Shown: positions 1 to 64,000 of the stretch, piece by piece
Layout: each line of letters opens with the position of its first letter
How positions within the stretch are numbered: the stretch's first letter is position 1
Assembly: GCA_902780535.1 (NCBI GenBank)
Contig: CACZFT010000009.1
Location: 10,900 to 74,899 of the forward strand
Direction: 5' to 3'
DNA: 64,000 bases
DNA from: an uncultured Selenomonas sp.
GTDB taxonomy: Bacteria > Bacillota > Negativicutes > Selenomonadales > Selenomonadaceae
The notes under the pieces: generated by a model
Told to the model about the DNA's origin: nothing
What the model saw: the letters and a program-made list of their open reading frames with translations, nothing else
Database searches by the model: none
Position numbers and translations under genes: made by a program

Positions 1-1287
1 CACGGCCCACACGCAGATCGGGCCGAACATGTAGATGTCGGTGATCATCTGGATGACGGCAGCCGACTGCGTGACCGCCCCGGCATTCGAAGCAACATAG
101 CCGACCATCGAGAGGAGTCCCGTGATAATGGCACTCGTGAGGCCGGAACCGACCTTCGTGCCGACAGAGCCGCCGGAGAAGATGAGGCCTTCCTGGCGGA
201 CGTGCGTCTTCCACTGGCCGAACTCTACGGCGTCACCAAGGAAGCCGAAGATGACGGACTGGACGGGAGCGAAGCCGATGCCGCGGATGACGCAGCTGAA
301 AACGACCCAGTTGAAATCCGTCGGGTTCAGGAGGAAGATCGCATGGCCGATGAAGCAGATCGCGACACCTGCAAGGCTCATGTTGCGCTTGCCGAATTTT
401 TGGAGGAGGCGCGGGCTGAAGACGGCCATCACGAAGATCGTGACGATCGTCTCGAGGAGATACAGGCCGCTGTAGAGCGAATCATCCTGGAAAATGTACT
501 TGCAGTAATACGGAAGGATCGTTCCTGTGATCGTGAAGATGACGTTCTGCATCATCCAGATCGTCATGCCGATCCAGAAGTACTTGTTGACCGCGAGGCA
601 CTTGAGCGCCTTGCCGACCGGGATTTTTGCGACCTTCGCGCGCGCTTCGATGACAACCGTCTCTTTGCAACGGGAGAAGCAGAAGAGGAGCAAAAGGAGG
701 CCGACGACCGCCCACATGCTCATGACTTCGACCCAGGCCATCTGGCTGTCACCGAATATCTTGACGAGCGGGAGCGTCGCAGAAACTGAAAGGATACGCC
801 CCCATGGCGAGAGGCACATGCGCGTGATGGAAAGCATGTCACGCTCTTTCGAGGAGCGCGTCATCATCGCGGAGAGCGAGCCGTACGGCAGGTTCAGCGC
901 CGTGTAGCAGAACGTCGTGCAGAAGTTGTATGTCACGAAGAGGTACGCGAACTGCATGGCGGTCGAGCCTTGCGGCACCGTGTAGATGAGGACGATAGAG
1001 ATGGCGAACGGAACGCTCATCCACAGAATCCAAGGACGCGATTTGCCCCATTTGGAATTCGTGCGCTCGACGACGAAGCCCATGATGACGTCAGAAAACC
1101 CGTCAAAGCAGCGTGAGAGCAGCATGACCATGCCAACAAGGGCCGGATCAATACCTGCATAGTCCGTGTAGAAGAACGTCAGGATGCCCATAGCACCCCA
1201 TACGACATTCTGCGCCGTATCGCCCAAGCCGTAGGCGATGCGGGTGATCCATGGCAATTTCGCCGTGGCAGCAGATGGATTGCTCAT
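1..1287 (-). CDS. GPH-family sugar (glycoside-pentoside-hexuronide):cation symporter, C-terminus cut by window edge
   Basis: Absent from the ORF track because it runs off nt 1. My translation from ATG at 1287 gives MSNPSAATAKLPWITRIAYGLGDTAQNVVWGAMGILTFFYTDYAGI..., open for 429 codons to nt 1, with multiple hydrophobic helices typical of MelB/UidB-like carriers. Confidence 0.75.
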   Translation of the reverse strand, partial: MSNPSAATAKLPWITRIAYGLGDTAQNVVWGAMGILTFFYTDYAGIDPALVGMVMLLSRCFDGFSDVIMGFVVERTNSKWGKSRPWILWMSVPFAISIVLIYTVPQGSTAMQFAYLFVTYNFCTTFCYTALNLPYGSLSAMMTRSSKERDMLSITRMCLSPWGRILSVSATLPLVKIFGDSQMAWVEVMSMWAVVGLLLLLFCFSRCKETVVIEARAKVAKIPVGKALKCLAVNKYFWIGMTIWMMQNVIFTITGTILPYYCKYIFQDDSLYSGLYLLETIVTIFVMAVFSPRLLQKFGKRNMSLAGVAICFIGHAIFLLNPTDFNWVVFSCVIRGIGFAPVQSVIFGFLGDAVEFGQWKTHVRQEGLIFSGGSVGTKVGSGLTSAIITGLLSMVGYVASNAGAVTQSAAVIQMITDIYMFGPICVWAV

Positions 1288-1486
1288 AATGAATATTCCC
1301 CCTGATATGAAATTGTATCGTGTGATTCATTCCCTATAGTAACTTCATATCCGCCAGGATATTCCCGAAAAACGGCATTCCCCTTCCATTTTCGGGCGCA
1401 AGAAGGACGGCAGCCGCACATGCGATTCCCCCGCTGTCAACTACCGTCCCTAGCTCCTGACATCCTGATTCTATATATTTTTCAGG

Positions 1487-2377
1487 TCAGATGTGCGCTT
1501 TCTCGCGGATGTACGCACGCGCCTTCTTCGCATACTCGAACGGATTGGCCTTCGCCGGATCCTGCTCGGCTTCAACGAGCATCCAGCCTTCATAGTCGCT
1601 CTTCATCACGATGTCGAAGATCGGACCGAAGTCGATGTCGCCATCGCCCGGGACCGTGAACATGCCGGCGCGGACGCCATCGAGGAAGCTCATGTTCTCT
1701 GCCTTGACCTTGTTGCGCATCTCCATGCGGATGTCCTTCAGATGGATATGGCGGATGCGCGGGAGATACTTCTTGAGGATTGCAACTGGATCTTCGCCCG
1801 AGCAGACGAGATGGCCCGTGTCAAAGAGAAGGGAGACATACTCGGGGTTCGTCTGCTCCATGAGGCGGTCGATCTCGGCCGTCGTCTGGACGCACGTGCC
1901 CATGTGATGATGGTACGTCATCGTCAGACCGTAGTCTTCCTTCGCGACTTTGCCGAGCTTGTCGAGGCCTTCCGTCAGCGTCTTCCACTGCTCTTCCGTA
2001 TTAACCGGCTTGCCGGCGAAGACCGGCACATCGAGCTTGCCCTGCACGCTCGTGCCCTGCTCCGCCACGTTGCAGAATTTCGCGCCCATCGCCTGCAGGA
2101 ATGCACAGTGTGCACGGAAATCCTTCTCAACCTGCTCATACGGCTGCGTGAGCAGATAGGAGCTGAACCACGCACTCGCAATCTGCAGTCCGCGGAGATC
2201 GAGCGCCTTTTTGAGGACTTGCGGATCCTTCGGATATTTGTTGCCGACTTCGCAACCTTCGTAACCTGCAAGCGCCATCTCGCTGACGCACTGTTCAAAC
2301 GTGTTCTCTTTGCCGAGATCCGGCATATCATCGTTCGTCCATGCGATTGGAGCGATGCCGAGTTTGATCTTTGCCAT
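1487..2377 (-). CDS. iolE: inosose (2-keto-myo-inositol) dehydratase
   Basis: 296 aa. N-terminus MAKIKLGIAPIAWTNDDMPDLG... and xylose-isomerase-like TIM-barrel signature typical of IolE; adjacent to iolG. Confidence 0.8.
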   Translation of the reverse strand: MAKIKLGIAPIAWTNDDMPDLGKENTFEQCVSEMALAGYEGCEVGNKYPKDPQVLKKALDLRGLQIASAWFSSYLLTQPYEQVEKDFRAHCAFLQAMGAKFCNVAEQGTSVQGKLDVPVFAGKPVNTEEQWKTLTEGLDKLGKVAKEDYGLTMTYHHHMGTCVQTTAEIDRLMEQTNPEYVSLLFDTGHLVCSGEDPVAILKKYLPRIRHIHLKDIRMEMRNKVKAENMSFLDGVRAGMFTVPGDGDIDFGPIFDIVMKSDYEGWMLVEAEQDPAKANPFEYAKKARAYIREKAHI

Positions 2378-2429
2378 AGGATGTTCCTCCTCGTGATTTC
2401 TTTATGTGTTTGTGCGTGCGTCCTGAAAA

Positions 2430-3455
2430 TCAGAGGCCGTACTCTGCGCGGATTTCCGCGACCTTGACGGGACGGTGCTCTTCGACGGACTTCTTCGCAG
2501 CAAGGCCGATGAGGACCGGCTGCAGGCCGTCGTTCGCGTTGACCGGCGTCTCTTTGTCATTGACGATGGCTTCGACAAACTCATTGACCTCGCTGGCATA
2601 TGCCATCATGTAGCGCTCAAGGAAGAAGAACATCGGCTTCTCGGCGATGACGCCGTCCTTGCAGCTGTAGACCGCATTGGAATCAGAATCATTTGAAATT
2701 GCGACGCAGCCCTTCGTGCCGAAGACTTCAGCGCGCTGATCGTAACCGTAGCAAGCTGCGCGGCAGTTGTCGATGACGGCCGTAGCGCCGTTCGCGAGTT
2801 TCATCGTAATGACCGCCGTGTCAATGTCGCCAGCCTTGCCAATCTCAGGATCCACCGTAACGGAACCCTCTGCATAGACCTCTTCGACTTCCGAGCCGGA
2901 GAGATAGCGGACCATGTCGAAATCATGGATCGTCATGTCGAGGAAGATGCCGCCCGAAACCTTCACGTAATCGATGGAAGGCGGCTCCGGATCACGGGAC
3001 GTGATCTTGATGATCTGCTGCTTGCCAACCTTACCGGCCTTCACAGCCTCGTGAATGGCACGGAAGTTATGGTCGAAGCGGCGGTTGAAACCGACCTGGT
3101 ATTTCTTGCCCGTCTCTTTGACAACTTCGAGGACTTCCTTGATCTTGTTGACATCATGGTCGATCGGCTTCTCGCAGAAGACGTGCTTGCCAGCTTTCAG
3201 AGCCTCGATGGACAACGGGGAGTGCTGATCCGTCGATGCGCAGATGAGGACGGCTGTGATTTCCGGATCATTCAAGATCTCATGGTAGTCTTTCGTCGTT
3301 TTCTCGACGCCGAGGGACTTCGCCCAGGCTTCCGTCTTTTCGTTCATGAACGGATCCGCGATCGTCTTGACCGTAGCGTTTTTGACGAACTTCGAGATGC
3401 TTTCTCCATGCACATGGCCGATACGGCCTGCTCCGATGATACCGACTTTGATCAT
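2430..3455 (-). CDS. iolG: myo-inositol 2-dehydrogenase (Gfo/Idh/MocA family)
   Basis: 341 aa. N-terminal Rossmann motif MIKVGIIGAGRIGHVH, then EKP and GGxFLDMxIHDFD motifs characteristic of IolG-type oxidoreductases. Confidence 0.8.
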   Translation of the reverse strand: MIKVGIIGAGRIGHVHGESISKFVKNATVKTIADPFMNEKTEAWAKSLGVEKTTKDYHEILNDPEITAVLICASTDQHSPLSIEALKAGKHVFCEKPIDHDVNKIKEVLEVVKETGKKYQVGFNRRFDHNFRAIHEAVKAGKVGKQQIIKITSRDPEPPSIDYVKVSGGIFLDMTIHDFDMVRYLSGSEVEEVYAEGSVTVDPEIGKAGDIDTAVITMKLANGATAVIDNCRAACYGYDQRAEVFGTKGCVAISNDSDSNAVYSCKDGVIAEKPMFFFLERYMMAYASEVNEFVEAIVNDKETPVNANDGLQPVLIGLAAKKSVEEHRPVKVAEIRAEYGL

Positions 3456-3749
3456 TTCAAAGTTCCACCTTTCTCAACGACCCCATTCTTCGGGGTTTCT
3501 TTGTTCACTTGATGTATATATTATAGAGCTATTTTGGAACATATTCCTATAAAATAGTGGCATCTTTGTTTTTCTGCATGTCCATGTTTTCGAAATTTTT
3601 CATTCTTTTTTCGCGTCGGACTATAAAATCTTGCACTCTGTATTCTTATTTCATCAGAATCTGCGCGATTTGCAACGAATTTTTTGCACAACAAGGCAAA
3701 ACAGGCGCTGCACTGATTCATGCAACGCCTGTTCGAAGGAAAGACTTTG

Positions 3750-3758
3750 TGCTAAAAT
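3750..3758 (+). promoter_or_regulatory. extended -10 promoter (TGcTAAAAT) for small peptide transcript
   Basis: tttgTGcTAAAATaaag. The predicted start falls at the foot of a 5' stem-loop (3766-3797: GCGCC..GTCATG / CATGAC..GGCGC). Confidence 0.35.
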
Positions 3759-3823
3759 AAAGCAAGCGCCCCGTCATGCGGGAACATGACGAGGCGCCAA
3801 AACTGAATACAGGAGGTGGTACC

Positions 3824-3922
3824 ATGGACTTGGAAACGAAAACCTTCAAACTCCACGTTTCCAGCAAGTTTGTACTCGCGGTCGCGACTGCGCTCTGCAT
3901 GCTTGCAGCAATCCGATGGTAG
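3824..3922 (+). CDS. 32-aa hydrophobic peptide, type I toxin-like
   Basis: Below ORF-track size cutoff. AGGAGG (3811-3816) lies 7 nt before the ATG. Translation MDLETKTFKLHVSSKFVLAVATALCMLAAIRW has one predicted TM helix. It has its own promoter and terminator. Confidence 0.4.
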   Translation: MDLETKTFKLHVSSKFVLAVATALCMLAAIRW

Positions 3923-3945
3923 AACCGTCGATTGTACTCAACCGA

Positions 3946-3972
3946 AGGGCGCTGGTGACACAGCGCTCTTTT
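3946..3972 (+). terminator. rho-independent terminator of the small peptide transcript
   Basis: 9-bp stem AGGGCGCTG / CAGCGCTCT with 6-nt loop, followed by a TTTT run. Confidence 0.45.
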
Positions 3973-3993
3973 GGTATCTCTGTATCTACGCTT

Positions 3994-4002
3994 ATGATAC
4001 CA
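3994..4002 (-). promoter_or_regulatory. antisense extended -10 promoter (TGgTATCAT) convergent on the peptide gene
   Basis: Minus strand reads cacgTGgTATCATaagcg. A transcript from here would be antisense to 3824-3922 and could stop at the 3766-3797 hairpin, which on the minus strand is followed by TTGCTTTATTTT. Confidence 0.3.
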
Positions 4003-4037
4003 CGTGATCCTGAAAGAATCAAGATTTTCCGGCCGTT

Positions 4038-5693
4038 TCATCCTGCCTTCACGACCACCTGCTTCTTGCAGAATGCGATGCCGTAGCGCCAGACGTCTGC
4101 GACGCCTGCGGTCTGGAAGTCGGCGAGGTATGCTTTTTCCTCAATCTGCTGGCAGGCGGCTTCTGCGGCGGCAGCGAGTTCTTCTTCTTTGACCGCCTTG
4201 AATTCCAGCAGGATTCCCGGCAGATTTTCTTTCTTCGGAAAGAAGGCGAGGTCGAACCGCCCGTAGCCGCTCTCTTTGTTCGACTGGATGCGGTAACGCT
4301 TTTCGAGCCAGACCGTCAGGCCGAGCATGAAACCATGGTAAACGCTCTCGGGATGAGCGGCATCATGGCAGCTGACGAAGCTGCGCAGGACGGTCTGCAG
4401 ATCTTCTTCAAACTCCTCGGTGTCGCCTTCCTGCATCGCTGTCAGGAAATCATAGAGGATGTTCATGTCATCGTAGCTGAGATACTTCATGAGCTCGCGA
4501 CGGAAAACGGAACGAAGCTCGCGGTTTGGAAGGGCAAGGTCATACCATATGGCATCGTCTTCCTTCGTGCGACCGACGCATTTGAGATAGCCCGTCGTCA
4601 GGAGTAGCGCATAGAGATTCGCCCGATGTTCCTCGATGTCCTGATAGATGAAGGAATCTTCGACCTGCGTGCAGATGGTTTTTCCCTCCATGAGGCGCGC
4701 AAAATCGCGTGCACGCTTCTGGTCGATGCGTTCGAGCATCGTCTGGAGGATGCTGTTGCCAGACGTGTTGACCCAATAGGCGTCCGCCTCGCAGTTCTCG
4801 CTGAAATAATTGTTGACCGACCACGGGTTGTAGATTTCCGTGCCCTGGAAATCATAGCCATCGTACCAGGACGCGAGCTCTTCGAGCTTGTCTTCATGCC
4901 CGAGGTCATGCGCGAGCTTTGAGACTTCCGCCTTCGTGTAGCCGCAGGCATCAGCAAAGCCGCCGCGCAGGACCGTCGAAACTTTGAGGTTGTTGAGCCC
5001 GCTGAAGATGCTTTCCTTCGCGATGCGCAGCACGCCCGTAAGGATGGCGAAGTCGAGCGCAGGATTCGATTTCAGCGCCGAGGCGAAGAAACCGCGATAG
5101 AAGTCGATGGCATCTTTGTAGTATCCATGCGACCACGCCGACTGGAGCGGCGCGTCGTACTCGTCAATCAGCAGCACGGCGTTCCGCCCGTAATGGTCGC
5201 GGAGCATCTCGCACAGGAGCGGCAGGGCGCGACGCATGAGTCCGAGGTCGCCTTCCCGATTCCAGAGCCGTTCAAAATCCTTCTTATCTTTCGATGAAAC
5301 CTTGTCGCTCTCCAGAAGATAACGGAGCGGCCGGCAGGCGCTCTGCAAACCGAACGCAATGAATTCCTGCATCGATTCCCAGGTATTCGAATCCCAATCG
5401 CGGAGCGTCATGAACACAACGGGCCGCGTGCCCTGCTCTGCCATGGCGACAGGGTCGTCCATGACTTTGAGCCCTTCGAAGAGCTTCCGATGTTCCTCAG
5501 CATCCTCGATGTCGAGGAACTGCTGCGTCATGGAAAGGAGCAGCGTCTTGCCGAAGCGGCGCGGCCGCGTGATGAGCGTCACGTCCGCGTGGCCACGGAA
5601 AAAATCGCTGAGGAACGTCGTCTTATCTACAAAATAATAATTTGCGCGGAGCTTTGCAAAATACTCCGTGCCGATCGGCAGAACCGTCTTCAT
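4038..5693 (-). CDS. AAA-ATPase-like protein with C-terminal PD-(D/E)XK nuclease-like domain
   Basis: N-terminus MKTVLPIGTEYFAKLRANYYFVDKT...ITRPRRFGKTLLLSM (Walker A-like). The C-terminal ...SGYGRFDLAFFPK...ILLEFK block is typical of the predicted-AAA-ATPase/PDDEXK fusion family. Start moved to the ATG at 5693, which has a GGAGGGAG RBS. Confidence 0.7.
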   Translation of the reverse strand: MKTVLPIGTEYFAKLRANYYFVDKTTFLSDFFRGHADVTLITRPRRFGKTLLLSMTQQFLDIEDAEEHRKLFEGLKVMDDPVAMAEQGTRPVVFMTLRDWDSNTWESMQEFIAFGLQSACRPLRYLLESDKVSSKDKKDFERLWNREGDLGLMRRALPLLCEMLRDHYGRNAVLLIDEYDAPLQSAWSHGYYKDAIDFYRGFFASALKSNPALDFAILTGVLRIAKESIFSGLNNLKVSTVLRGGFADACGYTKAEVSKLAHDLGHEDKLEELASWYDGYDFQGTEIYNPWSVNNYFSENCEADAYWVNTSGNSILQTMLERIDQKRARDFARLMEGKTICTQVEDSFIYQDIEEHRANLYALLLTTGYLKCVGRTKEDDAIWYDLALPNRELRSVFRRELMKYLSYDDMNILYDFLTAMQEGDTEEFEEDLQTVLRSFVSCHDAAHPESVYHGFMLGLTVWLEKRYRIQSNKESGYGRFDLAFFPKKENLPGILLEFKAVKEEELAAAAEAACQQIEEKAYLADFQTAGVADVWRYGIAFCKKQVVVKAG

Positions 5694-5791
5694 TGCAATC
5701 TCCCTCCTGCACAAAAAACTCGTGCTGTCTATCTATGGATAGTATAGCACGAGTTTCCTTGTTTTGTCGCAGCTTGTTTTTCGTACGGTTT

Positions 5792-7009
5792 TCAGTACGC
5801 CGGCACGCCGCCGACGATGGTATGGAGGATCTCGACCTGCCGGTCGAAGATCGTGATGTCGGCGCGCTTGCCGGGGGCGAGGCTGCCGCGCTCGGCGTAG
5901 AGGCCGAGGTCTTTGGCCGGCGTTTTCGTGACGGTCTCGATGACCTGCTCGATAGGAGCGCCGGTATTTGCCTGGAAGCGCTGGATGCAGTGATTGAGCG
6001 TCGCGATGCTCGCGGCGATGGTGCCGTCGGCGAGCAGGGCGCGTTCGCCCCGGACGGTGACTTCGTGGCCGCCGAATTCATACGTGCCGTCGCCGAGGCC
6101 GCAGGCGCGCATGGAGTCGGTGACGAGGATGAGCCCCGCCGGCCCTTTCAGCCGCCAGACGAGGCGCTGGACGGCCGGGGCGATGTGAATGTTGTCGCAG
6201 ATGAGCTCGACGCGGGCATCCGTATCGAGTGCCGCGCCGACCGTGCCGGGACGGCGATGATGGAGGCCCGTCATCGCATTGAAGAGATGCGTGAAATGAT
6301 GGACGCCATGCGAGCGCACGGCAGCGGCTGCCATTTCATACGTCGCGGCCGTATGACCGATGGAGACGGTGATGCCCGCCTTCTCGCACTGCTCGATAAA
6401 GCTCCAGTCGTGCTCCTCCGGCGTTGTTTCCGTCGGGTGCGGCTTCGTCGTATCAGAGAGCGGCAGTTCCTCCGGTGCGAGCGTCACGAGACGCACGACG
6501 TCAGCAAACGGCGCGAGCTTGGGAAAGTCGGCAGGGAGGATGTTCGTTTCCTCCTGCGAGCCCTTCTCGGCCGGACTGATGAACGGCCCCTCCATATGCG
6601 CGCCGAGGATGTCGGCGCCGCGCCCGTGCTGCTGCATGGCCGCGCGGACGCGCGCGAGCGCTCCCGCGATCTGCTCCCACGGGCAGGTCATGGTCGTCGG
6701 CAGAAAGCCGGTCACGCCCATCGCGGCCTGCTCCTCCCGCAGGATGTCGAACGTATCGCCTTCATGATCCATGGTGTCGGCACCGCCGCAGCCATGGATA
6801 TGAACGTTCAGAAATCCCGGGGAGACATAGGCACCGTCCGCATCGATGACATCGTCCATCGGGAGATTCCCATACTTCTTGTTGTATGTTTCAGGATCCA
6901 CGATGGCCTGGATGCCGGTTTCATCATAGACGAGCGCTTTGCCATCTGCGATGACGAAATCGTCGTTTTCATCCGGCAGGATCAGCCTGCCCTGTACGAT
7001 TGCCTTCAC
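5792..7009 (-). CDS. nagA: N-acetylglucosamine-6-phosphate deacetylase
   Basis: 405 aa. Contains GFLNVHIHGCGGADTMD metal-binding motif and amidohydrolase fold pattern; lies within the amino-sugar cluster. Confidence 0.85.
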   Translation of the reverse strand: MKAIVQGRLILPDENDDFVIADGKALVYDETGIQAIVDPETYNKKYGNLPMDDVIDADGAYVSPGFLNVHIHGCGGADTMDHEGDTFDILREEQAAMGVTGFLPTTMTCPWEQIAGALARVRAAMQQHGRGADILGAHMEGPFISPAEKGSQEETNILPADFPKLAPFADVVRLVTLAPEELPLSDTTKPHPTETTPEEHDWSFIEQCEKAGITVSIGHTAATYEMAAAAVRSHGVHHFTHLFNAMTGLHHRRPGTVGAALDTDARVELICDNIHIAPAVQRLVWRLKGPAGLILVTDSMRACGLGDGTYEFGGHEVTVRGERALLADGTIAASIATLNHCIQRFQANTGAPIEQVIETVTKTPAKDLGLYAERGSLAPGKRADITIFDRQVEILHTIVGGVPAY

Positions 7010-7044
7010 TTCGAAAAACCTCTCTCGTCACGGCTGGAATCGTC

Positions 7045-8628
7045 TTACTTCTTCTGCAAGGCTTCTTCGAGCTCGTTGTTGATGATCGTGACCTGCGGGC
7101 CGTAGATGACCTGCACGCCCGTGCCGCTCTGGAGGACGCCGCGCGAGCCGCTTTCCTTGAGCAGGCGCTCGCTGACCTTCTTGCCGTCCTTGACGGTGAC
7201 GCGCAGGCGCGTCGCGCAGCAGTCGACTTCGACGATGTTCTCGCGGCCGCCGAGGCCATCGATGATGAGCTGCGTGCGCAGTGCATCGCCGCTGCCCTGC
7301 GGCATGGCCGCCGCCACCGGTTCGTCGTCCGTCTCATCTTCGCGTCCCGGCGTCTTGAGGTTGAACTTTGTGATGAGGAAGCGGAACGAGAAGTAGTAGA
7401 GGAAGAACCACGGGATGCCGATCATCGGCACGTAGATCCAGTTCGTCTTGTCGACGCCCTGCAGGATGCCGAAGAGGATGAAGTCGATGCAGCCGCCCGA
7501 GAACGTCTGGCCGATCGTGATGGAGAAGATGTGCGCGAGCATGAATGCGCAGCCATCAAAGAAGGCATGGAGCACGTAGAGCGCCGGCGCCACGAAGAGG
7601 AACGAGAACTCGATCGGCTCCGTGATGCCCGTGAGGAACGACGTGAGGCCGGCCGAGAGCAGCAGCGAGCCGATGACTTTCTTGTTCTCCGGTTTCGCCG
7701 TGTGGTACATGGCGAGGCAGGCGCCGAGCAGGCCGAACATCATCGTGATGAAGCGGCCGGACATGAAGCGCGACGTGCCGATGTAGAACTTCGTCGTCTC
7801 CGGGTCGCCGAGCTGCGCGAAGAAGATGCGCTGCGTGCCCTCGACGAGCTGGCCGTTGATGATTTCCGAGCCGCCGAGCGCCGTCGTCCAGAACGGCAGG
7901 TAGAAGATGTGGTGCAGGCCGAACGGGCCGAGCATGCGCAGTACGAAGCCGTAGATCAGCGTGCCGATGTAGCCCGTCGAATCGACGATGGCGCCCATGC
8001 CGAAGATGATCTTCTGGAAATGCGGCCAGACGACGAACATGATGCAGCCGAGGAAGATGGCCGAAAACGAGCAGATGATCGGCACGAAGCGCGAGCCGCC
8101 GAAGAAGCCGAGGAACTGCGGCAGCTCGGCCTTGTTGTACCGCTTGTGCAAAAGATACGTCATGATGCCGACGACGACACCGCCGAAGACGCCCGTCTCA
8201 AGCGTCTGGATGCCAAGCGCCATGCCCTGGCCGACGCCCGCGAGGTTGTCTTTCGCAAGCGTGCCCGTGATCTGCAGCAGTGCGTTGATCGTCGAGTTCA
8301 TGACGAGGAACGCGAGGACGGCTGCGAGGCCTGCCGTGCCCTTGTCCGTGCGCGCGAGGCCGACCGCGATGCCGACGGCGAAGAGGATGGCGAGGTTCGC
8401 GAAGACGATATTGCCCGCGTTCGCCATGATGATGAAGATGTCCTGCAGCCAGCCGATGTCGAGGAACGGGTAGGCCTTGATCGTGTTCGGATTCGAGAAC
8501 GCGCCGCCGATGCCGAGCAGGATACCTGCGGCCGGCAGGACGGCGATGGGCAGCATGAACGATTTGCCGAAGCGCTGCGCCTTGGCAAAGAACGAACTGT
8601 TGCTGCCTGCCTGTGTGAAATCTTTCAT
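7045..8628 (-). CDS. PTS sugar transporter subunit EIICB (glucose/N-acetylglucosamine family)
   Basis: 527 aa. Polytopic EIIC N-terminal part and a C-terminal EIIB domain with the EVDCCATRLRVTVKD phospho-cysteine motif. Confidence 0.85.
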   Translation of the reverse strand: MKDFTQAGSNSSFFAKAQRFGKSFMLPIAVLPAAGILLGIGGAFSNPNTIKAYPFLDIGWLQDIFIIMANAGNIVFANLAILFAVGIAVGLARTDKGTAGLAAVLAFLVMNSTINALLQITGTLAKDNLAGVGQGMALGIQTLETGVFGGVVVGIMTYLLHKRYNKAELPQFLGFFGGSRFVPIICSFSAIFLGCIMFVVWPHFQKIIFGMGAIVDSTGYIGTLIYGFVLRMLGPFGLHHIFYLPFWTTALGGSEIINGQLVEGTQRIFFAQLGDPETTKFYIGTSRFMSGRFITMMFGLLGACLAMYHTAKPENKKVIGSLLLSAGLTSFLTGITEPIEFSFLFVAPALYVLHAFFDGCAFMLAHIFSITIGQTFSGGCIDFILFGILQGVDKTNWIYVPMIGIPWFFLYYFSFRFLITKFNLKTPGREDETDDEPVAAAMPQGSGDALRTQLIIDGLGGRENIVEVDCCATRLRVTVKDGKKVSERLLKESGSRGVLQSGTGVQVIYGPQVTIINNELEEALQKK

Positions 8629-8676
8629 GGATTTCCCCTCCTAGCAAGTAGTATGACGAAGATGTGCGTGAAATCT

Positions 8677-9351
8677 TCAGCCGAGGGCGCGGACGAAGCG
8701 CGCCGTGATGAGCTGCGGCCGCGTGATGGCCGAGCCGACGATGGCGCCGAACGCCCCGAGCTCCATCGCGAGATGGAGGTCTTCCGGCGTGTTGATGCGC
8801 CCTTCGGCAAAGACGGGGACGGAGGCGTCGTGGACGAGGCGCGCGATCAGGCCGAAATCCGGGCCGTCGTGCTTCTCCGATTCCTCCGTGTAGCCCGCCA
8901 TCGTCGTCGAGATGGCGTCCGCGCCGAGCTTTTCGGCCGCGATGCCTTCCTCATACGTCGAGATGTCTGCGAGCACGAGCTTGCCGCCCGCATGGACGCG
9001 GTCGACGAGATCCTTTGCCTGCTCCCCCTCTGGATGCGGGCGGTCGGTCAGGTCGATCGCGATGACCTCGCACGGCGCGGCGAGCAGCGCATCGACTTCG
9101 CGATGCGTCGGCGTGATGTAGATGGGCGAGCCGTCGTACGGCTGCTTGATCAGCCCGAAGATGGGCAGGTCGACGACCCGCCGGATCTCCTCGATGTCCT
9201 CGACGCTCTGCGCCCGGATGCCGGCCGCGCCGCCTTCCGCAGCAGCGCGCGCCATGCGCCCCATGATGAACGAACTGTGAAGCGGCTCGTCTGGCAATGC
9301 CTGGCACGAGACCGTCAGCTTCCCCTTGAGCTGATTCCAGAATGCGTCCAT
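8677..9351 (-). CDS. nanE: N-acetylmannosamine-6-phosphate 2-epimerase
   Basis: 224 aa. LTVSCQALPDEPLH...IRAQSVEDI...IFGLIK pattern typical of NanE. Confidence 0.85.
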   Translation of the reverse strand: MDAFWNQLKGKLTVSCQALPDEPLHSSFIMGRMARAAAEGGAAGIRAQSVEDIEEIRRVVDLPIFGLIKQPYDGSPIYITPTHREVDALLAAPCEVIAIDLTDRPHPEGEQAKDLVDRVHAGGKLVLADISTYEEGIAAEKLGADAISTTMAGYTEESEKHDGPDFGLIARLVHDASVPVFAEGRINTPEDLHLAMELGAFGAIVGSAITRPQLITARFVRALG

Positions 9352-9360
9352 GGTTTCCTC

Positions 9361-10113
9361 CTATTCTTCCCCCGTGAGACAGTCCTCGGGGAGTTCGGCG
9401 GCCGCTGCACGGTCGGCGATGATCGTCGCGTCCGGATGCAGCTGCAGGATGGAGGCCGGTGCCGCCGGACTCACGCTGCCGCAGACAGCCTTCCGCACGG
9501 CCTCGGCCTTTTCCCGGCCGCTCGCGAGCAGCACGACGCGGCGCGCGAGCATGATGGTCTTGATGCCCATGCTGATCGCGTAGCGCGGCACGTCTTCTTC
9601 CTCCTCGAAAAAGCGCGCGTTCGCCTGGATCGTCTCGTCGTCGAGCCGCACCTTGTGCGTCCTCGCCTCGAACTTCACATCCGGCTCGTTGAAGCCGATG
9701 TGCGCGTTGCGCCCGATGCCGAGCACCTGCAGGTCGATGCCGCCCTTCGACTGGATCAGCTTGTCGTACGCCCTGCAGGCCGCCGGCACGTCCTCTGCGC
9801 AGCCATCCGGGATGTGGATGTTCTCCGGCCGCACATTCACCTGGTCGAAGAAATGCCGGTGCATGAAATAATGATAGCTCTGCGGATTTTCCGGCGCCAT
9901 GCCGATGTACTCGTCGAGGTTGAACGTCGTGACCTGCGAGAAATCGAGGCCGATCGTCTTATGGACGGCCACGAGGTTGTCATACAGGCCTTCAGGCGTG
10001 CTGCCCGTCGCGAGGCCGAGCACGCTGGCGGGCTTCAGATAGATCTGCCCGGCGACGATCTTCGTCGCCTCGATGCTCATCTCCTTGTACGAATCTGCGA
10101 GGATGATGCGCAA
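9361..10113 (-). CDS. nagB: glucosamine-6-phosphate deaminase
   Basis: 250 aa. LGLATGSTPEGLY and GIGRNAHIGFNEP motifs. Confidence 0.9.
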   Translation of the reverse strand: MRIILADSYKEMSIEATKIVAGQIYLKPASVLGLATGSTPEGLYDNLVAVHKTIGLDFSQVTTFNLDEYIGMAPENPQSYHYFMHRHFFDQVNVRPENIHIPDGCAEDVPAACRAYDKLIQSKGGIDLQVLGIGRNAHIGFNEPDVKFEARTHKVRLDDETIQANARFFEEEEDVPRYAISMGIKTIMLARRVVLLASGREKAEAVRKAVCGSVSPAAPASILQLHPDATIIADRAAAAELPEDCLTGEE

Positions 10114-10155
10114 GGCTCCTCCCTCCTTTCCTCCGAGCCCCCTTCCGGGGCACTG

Positions 10156-11013
10156 TCACTTCGCCGCGCCGCCCTCCATGCGGAGGAATGCCTGCGCGGT
10201 CTTCTGCTTCCGCTCGATGGCACGATCGCCAAGCTCCTTCACGACCTGCGTGTAGAGCAGGTCGAGCACGAAGCTCTGTGCCATCTTCACCGCGATGGAA
10301 CCCGTCTCGAGCAGTGATTCCTTTGCCTCGTAGGCGAGGCAGATGTCGGCGGCCGCCGCCATCTCAGAAGCATCGTCCGACGTCACGACGAGGATCCTGG
10401 CGCCGTTCTCGCGCGCCGCGCGGACAGCTGTCAGCACTTCCCGCGATGTCCCGGAATGCGAGACGGCGAGGAAGGCATCCCCCGCCTGCGCGAGCGCCGC
10501 CATGATGTACATCTCATGGCTGTTGTCCGTGCCGATGCTGTCGAGCCCGATGCGGTAGAAACGATACGCCGTATCCCGCGCCGTGAAGCCCGAGTTGCCG
10601 AGGCCGAGGAAGCGCAGGCGTCGCGCGCCCAGAAGGAGCTTCGCGCACGCTTCGATGCGCCCTTCCGGCAGGTGCGCGAGCGTCCGCTCGAGCGCCGCGA
10701 TGTTCGTGTCGAGGAGCTTGCGCCCCGTCACGAGCGCGGACTCGCCTCGTTCGATGCTGCGGTGGATGATATAGCGGTTCGACCGCTCTGCCACCTCTTC
10801 CGCGAGCGCCATCTTGAACGCCTGCAGGCCGGAAAATCCCATCTTCTTCGCGAAGCGCGTCACCGTCGATTCCGTCGTCTCCGCCGCCTCGGCAATCGCG
10901 CGGATGGTCGTGCGCGGCACGTCCTGTGCGTGCTCCCGGACATACGCCAGGAGCCGCCGGTCCGCTTTCGACGGACGGAAGGAAGGATGATCGAGCTGCT
11001 CGAGAATCTGCAT
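10156..11013 (-). CDS. RpiR/MurR-family transcriptional regulator (HTH + SIS domain)
   Basis: 285 aa. N-terminal HTH (TIRAIAEAAETTESTVTRFAKKMGFSG) and a C-terminal SIS sugar-phosphate binding pattern; heads the amino-sugar cluster. Confidence 0.85.
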   Translation of the reverse strand: MQILEQLDHPSFRPSKADRRLLAYVREHAQDVPRTTIRAIAEAAETTESTVTRFAKKMGFSGLQAFKMALAEEVAERSNRYIIHRSIERGESALVTGRKLLDTNIAALERTLAHLPEGRIEACAKLLLGARRLRFLGLGNSGFTARDTAYRFYRIGLDSIGTDNSHEMYIMAALAQAGDAFLAVSHSGTSREVLTAVRAARENGARILVVTSDDASEMAAAADICLAYEAKESLLETGSIAVKMAQSFVLDLLYTQVVKELGDRAIERKQKTAQAFLRMEGGAAK

Positions 11014-11215
11014 ATCGTCGTCTCCCCCTTTGATTCCTCACGGTTCTCTCACAGTGTAGCACAGAGCATGCAAAAAATGCAAGCCACTTTTATTTTATCC
11101 TGTATCCTTGCATACAATTCGAGAATTTTGCAAACCATTGCCGGATTGTATCCACACGAAAAAGCCGCTGCATGGGAAGCATGCAACGGCCGGCCTTTCA
11201 AGCGATGGCTGTGAT

Positions 11216-12808
11216 TTATTCTTCTTTTTCCTGCGTGATGACGTACCTGCCGCGGCCAGCAGCCTTGGCCTCGTACATGGCAGCGTCGGCGAGCTGGACG
11301 AGGGCGTCGATCGTCGTGGCGTCGACGGGGTAGCGCGCGATGCCGATGCTCGCAGAGATATGGGCATCGACGCCTGCGCCTGAAAGGTGGATGGGGCGCT
11401 CGAGCACATCGATGATGTGCTGGCCTTTCTGCGCGACCTCGAGGTCGTTCGCGCCTGGCAGGAACATCAGGAATTCGTCGCCGCCGAGACGGCAGACGAG
11501 CTCGATGCGGCCCGCGATGTGCGTGAGGCGGCGGCCGACCTCGATCAGGAGCTCGTCGCCGGCCGCATGGCCGTATGTGTCATTGACGACCTTGAACTTG
11601 TCGAGGTCGATGAAGAACAGCGCCGCGACGCGGTTCGTGCCATAGGCGCGCACGAGCACGTCGCGCGCGGTCTCCATGAAGTGGCGGCGGTTCGGCAGGC
11701 CCGTGAGGCCGTCATGATACGCCATGTCCTCGATTTTCTCGGCGGCGGCCTGCTGCTTGCGCTGCGCGCTGACGAGCAGGTCGATCATGTGGTTGAGGTT
11801 CTTCGCGATGTCGCCGAGCTCGTCGTCCGCATGGTACTCGAAGCGCTGGCTGTAGTCGCCCTGCCCGACGAGGCGCAGAACCTGCCCCGCGCGCAGGAAG
11901 CCGCGCGTCATGCGGCGGCTCATGAAGTAGAGCGCGAGCGCCGCAATGAAGACGACGATGACGCCGAGGAGCGCCGTGCGCTGCATGATGCCCGTGACGG
12001 GCGCGAGCGCCGCGTCGTAATCGCGCACGAACATCAGGCTCCAGTGCAGGTTGATTTCGGGGATGTCGATGGTCTGGTAGACGCCGATGCATTCTTTGCC
12101 GGCATCGTTGATGAAATGACGTCCCGAGCTCGCGCCCTCGAGCGCAGCATCAATCGATGCCGCGTCCTTGGTGTCAGGCGCGGCGATGGCATTGCCGCCG
12201 TTATCCAGCAGATAGACGTCGCAGTCCGGGTCGCTGTTGCACGAGCGGATGACCTGCTGGAGATCCGTCGTGCGGATGTCGGCCATGATGAGCCCCATCG
12301 CGTTGCCGTTCTCATCATAGAGGCCTTTCGTAATCGTCACGATGGGATTGCCGGTCGAACGCGACGTGTAGACGTTGCTGATGGCGCCGCGCTTCGTCTT
12401 TGCAAAGTCGAGGAACCACTGGCGGTCGCCGCGCGGGGCGCACTGCCCCCACGACCGCGCAATCTGCATGCCGTCCATGTCGACGATGGCGAGGAGCTCG
12501 TAGTGCGGATGATTCCGCGCCGTCTTCAAAAGAACAAACTGCTGCTCTTCCGTCGAGCTCTCGAACAAATCCGGATAATCGGCCATCATGCCGATGACCT
12601 CGTCATCGGAGCGGATGGACCGCTCGATATGACGCGCGAGCACGCGCGTGATCTGCGCGTCGTTCGCGCGGACCTTTTCTTCGTAGTAGCCGACAACAGC
12701 CCAGCGCACAATAGCCATGAATGCCACGACGGTCGCCAGCAGCGCGATGCTGACAACGACGGTATATTTCTTATGAATGGAGACTCGCATCCCTATCATT
12801 CCCTCCAT
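11216..12808 (-). CDS. diguanylate cyclase with N-terminal TM/Cache-like sensor and HAMP
   Basis: 530 aa. RLGGDEFLMFL GGDEF active-site motif. Has an N-terminal TM helix and a second TM before a HAMP-like segment. The true start may be the internal Met at about 12790. Confidence 0.8.
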   Translation of the reverse strand: MEGMIGMRVSIHKKYTVVVSIALLATVVAFMAIVRWAVVGYYEEKVRANDAQITRVLARHIERSIRSDDEVIGMMADYPDLFESSTEEQQFVLLKTARNHPHYELLAIVDMDGMQIARSWGQCAPRGDRQWFLDFAKTKRGAISNVYTSRSTGNPIVTITKGLYDENGNAMGLIMADIRTTDLQQVIRSCNSDPDCDVYLLDNGGNAIAAPDTKDAASIDAALEGASSGRHFINDAGKECIGVYQTIDIPEINLHWSLMFVRDYDAALAPVTGIMQRTALLGVIVVFIAALALYFMSRRMTRGFLRAGQVLRLVGQGDYSQRFEYHADDELGDIAKNLNHMIDLLVSAQRKQQAAAEKIEDMAYHDGLTGLPNRRHFMETARDVLVRAYGTNRVAALFFIDLDKFKVVNDTYGHAAGDELLIEVGRRLTHIAGRIELVCRLGGDEFLMFLPGANDLEVAQKGQHIIDVLERPIHLSGAGVDAHISASIGIARYPVDATTIDALVQLADAAMYEAKAAGRGRYVITQEKEE

Positions 12809-12891
12809 TCAGACTTCTCTCCCAAGTCTTTTTCTTCCCTTTTCGCTCATTATATCACGTTCGTCTCTGGAAGTCTTTAAAGTTCTAGCAT

Positions 12892-14565
12892 TCACGTTCT
12901 TTTTTGTTCTTTCTCTGTGGTTTTCTGTGCTTTCTCCGCTGACTCGGACGTCGATTTCTGCGCTTCTGTCTTCTTCGCCTCGGCGGCCGCCTTTGCCGCT
13001 TCCTCGCGCTTCTTCACGCGTGCATCATAGGCCTTTGCGTCGATATCCTTCAGATACTCGTCAGGAATGCACTCGGACGCCGGCGCGAGCTCATGGACTT
13101 TCTGGTAATCCGCCAGCGCTCCGTCGCGGTCGCCTGCCTCATCCTCCAGGATGGCGCGCATGCGGTAGCCGTCGGCGTTTTTCTCGTCGGCCGCAACGGC
13201 CTGCGCGGCATCGGCGATGGCCGCGGCGAGGTCGCCTTTCATCCAGTAGATGTCGGCGCGGTTCAGGAAATTGTAGACGTTCTTCGGGTCTTCCGCGCAG
13301 GCCGCGTCCGCCGCCGCAAGCGCGCCGTCGAAATCCCCTGCGACCGCGAGTGCGCGGCCGCGGATGCCGAGGCTTTCCGCATGGTCGTCGAGCCCTTTCG
13401 CCGCGAGCGCACGGTCGATCATCGCGAGCGCCTTGCGGCTGTCGCCGAGGTCGCTGTAGATGTCGCTGTTCATGCGCATGCGCTTCGCCTGCTTCGCATT
13501 CGCTGCGAGCACGGCCTCATAGGCTTTCGCGAGCGCCTGCCGTTCCTTTTCCTCGGCGGCGTCGAGCTTCTTGCGCGCGCCGGATTTCGCTTCGCCCGCA
13601 TACGCCGCCGTCACGAGCGTGCGCAGCGTGTCCTTGAGCCCCTGCTGGCGCACGGCCGCCGTGAGCAGCGGCGCCTTCGCGTTTTCCCAGTCGCCCGCCG
13701 CGCCGAGTCCCCAGGCCTCGGCCGTGCGGCAGTCGTGGAACAGCCGCCCGAGCTCGCCCGCGAGCAGGTACGCATTTTCCGCCGTATCATCGTACGTCTC
13801 GGCCGTGAACGCGCCCGAGAGCAGCCGCGTGCCGTCGATGCAGACGTCCTTGCGGGCCTCGACTGTCACATGGCCCGCACTGTAGTCCGTCAGCATCTTC
13901 ATGAGACGCGCCTCGCGGAGCTCCGTGTCGGGATGATCGTTGTAGTTGACGTCTGTCTTTTCCTTCGGATCCTGATACTCGCGGAAATCGCGCGACTCGT
14001 CCTTGAGATACGCCGTCATGCGCGCCATCGCCGCCGCGCCGCCGCCCGGATTGAAGCCCGCCCGCGCCGCGAGCTGGAAGCCGCCCGCATCCGCCGCATA
14101 CTCCGTCGGCAGCGTGAAGAGCTTTGCCGACGAATAGGCCGTGAGCTTCTGCAGCTGCTGCCAGTCCATGACGCCCGTCGCCATGTTGAGGAGCGACAGG
14201 CCGTAGTACGCCGCCATCGTTTTCGCATAGACCTCGGCGCTGTGGTGCTCGATGCCGTGCGTCATCTCATGCCCGAGCACGGCCGCGATTTCCGCTTCAT
14301 GGCCGAGGATGCGCACGAGGCCGCGGTTCACCGAGATATAGTCCGTCGGATAGCACGCCGCATTGAAGAGCGCACTGTCATTCACATGCCACGAAAACGG
14401 CAGGGCATCGGCGGGCAGCACGAAGACATCGGGCTGCGTCAGCCGCGTCATGATGCCGTCGATGATTGCCACGTCGCGCGCGTTGCCGTCCGTGCCGTTC
14501 GCCTTCTTGTCCTGCCAGAGGCTCTGCTGCTGGTAGTGCGCATTGTTCCCGATGTCGAGCATCAT
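12892..14565 (-). CDS. M48-family zinc metallopeptidase with C-terminal TPR repeats (body; see frame problem at N-terminus)
   Basis: HEMTHGIEHH (HExxH) motif, and TPR-like repeats in the C-terminal third. The ORF-track N-terminal extension (RHRGGRVCGSGGCC...) is implausible. The first in-frame ATG ATG is at 14565/14562. Confidence 0.7.
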   Translation of the reverse strand: MMLDIGNNAHYQQQSLWQDKKANGTDGNARDVAIIDGIMTRLTQPDVFVLPADALPFSWHVNDSALFNAACYPTDYISVNRGLVRILGHEAEIAAVLGHEMTHGIEHHSAEVYAKTMAAYYGLSLLNMATGVMDWQQLQKLTAYSSAKLFTLPTEYAADAGGFQLAARAGFNPGGGAAAMARMTAYLKDESRDFREYQDPKEKTDVNYNDHPDTELREARLMKMLTDYSAGHVTVEARKDVCIDGTRLLSGAFTAETYDDTAENAYLLAGELGRLFHDCRTAEAWGLGAAGDWENAKAPLLTAAVRQQGLKDTLRTLVTAAYAGEAKSGARKKLDAAEEKERQALAKAYEAVLAANAKQAKRMRMNSDIYSDLGDSRKALAMIDRALAAKGLDDHAESLGIRGRALAVAGDFDGALAAADAACAEDPKNVYNFLNRADIYWMKGDLAAAIADAAQAVAADEKNADGYRMRAILEDEAGDRDGALADYQKVHELAPASECIPDEYLKDIDAKAYDARVKKREEAAKAAAEAKKTEAQKSTSESAEKAQKTTEKEQKRT

Positions 14566-14729
14566 CGAAAGTACGCGAGGAACCCCGAAAGCGCGGACGC
14601 CGCGATGCCCCAGCCCGTCCCGCTCGCCGCCTCGGCAACAGGCAGCGGTGCAGCAGCCGCCGCTCCCGCAAACACGGCCGCCGCGATGGCGCGCGCGAGC
14701 TTCTTCCTCCAAGAGCTTTGCAAAAACAT
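14562..14729 (-). other. 55-codon ORF encoding a signal peptide, out of frame with the M48 body (frameshift or coupled leader ORF)
   Basis: My translation is MFLQSSWRKKLARAIAAAVFAGAAAAAPLPVAEAASGTGWGIAASALSGFLAYFR*. Its stop overlaps the downstream ATG as ATGA (14562-14565). Confidence 0.45.
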
Positions 14730-14948
14730 CCCCTCCCCAATGTATCACTGAGTCAACTGCAACATTTCCTGCTATTATAGTTTACTTATTATTATATTCT
14801 CCGTAAATATCTTTTCACCCCCCTAGGATGTCCATATATTAAAGGAAAGGTAGTGTCTTTTGCACCTCATCATATTTTTACGACACCCTTATCTATTGCA
14901 GACAAAATGCAGACAAATGCAATCAGAATTGAACCGCCACAAAGCCCC

Positions 14949-15245
14949 TTATGCCGCTGCTGTCTGCTGCTGCACCGTCTGCAAAATCTGCTTGCCGATG
15001 TAGATGCCGATCTGCACGGCGAACGGGATCACGATGGCGTCGCGAATCTTCGTCCAGCCTGTCTCATTCGTTGCCTGTTCCTTCACCTTCGCGGTGAACT
15101 GCGCCGCGTACTCCTCGACGACGGGTACGCCCGCCTCGAGGAAGTTCGCAAGGAACTGCTGCTTCGTCTCCTCGACGACGTTGAGCGCGCCCTGCTTCAT
15201 TGCGTCAAGCGCGCCGTCGCGAATGTCTGTCCATTTACTCATCAT
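14949..15245 (-). CDS. hypothetical prophage-end protein with C-terminal TM helix
   Basis: 98 aa, amphipathic N-terminal part plus IVIPFAVQIGIYIG hydrophobic segment. No family recognised. Confidence 0.5.
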   Translation of the reverse strand: MMSKWTDIRDGALDAMKQGALNVVEETKQQFLANFLEAGVPVVEEYAAQFTAKVKEQATNETGWTKIRDAIVIPFAVQIGIYIGKQILQTVQQQTAAA

Positions 15246-15257
15246 TAACCATCCTTT

Positions 15258-15560
15258 CTAATCCTTAAAGCATTGGTATGTATACCAGAGCGCCATCATG
15301 CCCCGACCGCAGGAGGTAAACTTGCCGTTGTAGCTGACGCGCCTTGTCAGCCCGTTCCTGTGTACTCTCAAGACCTCTCCGTAGTCGGGGGACTGGCATA
15401 TCCACTCACGCCGAGACAACCATGCCGCAAACGCAGGAATGTCGGTGAGCTTTACGAGCCCGATCCATTTCCCGCGCTTTGCCGATATGTCCATCTGGCG
15501 AAGCTCTGCATTGGTAAATAGAGGCTTCACCGTAGCGCCTCCCAGTCGTGTGTCAATCAT
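15258..15560 (-). CDS. hypothetical protein
   Basis: 100-aa ORF immediately downstream of the endolysin. No recognisable motifs. Confidence 0.45.
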   Translation of the reverse strand: MIDTRLGGATVKPLFTNAELRQMDISAKRGKWIGLVKLTDIPAFAAWLSRREWICQSPDYGEVLRVHRNGLTRRVSYNGKFTSCGRGMMALWYTYQCFKD

Positions 15561-15588
15561 GTGAAAATCGCACGATGCGGTTTGCGCA

Positions 15589-16152
15589 TCAAAGCGTCTG
15601 TTCGTAGTCTGTCACGCCGCGCGCGATTGCCCGCGCAAACTCATCCGTCTTACCCGTCAAGAGCGCCGCGTCCTCGTCATTATCGATAAACGCCATCTCG
15701 ACGAGCACGGCGGGCATATCTGTCTGCCGCAGGACGAGCAGCCCAGGGCGACTCTTGATGCCGCGGTCGGTCGTGTCAAGCGCGTCCACGATCTGCGACT
15801 GGATGCACTGCGCGAGCTGTGCGCCGTTGTTGCCACTGTCCGCGTCATAACATTCGACCTCCGTTCCGCGCGCTACGCCATTCGCCGCATTGCAGTGGAT
15901 GGAGACGAAGACGTCTGCCGCCCAGTTATTCGCATCACCGCAGACCGTGCGCCCCTGGCGATCGGAGTACTCCGACTCCCCCGCGAGGTTATCACTCTGC
16001 AAAATGCGGCACTCGCACCCTGCCGCCTCGAGGTAGTCCACGACGAGCGCACCGACCTCAGCCGCTACGTCGCACTCGCGCAAGCCGCTATTCGGATTGA
16101 CAGCGCCGGAGTCGTGTTCTTTGTCGTGTCCCGGGTTGATAAATACCTTCAT
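15589..16152 (-). CDS. N-acetylmuramoyl-L-alanine amidase (Amidase_3 type) endolysin
   Basis: 187 aa. MKVFINPGHD...GAV...VSIHCNA...E...AVLVEMAFIDN pattern of the zinc amidase family. Its start overlaps the upstream stop (ATGA). Confidence 0.85.
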   Translation of the reverse strand: MKVFINPGHDKEHDSGAVNPNSGLRECDVAAEVGALVVDYLEAAGCECRILQSDNLAGESEYSDRQGRTVCGDANNWAADVFVSIHCNAANGVARGTEVECYDADSGNNGAQLAQCIQSQIVDALDTTDRGIKSRPGLLVLRQTDMPAVLVEMAFIDNDEDAALLTGKTDEFARAIARGVTDYEQTL

Positions 16153-16313
16153 TTCACATCGTCCTTTCTCTGATATGGCGACATCTTGTAAATGGGAGCC
16201 TCCATCCGTGCTACTTCCTCTTCGTAGAAATGGTACTGCCGCGCAAGGGCGGCGAACTTCTGAAACGCCTCCGCAAAGAGTACGTACTGGAGCGCCGGGA
16301 TGCGGTTATCCAT
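16149..16313 (-). CDS. 54-aa lysis-cassette protein, unknown role
   Basis: MDNRIPALQYVLFAEAFQKF... Its start overlaps the stop of the 55-aa ORF, and its stop overlaps the amidase start (ATGA). Confidence 0.45.
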   Translation of the reverse strand: MDNRIPALQYVLFAEAFQKFAALARQYHFYEEEVARMEAPIYKMSPYQRKDDVK

Positions 16314-16473
16314 GCGCGTCACCTCCTCCGTGCGCGATGGCCGTCCGGCCGAGATAGCCGATGAGACCGCTTGCGATTGTGTTCTGCATCTCCGCGCTTC
16401 CGCCACAGAAAATAGTGGCAAGCAGCGCGGCGACGAGCCCGGTACCGACGATGAGATCCGTCGTGATTTTCAT
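16306..16473 (-). CDS. 55-aa two-TM holin candidate
   Basis: Below ORF-track cutoff. GGAGG lies 9 nt upstream. Translation MKITTDLIVGTGLVAALLATIFCGGSAEMQNTIASGLIGYLGRTAIAHGGGDAHG. ATGA overlap with the upstream ORF. Confidence 0.5.
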   Translation of the reverse strand: MKITTDLIVGTGLVAALLATIFCGGSAEMQNTIASGLIGYLGRTAIAHGGGDAHG

Positions 16474-16724
16474 CCGTGCGACCTCCCCTCAAGCGCGTCA
16501 ATGCGGTGATGGGCGGAGCGCACGGATTGGTCTACTTCGGCGAGATGTACCTCCAGTTCCTGCCGCTGCTTGCCGCTCTCTTTCATTTCGGCTCTCATCT
16601 CATCAATGGCTTTCTGCAAAGCTTTGATTGACGCGTTGAGTGGACGCAGGACGGCAAAAGAAAACGCGGCTCCAACGACGGCCGCGATTGCTGCTATCTG
16701 TGCGATTGTTGCAAGTACGCTCAT
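16470..16724 (-). CDS. 84-aa membrane-anchored coiled-coil protein (holin/lysis accessory candidate)
   Basis: N-terminal TM (VLATIAQIAAIAAVVGAAFSFAVL) followed by a charged coiled coil. First gene of the lysis cassette. Confidence 0.55.
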   Translation of the reverse strand: MSVLATIAQIAAIAAVVGAAFSFAVLRPLNASIKALQKAIDEMRAEMKESGKQRQELEVHLAEVDQSVRSAHHRIDALEGRSHG

Positions 16725-16810
16725 AAGCCCTCCTTTCTCTCCTCTGTGTATTCATCACCCGCGGTGGCGGCGGGCTGTGCGTGTGTACGAAAGTCATGCT
16801 CCGCGCTCCG

Positions 16811-16951
16811 TCAGTAGCCCGCCTTATACCAATCCGGCTGCTCATCAATCCACTTCTGCGTGAGTGCACGATACTGCTCCGGCACATCCTCGATTTTCAT
16901 GTACTTGAAGATGACGAGACGCCCATACATTCTTGCCATAAGTTCTACCAT
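16811..16951 (-). CDS. 46-aa small phage protein
   Basis: Below track cutoff. RBS is GGAGGAAACGAAAATG. Translation MVELMARMYGRLVIFKYMKIEDVPEQYRALTQKWIDEQPDWYKAGY. Small ORFs at this position after fibre genes are common in Firmicutes myophages. Confidence 0.4.
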   Translation of the reverse strand: MVELMARMYGRLVIFKYMKIEDVPEQYRALTQKWIDEQPDWYKAGY

Positions 16952-16969
16952 TTTCGTTTCCTCCTTTTA

Positions 16970-17164
16970 TTACTTTGCTTTCGCTTCGAGTGCGGCGACG
17001 CGGGTCTCAAGCCCTGCGATAATCTGCGCGATTTCTGCGATAGATGCGGTTGCTGCTGTGGCCGCGTTCGTCGCGTCGAGCAGCGCATTCTTCATCTGCT
17101 GCTCTTTCTGCGCCGCGCGCCTCTTCGGCAGGTTCGTATGTTTCGTGACAAACATGATGCTCAC
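16970..17164 (-). CDS. 64-aa coiled-coil protein
   Basis: ORF track entry. Ala/Glu-rich heptad-like C-terminus. Confidence 0.4.
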   Translation of the reverse strand: MSIMFVTKHTNLPKRRAAQKEQQMKNALLDATNAATAATASIAEIAQIIAGLETRVAALEAKAK

Positions 17165-17171
17165 CTCCTTT

Positions 17172-18572
17172 TTATTCGTTGAAGAAGCAGGAAAGATCCT
17201 CGATGTAGTTCGGACGCGCTGCCCAATCGTAAGAAACGCTGACGGCTTCGCCTTTGGCCGCCGTCACTTGCAGAACGTCCGTTGCATCGCGGTACTTCCA
17301 CTTCGCACTCGCGGGCTTGACCGAGATCGTCTCCACTTTTGCGTGATGCTCGAGCTTGTAGCTCTGCGTCTCGCCCGTGCCTGTGCCGAGTGCTGCATCT
17401 TTGACGCTGCCGGTCTTCTGCGTGATGTTGACGCGCACGCAGCCGATCGGGCCGCGCAGGTCGCTGTCCTTCGTCGCGATGTAATCGAACTGGTCAAAAA
17501 CGAGGTTGTTGTCTTGCTTGTCCGGGTACTGCGTGTCGTGCGTCATCGCCTGGAACTGCTCCGCTGTCCAGCCGTAGATGTAGTCTGCCGTCACCTGCCC
17601 GTCGTTCGGCGAGTAGGAGTACTTCGAGGCCGCCTGCTTCACGCCGTCAAAGTAGAGCGCGAAGCCGTGCGACGCGAGGCCGTCCGTATGCTTGAGCGTG
17701 TACGTGTGCGCTGTGCCGTCGCCCGTGCCGAGCACCTCGCCCGTGACGTTTGTCGTCGGCTTGCGGAGAGAAATCTCCGCGGAAAACTCCGTATCCTGTA
17801 CAACTGGATGCTTGAGAATGAGGTGCGCGCGGTTGATGTTGTTGACGAAGTTGTACGTCTTGCTGATGCAGACGCCGGTGCCCTCCGTGAATACCGCTAC
17901 GCTGTCCGTGCGATGCTTAATCGTGACGCTGTTGACCTTCGCCGTGCTGCTGCCGATCGTCGGCGCTGAGAGCACGTACTTGAAGCGGATCGCCTGCGCT
18001 TTTGTTGCCGGGTTGGTGACATAAGAGCTGTAGTCCGCATAGTCCGTCCACGTGTCGCCGCTGATGTTTGCCGATGCGAGAACCGTCGCGGTTCCGCCGC
18101 CGTCTTCGGTTTTGTCAACGTCGATGGACAGGATTTCCACCGGCTCAGTGCTGAGCGTGACGGTATCACTAAAAAGCGTCTCCGTCGTTACAGTCGCGCC
18201 GCTTTCGCCGTTGAAGGTGATTGACGATACGGACGGGGCTTCTGCCGCTGTCTCGTCCATCTTCATCGCGATTGCTACGTCAACTTTCTTTCCCGCGAAG
18301 GCGGCGAGCTTGCTGCTATCAAGTGCCGTGAGCTCTGCCTGCGTATTTCCCTCGCTCAAGAGCGAGGCGGCCGTGATGCCCTGCGTCGTCAAGTTCTCCC
18401 ATGCGGCTGACGAGGTGTTGTACCTTTGCCAGTTTTCAGCGTACTTGAACGCGTACCTGATGTCGCAACCGTCCGGCACGGTCGCCGTGATCGAGATCGC
18501 GTTTTCGCTCTGCGCATTCGTGCAATCAATCTGACTTGCTGTGGTCGTCGTGATGAGTGCTGTTCTTGCCAT
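17172..18572 (-). CDS. tail-fibre/host-specificity-like structural protein
   Basis: 466 aa, Thr/Ser/Val-rich beta-type composition. Carries two LGTG(D/T)G..(T/S)Y.L(K/E)H modules of the kind that start many phage host-specificity domains. Located in the fibre module. Confidence 0.55.
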   Translation of the reverse strand: MARTALITTTTASQIDCTNAQSENAISITATVPDGCDIRYAFKYAENWQRYNTSSAAWENLTTQGITAASLLSEGNTQAELTALDSSKLAAFAGKKVDVAIAMKMDETAAEAPSVSSITFNGESGATVTTETLFSDTVTLSTEPVEILSIDVDKTEDGGGTATVLASANISGDTWTDYADYSSYVTNPATKAQAIRFKYVLSAPTIGSSTAKVNSVTIKHRTDSVAVFTEGTGVCISKTYNFVNNINRAHLILKHPVVQDTEFSAEISLRKPTTNVTGEVLGTGDGTAHTYTLKHTDGLASHGFALYFDGVKQAASKYSYSPNDGQVTADYIYGWTAEQFQAMTHDTQYPDKQDNNLVFDQFDYIATKDSDLRGPIGCVRVNITQKTGSVKDAALGTGTGETQSYKLEHHAKVETISVKPASAKWKYRDATDVLQVTAAKGEAVSVSYDWAARPNYIEDLSCFFNE

Positions 18573-19656
18573 GCTGCTTTTCCTCCTCTTTCTTCGGTGT
18601 CCTTGTGAGCACCAATCTGTTAAGTGTTGCCTGCACCGTTACGTAGGCATTGCAGTGCTTGCAATAACCAAGGAACGATGCGACGCTCTGCCGAGCATCT
18701 TCTACTCTGATTTCTCCGCGCCGGAATTTGCGCGAAAGCCGCTGAAACCTCTTCTTCGCCGCTTTGATGTTCCGCTTGCGCGGAAGGATATGCGTTGACC
18801 ATGTTCGGTATCCGCAAAAATCTACGCCCTGCGACGCTTGGTAAATGCGCGTCTTCGGGTTCAACTCGAGCTTGAGCTGCGTTTCCAAAAACCAGCGGAT
18901 GTCATCGAGGTTTTTCCTTAGCTCTTTCTTGCTATTTGATACGATGACAAAATCATCCATGTACCTGATGTAAAAATGAGCTTTCATGCATTCTTTTACA
19001 AAATGGTCAAACGGGTTCAGATAAATGTTCGCCGCCAGTTGGCTTGTCAATGCTCCGATAGGGATCCCTTTCCCGGTGTCTTCGTTAAATCGGTCAATGA
19101 CAAGTCCCCACGCTTCCAGCAGTCGCTTGTCTTTGATTGTACGGCTGATTTCTCTTTTTAGGATTTCGTGGTCGATGCTCTGATAATAGTGGTGTATGTC
19201 GCATTGCAGAATATAGACGTTTCCGCTGTGTCTCGCGATCCTCAAAAATTTCTTCACCCTCTGAACCGCTGCATGCGCGCCTTTGCCGAGGATGCACGCG
19301 TAGGAATCGTAGATGTATTTCTTCTCAAAAAGCGGTCTCACGATCCTATCGAGCGAGTGATGAAATATCCGATCGCGGAACGTCGGGGCGTTGATGATCC
19401 GCCGCTTCACTTCTGTTCTGCACTCAAATTCGTAGTATGTCTGTGGCTGCCATGTCCCCGTGTTGAGTTCAAAAATCATCTGATAGATGACCGCCTCAAC
19501 GCGTTTCCCGACACCCATGATCTCGTTTTTGTACCTTCGGCCCCGAGATGCCTCAAGATATGCTGCATACATGTTTTCAAAGTTAACCACTTGTTCCCAA
19601 AGGTTATCGTACCGTATCGTTTTCTTCACCCTTTTCTTATCCGTCCCGCGTGACAT
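18526..19656 (-). CDS. DGR-type reverse transcriptase
   Basis: Contains IPIGALTSQLAANIYL (the DGR-type [ILV]GxxxSQ motif) and IRYMDDFVIVS (YxDD catalytic box). Start placed at the Met of MSRGTDKKRVKK (19656). The track ORF extends further only because the frame stays open across the TR. Confidence 0.85.
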   Translation of the reverse strand: MSRGTDKKRVKKTIRYDNLWEQVVNFENMYAAYLEASRGRRYKNEIMGVGKRVEAVIYQMIFELNTGTWQPQTYYEFECRTEVKRRIINAPTFRDRIFHHSLDRIVRPLFEKKYIYDSYACILGKGAHAAVQRVKKFLRIARHSGNVYILQCDIHHYYQSIDHEILKREISRTIKDKRLLEAWGLVIDRFNEDTGKGIPIGALTSQLAANIYLNPFDHFVKECMKAHFYIRYMDDFVIVSNSKKELRKNLDDIRWFLETQLKLELNPKTRIYQASQGVDFCGYRTWSTHILPRKRNIKAAKKRFQRLSRKFRRGEIRVEDARQSVASFLGYCKHCNAYVTVQATLNRLVLTRTPKKEEEKQHGKNSTHHDDHSKSD

Positions 19657-19775
19657 GGAGGGACGGTGTTGGTATCTGTTTTCCTCGCCTCGCAGCAAGG
19701 ACGGACAAGGCTCCCAAATAATTGGCACTGGAACGGGCCATGGTACTCTGCCCGAACTTCTGGCCGTGATTACCA

Positions 19776-19892
19776 TTTGCGAGCCGGAACCCAATGTTGC
19801 TGTTCGCGTCCGACGCCGAGTTGTTGGCATCGAAGAGGAAGGCCCCAGCACGCGCGCCGTTGTCCCAATTCCCGGAGACGTTCAGCACGTTA
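19776..19892 (-). repeat. DGR template repeat (TR)
   Basis: 117 bp aligning without gaps to 20368-20484. There are 14 mismatches, every one at a T on the plus strand (an A on the coding minus strand). The conceptual translation is Asn-rich (NVLNVSGNWDNGARAGAFLFDANNSASDANSNIGFRLA). Confidence 0.85.
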
Positions 19893-19910
19893 AAGCCTTG
19901 CCCGGTGGCG

Positions 19911-20303
19911 TCATTTCCTCTTCGCTGCCTCTCTTGCTTCGGCGACAGCCTTGAAATGGCGCACAAGACCGCCGAGGATTCTCCCTGCTTCGTCCACCTT
20001 GCTCATCCACACGCCCAAGCGCTTGACAGAGATATAGCCTTCCCGCCGCGCCTGCCGTATGAGCACGCGCAAATACTCAAGCTCAATGTCGATTTCTTGC
20101 AAGGTTGTTTTCTTGTAGAATTTCTTCTCAAACCTGATGATTTCATGCAGCGCTGCATTTACGGTGTTCTCGATTTCCGCGCAAAGCTGGTATCGCTCTT
20201 TCTTCGGAAACTGGAACAAGATCGTATGCGTGTAGTCTTTTACTTCCTCCATTTTCGTCTGCAAAATAAGTGGATTTTTCGCATGGTCGAAATCTACTCC
20301 CAC
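19911..20303 (-). CDS. DGR accessory variability determinant (Avd), four-helix-bundle family
   Basis: 130 aa. Carries the FPKKERYQL...EI.. pattern typical of Avd / 23S-rRNA-intervening-sequence-like four-helix-bundle proteins. Sits between the target gene and the TR. GTG start with an AAAGGAGA RBS. Confidence 0.75.
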   Translation of the reverse strand: MGVDFDHAKNPLILQTKMEEVKDYTHTILFQFPKKERYQLCAEIENTVNAALHEIIRFEKKFYKKTTLQEIDIELEYLRVLIRQARREGYISVKRLGVWMSKVDEAGRILGGLVRHFKAVAEAREAAKRK

Positions 20304-20317
20304 GGTTTCTCCTTTCC

Positions 20318-20335
20318 GCCGCGCTATCGCGCGGC
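20318..20335 (-). promoter_or_regulatory. GC hairpin downstream of VR (DGR target-recognition hairpin candidate)
   Basis: On the minus strand GCCGCGC GATA GCGCGGC: a perfect 7-bp stem with a 4-nt GNRA-type loop, 32 nt beyond the VR 3' end. Confidence 0.6.
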
Positions 20336-20351
20336 TTTCAGTTCACATTGT

Positions 20352-21269
20352 TCAGGATTCTGGGTACTTTGCGAGCCGGAACCCAACGGCGCTGTACGCG
20401 ACCGACGCCGAGAAGTCGGCACCGAAGAGGAAGGCCCCAGCACGCGCGCCGTCGACCCAATCCCCGGAGACGCGCAGCACGTTATCAGAATCGCTATTCG
20501 ACCACACGCCGTCGCTGCCGTAGTTCCCCGCGCCGCTTGTCGTTGTCTTCGGAACGAAAACGTCGTTGAGGTCAAACGATTCTCCGCTTGTCTCCCACAT
20601 GTCCTTGATGATTGCGCCGGATCCTGACGGAACGGTAGCCCCCGTCGTAACATAGGTCTGGTTCCCTTTGTTGTCCCACATTGAAACGGCATAGTTATTA
20701 AATTTCATGCCGTCTACCCACTCATCTACGTTGCCCCAGAATTCATGGATATTTCTCCATACGGCTTTCGTCCCGCCGGTTGCCACGGTCGCGCTCGTCG
20801 ATACGTTGCCGTTATCAATCGCCGTCTGCACGTCGGCTGTGCCGAGCTCAATCATCATGAGCAGAGAGATAGCCGACCGCTCATAGACGTTGTTCAGGTG
20901 CCAACCTGCTTGATCCCCTGTGCCGGTGTTCCGTGCTGCACAGGCAGTTCTTGAGTTGCCAATCGTGATGTTCACCCATGGGCTCTTCCCCGCGAGGGAT
21001 GCAGCTTTGCTGCCGTCAGCGCTCGCTTCGTAGCCCCCGAAGTAGAAACACGGAATTGCCTTTCCTGCCCGCATAAACGCCGGGTGGAGGTGAAAACCAC
21101 TACGCGGCTTGTCGCTGATCCAATAGCATTTCCTCCCCGCCGCCGTCGTACCGTCTGCCGCCTTCCCGACTTTGACGTAAAATGCCGGGATCTTGACCAT
21201 CGCCTGCCCGTCAATCGTAACCGACTGAATGTCGCTCCACGGATAAATCGCGTTGAAATCCACGCTCAT
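20352..21269 (-). CDS. DGR target protein: tail-fibre tip / receptor-binding protein with C-type-lectin (FGE-like) fold
   Basis: 305 aa. C-terminus ...NVLRVSGDWVDGARAGAFLFGADFSASVAYSAVGFRLAKYPES carries the VR. The WG.V.EW / GG.W pattern suggests a lectin fold. Start overlaps the upstream fibre gene stop (ATGA). Confidence 0.8.
   Translation of the reverse strand: MSVDFNAIYPWSDIQSVTIDGQAMVKIPAFYVKVGKAADGTTAAGRKCYWISDKPRSGFHLHPAFMRAGKAIPCFYFGGYEASADGSKAASLAGKSPWVNITIGNSRTACAARNTGTGDQAGWHLNNVYERSAISLLMMIELGTADVQTAIDNGNVSTSATVATGGTKAVWRNIHEFWGNVDEWVDGMKFNNYAVSMWDNKGNQTYVTTGATVPSGSGAIIKDMWETSGESFDLNDVFVPKTTTSGAGNYGSDGVWSNSDSDNVLRVSGDWVDGARAGAFLFGADFSASVAYSAVGFRLAKYPES
20368..20484 (-). repeat. 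DGR variable repeat (VR)
   Basis: Cognate of the TR. Lies in the last about 130 nt of the target ORF and ends 13 nt before its stop codon. Confidence 0.85.
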
Positions 21270-22195
21270 GCCAGTGCATCTCCTTCCTCATCTACCTGCT
21301 TCCACGTGCCGCCGTCATCCGACATGAGCGCCACGCCAATGACGCGTCCGCCGATGATGACCTTGCCATCCGAAACTTCCGCTCCGTCGAGAGACAGCCC
21401 GTCAGCGCTGCTCAGATTGAGCGTCGACGTGATGCTCTTTTTGGTGTTGCTGCCGCTAAACGTATCGGTGCCGTTGATATCCTGCGTAGAAGTGTTCCCG
21501 CCGCCATACGCTCGCCCATTGTAGATCGCGATGGACGAGCGGTAGAGCTTCGTCCTCCCCTCTGTGTACTGATTCTTGACGTTCTCGTAGAGCACGACGC
21601 GCTTGATGCTGCCGGAGACGTTGATGCTCTTGACTTGCACTTCCTCTGTTTTCTCTCCGTCGGTGAGCTGGTAATGTGCGCCGATGATGAGGTTCGAGCT
21701 GTCCTCCACGTCGATGCTGTCGTCTCCCGAGACGACGGATTTGACTGTGACGACCGTCTGATCGATTTCGTCCGCGCCGTCCGAGAAAGTCTCAAAGAGC
21801 GCGTTGTCGTAGCCGTCCGGGTCGATGCCCGCCGCCTGGATGTCTTGATAGAGATTGCCGACAAGGCGCTCTAAGTGGTTGATGCGGCTATTCTGACTGC
21901 CCGCGTCGAGCGCTTTGATCATCGCTACGATCTCGTTGTACTTGTCGTTGCCGCCGATGGCTGCAACGTCGGCTTTGAGCGCTTCGAGCTTGGCTTTAAG
22001 CCATTCGGTACGGTTGGCCAACCCCTGCGCGGGCAGGTTGTCGACGCCGTTTCGCCCGCCGATGATGTAGTCGTTTGCTTCGAGCTGGTAGATGCCCGGC
22101 ACCCATTCCGGGTTGACTGGCAGATGGTTGATTTCATGCCGTGCTCCGTCGCCGTCCGACGCCGGGCCGAAACCGATGTAATCATTTTCGTTCAT
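21266..22195 (-). CDS. tail fibre protein
   Basis: 309 aa. The N-terminal segment ...NHLPVNPEWVPGIYQLE..D...GG..GVDNLPAQGLANRTEWLK resembles the conserved N-termini of myophage fibre proteins. Confidence 0.65.
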   Translation of the reverse strand: MNENDYIGFGPASDGDGARHEINHLPVNPEWVPGIYQLEANDYIIGGRNGVDNLPAQGLANRTEWLKAKLEALKADVAAIGGNDKYNEIVAMIKALDAGSQNSRINHLERLVGNLYQDIQAAGIDPDGYDNALFETFSDGADEIDQTVVTVKSVVSGDDSIDVEDSSNLIIGAHYQLTDGEKTEEVQVKSINVSGSIKRVVLYENVKNQYTEGRTKLYRSSIAIYNGRAYGGGNTSTQDINGTDTFSGSNTKKSITSTLNLSSADGLSLDGAEVSDGKVIIGGRVIGVALMSDDGGTWKQVDEEGDALA

Positions 22196-22212
22196 GCTGT
22201 CTTCCTCCTCTT

Positions 22213-22650
22213 TTAGAAATGCAGGATCCAGTAGCCCTTGATCTGGATGTCATCCTCTTTCTCGATGAGCCCTGTCCTGACGCGATGGGAAAACATCGTC
22301 CCGTCCGCGCAAAAAAGCCCGAACTCATGGATCTTGAGGCCGTTGGCTTGTGAGTTATCAATCAAAAAGTCGAAGCGTGCATCGCGGCCGTCGACGGTCG
22401 CCGATGTGAGCGGGAAAAGCTGTTGCCCCTCGAGCTCCGTATCATCTGCCGCCTCTGCTGTGCTGCCACTGCCAACACCGATCTTGGTGATACAAGATCC
22501 GCTTTTCCCGGCCGCCAGCTCCGCGAGGCGGATGCGCCCCGCATCCACGACAAGGTTGTGATCGTCGATGCGGTCGATGATTTTCCCGTCCTTGTAGACG
22601 GCGAGGTGAAAGTCGCCTCTACAAGGCTTTGTACTGTCTTGAAATACCAT
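22213..22650 (-). CDS. tail-collar fibre-like protein
   Basis: Start moved to MVFQD (RBS AAAGGAGG 8 nt upstream). The VVDAGRIRLAELAAG...ITKIGVGSGSTAEAADDTELE pattern resembles the tail-collar fibre N-terminal domain. Confidence 0.5.
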   Translation of the reverse strand: MVFQDSTKPCRGDFHLAVYKDGKIIDRIDDHNLVVDAGRIRLAELAAGKSGSCITKIGVGSGSTAEAADDTELEGQQLFPLTSATVDGRDARFDFLIDNSQANGLKIHEFGLFCADGTMFSHRVRTGLIEKEDDIQIKGYWILHF

Positions 22651-24139
22651 GCGTGTTGCCTCCTTTGTCATGTGTCGTCTTGCCGGAGCGGATGAGACTG
22701 CCATCGTGGGCGAGGTGGAAGCCGCCCGCCCTGTTGATGCTGCCGCTCCGTGTCCTGCATTTGATGATCTCTATGCCGCCGCTCTCGTATGCCGTCGCTG
22801 TCATGCCGCGCGTGCAGCTGCCATCTCTGCGAGCGCTGCCGCTGTAGGTCAGGCGCTGCCGCAGGCTGTCTGCGAAGCTGCTGAGACTTGCCGCCATGCT
22901 GGCGGTCTCCCGCGCAGCCCCGCAGATGTCGTCGAGCTCTGGGTATTTGAGCCGCAGCGGTGCCTCTTTCTTCGGTCTCCTGATGCCGCGCCCGCCGCTG
23001 ACGGCGTCGTGTATGACGTCGATACGGCGCTTGGTGCCGCCGCCGTCCCGCCGGAACATACAGTTGCGGCGTATCGAGCCGTCGTGCAGGTTGATGTCTC
23101 CGCCGTCGCGCCGGATGCGCCCGTTGCGCTGGCGGGCTCTCGTAATCGTCAGGGCACCGCCGGAATCTACCGGATGCGACGTAAGGCCATGTCTGCCATT
23201 ACCATCGCGCTTCGCAACGCTGTTGCGTGGCAGGTAGTCGTCGAGCGTGTCCTCAAACGTCGCTGCGTCGTCTTTGGCGAGCGTGATGAGCAGGGCGGAG
23301 AAATCTTCCATCTGTGCCGAGTACTCGATCCTCCACGGCTTTTCTCCGCGCCGCATGAGCCGCCCGTCGTGTTGCAGCGTGCCGTCTCGCGTCGCTTTGC
23401 CATCGCTCCGAAAGATATAGTCGATGTGCTTCCCCCATCGCGGTACCGCGGTTGCATCGAAGCCACAACGCGCGAGCGTGCCATCTCGGATGTGCTCTGC
23501 TTTGCGGCAGATCGTGCCGCCGCGTATGCGCGCGCCGTCGTGTTTATCTGCTTTGATGGGGATGCCATAGGGCACGTCGTCACTCAAGCTAAACAGCGAG
23601 GCCGCCCAGAAATCTAAATCATGGACGTTCTCGCTTTCATCATCTCGAAAACTGAGCGTGAAGTTCAGCATATCGAGCCACGATCGCACGTTCTTCATGC
23701 GCTCGATTGCTCGGCGCATATCAGACACGCTCTCGCGCGTGATGCTGGCATTTTCTACCGTAACGCGAAAACGGTACGGCTCCCCACCGTACTCAAACCA
23801 CTCTTGCACGCTTGCGCCCGCGCCGAAGATCGTCGCAACGACTTCTTCCACAACCGCAGCCGTACCTTTTCTGATATGCCAGGGCACACTCTTTTTTACT
23901 ATCTGCCGCCTGATATCAAGCGGCAGACTCGTGTCATAGACATCGCAATGGAACTGGATGGCGAGCGCGTCAACCAGACGGCTTGACAGCTTATCAATAT
24001 GCGGGTAGAGATTGACAATCTCTGAGAGCGCATCAATCTTTCTGAGCGCCTTATCGACGGTCTTTGCTATCTCATGCATATTGCCTGTGTCAAGGGACTC
24101 CGGCAGACTGTCGTTGATGCGGTACTCTTTGTCTTGCAT
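22619..24139 (-). CDS. baseplate protein gpI-like (P2 tail protein I family) with long repeat-rich C-terminal extension
   Basis: The N-terminal about 170 aa (LPESL...ALAIQFHCDVYD...RRQIVKKSVPWHRKGT) matches the tail-protein-I pattern. The remaining about 330 aa carries many R/H-x-D/N-G repeats. Confidence 0.65.
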   Translation of the reverse strand: MQDKEYRINDSLPESLDTGNMHEIAKTVDKALRKIDALSEIVNLYPHIDKLSSRLVDALAIQFHCDVYDTSLPLDIRRQIVKKSVPWHIRKGTAAVVEEVVATIFGAGASVQEWFEYGGEPYRFRVTVENASITRESVSDMRRAIERMKNVRSWLDMLNFTLSFRDDESENVHDLDFWAASLFSLSDDVPYGIPIKADKHDGARIRGGTICRKAEHIRDGTLARCGFDATAVPRWGKHIDYIFRSDGKATRDGTLQHDGRLMRRGEKPWRIEYSAQMEDFSALLITLAKDDAATFEDTLDDYLPRNSVAKRDGNGRHGLTSHPVDSGGALTITRARQRNGRIRRDGGDINLHDGSIRRNCMFRRDGGGTKRRIDVIHDAVSGGRGIRRPKKEAPLRLKYPELDDICGAARETASMAASLSSFADSLRQRLTYSGSARRDGSCTRGMTATAYESGGIEIIKCRTRSGSINRAGGFHLAHDGSLIRSGKTTHDKGGNTHGISRQYKAL

Positions 24140-25281
24140 CAGTCCTCCCTCCCTGTCATCCTCACGCTCACGGCATTTGCCTGCGCCACCTCCACTCTTT
24201 GCTCCGGGTTTAGCTTATTGCTGTCTCTGCCGACGGAGGTGTAAGCAGGGCTTTTTACAACAACATGGCGCGTACCCGAGACGGCTTTGATGCGCCGCAC
24301 AAGCTCCGATGGATCAATGTCCCTGTTGAGCCGTGCGCCCTGCCACGCTACGTACGCCTGCACTGCTGCAGCTACATTTTTCTGCGTCGTCGCCGCATCG
24401 GCATCTCCGTCGATGTAATACGATACGTCGATGTCATACGGCACCACCGCGGGCGCTACAACCTCTACTTTATCCGTCAGCGGGCGCACGTCTTTCGCCG
24501 AAAGTGCTTTGTCTACGATACCGAGCATCTCCGCCTCCGGCACGATACCGCCTGCCAAGAGAAAGCATACCTGCACGACTCCAGGGCTCGGCGACCAAAC
24601 GCAGACGTCATCTATCGACGCGTTTGCTGACTTTGTGTGGTATTCGTACGCGCCCGATGGGCCTGCCGTCGAGAATCTTTCCGGCGCTTCAAAGGCTCGT
24701 TCTCTCAGCGCATCATCCGTCTCCGCCTCACTGCCACCTTCGCTCTTTGTCGTATTCACAGCGCTTTCTATGTAGGCGATAGGATCGACAATCTTGGCAA
24801 TCTCTCCTGCCTGGTAACCGTTGCCAGCCTCTCCCATCTGCTCGCATGTAGCCGCTACGTCTCCCGTCGTCTCTCCCGGCGGTATGAGCAAGTCTGTGTT
24901 TGTTGCAAAGTATACGTTGTTTTCCGGCGATACGCGCGTCCCGCGCGGGATCAGCGTCGCCGTGTCGCGCGCCGCCGACAATTTGATGTGAAGTGTCGTC
25001 ACAGCAGCACTCGCCGGGATGCGCGTCGTGCAGACATTTGCCGCGAGTGCATCGAGGTTTTCTCCTTCCGCCGTGCGCAAGAGGTTCTGTCTGCCTGCGT
25101 AGTTGATCTTATTGATGATGCGGTAGATGACCTCTGACTCAAACAGCAAAAAGAGGCGCACAGGATCCGCCATGCCAGGCGTGCGCCCCGTGAAGTCTTT
25201 GTAGCAGTCAAGGACGGCTGTCTCCACCTCTTCTACCGTAACATCCACAAGATTGATTTCCGGCATGTCAGCCAACTTCAT
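24139..25281 (-). CDS. baseplate protein J-like
   Basis: 380 aa. Position and sequence pattern match the P2 gpJ / Mu gp47 family. Confidence 0.8.
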   Translation of the reverse strand: MKLADMPEINLVDVTVEEVETAVLDCYKDFTGRTPGMADPVRLFLLFESEVIYRIINKINYAGRQNLLRTAEGENLDALAANVCTTRIPASAAVTTLHIKLSAARDTATLIPRGTRVSPENNVYFATNTDLLIPPGETTGDVAATCEQMGEAGNGYQAGEIAKIVDPIAYIESAVNTTKSEGGSEAETDDALRERAFEAPERFSTAGPSGAYEYHTKSANASIDDVCVWSPSPGVVQVCFLLAGGIVPEAEMLGIVDKALSAKDVRPLTDKVEVVAPAVVPYDIDVSYYIDGDADAATTQKNVAAAVQAYVAWQGARLNRDIDPSELVRRIKAVSGTRHVVVKSPAYTSVGRDSNKLNPEQRVEVAQANAVSVRMTGRED

Positions 25282-25597
25282 TGATGCTCACCTCCACCGT
25301 CGGGACGAGCCGTCCGGAAGCGTCTCCAGAAAATGAAATCTTCTCGATCCGGGCGCGTGGCTCGTAGTGACGAATCGCAGTAAAAATCTCGTTTGTGAGA
25401 AAAGCCTGCGCCTGCGGCATCGGCAGGTCGATTACACTGCCGTCGATGCCGAACGCTCTGTCGAGCGGGATCTGGCATTTGATGGTTGTCAGCAACGTCC
25501 TGACATTCTGCAAGACCTCTTCAGCGACGCTTGCCGGGGCGATGTTGATGCTCTTCGGCGGCCCTGTTGCCGTGACTCTGTAACTCACGCTGCACAC
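25268..25597 (-). CDS. baseplate wedge protein gpW/gp25-like
   Basis: 109 aa. IPLDRAFGIDGSVIDLP...TAIRHYEPRA pattern of the gp25/gpW lysozyme-like family. Confidence 0.75.
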   Translation of the reverse strand: MCSVSYRVTATGPPKSINIAPASVAEEVLQNVRTLLTTIKCQIPLDRAFGIDGSVIDLPMPQAQAFLTNEIFTAIRHYEPRARIEKISFSGDASGRLVPTVEVSINEVG

Positions 25598-25606
25598 CCC
25601 CTGTTA

Positions 25607-26074
25607 TTAAAAAATCTTTGCCAGCATGTTCCCAGCCGAGCCGTACAGCCCGATTTTCGACTGTTCCTCTTTGTAGTTTTCATCTGCGTATTCTTTAAGC
25701 TCTACATGTACTTTTGAATAAATCCTCTTGCCAGTCGGCCCATAATAGTTGTCTCCCTCCGACATGCTCATCAAGCGCCAATAATTCTGGCTGACTGGCC
25801 GCCCGCCGATGATGAGCGGAAATACCGCCCCTGTGTCGCGCATCTGCCGCAGCGTCCTGATCTCGTCGTCCGGGTCGATGTTGTGCATCTTTGACAGTAT
25901 GATGTCAAACGACACTGCCTCCAGCCCCGGCCCGAGGAACTCGCTCACCGGCTTTGCGTGAATGATGTCGTGATCCTGCCAGCGTGCCTCGCCCTGCTCC
26001 GCAAATGCCGAAGGCGTCATCAGATAATGGGACGACACGATAAAGACGACAGATCCCATGTAGCCGACGTACAT
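25607..26074 (-). CDS. phage tail protein (GpU-like, tentative)
   Basis: 155 aa between gpV and gpW. The FDIILSKMHNIDPDDEIRTLRQMRDTGAVFPLIIGG pattern is reminiscent of the P2 GpU family. Weak call. Confidence 0.45.
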   Translation of the reverse strand: MYVGYMGSVVFIVSSHYLMTPSAFAEQGEARWQDHDIIHAKPVSEFLGPGLEAVSFDIILSKMHNIDPDDEIRTLRQMRDTGAVFPLIIGGRPVSQNYWRLMSMSEGDNYYGPTGKRIYSKVHVELKEYADENYKEEQSKIGLYGSAGNMLAKIF

Positions 26075-26089
26075 AGTGTCTCGCCTCCT

Positions 26090-26572
26090 TTATTGCGGTC
26101 CCGCGGTCGTCGCGCCGCCCGGCAGCACGCCGCCATGGGCATGCCCGGCGAGGGAAATGCCGCTTGCTACAATGTCTCCTCCGCCTTTGACGGCGAATGT
26201 CCCCGCGTTGACTGTCAGCGTGCCGCCGATGTTGAGCGTGAGGTCTCCTGGATGGTCGAGCACGCGCGCCGAAGCCCCCGCCCCGCTAGGCGGCACATCA
26301 ACGCTACTGTAAAACGCACCAACGACGAAGCCGTCGCACGTCCCCCGTCCCGAGAAATTCGGGAGCGTGATGCACAGCACCTGATCTCCGACCGCTGGCA
26401 GCCAATAGTCTTTGCTTGCGTGTGTGCCACGCTGCAGCACAAACAGTTCCGCTGTCAACTTGTTGTCTTTGTCCGGTCGCACGACTTTTACCGTGCCGCC
26501 CGCCACGTTCTGCGAGCTGACCTCTCCGACAAACACCATGTTTTCTAGCATCCGCTTGGCGTCAGTATCCAT
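26090..26572 (-). CDS. baseplate assembly protein V (spike)
   Basis: GEVSSQNVAGGTVKV...WLPAVGDQVLC OB-fold spike pattern. ATG at 26572 with GGAGG 7 nt upstream. Confidence 0.75.
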   Translation of the reverse strand: MDTDAKRMLENMVFVGEVSSQNVAGGTVKVVRPDKDNKLTAELFVLQRGTHASKDYWLPAVGDQVLCITLPNFSGRGTCDGFVVGAFYSSVDVPPSGAGASARVLDHPGDLTLNIGGTLTVNAGTFAVKGGGDIVASGISLAGHAHGGVLPGGATTAGPQ

Positions 26573-27716
26573 CAAGGCACCTCCTCATATCTACGCTCAC
26601 CGTAAAGCCTCCGCCGAAGCGCAGCCCTACTTTCGTGATGATGTATTTCCCGTCGAACACGCCGAAGTTCTTGAGCTCTACCAATCCGCCCGCCGCATAG
26701 ATAAAATCTCCGTACGTTGAGAAGGACGCTGTTACTTCGTCCTTGTTCTGCTCGCGGAGTTTCTTCTTTGCGAGACGCTCTGCCTCTGCAACGGTCTCGC
26801 ACTGCTCGCTCACCTCCAGCGTCTGACCGTCTTTCTTGTCTGGCGCGGTAAACGTCGCCTCGATCTTTTCCTTATCCTTACCTTTTTGGTAGCAGACATG
26901 GCAGGCTTTATAGGTGTCACGTGTCTTTGCTTTGAGTGTATAAGCATCAAATTTCGACACTTTCCGCGGCATCTCTTCCGCGTCCGTCGGCGCTGTGAGC
27001 GGGACGGTGCCGGGATGGAAAAACATAATCTTCGCATCCCCTTTTTCCTGCATCTGCTCGTCGATGATGATGATTTTTTCGGCTGTGATTTTCAGCGCAA
27101 ATCCTGCATCCTTCACAACCTTCTGCAGAAAATCGAGATCGCTTTCGTCACTCTGCTCTACATGGTCGAGGTTCGGGTTGTCCTCGCAGTGCCATTCAAG
27201 TTCGAGATTATGCTCTTTTGCTATGTCGCTGGCGCATTTCCAGATCGATATATTTTCCCATGTCCGGTTTTTCTTTTCGCCGCGAAGGGAACCGTCGAAC
27301 GTTGTGCTGATGGCTTTGATTTGCACTGTAGCTGGCGGCATGTGCTCCTCAATCTCGTCAATCTCGAACGTCCCCAGTTTGTACTCTAGTTGTCCCTCGC
27401 CTAAGTTGTTGCGGTTGTACATGTAGAGCGTGATGTCTATTTTCGAGCCGCGCTGCGGGTACCAGTCAGACAACCAAAGCTGGGCTCGGTCCTCGAGTGT
27501 GAGTGTCACGTCGTCAACCTGTCCGATCATGTTGTCCGTATAGTCGATGGATAGGAGGTATTTTGTGAGCTCTGTCGTGATGTCCTGGGGATCGCCGCCC
27601 TTCGGCGTGTAGAGTACTTTCCCCCAGGCACGGAATGAGATCCCTGCCCCCGGTGTGAGGTCTCCCATCCACTTTGTGAGCAGGTTTCCGCCGTTCAGTG
27701 CGCCGAAAAAAGACAT
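26562..27716 (-). CDS. tail/baseplate hub protein gpD-like (late control D family)
   Basis: Start at MSFFGALNGG (27716; RBS GGAAGGAG). Size and position after gpX match the P2 gpD / Mu gp44 family. Confidence 0.7.
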   Translation of the reverse strand: MSFFGALNGGNLLTKWMGDLTPGAGISFRAWGKVLYTPKGGDPQDITTELTKYLLSIDYTDNMIGQVDDVTLTLEDRAQLWLSDWYPQRGSKIDITLYMYNRNNLGEGQLEYKLGTFEIDEIEEHMPPATVQIKAISTTFDGSLRGEKKNRTWENISIWKCASDIAKEHNLELEWHCEDNPNLDHVEQSDESDLDFLQKVVKDAGFALKITAEKIIIIDEQMQEKGDAKIMFFHPGTVPLTAPTDAEEMPRKVSKFDAYTLKAKTRDTYKACHVCYQKGKDKEKIEATFTAPDKKDGQTLEVSEQCETVAEAERLAKKKLREQNKDEVTASFSTYGDFIYAAGGLVELKNFGVFDGKYIITKVGLRFGGGFTVSVDMRRCLDGY

Positions 27717-27720
27717 CCTC

Positions 27721-27927
27721 TCACTCCTTCCATGGCGGCAAGAATCTGTTCCTGCCTGCGGATTTTGCATCCGGGCAAGTAAGCGTTACACCGGCCGGAA
27801 ATACGGCCATGTGTCGATAGCGCTCATTCGCGCGGAGGAGCTCCCTCATCTGCTTTTCGTTGCCGTATACTTTGTAGGCAATCATGTCCCACATGTCGCC
27901 CTGCACGGTCGTATATGTACTAGGCAA
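27721..27927 (-). CDS. tail protein X (LysM-like)
   Basis: 68 aa. YTTVQGDMWDMIAYKVYG...LLRAN pattern of P2 gpX. Confidence 0.7.
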   Translation of the reverse strand: MPSTYTTVQGDMWDMIAYKVYGNEKQMRELLRANERYRHMAVFPAGVTLTCPDAKSAGRNRFLPPWKE

Positions 27928-30505
27928 AAGAAAGCCTCCTCTCGTTCGCTCTCGCGTCCCTCAGCAGTCCGGGGAGTTCCGCCGCCAGCTGACGACGCAT
28001 CTCGTTGAGCGCCGCGCGCATATCTGTCACCGTTCCTGCATCTGCGTTCCCGCCGATGTTGATTGTCGGCGAGAAGTTGAGGCTGATGGTTTCTCCTCCC
28101 GTCTGCCCCCGCTCCATCACCGGTGCGATAGGCGGCGGGAGCGGCTCGGCAAGCGCCGCCGCTCCGTCCGTCGGCATGACGCCGAGCATCTGCCCCGCCG
28201 TCTGCCAGAGTGACATCGCACGGGCGCTGCGGTTGATCGGCACGATGACCTCTGGATCCCCTGCCTCGGCTACCCATGTCAGGTAGGGCTTCGTAAATAC
28301 GCCGCCAGTCGCCGACATGCCCGCTTCAGATGCCGCTGATTGAGCACTGCTGTCTCCGCCTTTGATAAAGTTCACGACTGCCGTGATCGGCGAGCTGAAA
28401 ATCCCTTTGAGGTAGTTCCATTTTTCTTCTGCCCACGCTACACCTTCATCCAACGTGGCTTCCATGTCGTTTATGACTCCTTCTACCGTGGCGACAATGG
28501 CGTCCCATGCGCTCGATGCAGTCGATGAGATATAGTCCCACTGGTTCGCACACCACGCGCCAGCCGCTCCGATGACCTCCATGATGACGCCGCCGACGTA
28601 CGCCACTTCGTTTGCGATAAAATTCCATGCTGCGTCGAACGCGGCGCGTACTGTCTCGTTCGTGTTGTAAAGGTAAACGAGTGCCCCGATAAGCGCCATG
28701 ATTGCAAGCACGACAATCATGACCGGATTAAGGCTCATGATCAAGTTGAGGGCTGCCTGCGCCGCAGTTGCGGCTCTTGTTACAATGCTGAGCCCGCCGA
28801 GCGCCGCCTGGAGCACCCCGAGGGACGCCGCTACCCATTGTGCAAGTGAGACAATGACCGCCAGGCCGAGAGCCGCAAGCACGATTCCTGTGATCCCTGC
28901 CGCGACAAGTAGCAAAGTCGCAACCAGATTCGGATTTTCGGATGCCCATTTTGACAATGTCTTAATAAACGGCGTAACTGCTCCGAGCGCTTTTTGGATA
29001 TACGGCAGCAAGAGATTTCCCACAGATATCCCAAGTGCCTCTACCGCATTTTTAGCCAACTGGAGCTGGTTTTCTGTGGTCTGGCTGCGCGCCGCATACT
29101 CTTGCTCCATGCTACCGGCATACTGTGAAGCATCCCCAACTTTGTTAAAGTTATCCTGCAAGTTGTCGAGGTTCGAGAGGAGCGGCGCGATAGCGTTGAT
29201 GGACTCCTGTCCGAAGAGGTCTTTGAGAACGCCTGCCTGCTGCTCTTTTGGCAGTGCCTGCAATGCCTTCATGACATCCAAGATGGCGCCTTTTGCATCC
29301 GTCTGCATCCGCTTTGCCATGTCCTCCGCTGAGAATCCCAGGGCCTGGAATGCCTCTTTCTGTGTGTTTGTAGCACTTGCGCCAGTCGTCATGCCGAGAA
29401 TGAGGTTTTTGATGCCGGTTGCTGCGACTTCAGACGGGATCCCGACGCCCGCCATGCTGGCACCGAGCGCGGCAATCTCGCCCGAGGCGACACCGCCGAC
29501 CTCTCCGAGCGGGCCAACACGCGTCACGATATCAGAGATGATTGGTGCACTTGCCGCCGTTGTGTTGCCGAGATAGTTGATCTTATCTGCCAGGTCAACG
29601 ACGTCACTCTGGTTCATTTTGAACGCCGTGCGCCACTTTGCCATCATGTCGCCCGCCTGGTCAGCCGTCACGTCGAATGCGATACCCATTTTGACAGCGC
29701 TCTCGGCAAAGTCCATCAGGTCTTCGCGCGCAATGCCGGACTGCCCGCCCGCCGCGACGATCTTTGCGATGTCATCTGCTGCCATTGGCAAACGCTGCGA
29801 CAGTTGCAGCACATCATCAGACATTTCCTTGAATTGTTGCGGCGTATCAAAGTCGACTACCTTTCGCACATCCGCCATAGCGGACTCGAACTTGATCGCC
29901 GCATCTGCCGCGTCGAATAGAGGTTCTGTCAATGTGTGTGCAAGGTTGATCCCGCCCTGCAGGTTTACATTCGCAGCGGCAAGACGTTGGGACGCAACGT
30001 CTTGGTTTTCTTTTGCGGCATTTCTGCGCGACAGTGTAGACCTTGCGTCGCTGTTTTTGGCGATTGCCGTCTGCAGCCGCTTTTGGCTATCCGCAAATTT
30101 ATCCGTTGAGAATCCTGCTTGCTGCAACTCCTCGCGTATGCGTGCAAGTTTTCCCTCCTCATCTGCAAGGGCGGATGAGAGCTGACGGACGTCTTTTTCA
30201 GCCGCGCTATACGCCTTCTGTGCCTGCCGCGTTGCGCCGCCCGTCTGGAACAAAGCCGCCGTTGCGGATCCTAGTGCGCCTTTTGCCGTCTCAAGCTGTG
30301 CGCGCATCTGCTGCACGGATTGCGCGGTTTTTGCAAACGCCTTTGCGTTTCCCTCGATGCTTTTCAGTTGTGCGGCCTTGCGGTTCAGCTCTTCCATGCT
30401 GGCAGATGCCTGCCTGAGCGACGCAGGAAGTGATCCCTCCACCTTTCCCTTGATGGCGATTGCCAGCTCCATAATTCTCCCAGCCACTACCTGCTTCACC
30501 TCCAA
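27920..30505 (-). CDS. tail tape measure protein
   Basis: 861 aa, coiled-coil N-terminus, central hydrophobic block, Ala/Gly-rich. Follows the chaperone pair. The true start may be the ATG at 30472. Confidence 0.85.
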   Translation of the reverse strand: MEVKQVVAGRIMELAIAIKGKVEGSLPASLRQASASMEELNRKAAQLKSIEGNAKAFAKTAQSVQQMRAQLETAKGALGSATAALFQTGGATRQAQKAYSAAEKDVRQLSSALADEEGKLARIREELQQAGFSTDKFADSQKRLQTAIAKNSDARSTLSRRNAAKENQDVASQRLAAANVNLQGGINLAHTLTEPLFDAADAAIKFESAMADVRKVVDFDTPQQFKEMSDDVLQLSQRLPMAADDIAKIVAAGGQSGIAREDLMDFAESAVKMGIAFDVTADQAGDMMAKWRTAFKMNQSDVVDLADKINYLGNTTAASAPIISDIVTRVGPLGEVGGVASGEIAALGASMAGVGIPSEVAATGIKNLILGMTTGASATNTQKEAFQALGFSAEDMAKRMQTDAKGAILDVMKALQALPKEQQAGVLKDLFGQESINAIAPLLSNLDNLQDNFNKVGDASQYAGSMEQEYAARSQTTENQLQLAKNAVEALGISVGNLLLPYIQKALGAVTPFIKTLSKWASENPNLVATLLLVAAGITGIVLAALGLAVIVSLAQWVAASLGVLQAALGGLSIVTRAATAAQAALNLIMSLNPVMIVVLAIMALIGALVYLYNTNETVRAAFDAAWNFIANEVAYVGGVIMEVIGAAGAWCANQWDYISSTASSAWDAIVATVEGVINDMEATLDEGVAWAEEKWNYLKGIFSSPITAVVNFIKGGDSSAQSAASEAGMSATGGVFTKPYLTWVAEAGDPEVIVPINRSARAMSLWQTAGQMLGVMPTDGAAALAEPLPPPIAPVMERGQTGGETISLNFSPTINIGGNADAGTVTDMRAALNEMRRQLAAELPGLLRDARANERRLSFA

Positions 30506-30507
30506 TA

Positions 30508-30516
30508 TGATATAAT
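30508..30516 (+). promoter_or_regulatory. extended -10 promoter (TGaTATAAT) for the antisense moron
   Basis: ccaataTGaTATAATaaag, 26 nt upstream of the ATG at 30542. Confidence 0.4.
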
Positions 30517-30541
30517 AAAGAAAAAGAGAAAGGGCGTGTTT

Positions 30542-30811
30542 ATGATGCTATGGTGGTCGCCTCCTCGTAAATCCCCTTGCAGATGCGGGTCAGACAATCC
30601 AGATCGCATCTACGATTGCAAGCATTGCGAGCATTATCATAGGGACTGTGAGTATTGCCACACGATTGACTGGGCACTCGAAAACGAGAAATACGATATG
30701 CTTCCCCACGAATTGCAGAAACGCCTTTCCGATAAGGTTTCAGAAGAAATGGGCAAGTGTCTTAAGGATATCGAGGAAAGTATCCGAGCGTATGAGAAAC
30801 ATCCATTCTAA
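30542..30811 (+). CDS. 89-aa Cys/His-rich protein encoded antisense to the tail operon (moron)
   Basis: MMLWWSPPRKSPCRCGSDNPDRIYDCKHCEHYHRDCEYCHTIDW... then an acidic helical tail. Lower GC than its neighbours. Has its own promoter and a strong terminator. Confidence 0.55.
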   Translation: MMLWWSPPRKSPCRCGSDNPDRIYDCKHCEHYHRDCEYCHTIDWALENEKYDMLPHELQKRLSDKVSEEMGKCLKDIEESIRAYEKHPF

Positions 30812-30836
30812 GCCCCGCGCAAGCGGGGTCTTTTTT
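30812..30836 (+). terminator. rho-independent terminator of the moron
   Basis: GCCCCGC GCAA GCGGGGT stem-loop followed by CTTTTTTATT. Confidence 0.7.
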
Positions 30837-30840
30837 ATTC

Positions 30841-31029
30841 TCATTTTTCCCTCGCGCTCTTCGCCTGTTTGTCCTCCGCCTTGATCTCCGCATTGATTGT
30901 TTCGATCCATTTGCAGTAGTTACTCATAGGCAGGTCGAGAAAGTAGCTCATTGGTGTTTCGCTGTACTTTGCCATGCGCAGCGTGTTGCCTCTGATGTCC
31001 TCGATCACTCGCCTCAGCGGAATAAAAAA
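30841..31029 (-). CDS. -1 frameshift extension of the tail chaperone (gpE'-like)
   Basis: The -1 frame is open from the slippery site to 30841. The extension ...IPLRRVIEDIRGNTLRMAKYSETPMSYFLDLPMSNYCKWIE... resembles the conserved gpE' tail. Confidence 0.55.
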   Translation of the reverse strand, partial: FFIPLRRVIEDIRGNTLRMAKYSETPMSYFLDLPMSNYCKWIETINAEIKAEDKQAKSAREK

Positions 31030-31364
31030 CCCTGTGCCTTGACGCAAAGTGCGTTGAAGTCACTTCCTGAGAGTTCGAGCGCCTCATCATACTTGATACC
31101 GGCGGCCGCCGCGCCGACAAGCGCCTGATAGACAAGCGAGAGCGAGAGTACCATGACCGCCGGATCGAGTTTTCTCGCCCGTTTCTCGCAAGCGATGAGC
31201 ACACGCCCGTTGATGCGGTCAAAGTCAAGGATGAGCACGTCCTTGCCGTTGAGCGGTTTGCTCAGGTGAATGGCATTTCCATTGTCGATAATCTCCGGCT
31301 CTACCGTCGTGACAGTGCTATCCGCCACCACTTCCGCAGTATCCTGTTTTTCCTTTTCATCCAT
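31014..31364 (-). CDS. tail assembly chaperone (gpE-like)
   Basis: 116 aa, acidic N-terminus, located between tube and tape measure. Ends just after a slippery heptamer. Confidence 0.65.
   Translation of the reverse strand: MDEKEKQDTAEVVADSTVTTVEPEIIDNGNAIHLSKPLNGKDVLILDFDRINGRVLIACEKRARKLDPAVMVLSLSLVYQALVGAAAAGIKYDEALELSGSDFNALCVKAQGFLFR
31023..31029 (-). promoter_or_regulatory. programmed -1 frameshift slippery heptamer T_TTT_TTA
   Basis: Minus strand reads CAG GGT TTT TTA TTC in the zero frame. Fits the X_XXY_YYZ rule at the conserved chaperone position. Confidence 0.6.
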
Positions 31365-31378
31365 TTTCCATCACTCCC

Positions 31379-31906
31379 TTACATACCGATGTTCTTGCGT
31401 ACTTCTGCGAGGAGGTCCACACCATTTACGACCGCCTTGTAGCCGTATTTATCAATCTCGCAAAGCTCTTTGCTGCCGATGGAGATTTTGATGTAGTGCA
31501 CCTCAATGGTCGTCTTGCTCTCCATTGCCTCGCCGGCTTTCAGCGTGCCCGGATCGTGCGACTTTACGCGTCCTCGCAGTACGACGTGATAGCACTCATG
31601 CGCATACTCACTCTGTCCGCCGTCGTAGCTCTGCAGGTCTGCGTAAGCATCAAGGCTCGTCGTCGTACCAGCGACGAGCCGCGTGCTCGTACGCGTGGGG
31701 AGCTGCCAAGTGAGCTCGGCCTCCATACTGTCAAAATGTCCCTCAATCGGCGCAGAGATTTTGCCCGCAATGCCGATACCCTCGATATCAGCCGTGAGGC
31801 CGCTGAGCTCCGGGAGCTTCATCTCCTTGCAGCCGATCATATCATCCGCGCCGTTGAGGTAGACGCGCATGTCATTGATTGCCTCTGGGATTACATTAGT
31901 CGCCAT
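31379..31906 (-). CDS. major tail tube protein (FII-like)
   Basis: 175 aa, directly downstream of the sheath gene. Pattern matches contractile-tail tube proteins. Confidence 0.8.
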   Translation of the reverse strand: MATNVIPEAINDMRVYLNGADDMIGCKEMKLPELSGLTADIEGIGIAGKISAPIEGHFDSMEAELTWQLPTRTSTRLVAGTTTSLDAYADLQSYDGGQSEYAHECYHVVLRGRVKSHDPGTLKAGEAMESKTTIEVHYIKISIGSKELCEIDKYGYKAVVNGVDLLAEVRKNIGM

Positions 31907-31921
31907 AGATGACTCCCTCCT

Positions 31922-33400
31922 TTACTCAAAGAGCGTGCTGAAGTTGCTGACATCATACTCAAAGATGTCGTCGATTTCCTGCGCTGGCACCGGCGGCGTG
32001 ATGTACGAATGGAACCGGATGATGCCCTGCAGGAGATCCGTCGTCGGATTGTCGCGCTCGCGGAACTCTACGCGAGCGCCCAGCAGGTAGCCGCGCGCTA
32101 CAAGCCCGTTGAGCCGGATTGTCTCGCTATCGACGATTGTCCGGATAAGGCGCGGCGTGAGCGGCTGATCCACCTTCTGCCAATACGTCAGGATGAACGT
32201 CTGGTACTGCCAGTTGAACATGCGGCGCACGCAAATGAAACTGTCTTTTACGTCGGTGTTCGACGGATACGCCCCCGTATAATTCCCCCACGACTTCCAA
32301 CCGCCGTTGAAGTTGAGCCCCGTCATGATGCCTTGCGAGTTGAGCAGGTTCGCCTGCGGCAGCGACAGCGTGACCTCTTTCCCGTCTGCGAGGCAAAGCC
32401 CCGTCGCCTGCATACCCTGGTTCGACGGCGACTGGTACGGTACGTCAGCATTTGCCGCATCGACTACGCCGATAATGCCCATGATATGCGTGCTCATGTG
32501 GAAAATCATGTCTCCCTGTCTGACGCACGGCCAGCAAACGACTTGGTTGTTTGCGGTGTAGCTGTTTTTGTTTTTCCACTCGTTTGCCTGCTGATAATTT
32601 GTGACCTCTCTTGTGTCGATATCTGCGATCGTGATGCACGGGAAAAGGCCGCTGATTTTCTGTGCCTTTGCCTTCATGACAGCCGCAACCGTCGGATTTT
32701 CAGAGAACCCCGGTGCAAGAATCATACCCGGAACAAGGGAGAGCATCGTATAGATGGCGTCAATCAGTTCCAGTCCTTTAGACGATCCGTCCACAGAGGC
32801 GCCGCCAATCACATCATTCGCAGTGACCGCCGATGGGTCAACCTCGTCATACGTGAGATAGACAGACGTTGCGCTCTTGAGTGCACCCGTGGCAAGCGCT
32901 GTAACGATGAGCCTGCCGTCATCGTCATAGGCCGCCGTGTAGTCCGTGCCCTCTGTGAGCGCTGCCTCGCTTTCTGCTGTCGCTTTGACGGTCAGGGTGC
33001 TCAATAAAACTGGTTTTCCGACAACTGCCTCTTTGCCGTTGCCGTCTGTCTTCGCCGCGAGTGCGTGCTCATCGTTCGTGACGCTCTTTTTGTGCTTTTC
33101 CGGATCGAGAACGTTGACGAACACGATCGGCGCGACGGCGTAGAGCTTGAACTCGCTGTACATCGCCTCGCACAGAGTGTACTTGTCCCAGTCGCCGCTA
33201 TACCCGAGCGCCTTGACGGCCTCATCCCAGGAGTAGCAGATGACCGGCTTATTTACATGGGCCGCAGGATCATCCGTGAGGTGAACCGGCGCTGTGCCGA
33301 ACACAACGGGGAGCCCTGCGGTTGTATTTACCGGCGTCACAATGGAGGTCGGCACTTCGCTCGCCCTCGCGCCGTGGAAGTATGCCATATTATTTGCCAC
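31922..33400 (-). CDS. tail sheath protein (FI-like)
   Basis: 492 aa. N-terminus MANNMAYFHGARASEVPTSIVTPV...AGLPVVFGTAP is typical of myophage sheath proteins. Confidence 0.85.
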   Translation of the reverse strand: MANNMAYFHGARASEVPTSIVTPVNTTAGLPVVFGTAPVHLTDDPAAHVNKPVICYSWDEAVKALGYSGDWDKYTLCEAMYSEFKLYAVAPIVFVNVLDPEKHKKSVTNDEHALAAKTDGNGKEAVVGKPVLLSTLTVKATAESEAALTEGTDYTAAYDDDGRLIVTALATGALKSATSVYLTYDEVDPSAVTANDVIGGASVDGSSKGLELIDAIYTMLSLVPGMILAPGFSENPTVAAVMKAKAQKISGLFPCITIADIDTREVTNYQQANEWKNKNSYTANNQVVCWPCVRQGDMIFHMSTHIMGIIGVVDAANADVPYQSPSNQGMQATGLCLADGKEVTLSLPQANLLNSQGIMTGLNFNGGWKSWGNYTGAYPSNTDVKDSFICVRRMFNWQYQTFILTYWQKVDQPLTPRLIRTIVDSETIRLNGLVARGYLLGARVEFRERDNPTTDLLQGIIRFHSYITPPVPAQEIDDIFEYDVSNFSTLFE

Positions 33401-33650
33401 CTTTCTTTTCTTTGTGCTCCGTCAGCGCTTTTTTGTAAAAGACGTTAAGCGCGGAGCCTGTTCTGCCGATTTCCCGCCGCGCATCATTGAGACGCTCCGG
33501 CGGTACGAATAGATGCTGATAGATAGGGTGCGCCGCGTATGCACTCGGCGCACCCTCCTCGTATACCCCGTATGTCATGAGTCCGAGCTCGCGAAAAGTC
33601 GGACCGACATAAACTACGGGGCCGCGTTTCTTTTTCATGTTTTTTGCCAC
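33390..33650 (-). CDS. hypothetical phage protein
   Basis: 86-aa ORF between the connector genes and the sheath gene. Confidence 0.45.
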   Translation of the reverse strand: MAKNMKKKRGPVVYVGPTFRELGLMTYGVYEEGAPSAYAAHPIYQHLFVPPERLNDARREIGRTGSALNVFYKKALTEHKEKKGGK

Positions 33651-34150
33651 CTCGATGCGTACTTATCGAGCGTCGGGTTTCCCGCCCGCGGGTGCGGCAC
33701 GAAGACGTCGAACTCCATGAGCCCGATCCACTGAGGATACGGCATATCATCCGGGATGGTCGTCTTGATGCCGCCCGCAATCCAGTAACGATTACGTGTA
33801 GGCTGGAGCATGAGGAGCTGTGCCCGCACAAACTCCAAGACCTGAAAAAGCGAATCGGCGCCGTGCACGAGGTCATCGTCATAGACCGTGACATACACCA
33901 CAATGGATACCTTGCTCTGCTCTCGTTCGTCCGTTACCATTTCCGGCCGCACCACGACGGCAGGGCACAGCTTTCGGGCCTGTTCGTTTGTCCGTGCGCG
34001 CGGCAGAAATCCCGCATAGACGCGGAATTCCCTGATCCCTTTCGTTCCGTCACTGTGGATAACCGTCACGTGCTCGTCATGTTCCTGCATCTTCTCCGCT
34101 ATGAACTCAGCCAGCCCACGTGCTACATCAAGCGGTGTAAATATCGCCAT
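33635..34150 (-). CDS. tail completion/terminator-like protein (tentative)
   Basis: Start moved to MAIFTPLDVARGL (34150). The longer track ORF upstream is an out-of-frame overlap with the neighbouring gene. Confidence 0.5.
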   Translation of the reverse strand: MAIFTPLDVARGLAEFIAEKMQEHDEHVTVIHSDGTKGIREFRVYAGFLPRARTNEQARKLCPAVVVRPEMVTDEREQSKVSIVVYVTVYDDDLVHGADSLFQVLEFVRAQLLMLQPTRNRYWIAGGIKTTIPDDMPYPQWIGLMEFDVFVPHPRAGNPTLDKYASRWQKT

Positions 34151-34151
34151 C

Positions 34152-34670
34152 TCACGCACCTCCCAGCAGCCGGTCAATCTCGTGGTAAAGGCGGCTCTCA
34201 AAAACCTCGCTGCCGCGCTCCTCCATCGCCTCGAGCACTTCCGGGTTTCCAAAAAGCTGAGGTACCGCAGGACCATAGATGCCTTTGAGCGGGTAGCGGG
34301 CCTTTCCTTCACGCGCGAGGAAGTTACCTCCCAGCTCGAAGGAGCGCGGCACGCGTACGCCCTGCCCGCGCTTGACAGTCGCGAATATGCCATAGGACTT
34401 CTTCGCGGCCTTGTATTTCTTGATATTTTCAGTCGGCCCTTTGATTTCCAGCACGCTGCCGTCTCCAGTTTTCTTGATGGCCGCCCGCCGTTTGAGATCC
34501 CCCGACTTGATTGTGTAGATGCCACGGAGACGCTTCGTGCCCGCCGTGCGCGCTGCCGTAGCAGCACGTTTCGATGCAGAGGCTACAGCTCGGTAGACGT
34601 TCGTCGGCGCAAGCCGATTCAGCGTATTGACGAGTTCTCGATCTGCGCTGATACTAATCTCTATGGCCAC
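34152..34670 (-). CDS. head-tail connector / minor tail protein (tentative)
   Basis: 172 aa, basic, at the position of neck proteins. Confidence 0.5.
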   Translation of the reverse strand: MAIEISISADRELVNTLNRLAPTNVYRAVASASKRAATAARTAGTKRLRGIYTIKSGDLKRRAAIKKTGDGSVLEIKGPTENIKKYKAAKKSYGIFATVKRGQGVRVPRSFELGGNFLAREGKARYPLKGIYGPAVPQLFGNPEVLEAMEERGSEVFESRLYHEIDRLLGGA

Positions 34671-35020
34671 GGCGTTTCACCTCCGATTGCGCCTACATTC
34701 TGATGCAGCGTGATGGAGAGCATTCCTATATCGTCAACGACCGTATCTACGATCGTATTCTCTCCGTCGAGCAAAAAAGTGTTCCCCTCCCGTGGTACTT
34801 CGGGGAGACTATCTTTTGCTACATGGACGATGATTACACGACCAGAGATGCCGTCGAAACGATTGTTCGGCTCTTTTTGCGTAAACTGCTCCCTTGCCGT
34901 CGGGCTCTGTACAACGCAGCGGCATTTCGCGCCGTTCAGGTCATGCGTTTCGGCAAATTCACCGCCGTTGAGAAATACCTGCTGCATGTCCCGCGCGATC
35001 TGCTCCCCAAATGCGCTCAT
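34661..35020 (-). CDS. head-tail adaptor/head closure protein (tentative)
   Basis: 119 aa. Assigned from its position after the capsid genes. Confidence 0.45.
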   Translation of the reverse strand: MSAFGEQIARDMQQVFLNGGEFAETHDLNGAKCRCVVQSPTAREQFTQKEPNNRFDGISGRVIIVHVAKDSLPEVPREGNTFLLDGENTIVDTVVDDIGMLSITLHQNVGAIGGETPWP

Positions 35021-35262
35021 TTTTTACTTCCTCTTTTTATCGCAGCCGCCGGGTTTGCATCCGGCAGCGTCATCTCGTCAGACGGTGTATCTTCTACAGT
35101 CGCTGCCTCTACCGCCGTCGGCTGTGCGTTCTCTCCGGCAGCTGCGACGACGCCCTCAGATAACAGACGCGCCGCCTCTGTTTTTTCCATATCGAGGACA
35201 GCCCCCTGGCCGTATACTTTGCGGTTGAATCCGACGTATCCCTTTATGACCGTCACTTTCAT
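35017..35262 (-). CDS. hypothetical phage protein
   Basis: 81-aa ORF downstream of the major capsid gene. Confidence 0.4.
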   Translation of the reverse strand: MKVTVIKGYVGFNRKVYGQGAVLDMEKTEAARLLSEGVVAAAGENAQPTAVEAATVEDTPSDEMTLPDANPAAAIKRGSKK

Positions 35263-35277
35263 TGCTCGTCACCTCGA

Positions 35278-36327
35278 TCATTTTGCCTTGATATAGGCCC
35301 AGTCTTCTGCCGTCTCCGGCGCGAGGATGAAGCGAGAGTACATCGTGACAGCCGCCTGATTGTTGCCCTTGTCCGTGCTGTACTGTGGCACCATTGGCGC
35401 GTCGAAACTCTGGAACGTGCCGTCATCTTGTACCAGATCGATGGATCCATGGAGCTGGCGTCCGCGCCCCGGGATACCGACGACGACATCGTTCTCGCCG
35501 ATGAACGGCGTCACTTTGCCGCTGTCGTCGAGATACGTCTCCGTATACTGGTAAATCTCGAGGTTGAGGCTCTGGATGATGCCGATGCGCATGATCTGCG
35601 GCTGCGTGTAGCGCGGTGCAAAGCTCATCATCGAGAGGTTTGCCGCGTTCGGCACCATAAGCCATTTGGAGATTTCGTCGTTGTTGATGAGATATTCGGC
35701 GATGTTCTTGCCGACGACGGCCACCGTCGGGATCATGCCTGCATGTTCCTGAATCAGCTCGCTGGCGTTTTTGATGTCGCTGTAAATCGTAGCCCCCGCC
35801 TGATCCCAGGTCTTCGTCGGCGTGATTTTCTGCGTCCAGTCAAACGATACTTCATCCGTGCGGACAGTATGCCCGTCGTCCGCATAGCCGTCAATCGTGT
35901 ATTTGCCGGTCGTCAGGATCGACGCTGCAATCTGGTTCTTGCGGTTCATAATCATGTCACGCAGGTCTACGAGATCCTGCGCCTGCAGCTGATTCGCGCG
36001 CTCGGCGGCGTGGCGTCCGGGCTGGATATTCTCGCCGAAGGCACGCTGACGGATATCGTCAGCCGTCAAGATGCGGCGGGGCGCTACTTCCGGCGGCTGG
36101 TAAAAGTGCAGCTCCGATCCTTCACGCGCGACGTTGACGCCATGCGCGCCTTTCACGATGTATGGTGCCAGACGGCGGCCATTTTTACGATACTCTACGG
36201 CGATCAGCGCCGATGGCGACGTTGCCGGGATCTGCGGGAAAAAGATGTCAACCAAGAGAGACGCCGGCTTCTTGATGCGTTCGACAGCCGTGATGAGGCT
36301 GAGAGTGTCATTGAGTTCGATAGGCAT
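35278..36327 (-). CDS. major capsid protein, lambda gpE family
   Basis: 349 aa. N-terminus MPIELNDTLSLITAVERIKKPASLLVDIFFPQ... is typical of the gpE-type capsid family. Confidence 0.85.
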   Translation of the reverse strand: MPIELNDTLSLITAVERIKKPASLLVDIFFPQIPATSPSALIAVEYRKNGRRLAPYIVKGAHGVNVAREGSELHFYQPPEVAPRRILTADDIRQRAFGENIQPGRHAAERANQLQAQDLVDLRDMIMNRKNQIAASILTTGKYTIDGYADDGHTVRTDEVSFDWTQKITPTKTWDQAGATIYSDIKNASELIQEHAGMIPTVAVVGKNIAEYLINNDEISKWLMVPNAANLSMMSFAPRYTQPQIMRIGIIQSLNLEIYQYTETYLDDSGKVTPFIGENDVVVGIPGRGRQLHGSIDLVQDDGTFQSFDAPMVPQYSTDKGNNQAAVTMYSRFILAPETAEDWAYIKAK

Positions 36328-36330
36328 AGA

Positions 36331-36678
36331 TTAGCCCTCCTTTTCCGTCGTGAGATAGATGCCGTTTTTGCGGAGTTCCGCTTCGTGCGCTTCCACCGTG
36401 TCGCCATCTGCGGCGATGAGCGCGTTGCGGTTAAACCGCCCGCGGATATATACCGTGACCACCATGTCTTCGCTTGCGTTGTAATCCTCCGCCGCGATGG
36501 CCACAGCTTCGCCCGCTTTCGCCGTGGCGCTGTACTTGCCAGAGGCCACGCTCAGGAGCGTTCCTTTTTTGACATTCTGTCCGCCCGCAAGCGTGACATT
36601 CTGCGTCAACGTCTCAACCTCCGGGCCGCCGAGCAGGTGTTTGTAGCTCGTTCCCTTTTCAGTCGTTGCATAAGCCAT
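36331..36678 (-). CDS. head decoration protein (gpD-like)
   Basis: 115 aa, directly upstream of the capsid gene. Pattern ...VAIAAEDYNASEDMVVTVYIRGRFNRNAL. Confidence 0.7.
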   Translation of the reverse strand: MAYATTEKGTSYKHLLGGPEVETLTQNVTLAGGQNVKKGTLLSVASGKYSATAKAGEAVAIAAEDYNASEDMVVTVYIRGRFNRNALIAADGDTVEAHEAELRKNGIYLTTEKEG

Positions 36679-36690
36679 ATTTTCTCCTCC

Positions 36691-37809
36691 TCACTTTCCA
36701 TTGGCGCAGGCTACGACTGCATCGATGCCTGCCTGCTTGCTCACGTCTTTGTCCTCTGGCACCGCCGCCCGCACGCCCGCGGCTCCAGACTCCATATTGT
36801 CCTTAATGAGGTCTTTGATAGCCCGGACCGCCTTGCCGCTCTCCCGGTTCTCTTCATCCTGTGCGCGGGCGATGTCGAGGAACGGCTTGAGCTGCTCCGC
36901 AGACGTTCCGTTCCGCTTCGCCTCGTCAACCATCTTGGAGATGGCCCCACCTCTGTGATCGTCCAGTGCATCAAGTGCCAGCATGCGCTCGCGCTCCTGA
37001 CTGATTCCGTCCGCTGCCTGCATCGGTTTCGCCTCTCCCTGTTCCGGCTTCGGAGCTTCCTCTCTGACGTTGAGCAGGTTCTTAATTTTCTCGAGCAAAT
37101 CTCTTTCCATTCTCTTCCCGTCCTTTCTTCCTGCGTTGTTTGCAAAGTTCTTCTGCAGCAGTCCCGTGAGCTGCGCCGCATTCTTGTAGTTCCCCAGGTC
37201 GCATGCAACTGAGTTTACAATCAGGCGTCCTCTCTCAAGGCGGTTCGTGACAATCTCTTTCTCGTCGATTTCGTCAACAAAACCGTACTTCCTCGCTTCG
37301 TCCGCTGTCATCCACGTTTCCGCGTCCATCATCTCGCAAAGCTCCTGTTCAGAGAGGGACGAGCGCGATGCATAGGTGTTGATAATGGTCTGCTTGATGA
37401 TGTCGAGCTGGTCGGCACACTCGCGCATGCCGTCCGCGTCATACCCGCCGCACGCGAACATAGCAGGGTTGTGGATCATGTAGAGCGCATTCCTCGGCAT
37501 GATGACTTTGCTGCCCACGCATGCAACAATAGTCGCCGCCGACGCTGCCAGACCGTCGATCCGGACGGTGACGTCTCCAGCGTACGTCCTGAGCTGATTG
37601 TAGATAGCCGTGGCGGCAAAGACGTCGCCGCCGCCGCTGTTGATGCGCACGCAGAGGCTTTTCCCGCCGAGCGCTTCCAGTTCATCGTGCAGCTGCTTCG
37701 GCGTCACCTCGTCGCCCTGCCACGTCTCGTCGGAGATTGTTCCGTAGATCAGCAGTTCCGCTTCCTCAGCTGATCCAGCTTCGTTGCGGATTTTCCAACA
37801 TTTTTTCAT
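36691..37809 (-). CDS. ClpP/S49-like prohead protease with C-terminal scaffold region
   Basis: Start at MKKCWKIRNEAG (37809). INSGGGDVFAATAIYN...MIHNP pattern of Clp-type head maturation proteases. Confidence 0.8.
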   Translation of the reverse strand: MKKCWKIRNEAGSAEEAELLIYGTISDETWQGDEVTPKQLHDELEALGGKSLCVRINSGGGDVFAATAIYNQLRTYAGDVTVRIDGLAASAATIVACVGSKVIMPRNALYMIHNPAMFACGGYDADGMRECADQLDIIKQTIINTYASRSSLSEQELCEMMDAETWMTADEARKYGFVDEIDEKEIVTNRLERGRLIVNSVACDLGNYKNAAQLTGLLQKNFANNAGRKDGKRMERDLLEKIKNLLNVREEAPKPEQGEAKPMQAADGISQERERMLALDALDDHRGGAISKMVDEAKRNGTSAEQLKPFLDIARAQDEENRESGKAVRAIKDLIKDNMESGAAGVRAAVPEDKDVSKQAGIDAVVACANGK

Positions 37810-39451
37810 TCCTTTCGCTATCTCCTTTCCCTTCGTCCTCCCCTTCAGTGCCCGAAGGCCTCGGAGCGGGCGAGGTACTTTCCTGTTCGGTGATACCGAG
37901 CTCCTCCATCTTATCTTTTTCATAGGCGAGTTGTGCGAGGTTGTCCTCGTAGTCACTCCCTGTCATCTCTGCCGCCTCCCTCTCGCGCGTGGAGAGTCCG
38001 TAGAGGACGCGGAGGTGTGAGCCGGTGACATCCTTCATGGGATCGAGGATGGACATCGCAGGGCCGAACCACTCCGCATTGCACCATGCGTTGCGGATGA
38101 GCGGGTCGTCGAAAAATCCCGGCGCGTCAATCCTCCCTGTCGCCACGGCCTCCGTCAGCCACGCCTCGTAGACCGGCTGGCAGAAGTCACGCGAGAACCA
38201 CACGCGGCGAGCCTTGAACTCATCCCACGCCTGCAATAGCGCGGCACGGCTCGCGCTATACGAGGAGGTAAACGCCTTGGTCAGCACCTCGCTCGGGATA
38301 TTGAGCGCCGCGCCGACCTGTTTGATGAGCTCGTCGAGGAACGGCTTAAACGTGCTCTGCGCGTTGCTCGCATCGACCGCCTTGACATCAACGCCTTTCG
38401 GCAGTGCGTTGAGTGTTCCCGCGCCGAGCGCATACTCGCCGACATCGACGATCGGGGCTTTCTCGCCTTCTGCTTCGCTTCCCTCATAACTCCCGTACGG
38501 ACTTCCCAAGACATCGCCGACGTCCATATTCGTTGCGTTCTGTGTGAAGAAGAGCGAGAAAAACGTCTTGACGATGGCGGACGCAAGCTCTGCCGTCGTG
38601 TACCTCGACACTTGCTTGAGCGTCTCGATAACCGGCGCGAGGTAGGGCACACCGCGGAACTGGTCCGCCCGCACGTCGTGACAGATCTGCAGGATGTTCG
38701 GCATGCCCGTCCTGGCCCCGAACGCCTCCACGCGCTGCCATTCGACGATGCCATCGACGTCGATGCGGTCAAATGGCACCTTGTTGCTCACCCAATACGC
38801 CGCGACAGCGCCATCGTCGTTGACCTCCACGCCGGACACAATGCGGTTCCCGTTGCTCGTATTGCGCATTTCAACAGATGAGAGCCCGTACGGCGCCGTG
38901 TTCCCCGAGAGCAGCGGATTGCTTACGCGGTTCGCCTCCAGCACCTGCAGCCGCAGAGAGTACGGCATCCACGCTGTCGGTTTCTGACGGCGGAAGAGCG
39001 TGAAGGCGTCCCCGTCTGTCAGATATGCCGTATAGGCGATGTACTGCAAGTCGTAAAAATTATTACGGCGATAGATATCGCAGTCTTTCGACGATGCCCA
39101 CATCTCAAATTCCTGCCGTACCCGGCGGCTCCACTCCCGCCCCTCGTCCGGCGAGATGCCAAGGATGCGGCATTTGAGCCGCGGGAAGAGTGTCAGCCCT
39201 GTCCCCACGGCGTTGAGTGTGCTGGTGCCGATGGCCGCCGCGCCGATGGGCGTATTGATGGCCTCATCGCTTGCGCGGTTTCTCAAAGTCAAGAGATTGC
39301 GGTCGATATCGCTTTTCGATGACAGCTTGATGGGGAACCACGACTTCAAGATATTCGATTGCAGGTTTGCTCCGCCGCCCGAATATCCGCTGTTTTCTAT
39401 CCGTTTGCGCGTCCGCCCGCTCGGCGCCGCCCGGTTTCGTTTTCTGCTCAA
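37766..39451 (-). CDS. portal protein, lambda family
   Basis: 561 aa. Position and pattern match lambda gpB-type portals. Confidence 0.85.
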   Translation of the reverse strand: MSRKRNRAAPSGRTRKRIENSGYSGGGANLQSNILKSWFPIKLSSKSDIDRNLLTLRNRASDEAINTPIGAAAIGTSTLNAVGTGLTLFPRLKCRILGISPDEGREWSRRVRQEFEMWASSKDCDIYRRNNFYDLQYIAYTAYLTDGDAFTLFRRQKPTAWMPYSLRLQVLEANRVSNPLLSGNTAPYGLSSVEMRNTSNGNRIVSGVEVNDDGAVAAYWVSNKVPFDRIDVDGIVEWQRVEAFGARTGMPNILQICHDVRADQFRGVPYLAPVIETLKQVSRYTTAELASAIVKTFFSLFFTQNATNMDVGDVLGSPYGSYEGSEAEGEKAPIVDVGEYALGAGTLNALPKGVDVKAVDASNAQSTFKPFLDELIKQVGAALNIPSEVLTKAFTSSYSASRAALLQAWDEFKARRVWFSRDFCQPVYEAWLTEAVATGRIDAPGFFDDPLIRNAWCNAEWFGPAMSILDPMKDVTGSHLRVLYGLSTREREAAEMTGSDYEDNLAQLAYEKDKMEELGITEQESTSPAPRPSGTEGEDEGKGDSERNEKMLENPQRSWIS

Positions 39452-39466
39452 TTCCTCACCTCCTCT

Positions 39467-39685
39467 CTAGTCCATGAACACAACACGTTTCGCCATGCGT
39501 CGCGTGTTTGTCTCTCCGTCTATGACAGCACCGCCCGCGATCAGGTCGTCAATGGCCGCCCTGATTTCGGACAAGTTCGCCCGCGTCAGCTGTCGATTGC
39601 CGATTGTGTAGCTCTGCCCCATCAAAACGGCCTTTTCCGCCTCGAGATACATGCAGAGGCGCTTGTTTTGTATACTGCTCGTCAT
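39467..39685 (-). CDS. head-tail joining protein gpW-like
   Basis: 72 aa between terminase and portal. CMYLEAEKAVLMGQSYTIGNRQLTRANLSEI pattern of gpW. Confidence 0.65.
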   Translation of the reverse strand: MTSSIQNKRLCMYLEAEKAVLMGQSYTIGNRQLTRANLSEIRAAIDDLIAGGAVIDGETNTRRMAKRVVFMD

Positions 39686-39694
39686 GAAACCACC

Positions 39695-41641
39695 TCACCA
39701 AATATCCTGCCGGCGCGAAGTTCGTGCAATTCTGCCGCGCGGCCTGTTTCCTGCGTGCGCCGAACCGCCCGCCCCAATCTCTGGCGCTTCTGCCGAAGGC
39801 GCTATGAGAGTCTGTATCTTCTCCCAATCCGGATGGCAAGATTGCATGGCCGCGAGATTGTAAACACGCAAATCAAGCGGCTCATTGCGGATGGTTTTGT
39901 CGATTTGCTCCCATACCTCTCGAATCTGCCCGCCGCGCTTGACGATCTTCTTCTGCTCGGCAATGATGCCCTTGAAATAGAGCTGATCGTACCCGCGTAC
40001 TGGCATTGCCTTGTCCCCGTCCAGGGGAAAGTGGAAATAGCGCGGGCCTTTTTCCTCGATGGCGAGGCGATTCATCACCATCTGTTTGCCATCGTCAACG
40101 CCGAGCATGACGAGCGGGAGCTTCGTGCCGTGCGCCCGCCCGATTTTGTAGTTGAGCGGGATCCCGGGGCCGCCCATGCCCTTGATGGGGAAACGCTGTT
40201 TCCCCGCGTTTTTTTCGCAGTATTTGTAGATTGCGCCCGTATAATGACCGCCCGAGTCGATAAATGTCCGCATAATTTTGAGTCCTACGCCGTTTTTGAA
40301 CAGGTATGTCCTGTCCAAAACGTCGTCAAGCTCCCGCCAGGTGGCCGCTTTATCCGGTTCGCCGAGAATCACACCCTTGTTGATGCCCCAGCACTCCTCA
40401 TCAGCGCCCCAGCCGCACACCTCATACTCGAAACGATTGTCCTGCGTATCGACGGCAGCCGTCAGCATGAGTACGCCGTCCGGCAGCTCTGCTCCGTACT
40501 GCTCCCGCCGCCGGAGGAAGATATTTTCATCCTCGAACGCGCCAAGCTGGCGATACGAGAGGCCGAAGCGCGTATTCATTACGACCTTCTCGCGCTCAGG
40601 ATCCCCCTTCGCCTCGTACCACTCCTTCATGATGGACGGCCACTCGAGCCAAGGCGAGGAGAACGCGTTGACGTAAAACGACCGGATGCCATTTTCTATG
40701 GCGCGCGGATTCTGCGCCACGTATTTCTGTGGCGCGTCCTTCACCTCGCGCTCGCTGAAATCATGGCCACAGTCCGGGCAACGCCAGCGCACGCTCTTGA
40801 CGAGTATCGTCAGGTGGCCGGACGGGCTCTTTACCTCTTGGTAATCGTCGTTCGGCACATACATGTCGAGGTAACTCAGCACATGGTACTCGCCACAGGA
40901 CGGGCAGCGATACTGCCACTCTTCCTGCGTGCCTGCCATGTACTCGGCATCTATGCGGCTCGTTCCCTCGTTCGTCGGCGTCGAAAACAGCCCCATGACG
41001 CGATTCCAGAACGTCGTCATGCGCTTCGCCGCGAGATCAACCGGATCGCCCTCCGTCCCCGCAGAATCCGGGAAACGATCGACCTCGTCGGCAAGCAGCA
41101 CGCGCACCGGACGCGAAGCAAGCCCCGCCGGACTATTCGCGCCACACATGATCAACCGCCCGCCAGGGAAAATCTTCGAGAGGATCGTGTTGTTGCCGTC
41201 TCGCGTCTTTGCAGTTCCGCTGCCGTCTTCGGTTTTGACGTTGTAAAACAGTCTGTTCAACGCGGTCGTATCGCGCAGCATCGGCGAAATTCGCGATTTT
41301 GAGTAGTCCTGCGCCATTTCGATGGTCGGCTGGATCATCATGATAGGGCACGGATCGAGGTGTGCAAAGCGCCCGATCACATTGTTCATGATGTCCGATT
41401 TGCCGATCTGAGCTGCGGACTTTACGACGACACGGCTTACACCGGGAGCCGTGAAAGCCTCCATGATCGCACGCTGATACGGCGCACGGTCTGTGCGCCA
41501 TCGCCCCGGCTCCGCCGAGCCGTTTGAGATGATGCGATATGTGTCCGCCCACTCCACGACCGATGTCTTCGGTAGCGGCTTGAAGCCGCGTATCGAGGTA
41601 TAGCGGTTGAGTTCACTCGCTGTCTTCATCTTCCGCCGCAC
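39695..41641 (-). CDS. terminase large subunit, GpA family
   Basis: 648 aa. VEWADTYRIISNGSAEPGRWRTDRAPYQRAIMEAF and Walker-like motifs of lambda gpA-type terminases. Confidence 0.9.
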   Translation of the reverse strand: MRRKMKTASELNRYTSIRGFKPLPKTSVVEWADTYRIISNGSAEPGRWRTDRAPYQRAIMEAFTAPGVSRVVVKSAAQIGKSDIMNNVIGRFAHLDPCPIMMIQPTIEMAQDYSKSRISPMLRDTTALNRLFYNVKTEDGSGTAKTRDGNNTILSKIFPGGRLIMCGANSPAGLASRPVRVLLADEVDRFPDSAGTEGDPVDLAAKRMTTFWNRVMGLFSTPTNEGTSRIDAEYMAGTQEEWQYRCPSCGEYHVLSYLDMYVPNDDYQEVKSPSGHLTILVKSVRWRCPDCGHDFSEREVKDAPQKYVAQNPRAIENGIRSFYVNAFSSPWLEWPSIMKEWYEAKGDPEREKVVMNTRFGLSYRQLGAFEDENIFLRRREQYGAELPDGVLMLTAAVDTQDNRFEYEVCGWGADEECWGINKGVILGEPDKAATWRELDDVLDRTYLFKNGVGLKIMRTFIDSGGHYTGAIYKYCEKNAGKQRFPIKGMGGPGIPLNYKIGRAHGTKLPLVMLGVDDGKQMVMNRLAIEEKGPRYFHFPLDGDKAMPVRGYDQLYFKGIIAEQKKIVKRGGQIREVWEQIDKTIRNEPLDLRVYNLAAMQSCHPDWEKIQTLIAPSAEAPEIGAGGSAHAGNRPRGRIARTSRRQDIW

Positions 41642-42140
41642 CCTCGATTTCCTCCTGTGTGAAGATGTCTGGCGAATACTCCGCGAGCTCCTCGAGCTTC
41701 TCCTCGATTTCCCGCGTCATGACGGCGTATATTTCCTCTTTTTTCTTGCCCTCGAGCTGCGGAGCCAGCTTCGACGGCATGCCGAGGAGCTGTGTCCGCA
41801 GGTTCGAGTACTGCTCCGTCATGACAAACTCTACTGTACGGGCATCGTATACGCTGTGCTCCATCTTTGCCAAGCGCAGCTCAGCGATCTCGCGCTTCGT
41901 CTTCTCATGCTTCGCTTTCTCCTCCATGTAATCGATATCTTCTCCGTCCGCCCCCGACTTGCTCTTGAAATAGTTGATCAGACTGGCGACGAGATAGACG
42001 CCTCCGCTCGGTGACTCATCATCCTTGATGACAATCCCATCTTTGATGAGCTGACTCACACGCGGCTGCGTCACGCCAATGCAGCCCGCAAACGCCCGCT
42101 GTGTGACTGTGATGTTTTTCGGATTTCCGGAAACCTTCAT
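41613..42140 (-). CDS. terminase small subunit (Nu1-like wHTH)
   Basis: 175 aa. N-terminal HTH (TQRAFAGCIGVTQPRVSQLIKDG), coiled middle, acidic tail. Overlaps the terminase large subunit start. Confidence 0.65.
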   Translation of the reverse strand: MKVSGNPKNITVTQRAFAGCIGVTQPRVSQLIKDGIVIKDDESPSGGVYLVASLINYFKSKSGADGEDIDYMEEKAKHEKTKREIAELRLAKMEHSVYDARTVEFVMTEQYSNLRTQLLGMPSKLAPQLEGKKKEEIYAVMTREIEEKLEELAEYSPDIFTQEEIEGAAEDEDSE

Positions 42141-42358
42141 CGTGCGTTTTCACCTCCTCCCGCTTATCAAAAAATCAGCTTTTCTCCATCGCCGCTAAAT
42201 TGTTTGTTGTCTTTTGTGACCGGACGTGTCAAACAATAAATAAGCGCTAAAAAAAACTCATATCTAGACAATTTTCGGGGCCTCGGAGCCCGCGGGCGCT
42301 TCATTCCTCGCCGGAAGAACCTATAATATCCACTCCATGCGCACATATTGCAATGCGA

Positions 42359-42404
42359 CGCACGAAGAACATACTATGCACTTTGCACGCATGTTCTTCG
42401 TGCG
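42359..42404. repeat. perfect 14-bp inverted repeat (CGCACGAAGAACAT / ATGTTCTTCGTGCG) with 18-nt loop
   Basis: Read directly. Lies between the late-regulator region and the packaging genes, abutting the stop of the 47-aa ORF. Confidence 0.7.
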
Positions 42405-42406
42405 CA

Positions 42407-42550
42407 CTACGAATCACGTTTCCGGTGATGGTATGGCTCGCGGCCGCGCATGAGGTCGATGTAGGTCATGTGCCGCTCACTCCGGCAGCGCCGCCCGACG
42501 CGATCCTCGTTGTATTTGCATCTCTCGTTGTCGCAATGTACTGCTGTCAT
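42407..42550 (-). CDS. 47-aa Cys-rich small protein
   Basis: Below track cutoff. Translation MTAVHCDNERCKYNEDRVGRRCRSERHMTYIDLMRGREPYHHRKRDS. RBS is GAAGGA. Confidence 0.35.
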   Translation of the reverse strand: MTAVHCDNERCKYNEDRVGRRCRSERHMTYIDLMRGREPYHHRKRDS

Positions 42551-42574
42551 TCCTTCGCCTCGATTCTGCGTACA

Positions 42575-42608
42575 GAAAAGCCCCGGCGCGTCTGCGTCGA
42601 GGCTTTTC
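42575..42608 (-). terminator. hairpin terminator candidate after the late-regulator gene
   Basis: GAAAAGCC ... GGCTTTTC 8-bp stem. On the minus strand it is followed by TTTTCTGT. Confidence 0.4.
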
Positions 42609-42703
42609 CGCTCTATGTGTAAAGGGATTTCTCTGTCTCCCGGTTGCCCGGGCTTGCTCTTTTATTATCGTACTACGGTTTTACGGCCTTGAACTACAGT
42701 AGT

Positions 42704-43195
42704 TCAAAAAAATTTACAGCCGCGCTTGTATGCGATGAGCCGCGTGAGGTCCAGTATCTCGTCCCACCACGTGTAGAGCGTCGTGTCGCTCGGACAGAAA
42801 CGCTCCTCCGTCCCGCCGTATCTTGCGGCCATTGCCCGCGCGTAGCGGTATCGGACGTAGTTCGCCCAGTTGATGACGTTCGTCTTTCTGTGAGCTTCAC
42901 GCCGGAGCGAGAGAAACAGTAGCTTTTTCTCCGACAACGTGCTCTGCATCGCCTCGACGGCCAACAGCCATTTCTCGGCTTCGTCCAGGTCCTCCGTCCG
43001 GACAACCTTCCATTCCGTCTGCGATCCACTCCCCGCCGGGCGTTTCAGCCCTGCCGGTCCTGGCAGCTGGTCGCGGATGTACTTGATGTTCTCGTAGTAC
43101 TCCTTCTTCCGGCTCGCGTAGTTGAGCACCCAGAGTTTCACCGTTTCTTTGTCTCGCGCGAGTTCCGCGCAAATATCCTCGTCCTTCTCCGCCAT
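42704..43195 (-). CDS. putative late-gene transcriptional activator (RinA/ArpU-like position)
   Basis: Start at MAEKDEDI (43195; GGAGG 8 nt upstream). 163 aa, immediately upstream of the packaging module. Assignment is positional and compositional only. Confidence 0.4.
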   Translation of the reverse strand: MAEKDEDICAELARDKETVKLWVLNYASRKKEYYENIKYIRDQLPGPAGLKRPAGSGSQTEWKVVRTEDLDEAEKWLLAVEAMQSTLSEKKLLFLSLRREAHRKTNVINWANYVRYRYARAMAARYGGTEERFCPSDTTLYTWWDEILDLTRLIAYKRGCKFF

Positions 43196-43218
43196 GTGTG
43201 CGCCTCCTGTCTTTCCGC

Positions 43219-43425
43219 TCAGTCCATTCCTTCCCGCCCGTCTGCTTCCTTCGCCCAGCGGAACGTCCGGTGCATGCCGCTTTCGTCCAGCTGATGGTTG
43301 CAATAGTTTCTCACTGTGTCCCGGCCATAGAGATTCCTTGCCGCAGCGTCTTTGAGCGTTGCATATTGCTTGACGATAGCTCCGCTCTGGATGTCGACGA
43401 CGGCTATTCCTTTGCTGCTACTCAT
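43219..43425 (-). CDS. small DNA-binding-like protein
   Basis: 68 aa. The ...VKQYATLKDAAARNLYGRDTVRNYC... segment resembles NUMOD/IENR-type helix motifs. Confidence 0.4.
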   Translation of the reverse strand: MSSSKGIAVVDIQSGAIVKQYATLKDAAARNLYGRDTVRNYCNHQLDESGMHRTFRWAKEADGREGMD

Positions 43426-43604
43426 TTGTCTCCACCTCTAAGTTTTCGGCATTCCACCTGCTCTATGTATCCGCTGTCAATCCATGCTTGCGCGAGGACG
43501 TCGCCGCTCTTGATGGTATGTCCGCAGACGGTTGCGGCTTTTCCGGCGATAGATGCGTCCCGCGCAACTCTCGCGGCTTTTTCTGTCCAGACGTATATGC
43601 TCAT
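43422..43604 (-). CDS. hypothetical protein
   Basis: Start at MSIYVW. ATGA overlap with the Rep gene stop. Confidence 0.4.
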   Translation of the reverse strand: MSIYVWTEKAARVARDASIAGKAATVCGHTIKSGDVLAQAWIDSGYIEQVECRKLRGGDK

Positions 43605-44374
43605 GTTCTTATGCTCCTCTCTTTCTTTCCTCGCGGCTCTCCCCACGCAATCCGTTCGTACACAGCCACTTGCAGGGGATAGCCTTCCTCCGTTCGCCCG
43701 CAGTACGAGAGCGGCTTGATGACGGCATAGCCCGGCAGCGGGATGATCTCGTCGCGGTACGTTTCCGCCCGCGTGACGCAGGTCTTTTTCGGCTCGCGCC
43801 GGATGAGATTGCGGCTCGGCATGACGCGCCCGCTGCCGGTTTCCGCGTCAACGTCTTCTTTTGTGAAGTATTCCATGAGTTTTTTGGCATCCATCATGCC
43901 GCCCTGGTAGATCTCGATGCGCACTTTCCCCTCCGGCCATGCGGCTTGTACTTTCTGCATCTCCTCCACGGAGAGCGCCGGGATGAGGATGTGAGCATGA
44001 GGACGTCCTTTGCTCTTGAGGTTTTCCAGTACGGAGATATACTTGAGTTCCTTCCCGCCGCGATGGAAGATTCTCCGCAGCCTCTTCTTGAATGCCTCGA
44101 AGTCCTTTTTCACCTGCTCGGGCCCTGCCGGTTTCTCGGCGTAGGTCAGCGTGAGGTAGCTGTCCCCTGCCGCGAAGTTGTCCAGGCAGAGACGCGTGAA
44201 CTTCTCTGCGCGGTATTTCTTGTTGATCTTCTCCTGGGAGAGCGGCGTCTCTTTCTGCCGCGGCGCTCTCTTTTCTTTCTGCTTCGGGCTCAGGGGCATT
44301 GCTCGAAGGGAGTGGTACTTCTTCTCGATGATGTATCTCCCGTCCAGGGATCCCCATCTTGATCTCATATACAT
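43601..44374 (-). CDS. HUH-superfamily rolling-circle replication initiator-like protein
   Basis: 257 aa. Motif I YLTLTY, motif II GRPHAHILI (HUH), motif III MEYFTKE (YxxK), in canonical order and spacing. Confidence 0.6.
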   Translation of the reverse strand: MYMRSRWGSLDGRYIIEKKYHSLRAMPLSPKQKEKRAPRQKETPLSQEKINKKYRAEKFTRLCLDNFAAGDSYLTLTYAEKPAGPEQVKKDFEAFKKRLRRIFHRGGKELKYISVLENLKSKGRPHAHILIPALSVEEMQKVQAAWPEGKVRIEIYQGGMMDAKKLMEYFTKEDVDAETGSGRVMPSRNLIRREPKKTCVTRAETYRDEIIPLPGYAVIKPLSYCGRTEEGYPLQVAVYERIAWGEPRGKKERSIRT

Positions 44375-44485
44375 GCCCTTTGCCCTCCTTGATTTTTTTG
44401 GATGATGGTCGGTAACGTAATTCCTTTATCAAGGGATGGCGGGGGCTCGCGCCCCCATCTTCTCCCTTGTTGAGTTTTTCTCTAT

Positions 44486-44836
44486 TTATATAGTAGAAAT
44501 ATCGCGTCCGGCTTCCCACTCGCGGTAGAGTTTGAACCAGTCCGCCGCGTCCATGGTGATTTTCCATCGGGTGTTGTTCCGGCGATGCGCGACGATCGGC
44601 GCCTCGTCCCTTCCCGCTTCTACCGCGTCGCGTTTCGCCTGCGTGAGCGCATCGTCAATGTTGAGGTGCTCGACACGCTTGACCTCAATGTGAATGCCAG
44701 GCAGGCCGATGCAGTCCGCTGCCTCGCCCGTCTTGCCGCAGTACTGCGCCGTCCGGCGCACGTCGTATCCCTCGGCACGGCAAAGGCGGGCAAACTCCAG
44801 CTCGCCGGCCTTGCCCTTGGCCCTGCTGTTTGTCAT
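44486..44836 (-). CDS. PD-(D/E)XK Holliday-junction-resolvase-like endonuclease
   Basis: 116 aa. RAKGKAGELEFARLC...D...IEVKR pattern. Confidence 0.6.
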   Translation of the reverse strand: MTNSRAKGKAGELEFARLCRAEGYDVRRTAQYCGKTGEAADCIGLPGIHIEVKRVEHLNIDDALTQAKRDAVEAGRDEAPIVAHRRNNTRWKITMDAADWFKLYREWEAGRDISTI

Positions 44837-44888
44837 GTTCTCACCTTCCTAGAACAAAGAAAGCAGCGTAAACGCTCTTGATCATGTT

Positions 44889-45188
44889 TTACACTCCCTT
44901 CTCGCTGGTGCCGGTGCCTTCGTTGAAATCACCAACGTCGTCGAGATCCCAATCAATTGGGCACGATCTGAGTCGGCACCCTCCCCAGGAATTCAAAAAG
45001 GAGCACCCGCGGCATCCGCGCGGATGCTCGGCGCAGTATGCCTGCACCTTTCGCAGTGCCTTGACAAGCATATCCACTCGATGCTTCCGCGCGCACTTCG
45101 GGCAGCGCTTCATCGGCTCTTTTGGCCTGCGGATGCGGTTGTAGCGAAAAGTCCGGCCGCAGTCCATGCAGGTTGCTTCAATCACCAT
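44889..45188 (-). CDS. zinc-ribbon protein
   Basis: Start at MVIEATCMDCG (RBS AAAGGAGA). CxxC...CPKC pairs plus further Cys residues. Confidence 0.45.
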   Translation of the reverse strand: MVIEATCMDCGRTFRYNRIRRPKEPMKRCPKCARKHRVDMLVKALRKVQAYCAEHPRGCRGCSFLNSWGGCRLRSCPIDWDLDDVGDFNEGTGTSEKGV

Positions 45189-45382
45189 TTCAGATTTCTC
45201 CTTTCCTCGTGTACTCTCTTCGCCTCGGCTTCGTCCTGGTCGATTTGTCGCGTGATCTCCTTCCACACCTTTGCGATGGTGCAGACAGCCATGATCAGGC
45301 CGACACTCACCGCTACCAGGAACACTGTGAGTGCGATCCAGGCAGCGGCGACTGCCGCCTGGGCAAATGTCGCGTCGGTCAT
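45182..45382 (-). CDS. small membrane protein
   Basis: 66 aa with one long TM (AAVAAAWIALTVFLVAVSVGLIMAV). Confidence 0.4.
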   Translation of the reverse strand: MTDATFAQAAVAAAWIALTVFLVAVSVGLIMAVCTIAKVWKEITRQIDQDEAEAKRVHEERRNLKW

Positions 45383-45876
45383 GCCTGTCCCTCCCCTCTT
45401 GCTTTCTCCGTCGCGTAGGCCATCATGCAGCGCATGGCGGCGTTGATGAGATGCGTATCCTTGCGATCACCGGCGCGGTAAAGATTCAGATGGCGCATGG
45501 CGCGGGCGGCGTGCTCCTCAGGCGGGATCTGCCGCCATGTCTCGCCCGGGTGCTTCTTGGCGCCTGCCGTGAGGCCGCGCGCGACAGCCTCCAGCCAGTT
45601 GGCGTCGATGTAGCGGTATTCGTCTTCTTCGGTGTCTTGCGGATACGGTTTTGCCGATTTCGCGCTAGAATCGCTTCTGCGGCATTCCTCTTTTTCAGTT
45701 TCCTCTTCTTCCGCCGGGTGTTTGCCAAAAAACGCAAGCAGGATCTTTTCTGATTCGGCGGTCTGCTCGTAGCAGTTGTCCGCATTGTAAAGCGGGCAGC
45801 ACTCGCAATCATCATCAAAAATGTTACGCGCCTGGCATATCAGGTCTCGCGCTGCCTTATACTTATCCGATTTCAT
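45379..45876 (-). CDS. protein with C-terminal dATP/dGTP diphosphohydrolase-N-like domain (tentative)
   Basis: The GAKKHPGETWRQIPPEEHAARAMRHL block resembles the GAxKY..NW...A..RH motif of that phage domain. N-terminal Cys cluster. Confidence 0.45.
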   Translation of the reverse strand: MKSDKYKAARDLICQARNIFDDDCECCPLYNADNCYEQTAESEKILLAFFGKHPAEEEETEKEECRRSDSSAKSAKPYPQDTEEDEYRYIDANWLEAVARGLTAGAKKHPGETWRQIPPEEHAARAMRHLNLYRAGDRKDTHLINAAMRCMMAYATEKARGEGQA

Positions 45877-46711
45877 GTTCATTCCTCCATTCAGAAAGGC
45901 GTAACGGCGCGATTTCCTGCCGCATGGCGGCGTATTCTCCCTTGATGTTTTCAAAGTGCCGCGCGAAGGCTTTCTCCGCCGTCGTGCGTGCGTCGCGTTC
46001 TTTCTCGAGGGCGGCGATTTTCTCCCGCAGTTCCTTGACGGTTTCGCTCTCGTCCGTCGGCATGACGTCGATTGGCGCTTCCTCGGCCTCTTTCAGCCGC
46101 TTGCGCAGGTCTTCGATCTCCGCCTCATGGTCTTCCTGTAGGCTGTCGAGCTTCTGACGGAGCTTGTCGCTCTTGTCGATGGCGTTCTGCGCGGCTTCGT
46201 TCGCGAGGTCGGCCTCCTGACGCCATTTGTCAAGGCCACGCTTCGCCTCGTCGCGCTCTTTGATTGCTTTCTCCAGTTCGCGCTTGCTCATGTCGGCGAG
46301 ATCGCCTTTGTGCTCTTCCATGAAGTTCATGCACTCTTCTTCATCTTTGATGCTCATAAGGGCGACGAGCTGCGAGCGGTTGAGCTTTGCGACGAGCGCG
46401 GCGTCCGGTTCTTTGCCAAACAGTTTCGTCTGCCCCGATCCGAAGCGCTCCCAGACGCTCATGATGAGCTGCGCCGTGCGCTCTGAGTAGTCGACGTTCT
46501 GCTGCAGCCAGTATCCCCAGCCGCCGTGCGGTACGACGGCTTTCGCCTCGGTGAGGCGCTTACCGATCTCGAGTGTCGCGTTCTTGACGGCGGCGCGCGT
46601 CTGTTCTTTGATGGTGTTGATCTCCGTCGCAAGACGGGCGAGCTTGATGGCCTCATCCTCTTCTGCTTCCTGCGGTGCCGTGTCTGTCTTTGTAAGTGCG
46701 GTTTCTTCCAT
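45863..46711 (-). CDS. DUF3102-family protein
   Basis: 282 aa. ATLEIGKRLTEAKAVVPHGGWGYWLQQNVDYSERTAQLIM matches the DUF3102 core pattern. Coiled-coil C-terminus. Confidence 0.65.
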   Translation of the reverse strand: MEETALTKTDTAPQEAEEDEAIKLARLATEINTIKEQTRAAVKNATLEIGKRLTEAKAVVPHGGWGYWLQQNVDYSERTAQLIMSVWERFGSGQTKLFGKEPDAALVAKLNRSQLVALMSIKDEEECMNFMEEHKGDLADMSKRELEKAIKERDEAKRGLDKWRQEADLANEAAQNAIDKSDKLRQKLDSLQEDHEAEIEDLRKRLKEAEEAPIDVMPTDESETVKELREKIAALEKERDARTTAEKAFARHFENIKGEYAAMRQEIAPLRLSEWRNEHEIG

Positions 46712-46725
46712 GTGTCTGCTCCTCC

Positions 46726-48325
46726 TTATCCGGCTATGCCGATGGGTTTGATCTTCTCGGCCTTAAATTTTTCGACAAACGCCTGTACATCCTGCGGCAA
46801 GTCGGCATTGAACGCCGCCCGCGCCTGGACGATGCGCGTTCCGTCTGCTGCGATTTCCATTGTGCCAAGGCGTTCGTTTGTTGCCTCGGCACGGATGAAT
46901 ACGACGATGGTGCTTCCCGACGCGACGCGCTTGACATACGTACCGACGCAGTTGTGCATGGCGTTTCCCTCGTCGATGAGCTCTGTGAGCTTTTCCGGCA
47001 CGCGGATCGTGATGCCGTCCGCCGCGAAGCGATATCGCCTCTCGACAGCCGCGCGGTGCTTTTCCCAGTCGCCGTCCTGCGCCTGTGCCTCTTTCCGCTT
47101 TTTCTCCTGTATCTCGAGCGCCATTTTGGTGTGCAGGTGCTCCAGGATGGCGTCGTGAGCGCGGTCGGGGTTGCGCGGAAAGAGGTTGCTCTTGGATGTC
47201 AGATCTACATCCATATCTCGGCACATGCTGATGTAGTCGATGTAAATCTCTTTGCGGCATTTCGTCTTTTTGAGATACCGCATGACGCGGTCGGGGGGCA
47301 ACATCCGGCAAGCTGTGATACAGCTGCGAGCCGTATCCCGTCACGGTCATGTCCGGCAGGAGTGTCTGCTGGACGCCTTTCTTGCGGAGCTCCTGCCATC
47401 CCTTCAGTATGTCAGGCGTCAGGCACGCCCCCGGTCTCGCATCATGCAGCCACATTTTTTCCTCTTTCGTGAGTGCGCCACGCAGTACGGCGCGGAGCGT
47501 CTTGCCGCGCCAGTTGATGAGTTTCGGATAATGGTTGGCGCGGATCACGGCGTCTTGCGTCCGCCATCCCATCTTCGCGAGTGCTTCCGACGCAAACGGG
47601 TACTCCGCAATTCTGTTGAGCACCTTCAGCGCGCCGTCATTTTCCATGGATGCCACGCGGCTGTGTAGTGACAGCGCGTCCCACGTATAGCGAAACGGCG
47701 TCCCTGCGATGGCGCGGGAGATGGACGCGTCGTCTACACGGATTAGCGGGAGGGTGCCCGTACCCATGCCGCTGTAGCATCCCCATCGGGCATGCGGGCG
47801 CATCACATGATCCAGTGTGACGCCCGCCGCCGCCCGGCGGCCGCTCGACGGGCACGCCATAACGCCGCCCTCTCCGTAGCGGAAAATGCTCACGCTGTCG
47901 AGCGCCACGACAGGCCGGATGCGCCAGGGCATGACGAGCTTCCAGCCGCCCTCCCGGTTCACTTTTTTTCTGTGCCAATACACCGACGCGTAGGTGGTCA
48001 CAGCTATCAGTGCGCCGTCAGCGTTTGCGTACTGACAGACAATCACCCTGTCATGCAGGCGCGAGTAGCCGCGCCAGCCGTGGATCTGCTCGCCGATACT
48101 CCCGCAATATGGGCAGGTGGTTTCTTCCCGATGATGGCTCACGTCCAGCCGGATGAAATGGTGGCAGTGCGAACACCACGCGATGTGGCGATGGCGCTTC
48201 GACATGACAAAGAGGTATGTTCTTAGTACCCCCTCCGCCTTTTTCTTCCACGCCGCCATACGATGCGGCGTGGCGTAGCTGAGGATTTCCTCCGGTGTTT
48301 CCGGGAGATTCTTCTTTTTCTTCAT
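46726..48325 (-). pseudogene. PcfJ-like protein, split into two frames at a C6 tract
   Basis: The N-part runs from MKKKKNLPETPEE (48325) to ...GSQLYHSLPDV. The C-part (47304-46726) carries the PcfJ core LIDEGNAMHNCVGTYVKRVASGSTIVVFIR. The frames switch at gttgCCCCCCgac (plus-strand G6 at 47283-47288). Confidence 0.6.
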
Positions 48326-48336
48326 CCCGCGCCTCC

Positions 48337-48798
48337 TCATCCAAGCAGCGCGTCGAGGTCGAGGCTCGCCACGGCGTCCTTTTCCCGCTGCTCTTCCGGC
48401 GGGTTTGGCGGCTCTGGCGCTGCCGTCTCCGCAACCGGGTGCGTTTTCTCCATGCCGTGCGGTCGGAACTGCGCCGCAAGTGCGCCGAAGATGCTGCACA
48501 TCAGACCGCCCTCGATGAGCGCGTCCGCTTCTTCGTCTTTGATGCCGTAGTAGTCAAGCATCCACTTGACTTCCTGTTCCGGCGCGGCGTTGACGGAATT
48601 CTGATGCAATTCCCGCGCGCACGACCGGATGTGCTCGTAGCATCCTTTCGTGTCTTTGCCCTCCGCGAGAATGTGTTCCGCCGCGCCCTCGTCGTACTCG
48701 ATCCAGGCGAGCAAGAGGCGCTGCAAGACTTCCTGCGGCGATCCGTGTTCGAAGCTGTCCTTCTTCACTTTCTCAATAGCTTCCTGACGCATTCCCAT
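48337..48798 (-). CDS. PcfK-like protein (family that includes anti-CRISPR AcrIIA9)
   Basis: Start at MGMRQEAIEK (GGAGG 8 nt upstream). 153 aa, helical and acidic. Sits immediately upstream of the PcfJ-like gene, as in pcfK-pcfJ pairs. Confidence 0.5.
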   Translation of the reverse strand: MGMRQEAIEKVKKDSFEHGSPQEVLQRLLLAWIEYDEGAAEHILAEGKDTKGCYEHIRSCARELHQNSVNAAPEQEVKWMLDYYGIKDEEADALIEGGLMCSIFGALAAQFRPHGMEKTHPVAETAAPEPPNPPEEQREKDAVASLDLDALLG

Positions 48799-49069
48799 GG
48801 CGGTTTCCTCCTTCTTTCCTGTTGTTCTTGCGCTTTTTATGGTGCCGTCTCTCGATGAGGACGAGCTCCAGGCGGCACCGCCTTTTCCCGTCCTTCGATG
48901 GTTCGTTGACGCGGCGGCGGTATGCTGCCGTGAGCATGTACTGCACGGTGTCTCGTTTGATATGCCGGGCGCGGGCGATCTCGTCGAGCGTTCCGTCCAT
49001 GATGTTTTCTTCACCCTTGTAGAGGGCGTAGATGTTCTCATTCCGGCAGGCTCTTCCCCCTGCGTTCAT
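48773..49069 (-). CDS. small HTH-like protein
   Basis: Start at MNAGG (RBS AGGGAGG). The LDEIARARHIKRDTVQYML segment looks like an HTH. Confidence 0.4.
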   Translation of the reverse strand: MNAGGRACRNENIYALYKGEENIMDGTLDEIARARHIKRDTVQYMLTAAYRRRVNEPSKDGKRRCRLELVLIERRHHKKRKNNRKEGGNRHGNASGSY

Positions 49070-49107
49070 ATTGTAGTCCTCCCTTTTCCCTGCTATAATA
49101 CAGGGGA

Positions 49108-49422
49108 TCACTTTGTGTTTCTTTTCATCAGGGCCGCCCGAAAGGCGGCTTTTTTCTTTGCCCGTTCTTTGGCCTCCGCCTCCTCCCGTTTCGGATTGCG
49201 CGGCATGCGAAAATGCGGCTCCTGGAGCGCGTAGATTCCTTTCGCACCGCCGTTCGGCGCGAGGATGCTCTTGTCGACTGGGCCGAGGAGCTTGTCGAGC
49301 TCGTCGAGTTCTTCTTTTGTCGCTTGCCGCACGCGGCACTTCCCCGGCGCGACGGTGCCCGCGCGGTTTGTGACCACGATGAGGCGCGATGGGTCGACGT
49401 TTGCTGTGTAATATTTCGTCAT
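49108..49422 (-). CDS. hypothetical protein
   Basis: Start at MTKYYTANVDP. Basic C-terminus. Confidence 0.4.
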   Translation of the reverse strand: MTKYYTANVDPSRLIVVTNRAGTVAPGKCRVRQATKEELDELDKLLGPVDKSILAPNGGAKGIYALQEPHFRMPRNPKREEAEAKERAKKKAAFRAALMKRNTK

Positions 49423-49547
49423 GGCCGCACCGCTCCAATCTGCATCGCCGCCAGGCCGAGCAGGCCGATGGTCACGAGCACGCGCCCGACGATCTCCCAG
49501 CCGTAGTTTGTGAGCCACGGCAGGCCGTATTTCTTGATCCGCTCCAT
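49419..49547 (-). CDS. 42-aa small membrane protein
   Basis: Below track cutoff. Translation MERIKKYGLPWLTNYGWEIVGRVLVTIGLLGLAAMQIGAVRP. ATGA overlap with the next ORF. Confidence 0.3.
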   Translation of the reverse strand: MERIKKYGLPWLTNYGWEIVGRVLVTIGLLGLAAMQIGAVRP

Positions 49548-49558
49548 CCTTTGCCCTC

Positions 49559-49879
49559 CTACATCGTGATTTCCAGATCGCACTCGCTCTTGAGTGCCTT
49601 GATGATGCCCTTCTCGTCCAGCAGCTTAGCGTTCATCTCGTCGGCCAGCGCGTTCATTTCATCGATGAAGCGCGAGAGCCGCTTGTTGCCAAAGCCGAAT
49701 TTATCGTGCAACAGCCAGAGCGACATGAGCAGCCGCCCGCTCGTTGCCTTCTCCGTGGCATCGCGAGCACCTTTCCGATACATCTCCTGCGCAAAGTACT
49801 CGATATCGCCCAGCGTCCGCAGTACCGGCGTGTGGCGCTGGATATTGCGCAGGGCCTCCGGCATTGGTTTTCGTCCCAT
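49559..49879 (-). CDS. hypothetical protein
   Basis: 106-aa ORF in the early operon. Confidence 0.45.
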   Translation of the reverse strand: MGRKPMPEALRNIQRHTPVLRTLGDIEYFAQEMYRKGARDATEKATSGRLLMSLWLLHDKFGFGNKRLSRFIDEMNALADEMNAKLLDEKGIIKALKSECDLEITM

Positions 49880-49880
49880 A

Positions 49881-50090
49881 TCACTTACCTCCGTTCAGGA
49901 ACTTGAGCGCGCGCTCGAGCGTCTTTGTCCAACGCTCGACGTCCTGCGTGTTCACGACTTCCTTCATCGCCGCCATGCCGTCCATGACGCTCTGGATTTC
50001 AAAGGCTGCATTCGCCAGCCTGTATTCCGTGCGTGCCGCGATGCTATGTGCTTCGCTGAGCACATCGAAGATAGTCCTTTTCTCCTTCAT
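49881..50090 (-). CDS. hypothetical protein
   Basis: Start at MKEKRTIFDV (AAGGAG 9 nt upstream). Confidence 0.4.
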   Translation of the reverse strand: MKEKRTIFDVLSEAHSIAARTEYRLANAAFEIQSVMDGMAAMKEVVNTQDVERWTKTLERALKFLNGGK

Positions 50091-50152
50091 TGCCGCCCGC
50101 TCCTTTCTCTCTGCCAGTCGTCGCTCGAAGCGCCGCCCGCGTTTGCATGCTC

Positions 50153-50314
50153 TCACCTCTCAAACACCGCCTTTGCGAATGTATAGCCGAGGAAGCTCAG
50201 CCATGCAAGTGCGCCAAAAAAGCAACACACTTCTTCGACTACTCTGCCAATCCGCCGCCGGATGCGTCTTTCCTGCCATTTGCGGGCGATCGCCCGCCGT
50301 TCCCAGATATTCAT
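50153..50314 (-). CDS. 53-aa small membrane protein
   Basis: MNIWERRAIARKWQERRIRRRIGRVVEEVCCFFGALAWLSFLGYTFAKAVFER. ATGA overlap with the upstream ORF. Confidence 0.35.
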   Translation of the reverse strand: MNIWERRAIARKWQERRIRRRIGRVVEEVCCFFGALAWLSFLGYTFAKAVFER

Positions 50315-50763
50315 GCGTTTTCCTCCTCTACAAAGAGCTGCCCCTGCGCCCGATCGCCGTCGATGTAGCGCATACACTCCGACTCGAGTCTCGTGTATGC
50401 CTCCTTGAGCTCGTCGACGAGCGGCAGCCATGGGCTGTGGAGTGCGAGGGGACGGCCGCTGCGCTGCAGGATCACCACACCGCCGATTCTGATGACCTCC
50501 GGTGTTTTTGGCTCGTAGGCGATGTCTGTCACCTCGACGCTTCGCCCGACTACCGCCGCGTCCATCATGATCTCGCAGCCGTCGATGAGGTAGAGCCCCA
50601 TCGTCTCGATAGCCGCCTCCAGTTCCGGGCGCGGCATGTCGTTCGACGCGAGCGCGTGGCGCTCCCATGTCGTGCCGTTCTCCGACTCGCCCCATTCGAG
50701 AGCGTAGGTTGTTCCCTTCTTCTCGCTGAACGCGATTTTGATTTTCTTTAGCTTCCTCATCAT
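50311..50763 (-). CDS. hypothetical protein
   Basis: 150-aa ORF in the early operon. Confidence 0.5.
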   Translation of the reverse strand: MMRKLKKIKIAFSEKKGTTYALEWGESENGTTWERHALASNDMPRPELEAAIETMGLYLIDGCEIMMDAAVVGRSVEVTDIAYEPKTPEVIRIGGVVILQRSGRPLALHSPWLPLVDELKEAYTRLESECMRYIDGDRAQGQLFVEEENA

Positions 50764-50909
50764 GCCGCTCCTTCCTTGCTCGGCTTCTCGACGAAGAGCG
50801 CGATGTCGATGCGCGTCTCATCGAGTGCCTGCTGCAGCTCCTCGTCCGTCGTGATGCCCATGTCGTGGAGCTTCTGTTTCAGGGCTTCCGCCCGCTCGTG
50901 GATCGTCAT
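50760..50909 (-). CDS. hypothetical small protein
   Basis: Start at MTIHERAE (GGAGG 8 nt upstream). Confidence 0.35.
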   Translation of the reverse strand: MTIHERAEALKQKLHDMGITTDEELQQALDETRIDIALFVEKPSKEGAA

Positions 50910-50968
50910 GGCCATGACCTCCTTCTGACTTCGCAGGTTGCCGCCTGCGGATACATCTGCCAGCCTCA

Positions 50969-51220
50969 TCATTTGTCTTTGTGGCAATATGCGCTGATGG
51001 CGCATACGTGCTTGCAGTAATACTCGATGAGCTCGGGAGCGTTGTACTCCTTTGCCATCACGATGACCTCATCCTCATGCGGCAGCCGGATGCCGCGCTC
51101 GATCTGGTAGAGCCGCGTCGAGCCGATGCCGATGACCGCGCCCGCGCTCTGCCGGGACTCGAACGCCGGGTCTTTCTCAGCCGCCCGCACGCGGGCCTCA
51201 TAGTATGGCGTATCGTTCAT
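50969..51220 (-). CDS. XRE-like HTH protein
   Basis: Start at MNDTPYY. The SAGAVIGIGSTRLYQIERGIRLP helix-turn-helix pattern. Confidence 0.5.
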   Translation of the reverse strand: MNDTPYYEARVRAAEKDPAFESRQSAGAVIGIGSTRLYQIERGIRLPHEDEVIVMAKEYNAPELIEYYCKHVCAISAYCHKDK

Positions 51221-51286
51221 ATGCCTTCCCCCCTTAATTTCGCCCATACTTTTGTGCTATACTCTCCCTGTAAGGGAGGTAATGGT

Positions 51287-51697
51287 ATGATTCCCTATCA
51301 AGATTTGTCTGAACTTGATCTCCAACTGTTGAATGCGATTTATCAAAATCAGCCCATCTCCGTCAAAGAACTAGACTCTCTGCTGCAAAACCAGCATACT
51401 GTCAGACTACGCATCAAGCTTCTTGCTGAGCCTGATTGGGTTCCCGGCATTCGCGGCATGAAATTTGCAGTTGACAACACATCCTATGTCTCTTTTGATG
51501 ATACAGGCGCCGTCCGAACGACCGAACTCGGTAAGAGAGCGGTCGAGGAATGGCACTTGCAAAAGAAGGAGGCATCTCGAAAGCTGTGGGAGATCAGGCT
51601 ATGGAAGTTTTTCCCTATCTGTATTTCATTGCTGGCTCTCATTGTTGCAATCGTATCACTGCTAGAAGCATTGCACTGGATACACTTAGAGCAATGA
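51287..51697 (+). CDS. 136-aa winged-helix-like protein with C-terminal TM anchor (moron, opposite strand)
   Basis: Extended -10 TGcTATACT at 51255-51263 and GGGAGG RBS. Translation MIPYQDLSELDLQLLNAIYQNQPISVKELDSLL... ends in WKFFPICISLLALIVAIVSLL. Noticeably lower GC than its surroundings. Confidence 0.55.
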   Translation: MIPYQDLSELDLQLLNAIYQNQPISVKELDSLLQNQHTVRLRIKLLAEPDWVPGIRGMKFAVDNTSYVSFDDTGAVRTTELGKRAVEEWHLQKKEASRKLWEIRLWKFFPICISLLALIVAIVSLLEALHWIHLEQ

Positions 51698-51779
51698 GTG
51701 AAACAATCGTGCTGATTGCCTCCAGTCGATGCTCTCGCGCGCTATCGCGCAGCCATATCAACCATTGAAGTTTTCTCAT
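51639..51779 (-). CDS. 46-aa hydrophobic ORF antisense to the 3' end of the moron
   Basis: GAAGGAGG lies 9 nt upstream. Translation MRKLQWLIWLRDSAREHRLEAISTIVSLIALSVSSAMLLAVIRLQQ. Overlaps 51287-51697 by 59 nt. Confidence 0.3.
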   Translation of the reverse strand: MRKLQWLIWLRDSAREHRLEAISTIVSLIALSVSSAMLLAVIRLQQ

Positions 51780-51794
51780 TTTCTTCAACCTCCT

Positions 51795-51986
51795 TCATCC
51801 CATGCCTGGCCGCGTATGCTGCCAGGTCTTTTCTTTGGCGATCTCTAGGTATACGCCATGAGACAACGCCGCGTAGCGTTTCAGTAGCTCGGACATAGCC
51901 ATATGCTTTTCGGTGCTTATGGTTATGTCCATTTTTATGCCGTCTTGGTTTTGATGACTGGAGAACGTGTATCCTTGCTCCTGCAT
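51795..51986 (-). CDS. hypothetical protein
   Basis: Start at MQEQGYTF (RBS AAAGGAGGTGA). Confidence 0.4.
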   Translation of the reverse strand: MQEQGYTFSSHQNQDGIKMDITISTEKHMAMSELLKRYAALSHGVYLEIAKEKTWQHTRPGMG

Positions 51987-52067
51987 CTGCTCACCTCCTT
52001 TCTCCCGCCCGCGCGCATCTGCGAAGGTTTGTGGGAGAAAATATCGGTACAATATAGGTGGGGAAAT

Positions 52068-52310
52068 TTATGCAGTTTTGCTTTTATTGCGGCTTGACAC
52101 TTCAAAAGTGTTAAATACATCAAAAAAAATTTCTTCCATCGGAATACCAATATCTTCTTCCAGCTGTTTCATGACCTCTACTCGCGGCTTTGCTGTCCCA
52201 TTCTCCCATCTTGACCACACCTGTTGAGAAACATGGTATATTTTCCCCATTTCCTCCTGTGATCTTTTCCCTCTATACGAAATCAATGCTTCGCGTTTCA
52301 TTTTATTCAC
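52068..52310 (-). CDS. Cro-like XRE-family HTH regulator
   Basis: 80 aa. SQEEMGKIYHVSQQVWSRWENG HTH. Divergent from the cI-like gene. Confidence 0.65.
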   Translation of the reverse strand: MNKMKREALISYRGKRSQEEMGKIYHVSQQVWSRWENGTAKPRVEVMKQLEEDIGIPMEEIFFDVFNTFEVSSRNKSKTA

Positions 52311-52324
52311 CTCGCTAATTAACG

Positions 52325-52428
52325 CCTTAAAAGTGTTTTTCTATCTGCTTATATACTAACACTTTTAAGGTGTTGTGTAAAGTGTTTTTTCGCTTTTGCG
52401 GTGTTTTTGTTTTACGCGTGTAAAGTGT
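52325..52428. promoter_or_regulatory. immunity switch region with operator-like repeats
   Basis: 13-bp inverted repeat CCTTAAAAGTGTT (52325-52337) / AACACTTTTAAGG (52358-52370) and direct repeat GTGTAAAGTGT (52375-52385, 52418-52428), interleaved with -10/-35-like hexamers for both divergent genes. Confidence 0.5.
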
Positions 52429-52452
52429 AGAATAAAAATAGGAGGTGTTACC

Positions 52453-52839
52453 ATGACATCTAATTATAAATTTTCATCTATCATGAAGTCCTTACGCGAA
52501 AGCCAGAATCTGTCGCAGGAGAAATTGGCCGACATTCTTAACGTAGCGCAACAAACCGTAGGAAAATGGGAAAGAGGTATTACTGTCCCGCGTCAACCCA
52601 TGCTAATAAAAATAGCCAAATATTTTCACGTCAGCACCGACTACATTTTAGGGCGTACCGATACCCCCGACGCCTCCCCTGCGCCACCCGCGGCAAGCGC
52701 CCCGCCCATCACGCCGCAGGACAGGGAGCTGCTGCGCAAGTATCACGAGCTCGATCAGCGCGGCCGTCAGGCTGTCCTCGATACCATCGAGCGGGAGCAC
52801 AGCTACACCGCGCCCAAAGCGGAAGACGCGGGAACGTGA
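52453..52839 (+). CDS. cI-like XRE-family repressor
   Basis: ATG at 52453 with an AGGAGG RBS. HTH is SQEKLADILNVAQQTVGKWERG. Pro/Ala linker and a small C-terminal domain. Confidence 0.7.
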   Translation: MTSNYKFSSIMKSLRESQNLSQEKLADILNVAQQTVGKWERGITVPRQPMLIKIAKYFHVSTDYILGRTDTPDASPAPPAASAPPITPQDRELLRKYHELDQRGRQAVLDTIEREHSYTAPKAEDAGT

Positions 52840-52899
52840 TCTACACCGATCCCCGCCTCTGGCAATCAAAAAAGCCGCCCGAGCGGCGGCGGTGAAAGG
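52817..52899. repeat. 83-bp direct repeat copy 1 (contains hairpin GCCGCC-CGAGC-GGCGGC)
   Basis: 80/83 identical to 53925-54007. Starts inside the last codons of the cI-like gene. Confidence 0.85.
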
Positions 52900-52907
52900 A
52901 ACATCGT

Positions 52908-53897
52908 ATGGATAACATCATCATCTATAACACAGACGACGGCGCGGCCAGCGTCAAGCTCTATGCCAATGGTGGTACGGTCTGGCTCGCCCGCGCGGAA
53001 ATCGCGGCTCTCTTCCAGAAAGACCGCTCGACCATCTCAAAGCATATCAAGAACATCTTTGCCGAGGGCGAGCTGGATGAGACGAACAATGTGCATTTTT
53101 TGCACATTGATAATTCCAAGAAACCGGTCGCCTTCTACAGCCTTGACGTCATCCTCGCCGTCGGTTTCCGCATCCGCTCCCCGCGCGGCACACAGTTCCG
53201 CCGCTGGGCGAATACGACGCTCAGGGAATACTTGCAGAAAGGCTTCGTCATCGACGACGAGCGGCTGAAGAATCCAGATGGCCGCCCGGACTATTTCGAC
53301 GAGCTGCTCGCCCGCATCCGCGACATCCGAGCCAGCGAGAAGCGATTCTATCAGAAACTGCGTGACCTTTTCGCACTCTCCTCCGACTATGACAAGACAG
53401 ATCAGGCCACGCAGCTCTTCTTCGCTGAGGTGCAGAATAAGCTCATCTATGGCGTGACTGGCCAGACGGCCGCTGACCTCGTCATAGCGCGCGCCGATGC
53501 CTCAAAGCAGAACATGGCCCTGACTTCATGGAGCGGCAGCATCGTCCGAAAACGCGACATCATCATCGCGAAGAACTACCTCACCGCCGACGAAATTGAC
53601 ACGCTGAACCGCCTCGTCACCATCTTCCTAGAGAGCGCCGAGCTGCGCGTCAAGATGCGCAAAGACCTGACGCTTCCCTACTGGCGCGGCACCGTCGACA
53701 AGCTCCTCGAGGATCACGGCGTCCCCGCCCTCACTCATCGCGGCAGTCACTCCCACGATGAGATGGTCCGCTACGTCACCGACGTCTACGCCCGGTTTGA
53801 CGCCCGCCGCAAGAAGTCCGACGCCCGGCAAGCCGACGCCGACGATTTTGCCGCGCTCGAGCGCGAAGTCCCACAGATTGAACACCGCAAACAGTAA
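52908..53897 (+). CDS. RhuM-family protein
   Basis: 329 aa. VAFYSLDVILAVGFRIRSPRGTQFRRWANTTLREYLQKGFVIDDERLK is the conserved RhuM core. Confidence 0.8.
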   Translation: MDNIIIYNTDDGAASVKLYANGGTVWLARAEIAALFQKDRSTISKHIKNIFAEGELDETNNVHFLHIDNSKKPVAFYSLDVILAVGFRIRSPRGTQFRRWANTTLREYLQKGFVIDDERLKNPDGRPDYFDELLARIRDIRASEKRFYQKLRDLFALSSDYDKTDQATQLFFAEVQNKLIYGVTGQTAADLVIARADASKQNMALTSWSGSIVRKRDIIIAKNYLTADEIDTLNRLVTIFLESAELRVKMRKDLTLPYWRGTVDKLLEDHGVPALTHRGSHSHDEMVRYVTDVYARFDARRKKSDARQADADDFAALEREVPQIEHRKQ

Positions 53898-53924
53898 TCC
53901 TATTCCCACGCTCCCAGAGACTCG

Positions 53925-54007
53925 AAGCGGAAGACGCGGGAGCGTGATCTACACCGATCCCCGACTCTGGCAATCAAAAAAGCCGCCCGAGCGGCGGCAG
54001 TGAAAGG
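53925..54007. repeat. 83-bp direct repeat copy 2
   Basis: See copy 1. The two copies flank the RhuM gene. Confidence 0.85.
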
Positions 54008-54019
54008 GAGGATGTTATT

Positions 54020-54727
54020 TTGAGACGATCTTATATCAACTCTACTTCTTCAATCTTGAACCGGCCACCATTCAGTTCCCCTGCAATGATGGCCATCCTC
54101 ACGCAGGCCAACAGGACGGCCCAGCTTGGTACTGTCGCTTATCCGACTCCCGCTCAGTTATCTGCAATCACGAGCGTGCAGGAGCTGATTGAACCGATCT
54201 TGCGGGTGCAAGATCAGTTTGCTGGTGTGAGCACGGCGGCAGATTCTCTCGCAGAATGGGCGAATTCATTGCGGCAGGCCGCTGATCCGCTACAAGGCAT
54301 CCGTTCTGCCCTCTCAGCCATCGACAGCGAGCAGTTCCAAATCTTTTCCAGCGCAGTCTACGGGGCGCAAATTGCAACGGCAATCCAGCCGGCGCTACGA
54401 TACCTAAAACAGGAGCATCCGGATGTATATCAGGAAATCGCGCCGGCACCAAACACCCGCCCACGGAAGAAGACGCATATTCGACGTCGCGCGCTTGAAA
54501 GTGCTGAGCGGCTTGCCATCCAAGCCAACGTCTCGCTCATTCAGTTTGACGCCCAACTGAGGAATATGCCCTTAGGGAAACTATCGTTTTACCTGGCTAT
54601 CCTTGGCGAAATCAGTGATGCGGCGCCGGATGATATTGCACAGTCAATTCATATCCTTGTTGCCATCTTTATGATTTCGTTCGTAATAAGCAATAAAGGT
54701 TACAACCATGAGCACGAACCCGAGTAG
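54020..54727 (+). CDS. hypothetical cargo protein with C-terminal hydrophobic segment
   Basis: 235 aa. TTG start 9 nt after GGGAGG. No family recognised. Confidence 0.45.
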   Translation: MRRSYINSTSSILNRPPFSSPAMMAILTQANRTAQLGTVAYPTPAQLSAITSVQELIEPILRVQDQFAGVSTAADSLAEWANSLRQAADPLQGIRSALSAIDSEQFQIFSSAVYGAQIATAIQPALRYLKQEHPDVYQEIAPAPNTRPRKKTHIRRRALESAERLAIQANVSLIQFDAQLRNMPLGKLSFYLAILGEISDAAPDDIAQSIHILVAIFMISFVISNKGYNHEHEPE

Positions 54728-54829
54728 GTTGTAGGCTGTTTCCCCTACATCGGCAGACAGTTTCAATATTACTTCTATGTGTCGAAATCCTATAAAAATA
54801 ATGGTCAGATAAACCGCGATGTCGACCAT
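54644..54829 (-). CDS. 61-aa two-TM ORF convergent on and overlapping 54020-54727 (uncertain)
   Basis: MVDIAVYLTIIFIGF...LLGFVLMVVTFIAYY. RBS GGAGAGG. Overlaps the plus-strand ORF by 84 nt, so at most one reading of the overlap is likely real. Confidence 0.25.
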   Translation of the reverse strand: MVDIAVYLTIIFIGFRHIEVILKLSADVGETAYNLLGFVLMVVTFIAYYERNHKDGNKDMN

Positions 54830-54926
54830 GATTTGCACACCTCTCCCTCTTCGCGTTCCCCGTTCCTTTATCATGCCACATTCCCTTTCTCATAGTCCCA
54901 AAGCAAGCTATGTCCCCGACTAGCAA

Positions 54927-54945
54927 GACCGCCCGATAGGCGGTC
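54927..54945 (-). terminator. hairpin after the 257-aa membrane protein gene
   Basis: GACCGCC CGATA GGCGGTC, a 7-bp stem. Confidence 0.4.
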
Positions 54946-54971
54946 ATGAAAGGATGTGATTATGGTGATTA

Positions 54972-55745
54972 TCACAAATCAAAATCAACAACCAGAACGT
55001 CGTGATGGTTATCAGAGCCCGAACACTCCGCCGCGTCCGACTGCTCCACCCTCTCGCCCGCCGCAGGCTCCTTCGAAGCCTTCCCCCCGTCGCCGTTGAG
55101 CCATTCCGGCGGGTACTCTGTCTCGGTGATGATGATCCCGTTGGAAGCGTTGACATATGTCTGCACCGTGTTGTATAGGTACGAGCCCTTCTCCCCGTCT
55201 TTGACACGTTGCCATTCTTCTCGGTATTCCGGGTATTCTACGAGGGAGAGCTCCTCTCTTTCGTCTTGCGGATCGTTGCAGGCGTCAAAGAATCCCACGG
55301 CGATATCTTCCCCGTCTTTCCTGACGATGAGGAAGTGCGCTTCCCCGTCGTTGAACAGGTGGTGAAACAGGCTTCCGTCTTCCCAGCGGATATTCTTCCC
55401 GCGCGACGTGTTGATCGCGTTGCATTTCCTCAATATCCAGTCAGAGAGGAACAGCGACCATGCCGCGCCGGATATGATGCTCGTGGCAACAGAAACGGCA
55501 ACGAGTGCCGCGTAGAAGGATGGCGGCATCTCGCCGCCGGCGGCCTGCCGCATGGACACGCCGCCCGGCAGCCATATAAGGCTCGCGCTCATCGTGACAA
55601 GCACGCTCACGATGGTATAGGAGGCGTACGCAAGCGCCAACGATACGCCGGTTTTCTTCGTATGCGTCTTGCCTAGTTTCTCAGCCGTGTTGATGGCCAG
55701 GAATCCCGGCATCAGTGTCAGCACCGCCATGATGTATTTGTCCAT
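54972..55745 (-). CDS. hypothetical membrane protein (4 predicted TM) with soluble C-terminal domain
   Basis: Start at MDKYIMAVLTLMPGFLAINT (55745). Hydrophobic N-terminal half, acidic C-terminal half. No family recognised. Confidence 0.5.
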   Translation of the reverse strand: MDKYIMAVLTLMPGFLAINTAEKLGKTHTKKTGVSLALAYASYTIVSVLVTMSASLIWLPGGVSMRQAAGGEMPPSFYAALVAVSVATSIISGAAWSLFLSDWILRKCNAINTSRGKNIRWEDGSLFHHLFNDGEAHFLIVRKDGEDIAVGFFDACNDPQDEREELSLVEYPEYREEWQRVKDGEKGSYLYNTVQTYVNASNGIIITETEYPPEWLNGDGGKASKEPAAGERVEQSDAAECSGSDNHHDVLVVDFDL

Positions 55746-55802
55746 GTTATCATCTCCTCGCCGATTCCCGCTATTTTCTCTATCATACCACATTCCCGCC
55801 CC

Positions 55803-55833
55803 CTGGCAAACAAAAAGCCGCCCGAGCGGCGGC
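55803..55833 (-). terminator. third copy of the hairpin element, terminator of the hic operon
   Basis: CTGGCAAACAAAAAGCCGCCCGAGCGGCGGC. On the minus strand the hairpin is followed by TTTTTGTTTG, directly after the hicB stop. Confidence 0.6.
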
Positions 55834-55851
55834 TTAAAGTGCATGATGTAA

Positions 55852-56304
55852 TCACGATACAGATTCTATTTTTTCGACGATCAGGCGCTGCACCCATTCC
55901 GGCGGCATGCGGCGGCCGGCATTCCAATCTTGAACCGTGCGATACGGAGCGCCGAGGAGTTCCGCGAGCTTCTTGATGTTAAGACTTGCTTTTTCCCTGG
56001 CGTACTTGATGGGGTTGTTTTCCCGATCCATCACGTCCTGATACGCTACAGTGTCAGCGGCTACCAGCGTAACGATATCGTCAGGCTTTCCTTTCTTCAC
56101 GGCGTCCATCGCCGATGCCGCAGGGATCGCCTCGCCCTCGTGTTCCGCAGACCAGAGCATCAGGTTTAGGGCGTCCGCCGCATTTTCAAGCGCTTCCGGC
56201 AGGGTTGCTCCATCTGTAAAACAGTTTTCCAGATCCGGGAATGCGACGTAGTACGTTTTATCCTCCTCGCTCCAAGAGATAAGGGCCGGATATGCGTATT
56301 TCAT
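55852..56304 (-). CDS. hicB: HicB-family antitoxin with C-terminal XRE-type HTH
   Basis: 150 aa. MKYAYPALISWSEEDKTYYVAFPDL...ALENAADAL HicB fold pattern plus the KKLAELLGAPYRTVQDWNAGRR HTH. Confidence 0.75.
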   Translation of the reverse strand: MKYAYPALISWSEEDKTYYVAFPDLENCFTDGATLPEALENAADALNLMLWSAEHEGEAIPAASAMDAVKKGKPDDIVTLVAADTVAYQDVMDRENNPIKYAREKASLNIKKLAELLGAPYRTVQDWNAGRRMPPEWVQRLIVEKIESVS

Positions 56305-56333
56305 GATGATTCCTCCTGAGCGGCGGCTTTAAA

Positions 56334-56729
56334 TCACTGTGCGATATTCAGCTCTCTGCAGATGGCGTTCTGCAGGACGTTCGAGAAATTCAGATTGTGC
56401 TCCCGTGCCAAGCTGTCCATCCATGCGGGGATAGATACGCTCTTGCGAATAGCTCTTGTGTCAACTTTCTTGCTGTATGCGAGCGTATCTGCGCGGACGA
56501 GCGCTACCATTGAGCCTTTCGGCACGTCGAGCGATACAATCGGCGTCGGCGGTTTGATATTCATGTGTTTTTCTTCCATCGTGAGGAGCATCAGATTGAG
56601 CACGTCATCAGCATTTTCGAGCGCCTCTTCCATCGTGGCTCCATCCGTCCGCGCTCCCTCTACATCCGGAAAGGAAACGATGATTCCATCGTCTTCCTGC
56701 GTTAAAATGGCCGGATATACGTATTTCAT
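56334..56729 (-). CDS. hicB: HicB-family antitoxin with C-terminal ribbon-helix-helix-like tail
   Basis: 131 aa. MKYVYPAILTQEDDGIIVSFPDV...ALENADDVL plus KSVSIPAWMDSLAREHNLNFSNVLQNAI. Confidence 0.75.
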   Translation of the reverse strand: MKYVYPAILTQEDDGIIVSFPDVEGARTDGATMEEALENADDVLNLMLLTMEEKHMNIKPPTPIVSLDVPKGSMVALVRADTLAYSKKVDTRAIRKSVSIPAWMDSLAREHNLNFSNVLQNAICRELNIAQ

Positions 56730-56794
56730 AACAGCATTCTCCTCTGTCTTTACTTATAGTAACACAGCCAAGGGGATTGCTCCCCCCTGCTGTG

Positions 56795-56986
56795 TTACTT
56801 CATCCGGATTCCTGCATCTTTTAGAATCCCCTTGAGGGTTCCCGTCCGTACCTCCTCTTTGGCGTGACGTCCAACCGAGAACAGCTTCCCCGTGATGGGG
56901 CTTTGGTAGATGTCATGGTTTGCGCCGTTCCTTACCAAGTAGCACCCGTTCTTCTTGAGCAATCGTATGAGTTCGGCGGTTGTCAT
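56795..56986 (-). CDS. hicA: HicA-family mRNA interferase toxin
   Basis: 63 aa. ELIRLLKKNGCYLVRNGANHDIYQSP...GRHAKEEVRTGTLKGILKDAGI is the classic HicA pattern. Confidence 0.8.
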   Translation of the reverse strand: MTTAELIRLLKKNGCYLVRNGANHDIYQSPITGKLFSVGRHAKEEVRTGTLKGILKDAGIRMK

Positions 56987-57004
56987 CTCATCACCTCTAG
57001 TATT

Positions 57005-57059
57005 ATTTTACATAATATTACACAATTTGTCAACTGTTTTATGTAATATTATGTAATAT
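57005..57059 (-). promoter_or_regulatory. hicA promoter (TTGACA-17-TAAAAT) overlapped by TGTAATAT(T) operator-like repeats
   Basis: -35 at 57028-57033 and -10 at 57005-57010 on the minus strand. Inverted repeat ACATAATATTAC (57010-57021) / GTAATATTATGT (57043-57054). Tandem ATGTAATAT at 57041 and 57051. Confidence 0.55.
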
Positions 57060-57186
57060 CTCCATATCCCAGCCGTATGAACTTCTCCAACCATCCTGAC
57101 GCACGCATCGGCGTGCGCGCGGCCGCCCGCGGCTCTGCTACAATGAGCATAGATACATCTGCCAGTCTCCGAGAGGAGGCAGCTCT

Positions 57187-58820
57187 ATGCCAAGAGCACA
57201 AAAGGCGGCGATTTACTGCCGCGTGTCCACGCTTCATCAGGTGGACAGGGATTCCCTGCCAATGCAGCGGCAGGATATGATAAACTACGCGAAGTACGTC
57301 CTCGGTATCGAGGAGTATGAGGTGTTCGAGGATGCCGGGTATTCCGGCAAGAATACCGATCGCCCGGCGTTCCAGGCGATGATGGAGCGCATCGAGTCCG
57401 GCGAGTTCTCGCATGTGCTGGTCTGGAAGATCGACCGCATCAGCCGCAATCTGCTGGATTTCGCGACGATGTACGCGCGGTGCAAGAAGCTCGGCGTGAC
57501 GTTTGTCAGCAAGAACGAGCAGTTCGATACGTCCACGGCGATGGGCGAGGCCATGCTCAAGATCATCCTCGTCTTTGCCGAGCTGGAGCGCAATATGACG
57601 AGCGAGCGCGTGCTTACCGCTACGACCGCGAGACGGATTCTTTCTCCATCCGCGATGATGAGGCGAAGGTTGCCCTGGAGCTCAAGGATATCTATCTGCG
57701 CACGCATTCCCTCACCTATACGGCCCGCCTGCTCAACGAAGCAGGCAGGCGCACGCGGCGCGGTTATGCATGGACGCCAGCCACCGTGGCCATCATCCTG
57801 CGCAGCCCCTTCTATCGAGGCACCTATCGCTACAACTACCGTGACGAGTCAGACACGACCTTTAGCTTCAAGGGGCAGCAAGACTGGATCCTGTGTGAGA
57901 AGCATCATCCGCCGCTTTTTTCTGATGCTGACTGTAAGCAGATTGATTTCTGGCTGAAAAAGAACCGCCGTCAGCACGGCAAGGCCACCCACACGCAGAG
58001 GAAGCTCGTGCATATCTTCGCGGGGCTGATCCGGTGCGGTGCCTGCGGGAGCAACTATATCGCCTCGATCTCCCGCGCCCGCGCTTCCGGGTATCGCCCC
58101 TCCATGTATCTTTGCGGGGGACGCCGCCGGAGCGGTACATGTAAGAATCGTTTCGTCAACGATATACTCGTTGGCAACTTTGTTTTCAACTATATCAGCA
58201 ACATGATCCGCCTGCGCTCTGCCTTCCGTCCGCGCTGGACAGCGGCGCGGATCCAGAAGTTTCTCCTAGAAGGTGACGTTTTTGCGGGTGTCGCCCCATC
58301 AACCGATACCGTCCGGCGTGTGCGGGCCGTCTTGCTCGCCAGCGGCAGCGGGACCGTCAAATATCAGCCGTCCGGCGAAGCGCGTGTCAGTACGGCGGCG
58401 CAGGCCCGCAAGAAGAACCTGCAGGCAGAACTCGAGAAGAACCGCCGCGCGCTGTCCCGCCTCATGCATCTCTTTCTCTACGCCGAGGAGGAGATGTCGC
58501 AGGTCGATTTCCTGCGCGAGAAACACCGCCTGCACGATAACATCACGCGCCTGCAGGGCGATATAGAGAAGGAGCAACAGGCTTCCATCTTCGCCAGCTC
58601 ACTCACGGACGAGGAGTTCCTTCAGAAAGCCGCCCGCCTGTTGTTCCAGGACGCCATGGCGCACGGCAATATTGATTTCCCCACGCTCGCTATGCGTGTC
58701 GGCAATCTTGAGCTCAAGAAATTCGTCAACGCCGTCGTCGAGCAGATCGTCGTGCTCGATGGCCACATCACGCAGATCACCTTCGCCAATGGTGAGACGC
58801 ACACCTTCCTCTACCAATAA
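57187..58820 (+). pseudogene. large serine recombinase (phage integrase), reading frame broken near 57600-57615
   Basis: The catalytic domain (AAIYCRVSTLHQ...VWKIDRISRN...FAELERNMTSERV) is in frame 1. The recombinase and zinc-ribbon domains (YRYDRETDSF...RCGACGSNY...) are in another frame (track ORF 57480-58820). There is no room for the roughly 20-aa linker normally found between these blocks. Confidence 0.7.
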
Positions 58821-58824
58821 AAAA

Positions 58825-58845
58825 GGCCTCCCGCGCAGGGAGGCC
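58825..58845. terminator. bidirectional hairpin terminator
   Basis: GGCCTCCC GCGCA GGGAGGCC, an 8-bp stem with an A-run on the left and T-rich sequence on the right. Confidence 0.6.
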
Positions 58846-58857
58846 TTTCCTATAGTC

Positions 58858-58980
58858 TTATTCTTCTTTCTGCTTGGCCGCTTCGCGATGGCGATCCAGC
58901 TCCTCGAGCTCTGCAACTTCCTTGTCTCGCTCCTCGTCGGGTTGTTTAGCTAAGCAGTACATTGCATCCCGCATCTTCAT
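58858..58980 (-). CDS. 40-aa charged small ORF (uncertain)
   Basis: MKMRDAMYCLAKQPDEERDKEVAELEELDRHREAAKQKEE. Weak RBS. Followed by the 58825-58845 terminator. Confidence 0.25.
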   Translation of the reverse strand: MKMRDAMYCLAKQPDEERDKEVAELEELDRHREAAKQKEE

Positions 58981-59131
58981 TTCCGTTCCAGTCTAGCAGA
59001 GCTGCATGAAAATTTATCGACAAAACGCAAATTCCGTTTTCTTCCCCATAAATAGCAAAATGCCAGCATCTGTGCTATACTTTCCATAGAGTAGCTGATG
59101 TGTCAACGCTCCCTCGCCGGGAGGTGATACC

Positions 59132-59215
59132 ATGACGCCTTATGAAAAGCTCGCACTATTGCTGGCATTTCTGCAAGTGCTGATTGGCATTCTGCAATTG
59201 CTGAGGAATCGGTAA
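59132..59215 (+). CDS. 27-aa Hol-Tox-like hydrophobic peptide (type I toxin candidate)
   Basis: Extended -10 TGcTATACT upstream, GGGAGGTGA RBS. Translation MTPYEKLALLLAFLQVLIGILQLLRNR matches the M..YE.L.L...F..L consensus I recall for holin-like toxins. Confidence 0.45.
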   Translation: MTPYEKLALLLAFLQVLIGILQLLRNR

Positions 59216-59373
59216 GCTTCCTCACATTGCGCCTGACTGAAAAGGGGTGATGCGACATGGTCAACGGCAGTCCCTTTTCACAGAATGACTTTGAGAGAGG
59301 GCTGACGCCACCAACATCAGCTGCTCTTTCTACGTATGATGATACCACATCCAGCCGTTTTTTTCAACGAAAA

Positions 59374-59395
59374 GCCTCGGGCACGCGCCCGAGGC
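59374..59395. terminator. bidirectional terminator (usp / toxin locus)
   Basis: GCCTCGGGC ACGC GCCCGAGGC, a 9-bp stem. On the minus strand it is followed by TTTTCGTTG. Confidence 0.6.
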
Positions 59396-59401
59396 TCTTC
59401 T

Positions 59402-59941
59402 TCATTCATTCCCCAAAAAGTCGTCTTCCTCTTCCCAGTCATCCGGCATGCCCTTGCAGAGCAGCACGGGGCAGGGCGCGTGGGCGAGGACGAAGCTCGA
59501 CACGCTGCCGGTCAGGATGCCGCCGAGCGTGCCGAGGCCGCGCGAGCCCATGACGATGAGGTCGCTCTCCTCCTCCGTCGCCACATCCACGATGATGTCT
59601 CGCGCATCGCCGACTTCCACGCGCGTGTGCGCGCGAATCTCCGGCGGGATGACATGCATGAGGTCGGCGAGGAACTTGTACGCCGCGACCTGCAGCTCCG
59701 CCGGCACATACCCGCCGAGGCTCACCTGTTCGAACGCGGCGACCTCCTTGTTGTAGTCCACGGCCATCAAAAGCGTCAGCTCCGCCCCCGTCACGGCCGC
59801 AAGATGAATCGCCTGCCCCACCGCTCGGAACGCCTGCCCCGACCCATCCGTCGGCACGAGGATCCGGTCGCAGTGGATCTCCTGCGGATTGCGCTTCTTG
59901 ATTTCCTCGATAATATCCGCCGTATCTTTCACGTAAATCAA
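59402..59941 (-). CDS. universal stress protein (UspA family)
   Basis: 179 aa. ILVPTDGS...LIVMGSRGLGTLGGILTGSVS motif. Confidence 0.8.
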   Translation of the reverse strand: MIYVKDTADIIEEIKKRNPQEIHCDRILVPTDGSGQAFRAVGQAIHLAAVTGAELTLLMAVDYNKEVAAFEQVSLGGYVPAELQVAAYKFLADLMHVIPPEIRAHTRVEVGDARDIIVDVATEEESDLIVMGSRGLGTLGGILTGSVSSFVLAHAPCPVLLCKGMPDDWEEEDDFLGNE

Positions 59942-59983
59942 CCTTCCTATCCCCGAGATTCAGCTTCGCGAGCACCAGCCGCT

Positions 59984-60095
59984 CTTCGAGCGGCATGGGG
60001 ACATCGATAAAGAATCCGTTTGAATGACCGAAGGGAATGGTCCGGATTCTGTTCGATGCCCCCATGCCGCCGGACACGCACCACCTCCGCGACGC
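59984..60095 (-). repeat. structured intergenic repeat, copy A (long imperfect hairpin abutting the ABC-2 gene stop)
   Basis: Aligns with 61419-61531. Nested stems GCGGCATGGGG.CATCGA/TCGATG.CCCCATGCCGC, AGAATCCG/CGGATTCT and GACC/GGTC. Confidence 0.7.
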
Positions 60096-61274
60096 TCAAA
60101 TCTCCTTCGCCAGCTCCTGCATCTTGATACGCGCCCGCGCTTCTTTCCGTTTCATCGCATAATACTTCTTCCGCTCGCTATAGAATCTCCAGCACAGCAG
60201 CATCCCGGCCCCCGCCATATACACGAGGAACGCGCCGAACAACGCCGAGATGTCCGAGAGCCCCGCGCCACGCGCGATGATGTCGCGCTGGAAATGGAAC
60301 TCCCATGTCAGCGGGAACACATGCGAGAAATGCACGACCCAGTCCGAATAATATGTCACCGGCCCCGTCATGCCGCCGAGGATGAAGCCGCCCGGGATGA
60401 AAAGAATCATGCGGCTCGATGCGATGCCAGGGTTCGCCGCCGTCCAGCCGAACGTCACACTCAGCATGCCGACCGTCATCACGTAAAAAAGCTGCGTGAA
60501 CAGGAACGTCAGCAGGCTCCCCGAAAAATTCAGGTCGCCCCAGACGCGCAGCACCGCCATGCCGACGACAAACGACACGAGCAGGCAGCCCGCATACGGC
60601 ACGATGCGCGCCACGAGCTCCCACGGCGTCCCCTTTTCCATCATCCGATCCATCTCATGCGTCAGCCGCAGCCGCGGCCCCATGCCGATGGTCGCGAACG
60701 TGAAGAACATCGACCCGAAGAAGAACAGGAAGCCCAGCGTCTCCGTGTTGCTCGTCGATTCCTGCGGGTTGAACAGCTTGCGGTCGGCGAGCTGCACCTG
60801 CCCCGCGACGCTGTCGTTCGTCGAGCCCACATCGCCTGACGCCGCCGCATTGTCGAGCGCCAAGAGCTCATTGAGCGCTTCCTTGATGTTCGCCGTCTGC
60901 GCCGTGTTCGTGTTGTCATAGTACACGCCGATGTTTGACGCCGAGCCCGTGAAACGGTTCTTTTCGAGGTCGCGCGGGAAATACACGACGGCCACGGCCT
61001 TGTCCTCATAGAACAGCGTCTTCGGATCAACCGGCGTATTCAGCACCGCCGTCACCTGCATGTACTCCGATGCATCGATGCGCGTCGTGAGCTCCCGCGT
61101 ATACGCGCTGTTGTCGAGGTCGATGATCACGACCTTCGCGTCCTTCGCGAAATTGCCCGACAGCAGCACAGAAAGAATCACCGTCACCACCATCGCCACT
61201 AAGAGACACACTTTTTCGTATGGCATCCCTCGGCCAGAGAACAAAAACTTGATTTCACTCTTTAGTGCTTCCAA
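60096..61274 (-). CDS. ABC-2-type transporter permease
   Basis: 392 aa. N-terminal TM, a large extracytoplasmic domain, then five C-terminal TMs. Downstream of a HlyD-family gene. Confidence 0.75.
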   Translation of the reverse strand: MEALKSEIKFLFSGRGMPYEKVCLLVAMVVTVILSVLLSGNFAKDAKVVIIDLDNSAYTRELTTRIDASEYMQVTAVLNTPVDPKTLFYEDKAVAVVYFPRDLEKNRFTGSASNIGVYYDNTNTAQTANIKEALNELLALDNAAASGDVGSTNDSVAGQVQLADRKLFNPQESTSNTETLGFLFFFGSMFFTFATIGMGPRLRLTHEMDRMMEKGTPWELVARIVPYAGCLLVSFVVGMAVLRVWGDLNFSGSLLTFLFTQLFYVMTVGMLSVTFGWTAANPGIASSRMILFIPGGFILGGMTGPVTYYSDWVVHFSHVFPLTWEFHFQRDIIARGAGLSDISALFGAFLVYMAGAGMLLCWRFYSERKKYYAMKRKEARARIKMQELAKEI

Positions 61275-61418
61275 AATTTATTTTCTCCCCCCTCGCACCC
61301 GCGGAAGGAATGCTGTACGCATTTGCTTTGCCGTACAAGGGACTCCCCCCGCCCTTCGGGCCCGTCCCCCCTCTAGAAGGGGGCTGCTGTATAAGTTGCG
61401 GTCAGCAATAAAAGGTTC

Positions 61419-61531
61419 CTTCGAGCGGCAAGGGGGCTTTCATAAGAAATCCGTTTGAATGACCAACGGGAATGGTCCGGATTTCGTTGGAAGCCCCCTT
61501 GCCGCCGATCACGCACTTCCTTCGCGGACGC
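61419..61531 (-). repeat. structured intergenic repeat, copy B (starts 1 nt after the HlyD gene stop)
   Basis: Stems GCGGCAAGGGGGCTT/AAGCCCCCTTGCCGC, GAAATCCG/CGGATTTC and GACCA/TGGTC. Confidence 0.7.
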
Positions 61532-61532
61532 C

Positions 61533-62570
61533 TTACCACCCTTTCACTCCAATGGTCATGCCCGGAACCACGCCTTCCATCGGCTCGATGTAGATGCGCA
61601 CCTGGAACGCCGAGAGGTCAGCCTGCCCTTTCTCACGCGACTGCTTGAGGTCTGCAAAGCCCGGCGCCTGCGTTAAGAGCTGCACCGTGCCCCTGACCTC
61701 CTTCTTGCCTGCGACCGTCACGCCCGTGACCTCGTCGCCTTCATGCAAGCCTGCGGCCTGCTCTTCCGAAAGATAGACATCATAATAGCTGCGGTTGCTT
61801 TCGAGCAGCACGACCGGCGTGCCCGCCTGCACCATCTCGCCCTCCTTCGAGAGGACTTTGAGCACCTTTCCATCTTCCGGCGCGCGCAGCGTCAGACGTT
61901 CCTTCTGCGTCTCAAGCTCTTCGAGCTGTACGACGAGCGCCTGCCGCTGGCTTTCGAGCGCCGACACATCATTGCTCATGTTCGCTGCGCTCGCGCGTTC
62001 CTGCGCAATCGTCGGCAGCGCAATGCCGTCCGTCGCGCCCGTGTCCTGCGCGCCTGCGAGCAGTTTGTCGAGGAGCTGCTGCTGCTGCTCCACGGCCGCC
62101 TGCGCCACATTGAGCGTCATCGTCGCATCGTCGAGCTGCGACTGCGCAATCGCGCCCGCCTCCGAAACCGCCGCGCGCTGCTGGTCGATCTGGCGGAACG
62201 ACTGCGTCTCGTCATTGTCGGCTTTCAGATAGTTCACGGCCTGCGAGCCCGACGTCGAAGCGATCTGCGCATCAATCTGCGCAATCTGCGCCTTCGTCTT
62301 CTTGATGGCGAGGTCTGTATCCTTCGCATCGAGCTTCATGACGACATCGCCCTTCTTCACGACATCGCCCTCCGTCACGTTCACCTTGATCAAGCGGCCG
62401 CTGACGGAATGAAACGCCATCTTCACCTGCTCCGCCGTCAGGATGCCCTCCTTCTCTGCAGCGCCGAGCGCCACCGCATCATTGCCGCGATACATCAGCA
62501 CCGCCCCGCCGATCAGGAGCAGCGCGAGAAACAACAGCCCCGTCCGCTCCGCTTTCTGCCTTGCATTCAT
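61533..62570 (-). CDS. HlyD-family membrane fusion (efflux adaptor) protein
   Basis: 345 aa. N-terminal TM, lipoyl-like hairpin, long coiled coil, beta-barrel tail. Confidence 0.8.
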   Translation of the reverse strand: MNARQKAERTGLLFLALLLIGGAVLMYRGNDAVALGAAEKEGILTAEQVKMAFHSVSGRLIKVNVTEGDVVKKGDVVMKLDAKDTDLAIKKTKAQIAQIDAQIASTSGSQAVNYLKADNDETQSFRQIDQQRAAVSEAGAIAQSQLDDATMTLNVAQAAVEQQQQLLDKLLAGAQDTGATDGIALPTIAQERASAANMSNDVSALESQRQALVVQLEELETQKERLTLRAPEDGKVLKVLSKEGEMVQAGTPVVLLESNRSYYDVYLSEEQAAGLHEGDEVTGVTVAGKKEVRGTVQLLTQAPGFADLKQSREKGQADLSAFQVRIYIEPMEGVVPGMTIGVKGW

Positions 62571-62829
62571 AATAAAATCTTCCTCCCTTTATGATTCGTA
62601 TACTAACTATTATGGTAAAGACCGCTCACCCTCAGGCCCCCTCATGAGGGGGCTGTCAGCGCAGCTGACTGGGGGAGTAGTTGGATGCTGGAGACAAACA
62701 CATATGCGGAAGGTCGCTAAAGGACTTTAGCAATGCCTGTCTTCTTGTCAGGACTCAGCATCCTACTACTCCCACCACCGCTTCGCGGTCCCCCTCCCTC
62801 TAGAGGGAGGCTGGAATTTGAGCACTCGG

Positions 62830-63315
62830 TTATTCCCCCGCCAACTTCCTCAGCAGCCGAATCAATTCTTCCTGTTCGCTGCGCGTCAATTTCTCCATGA
62901 GCTTCGTGACGCGCAGATAATGCGGCGGCAAAAGCTCGTTCATGAACGTGCGCCCTTTCTGCGTCAGCCGCACGCGCTTCGATCTGCGATCCTGCGGGTC
63001 TTCCTCCAGCACGACATCACCGGCCTTTTCCAGCCGCTGCAGCATCGTGCTGATTGTCGCCCGTGCGACGCCGACATGCGCCGCGAGCTCCGATGGCGCG
63101 ATGCCTTGCGGATGCTGGTGCAAGACAATCAGCACGCAGAACTTTCCTTCTGACAGATGGTAGTCCCTTTGCAGCACATCGAGAATCTGCTCCGCAACCT
63201 GCTCGCCCGCCTGCCGGATTTCCAGCATCGCGATGACCGATGCCGGATCGATTTCCGGCACGACCTTCTTGTGCGCCTCCAGCTCCGCCATCGTCGGCAT
63301 GCTTTCCCGCCGCAT
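62830..63315 (-). CDS. MarR-family transcriptional regulator
   Basis: 161 aa. The winged-helix segment ELAAHVGVARATISTMLQRLEKAGDVVLEEDPQDRRSKRVRLT. Confidence 0.8.
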   Translation of the reverse strand: MRRESMPTMAELEAHKKVVPEIDPASVIAMLEIRQAGEQVAEQILDVLQRDYHLSEGKFCVLIVLHQHPQGIAPSELAAHVGVARATISTMLQRLEKAGDVVLEEDPQDRRSKRVRLTQKGRTFMNELLPPHYLRVTKLMEKLTRSEQEELIRLLRKLAGE

Positions 63316-63440
63316 CGCATCGCTCCCCTTTGTCTCTTAAATCATTAGTAAGCTAACTATCTAGCAGTATAAAACGAAATCCCCCAAAAGTCAACCAGCT
63401 TTCAGGGGACTATCGTCAAAAATCTTGCGGAAAAAATCTG

Positions 63441-64000
63441 TCAGCTTTCGCGGAAACGATACCCTGCCCCCCAGACGGTCTCGATGTAAATCGGATGTGC
63501 GGGGTCGGGCTCGATGCGGCTGCGGATGCGGTTGACGTGAACCATGACGGTCGCCGTGTCGCCGATGGCGTCGAGGCCCCAGACGTGCTCGAAGAGCTGC
63601 TCTTTCGAGAAAACGATGCCGGGATGCTCGGCGAGGAACGTCAGGAGCTCATATTCCTTGTTCGGGAGCGTGAGTTCTTTCTTGCCGAGGAAGACGCGGT
63701 GCGAGAGGCGTTCGATGCGCAGCTCGCCGCGCACGAGCTCCTGCGATGGAGCGGCCGCCTCGGCTGCGCCTGTTTCCGCACCCTGCCGCAGGACGCGCTC
63801 GTAGCGCGTGATGTGCGATTTCACGCGGGCGATGAGCTCGCCGGGCGAGAACGGCTTCGTGATGTAGTCGTCGGCACCGAGGCCGAGGCCGCGGATTTTG
63901 TCGATGTCTTCGCCGCGCGCCGAGACGATGAGGACGGGCACCTCGCTCTTCGCGCGGATGTCGCGGCAGATGGCGAAGCCGTCGCGCCCCGGCAGCATGA
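63441..64000 (-). CDS. OmpR-family response regulator, N-terminus beyond window edge
   Basis: Receiver-domain end (LPGRDGFAICRDIR...VLIVSARGEDIDKIRGLGLGADDYITKPF) plus the winged-helix output (LTLPNKEYELLTFLAEHPG...ETVWGAGYRF). Confidence 0.85.
   Translation of the reverse strand, partial: MLPGRDGFAICRDIRAKSEVPVLIVSARGEDIDKIRGLGLGADDYITKPFSPGELIARVKSHITRYERVLRQGAETGAAEAAAPSQELVRGELRIERLSHRVFLGKKELTLPNKEYELLTFLAEHPGIVFSKEQLFEHVWGLDAIGDTATVMVHVNRIRSRIEPDPAHPIYIETVWGAGYRFRES

Follow-up and report, generated by a model that had tools for sequence, protein, structure and literature searches.

The window, by which we mean the whole 64-kb stretch of DNA analysed, carries a prophage whose host is Mitsuokella jalaludinii, a member of Bacillota/Negativicutes; the host had been called Firmicutes-like in the initial annotation, which was therefore correct. 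Among the prophage genes are those for sheath, tape measure, capsid, portal and terminase, and the tail of the phage is of the contractile type. The prophage may be a lambda-head/P2-tail mosaic, as the initial annotation has it, on the basis of a loose check. Between the lysis genes and the genes for baseplate and tail fibre lies a diversity-generating retroelement (DGR), consisting of three intact open reading frames, a template repeat (TR), a variable repeat (VR) and a number of cis-elements, as follows.

18526..19656, minus strand: DGR reverse transcriptase (RT), 376 aa (PDB 8ub7, PHROG 1423, Pfam RVT_1)
18952-18963, minus strand: YMDD box of the RT
19039-19059, minus strand: IGALTSQ motif of the RT
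19393-19407, minus strand: KRRII of the RT, containing the equivalent of bRT R74
19641-19666, minus strand: predicted 3' stem-loop of the spacer, Sp110-135, with the RT start codon in its loop
19657..19775, minus strand: spacer (Sp) RNA between TR and RT (alignment and RNAalifold)
Sp95-97, minus strand: A-run in the spacer
19682-19701, minus strand: predicted stem-loop Sp75-94, with GCGA loop
19702-19714, minus strand: predicted cPRT-Stop strand, Sp62-74
19724-19765, minus strand: predicted spacer stem-loop Sp11-52, with conserved CAGAAG/UCCAG
19776..19892, minus strand: TR, 117 nt with 24 adenines (repeat search and mismatch table)
19892..19904, minus strand: predicted upstream strand of the cPRT-Stop duplex, CGGGCAAGGCTTT, directly 5' of the TR
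19911..20303, minus strand: avd, accessory variability determinant, 130 aa (Pfam PF22296, NCBIfam NF033474, PHROG 3206)
20318..20335, minus strand: target-site hairpin/cruciform, with a 7-bp all-GC stem (GCCGCGC/GCGCGGC) and loop GATA
20339..20362, minus strand: degenerate instance of an array of repeats with 7-nt periodicity, located between VR and hairpin (CCAGAAT, CCTGAAC, AATGTGA, ACTGAAA)
20352..21269, minus strand: target gene, encoding a variable tail protein of 305 aa that carries the VR at its C-terminus (PHROG 5302 'tail protein', 1.3e-44)
20368..20484, minus strand: VR, residues 263-301 of the target
20368..20386, minus strand: IMH-like constant 3' segment of the VR, 19 nt and GC-rich, TTGGGTTCCGGCTCGCAAA
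20387-20474, minus strand: the part of the VR that is actually diversified, TR index 10-97

The repeat search recovered 19776-19892 and 20368-20484 as an ungapped direct repeat of 117 nt with 88% identity and a spacing of 592. When the mismatches were tabulated again on the coding minus strand, the gapless alignment with 14 adenine-only differences given in the initial annotation was reproduced exactly: all 14 fall on TR adenines (14 of 24), which are replaced by G seven times, by T five times and by C twice, while none of the 93 non-adenine positions, where a mismatch on realignment had been named as contrary evidence, is mismatched. The probability that all 14 mismatches would hit the 24 adenines is approximately 4e-12 (hypergeometric). 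Within the 305-aa open reading frame 20352-21269, every one of them hits the first or second position of a codon. The VR occupies the C-terminal location previously described, and translation of the TR (as a pseudo-peptide) and of the VR gives the peptides that had been reported. No further VR-like copy was found in the 64-kb window, even with A positions ignored. In the diversified part of the TR, which includes seven AAY codons, no adenine occupies the third position of a codon, and a stop codon is therefore unreachable. The last varying adenine is at TR index 97, and the adenines at index 114-116 are invariant in eight VR alleles (see below). The 3' segment of the VR is identical to the 3' end of the TR, and IMH and IMH* would therefore be the same here, as described for some DGRs by Wu et al. 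2018 (PMC5758913); following their reasoning, we infer that 20368..20386 is the putative IMH.

Among solved structures, the RT is closest to bRT of Bordetella phage BPP-1 (PDB 8ub7, E 2.5e-42), with E values of 9e-22 for the top-ranking group II RT and of approximately 1e-4 for retron RTs; the grouping with retron or group II RTs that had been named as evidence against a DGR is thus not seen in the PDB comparison. The protein also matches PHROG 1423 (5.6e-118) and Pfam RVT_1. Since NCBIfam contains no DGR-RT model, placement of the RT rests on the PDB and PHROG comparisons. The IGALTSQ motif and the YMDD box, from which a DGR-type RT had been proposed, are both present, the DGR-RT signature being [I/V/L]GxxxSQ and not QGxxxSP (PMC7826257), and the equivalents of bRT R74 and I181 are conserved. 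The RT is adjacent to Avd and tail genes. Of 40 RT relatives from viral contigs, 36 are accompanied by an A-biased TR/VR pair arranged as in the window, and such pairs were then found at 92 of 120 related loci; RT relatives from IMG/VR that share the arrangement are 36-66% identical. The gene lying between VR and TR, which had been recognized as Avd-like, starts with GTG preceded by AGGAG, and its product passes the curated cut-offs of both Pfam (PF22296 bAvd, 89.9 bits, cut-off 40) and NCBIfam (equivalog NF033474 DivGenRetAVD, 85.4 bits, a slight margin over the cut-off of 80), in addition to matching PHROG 3206, 'Avd protein of DGR' (2.5e-29).

The start codon of the target gene overlaps the stop codon of an upstream 309-aa tail-fibre gene (ATGA). 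The target matched no model in Pfam or NCBIfam, and a comparison with PDB chains at the sequence level gave no detectable match. Its AlphaFold2 model has a pLDDT of 95.8, and the top Foldseek match to this model is TaqVP (5vf4, E 3e-13, TM 0.62), followed by PvdO, TvpA (2y3c), Mtd (1yu0-4) and FGE. The target is accordingly predicted, from the modelled structure, to have the C-type-lectin (CLec/FGE) fold of solved DGR variable proteins, and structure prediction and Foldseek agree with the earlier expectation of such a fold at the C-terminus. In other phages, homologues carry tail or tail-fibre annotations, one being labelled 'BPP-1 Mtd-like', and the FP_Lagaffe 'Mtd-like' protein matches part of the target.

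The target-site hairpin is located 32 nt after the end of the VR, its 4-nt loop fits GRNA, and no T-run is present on the sense strand. Guo et al. 2011 (PMC3240598) describe such elements as GC-rich inverted repeats with a stem of 7-10 bp and a 4-nt GRNA loop, placed 4-34 bp after the VR, and every one of these properties is found here. The hairpin is unchanged in the eight alleles, and in relatives the stem sequence differs with the loop class kept. At the RNA level, the sequence directly upstream of the TR and spacer positions 62-74 are predicted to form a contiguous helix of 13 bp. Over 23 loci the mean length of this duplex is 11.3 bp for cognate strands versus 7.8 bp for non-cognate strands, and none of 20000 permutations matched the cognate mean; the method also recovers the published BPP-1 duplex (Handa et al., 10.1101/2023.10.23.563531). 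RNAalifold analysis of 21 loci identified compensatory changes at 10 of the 13 pairs of the post-TR spacer stem-loop, and the fold of the single spacer sequence has a stability not significantly above that of shuffles (z = -1.2). The names that we use for the predicted spacer elements are borrowed from the BPP-1 structure reported in the same study by Handa et al.

Eight VR alleles were recovered from near-identical prophages of other samples, in which the TR is almost invariant. At the A-templated sites of the VR the pairwise difference among the eight alleles is 0.554 per site, as opposed to 0.015 at other VR sites, and the TR shows 0.010 differences per site across related prophages, which is the reverse of the invariant VR and variable TR that the initial annotation had named as counter-evidence. 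On the opposing side, the VRs of relatives contain a few non-A changes (one in loci L008/L009, two in L007). The VRs of relatives carry non-A variants of their own TR; the TR of the window is the same as that of L001-L004, and differs from the TRs of loci with other alleles at no more than 2-4 non-A sites. Loci L005/L006 and L009 have no difference in 4,937 nt of flanking sequence and differ at 11 of 117 VR positions, 10 of which are A-sites, and recent activity is therefore indicated. Sister prophages that differ at 0-6 flank positions in 4.9 kb have 11-17 VR differences, and therefore this lineage has been active very recently. At least 22 contigs, derived from several samples, have the exact VR allele of the window, and this allele is therefore stable via clonal spread of the lysogen.

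It could be asked whether the two repeats are an ordinary duplication or gene-conversion pair altered by point mutation and selection, next to an RT from an unrelated retroelement (group II intron, retron or defence RT). The best-scoring NCBIfam RT model is in fact that of the group II intron RT/maturase (TIGR04416, 140 bits), with Drt and retron models weaker, but this score is far under the cut-off of 300, and we rejected a group II intron RT as well as a retron, Drt or AbiA RT, the scores for the latter being similarly far under their cut-offs (55.5 where 235 is required and 76.9 where 200 is required, for example). In addition, bRT leads the PDB matches by 20 orders of magnitude, an Rfam search of positions 18000-21500 with E values up to 1 yielded neither group II intron RNA nor retron RNA, and the restriction of mismatches to adenines is independently repeated in the eight alleles and in 92 related loci. 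Taken together, the A-restriction, the RT comparison and the Rfam search refute this explanation, whose probability we consider negligible.

Two other explanations accept the DGR itself and are both improbable. According to one of them, which we think very unlikely, the element is now inactive, the VR is the frozen product of past homing, and the diversity among relatives derives from ancestral or sister elements. The occurrence of an identical VR allele on so many contigs from different samples is consistent with this, as is the failure to detect a sigma-70-like promoter within the cassette. An inactive element is, however, difficult to reconcile with three intact open reading frames, with the presence of every cis-element tested, with conservation of the YMDD box and the A-mutagenesis residues of the RT, with the VR divergence of sister prophages that barely differ in their flanks, or with the distribution of TR differences described above (identity with L001-L004 and a mere 2-4 non-A differences from the TRs of other alleles). 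The remaining explanation, also unlikely, is that of a working DGR whose target is not the receptor-binding tip, but a surface or exclusion protein of the lysogen or a non-essential decoration. The start of the target gene overlaps the end of a gene encoding an N-terminal tail-fibre domain, immediately behind the baseplate genes, which argues for a tail protein; so do the tail and tail-fibre labels of the target's homologues, including the 'BPP-1 Mtd-like' one, and the observation that phage DGR clades mostly target tail proteins (Roux et al. 2021). On the other hand, non-phage roles are frequent for DGR targets in cellular genomes, and this target is a separate 305-aa protein outside any Pfam family, whose virion role is read only from its position and PHROG label.

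We conclude, with a probability of about 0.93, that the locus is a functional BPP-1-type DGR in a contractile-tailed temperate phage integrated in M. jalaludinii. The element is a complete, recently active DGR by which the tip of a tail protein is rewritten, a reading grounded in the present data on the pattern of the repeats, the identities of the proteins, the fold, the cis-elements and the diversification seen in nature. By homology, the biochemical steps would be as follows. The cassette would be transcribed through avd, TR and spacer, and the RNA would fold in such a way that the sequence upstream of the TR pairs with the spacer ('cPRT Stop'), with the spacer stem-loops recruiting the RT-Avd complex. 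The RT would self-prime in the spacer and begin copying the TR approximately 19 nt before its 3' end, with C, G and U copied faithfully and any nucleotide put opposite A. The mutagenised cDNA would then take the place of the homologous 88-nt VR core, which is located at the 3' end of the gene for the tail protein. Guidance would come from the GC-rich 3' segment common to both repeats and from downstream DNA specific to the VR (the repeat array and the GC hairpin with its GRNA loop). Twelve codons (19 adenines) would be randomised on the predicted ligand-binding face of a CLec-fold protein that, again by homology, is the putative receptor-binding protein. In this way up to approximately 1.7e11 variants of the protein could arise, all of them free of stop codons, and with such a pool the phage would be able to retarget receptors on the host surface.

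The element is a textbook case of a well-known system and not a new kind of element. The order and orientation target(VR)-avd-TR-RT are the same as those of mtd-avd-TR-brt, and the gene order equals that in the BPP-1 record, in agreement with the architecture originally proposed. Also common to the two systems are an Avd family member, the IGxxxSQ motif and the R74 and I181 equivalents in the RT (bRT being the closest solved relative of the present one), a target of CLec fold whose VR is C-terminal and, beyond the VR, a GC hairpin whose loop is of the GRNA type. Their dimensions are alike: the TR is 117 nt here and 134 nt in BPP-1, the last mutable adenine is approximately 19 nt from the TR 3' end here and approximately 17 nt in BPP-1, and the upstream sequence is paired with Sp62-74 here (predicted) and with Sp59-70 in BPP-1, with a stem-loop and adenosines next in both. 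In contrast, the present phage is contractile-tailed and BPP-1 is short-tailed, the present host is a Negativicutes gut/rumen anaerobe, the 305-aa target has only about 11-12% identity to Mtd in the structural alignment, and the TR and VR have identical 3' ends, whereas IMH and IMH* differ in BPP-1. TaqVP of Thermus aquaticus (PDB 5vf4) similarly has a CLec/FGE-type fold and a C-terminal variable region, but is 16% identical to the target and belongs to a chromosomal DGR rather than a phage tail module. DGRs of gut temperate phages, such as Hankyphage of Bacteroides and Faecalibacterium prophages (PMC6199706, PMC11792537), as well as the tail-protein-targeting DGR clades of IMG/VR (Roux et al. 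2021), resemble the present one in their ecological setting, location in a prophage tail-fibre module, CLec-fold target and A-biased TR/VR pair. No near DNA match was present among 50,697 GenBank phage records, our literature search found no paper tying Mitsuokella to a DGR, and the portions of the Roux et al. 2021 supplements that were accessible contain no Mitsuokella or Selenomonad entry.

A further difference from BPP-1 concerns the gap between VR and hairpin, which is 32 nt here and 4 nt in BPP-1, and which is filled here by the 7-nt-periodic repeat array that BPP-1 lacks. The RT clade to which this element belongs has, between VR and hairpin, a VR-specific array of about four 'CTG' repeats of 7-8 nt. 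Over the 92 related DGR loci, 171 lag-7 TG pairs were counted versus 20.1+-4.5 in shuffles, and the signal is on the VR side only (mean score 2.70, versus 0.09 after the TR); the window's own copy scores 2, which equals the 99th percentile of the background. The 'CTG' repeat array may be a novel feature of this RT clade.

The window contains a complete diversity-generating retroelement (DGR), a member of a lineage that is active in nature. The defining features of a DGR that can be tested in silico are all present, and repeats, Avd, reverse transcriptase (RT), target fold and cis-elements all agree with the initial annotation, which had proposed a DGR of the BPP-1 type. In the order of the cassette region, its features are:

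minus strand, first in order: baseplate genes (Baseplate_J-like, Tail_P2_I)
minus strand, after the baseplate genes: gene of a 309-aa protein with a tail-fibre N-terminus, its stop overlapped by the ATG of the target gene
20352-21269, minus strand, after the 309-aa gene: target gene (305 aa)
20368-20484, minus strand: variable repeat (VR)
20339-20362, minus strand, between the end of VR and the hairpin: degenerate repeat array, cores CAG, CTG, ATG, CTG at 7-nt spacing
20318-20335, minus strand, 32 nt after VR: hairpin GCCGCGC-GATA-GCGCGGC
19911-20303, minus strand: avd (130 aa)
19776-19892, minus strand: template repeat (TR)
18526-19656, minus strand: RT gene (376 aa)
minus strand, after RT: conserved gene of a 476-aa DUF2460-like protein, followed by small ORFs and endolysin

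A repeat finder recovered TR and VR as an ungapped direct repeat of 117 nt with 88% identity. On the coding (minus) strand the two copies differ at 14 positions, all of them adenines of the 19776-19892 copy, which is composed of 24 A, 35 C, 36 G and 22 T. At the 93 non-adenine positions of TR no mismatch occurs, and the probability that 14 mismatches would all hit the 24 adenines by chance is about 4e-12. All of these changes affect the first or second base of a codon in the target ORF. Realignment and tabulation of the mismatches required no correction of the adenine-only pattern originally reported, and the TR and VR peptides had been quoted correctly. When the whole window was scanned with TR, ignoring its A positions, no additional copy of VR was found. 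An ORF of 109 aa at 19637-19966 (minus strand) contains TR in the reading frame of VR, and some gene callers annotate versions of 83-109 aa in four related loci (L003, L005, L008 and L009); it is most likely spurious, a product of the protein-like sequence of TR.

The 90%-identity cluster of the target contains 112 members, and DNA was compared for 13 loci of near-identical prophages from other samples (L001-L013), which carry eight target alleles. Across these loci TR is nearly invariant, with 0-4 changes that are all at non-A sites, while 10-14 adenines of each TR are changed in its own VR. Differences between VR and its own TR at non-A sites number zero in six alleles, one in L008/L009 and two in L007. 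Non-A variants of a given TR reappear in the corresponding VR (positions 51 and 54, and in L010 positions 5 and 24), as predicted by transfer of information from TR to VR. The expectation that VR would vary and TR would stay constant across related genomes is thus borne out by eight alleles and 13 loci.

Mean pairwise difference per site among the eight alleles
VR, A-templated sites: 0.554
VR, other sites: 0.015
TR: 0.010
Flanking genes: 0.02-0.06

Variation among the alleles reaches 19 of the 24 adenines, all at TR index 10-97; the five that never vary are a pair at the 5' edge and the three that lie in the final 3 nt. The variable adenines are spread over 12 codons, namely seven AAY, three GAY, one AGC and one ATT, and have a coding capacity of 2.75e11 DNA variants and 1.75e11 protein variants, with stop codons unreachable. 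The annotation is sound and of practical use: it identifies the hypervariable, putatively receptor-binding protein of a prophage of Mitsuokella (Negativicutes), together with its 12 variable codons.

This natural allelic series documents recent activity of the lineage. Loci L005/L006 and L009 show no differences in 4,937 nt of cassette sequence flanking VR, and yet 11 of the 117 positions of VR differ, ten of them A-sites, which indicates that the lineage diversified very recently. Comparison of L001-L004 with the window showed that its 305-aa target, and with it its VR allele, occurs unchanged on at least 22 contigs, which come from several independent metagenome samples; for alleles P0079 and P0080 the numbers of contigs are 12 and 10. 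VR alleles are therefore stable during clonal spread of lysogens. Diversification of VR is presumably episodic.

The 305-aa target matches nothing in Pfam, NCBIfam or the sequences of the PDB, and belongs to PHROG 5302, annotated as 'tail protein'. A C-type-lectin fold had been forecast for it, and this is where structure prediction points: an AlphaFold2 model, built from an alignment of 50 metagenomic homologues (pLDDT 95.8, pTM 0.94), has as its best PDB matches in Foldseek TaqVP (E 3e-13, TM 0.62), PvdO, TvpA, Mtd and FGE, that is, solved DGR variable proteins and FGE-type relatives. The fold is thereby supported, through the predicted structure. The target clusters with RefSeq proteins from Mitsuokella jalaludinii, which belongs to Selenomonadaceae (Negativicutes, Bacillota). 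A scan of genome representatives with the target returned one weak Prevotellaceae match and nothing else, so that the GTDB representative of M. jalaludinii apparently does not carry this prophage, unless the patterns missed it. Viral contigs gave no match to the target and five loci when Avd was the query. It is noticeable that the target cluster (P0001/P0076) also includes 130-aa sequences of the neighboring Avd (P0081, P0083, P0085 and P0086); these entries are presumably a clustering artefact, caused for example by bridging through a fused gene call.

The 130-aa ORF between the repeats is Avd, as it scores 89.9 bits against the Pfam bAvd model (cut-off 40) and 85.4 bits against the NCBIfam equivalog DivGenRetAVD (cut-off 80), and matches PHROG 3206, 'Avd protein of DGR'; no match was obtained in PDB sequences. 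The 376-aa ORF after TR is an RT (Pfam RVT_1). Membership among group II introns or retrons is rejected: the closest solved structure is bRT of BPP-1 (8ub7, E 2.5e-42) versus 9e-22 for the best group II intron RT, with retron and Drt RTs far weaker, and the group II, Drt and retron models of NCBIfam, which holds no DGR-RT model, all score far below their cut-offs. The motif IGALTSQ fits the DGR signature [I/V/L]GxxxSQ, and alignment with bRT shows that the equivalents of R74 and I181, the bRT residues that promote adenine mutagenesis (PMC7826257), are conserved. As a separate observation, the RT start codon (19654-19656) sits in the loop of the 3'-most predicted stem-loop of the spacer, CCGUCCC...GGGACGG (19641-19666, minus strand), and no obvious Shine-Dalgarno sequence precedes it; translation of RT may therefore be linked to how the DGR RNA is folded.

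In the cryo-EM structure of the bRT-Avd-RNA complex (Handa et al., 10.1101/2023.10.23.563531), an Avd-binding stem-loop lies just 3' of TR, sequence upstream of TR forms the 'cPRT Stop' duplex with positions 59-70 of the spacer RNA, which separates TR from RT, and this duplex is followed by a short stem-loop and unpaired adenosines. Similar elements are predicted for the window. The 13 nt CGGGCAAGGCTTT, ending at the first base of TR, are predicted to pair contiguously with spacer positions 62-74, GGAGCCTTGTCCG, and this 13-bp duplex is followed by a stem-loop (loop GCGA) and by AAA. We tested the duplex as a contiguous helix, since an RNAduplex-style search is too permissive to be informative, and the same test recovers the published duplex of BPP-1. 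In 23 loci the central 6 nt vary and co-vary; cognate upstream and spacer sequences form helices of 11.3 bp on average versus 7.8 bp for non-cognate ones, and none of 20000 permutations reached the cognate mean. The stem-loop directly after TR has compensatory changes in 10 of its 13 predicted pairs. The single-sequence fold of the spacer is not significant relative to shuffles (z = -1.2), Rfam has no matches in 18000-21500 at E up to 1, and a primer duplex of 4-5 bp between spacer CCAAU and TR AUUGG beside the last mutable A, although plausible by eye, is too short for statistics and is not claimed here. The mechanism of BPP-1 is supported for this cassette, and we infer its biochemical steps: cDNA synthesis would be self-primed, adenine-mutagenic and bounded by the cPRT Stop, and would be followed by homing into VR.

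On the target side, DGRs of phages carry a hairpin or cruciform with a GC-rich stem of 7-10 bp and a 4-nt GRNA loop located 4-34 bp after VR (Guo et al. 2011, PMC3240598). The hairpin at 20318-20335 is identical in all eight alleles; in distant relatives the stem sequence changes and the class of loop is retained, and 41 of 92 related loci have a perfect stem of at least 6 bp with a GRNA loop. A role as intrinsic terminator of the target gene is ruled out by the lack of a T-run on the sense strand. TR and VR share an identical stretch in their final 19 nt, which makes their constant 3' segments the same (IMH = IMH*), and in such cases recognition must reach downstream of the repeat (Wu et al. 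2018, PMC5758913). Identical 3' ends of TR and VR, combined with a cultivable host, offer a possible experimental system beyond Bordetella, Legionella and Bacteroides.

DGRs with this architecture have been catalogued by the tens of thousands, and tail proteins of gut prophages are their best-known targets; the element therefore brings no conceptual change. RT relatives with 36-66% identity are common in IMG/VR, and A-biased TR/VR pairs in the same layout were found at 36 of 40 loci and subsequently at 92 non-redundant loci. Phage DGR clades targeting CLec-fold tail proteins have been described (Roux et al. 2021); names of Mitsuokella or of selenomonads are absent from the supplements of that work, a literature search found no paper linking Mitsuokella with DGRs, and megablast of the cassette found no near-identical phage record in GenBank. 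The element is an ordinary DGR, and the repeat array is its sole possibly new part.

Taken alone, the window's own copy of the array is not above background. It is clearer in the 40 nt after VR of related DGR loci (among others L014-L016, L020, L022, L030, L032, L086, L093, L099 and L105), the alignment of which shows CTG recurring with a period of 7-8 nt. Of the 33 intervals from one CTG to the next in the first 22 loci, 32 measure 7 or 8 nt, versus a background of 23% for spacings of 7-9. Across the 92 non-redundant loci 171 TG pairs have a lag of 7, compared with 20.1+-4.5 in shuffles, and harmonics are present at lags 14-15. The array score exceeds the 99th percentile of background windows at 59 of the 92 loci, and at 35 loci the longest chain has exactly four units (consensus W-A-A-T-C-T-G-A/W). 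In this clade of phage DGRs the array, usually of four units with a CTG or TG core, extends from about 9 nt after VR to 0-5 nt before the hairpin and never occurs in the 40 nt after TR (mean score 0.09 versus 2.70 after VR); it is absent from BPP-1 and more distant DGRs (RT identity 27-30%).

Restriction of the array to VR and its fixed geometry beside the hairpin point to a possible role in recognition of the target, and we regard it as possible, at somewhat less than even odds, that the array is a previously undescribed cis-element for this purpose. No description of it was found in Guo et al. 2011, Wu et al. 2018, a 2026 reconstitution paper or a keyword search of the literature, a coverage that is incomplete and leaves room for a prior description. 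The array could serve as a binding platform for an oligomeric factor, such as the complex of Avd pentamer, RT and cDNA or a host protein, and could label VR as the recipient where IMH and IMH* do not differ. Another explanation, that the CTG repeats pair with the CAG motifs conserved in the spacer RNA, is rejected, since loci with ATG or GTG cores still have CAGAAG/UCCAG in the spacer, so that spacer and array do not covary. If a recognition role is true, this VR-specific periodic array beside the target hairpin bears on how cDNA finds and enters VR and may inform the mechanism of its integration.

Farther along the prophage, which is contractile-tailed, are genes for tape measure, tail sheath, major head protein, head protease, portal and both terminase subunits. 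The gene of the 476-aa protein (17172-18602, minus strand) directly follows RT, with which it overlaps at the 3' end of RT. The protein has a weak DUF2460 signal in Pfam, no PHROG match and more than 130 homologues, several of them annotated as DUF2460 proteins from Selenomonadaceae or Caudoviricetes. Probably it is a further component of the tail, in which case the avd-TR-RT block is flanked by two structural genes. Upstream, prophages whose DGR cassettes are nearly identical have one or the other of two baseplate modules (L001 versus L002/L005-L013; locus positions 1-2650, about 22600-25300 in the window), one consisting of a 380-aa Baseplate_J protein and a 506-aa Tail_P2_I protein, the other of a 350-376-aa Baseplate_J protein and a 503-508-aa Phage_Mu_Gp48 protein. 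L002 combines the exact VR allele of the window with the baseplate module that the window lacks, which points to recombination just upstream of the fibre genes.
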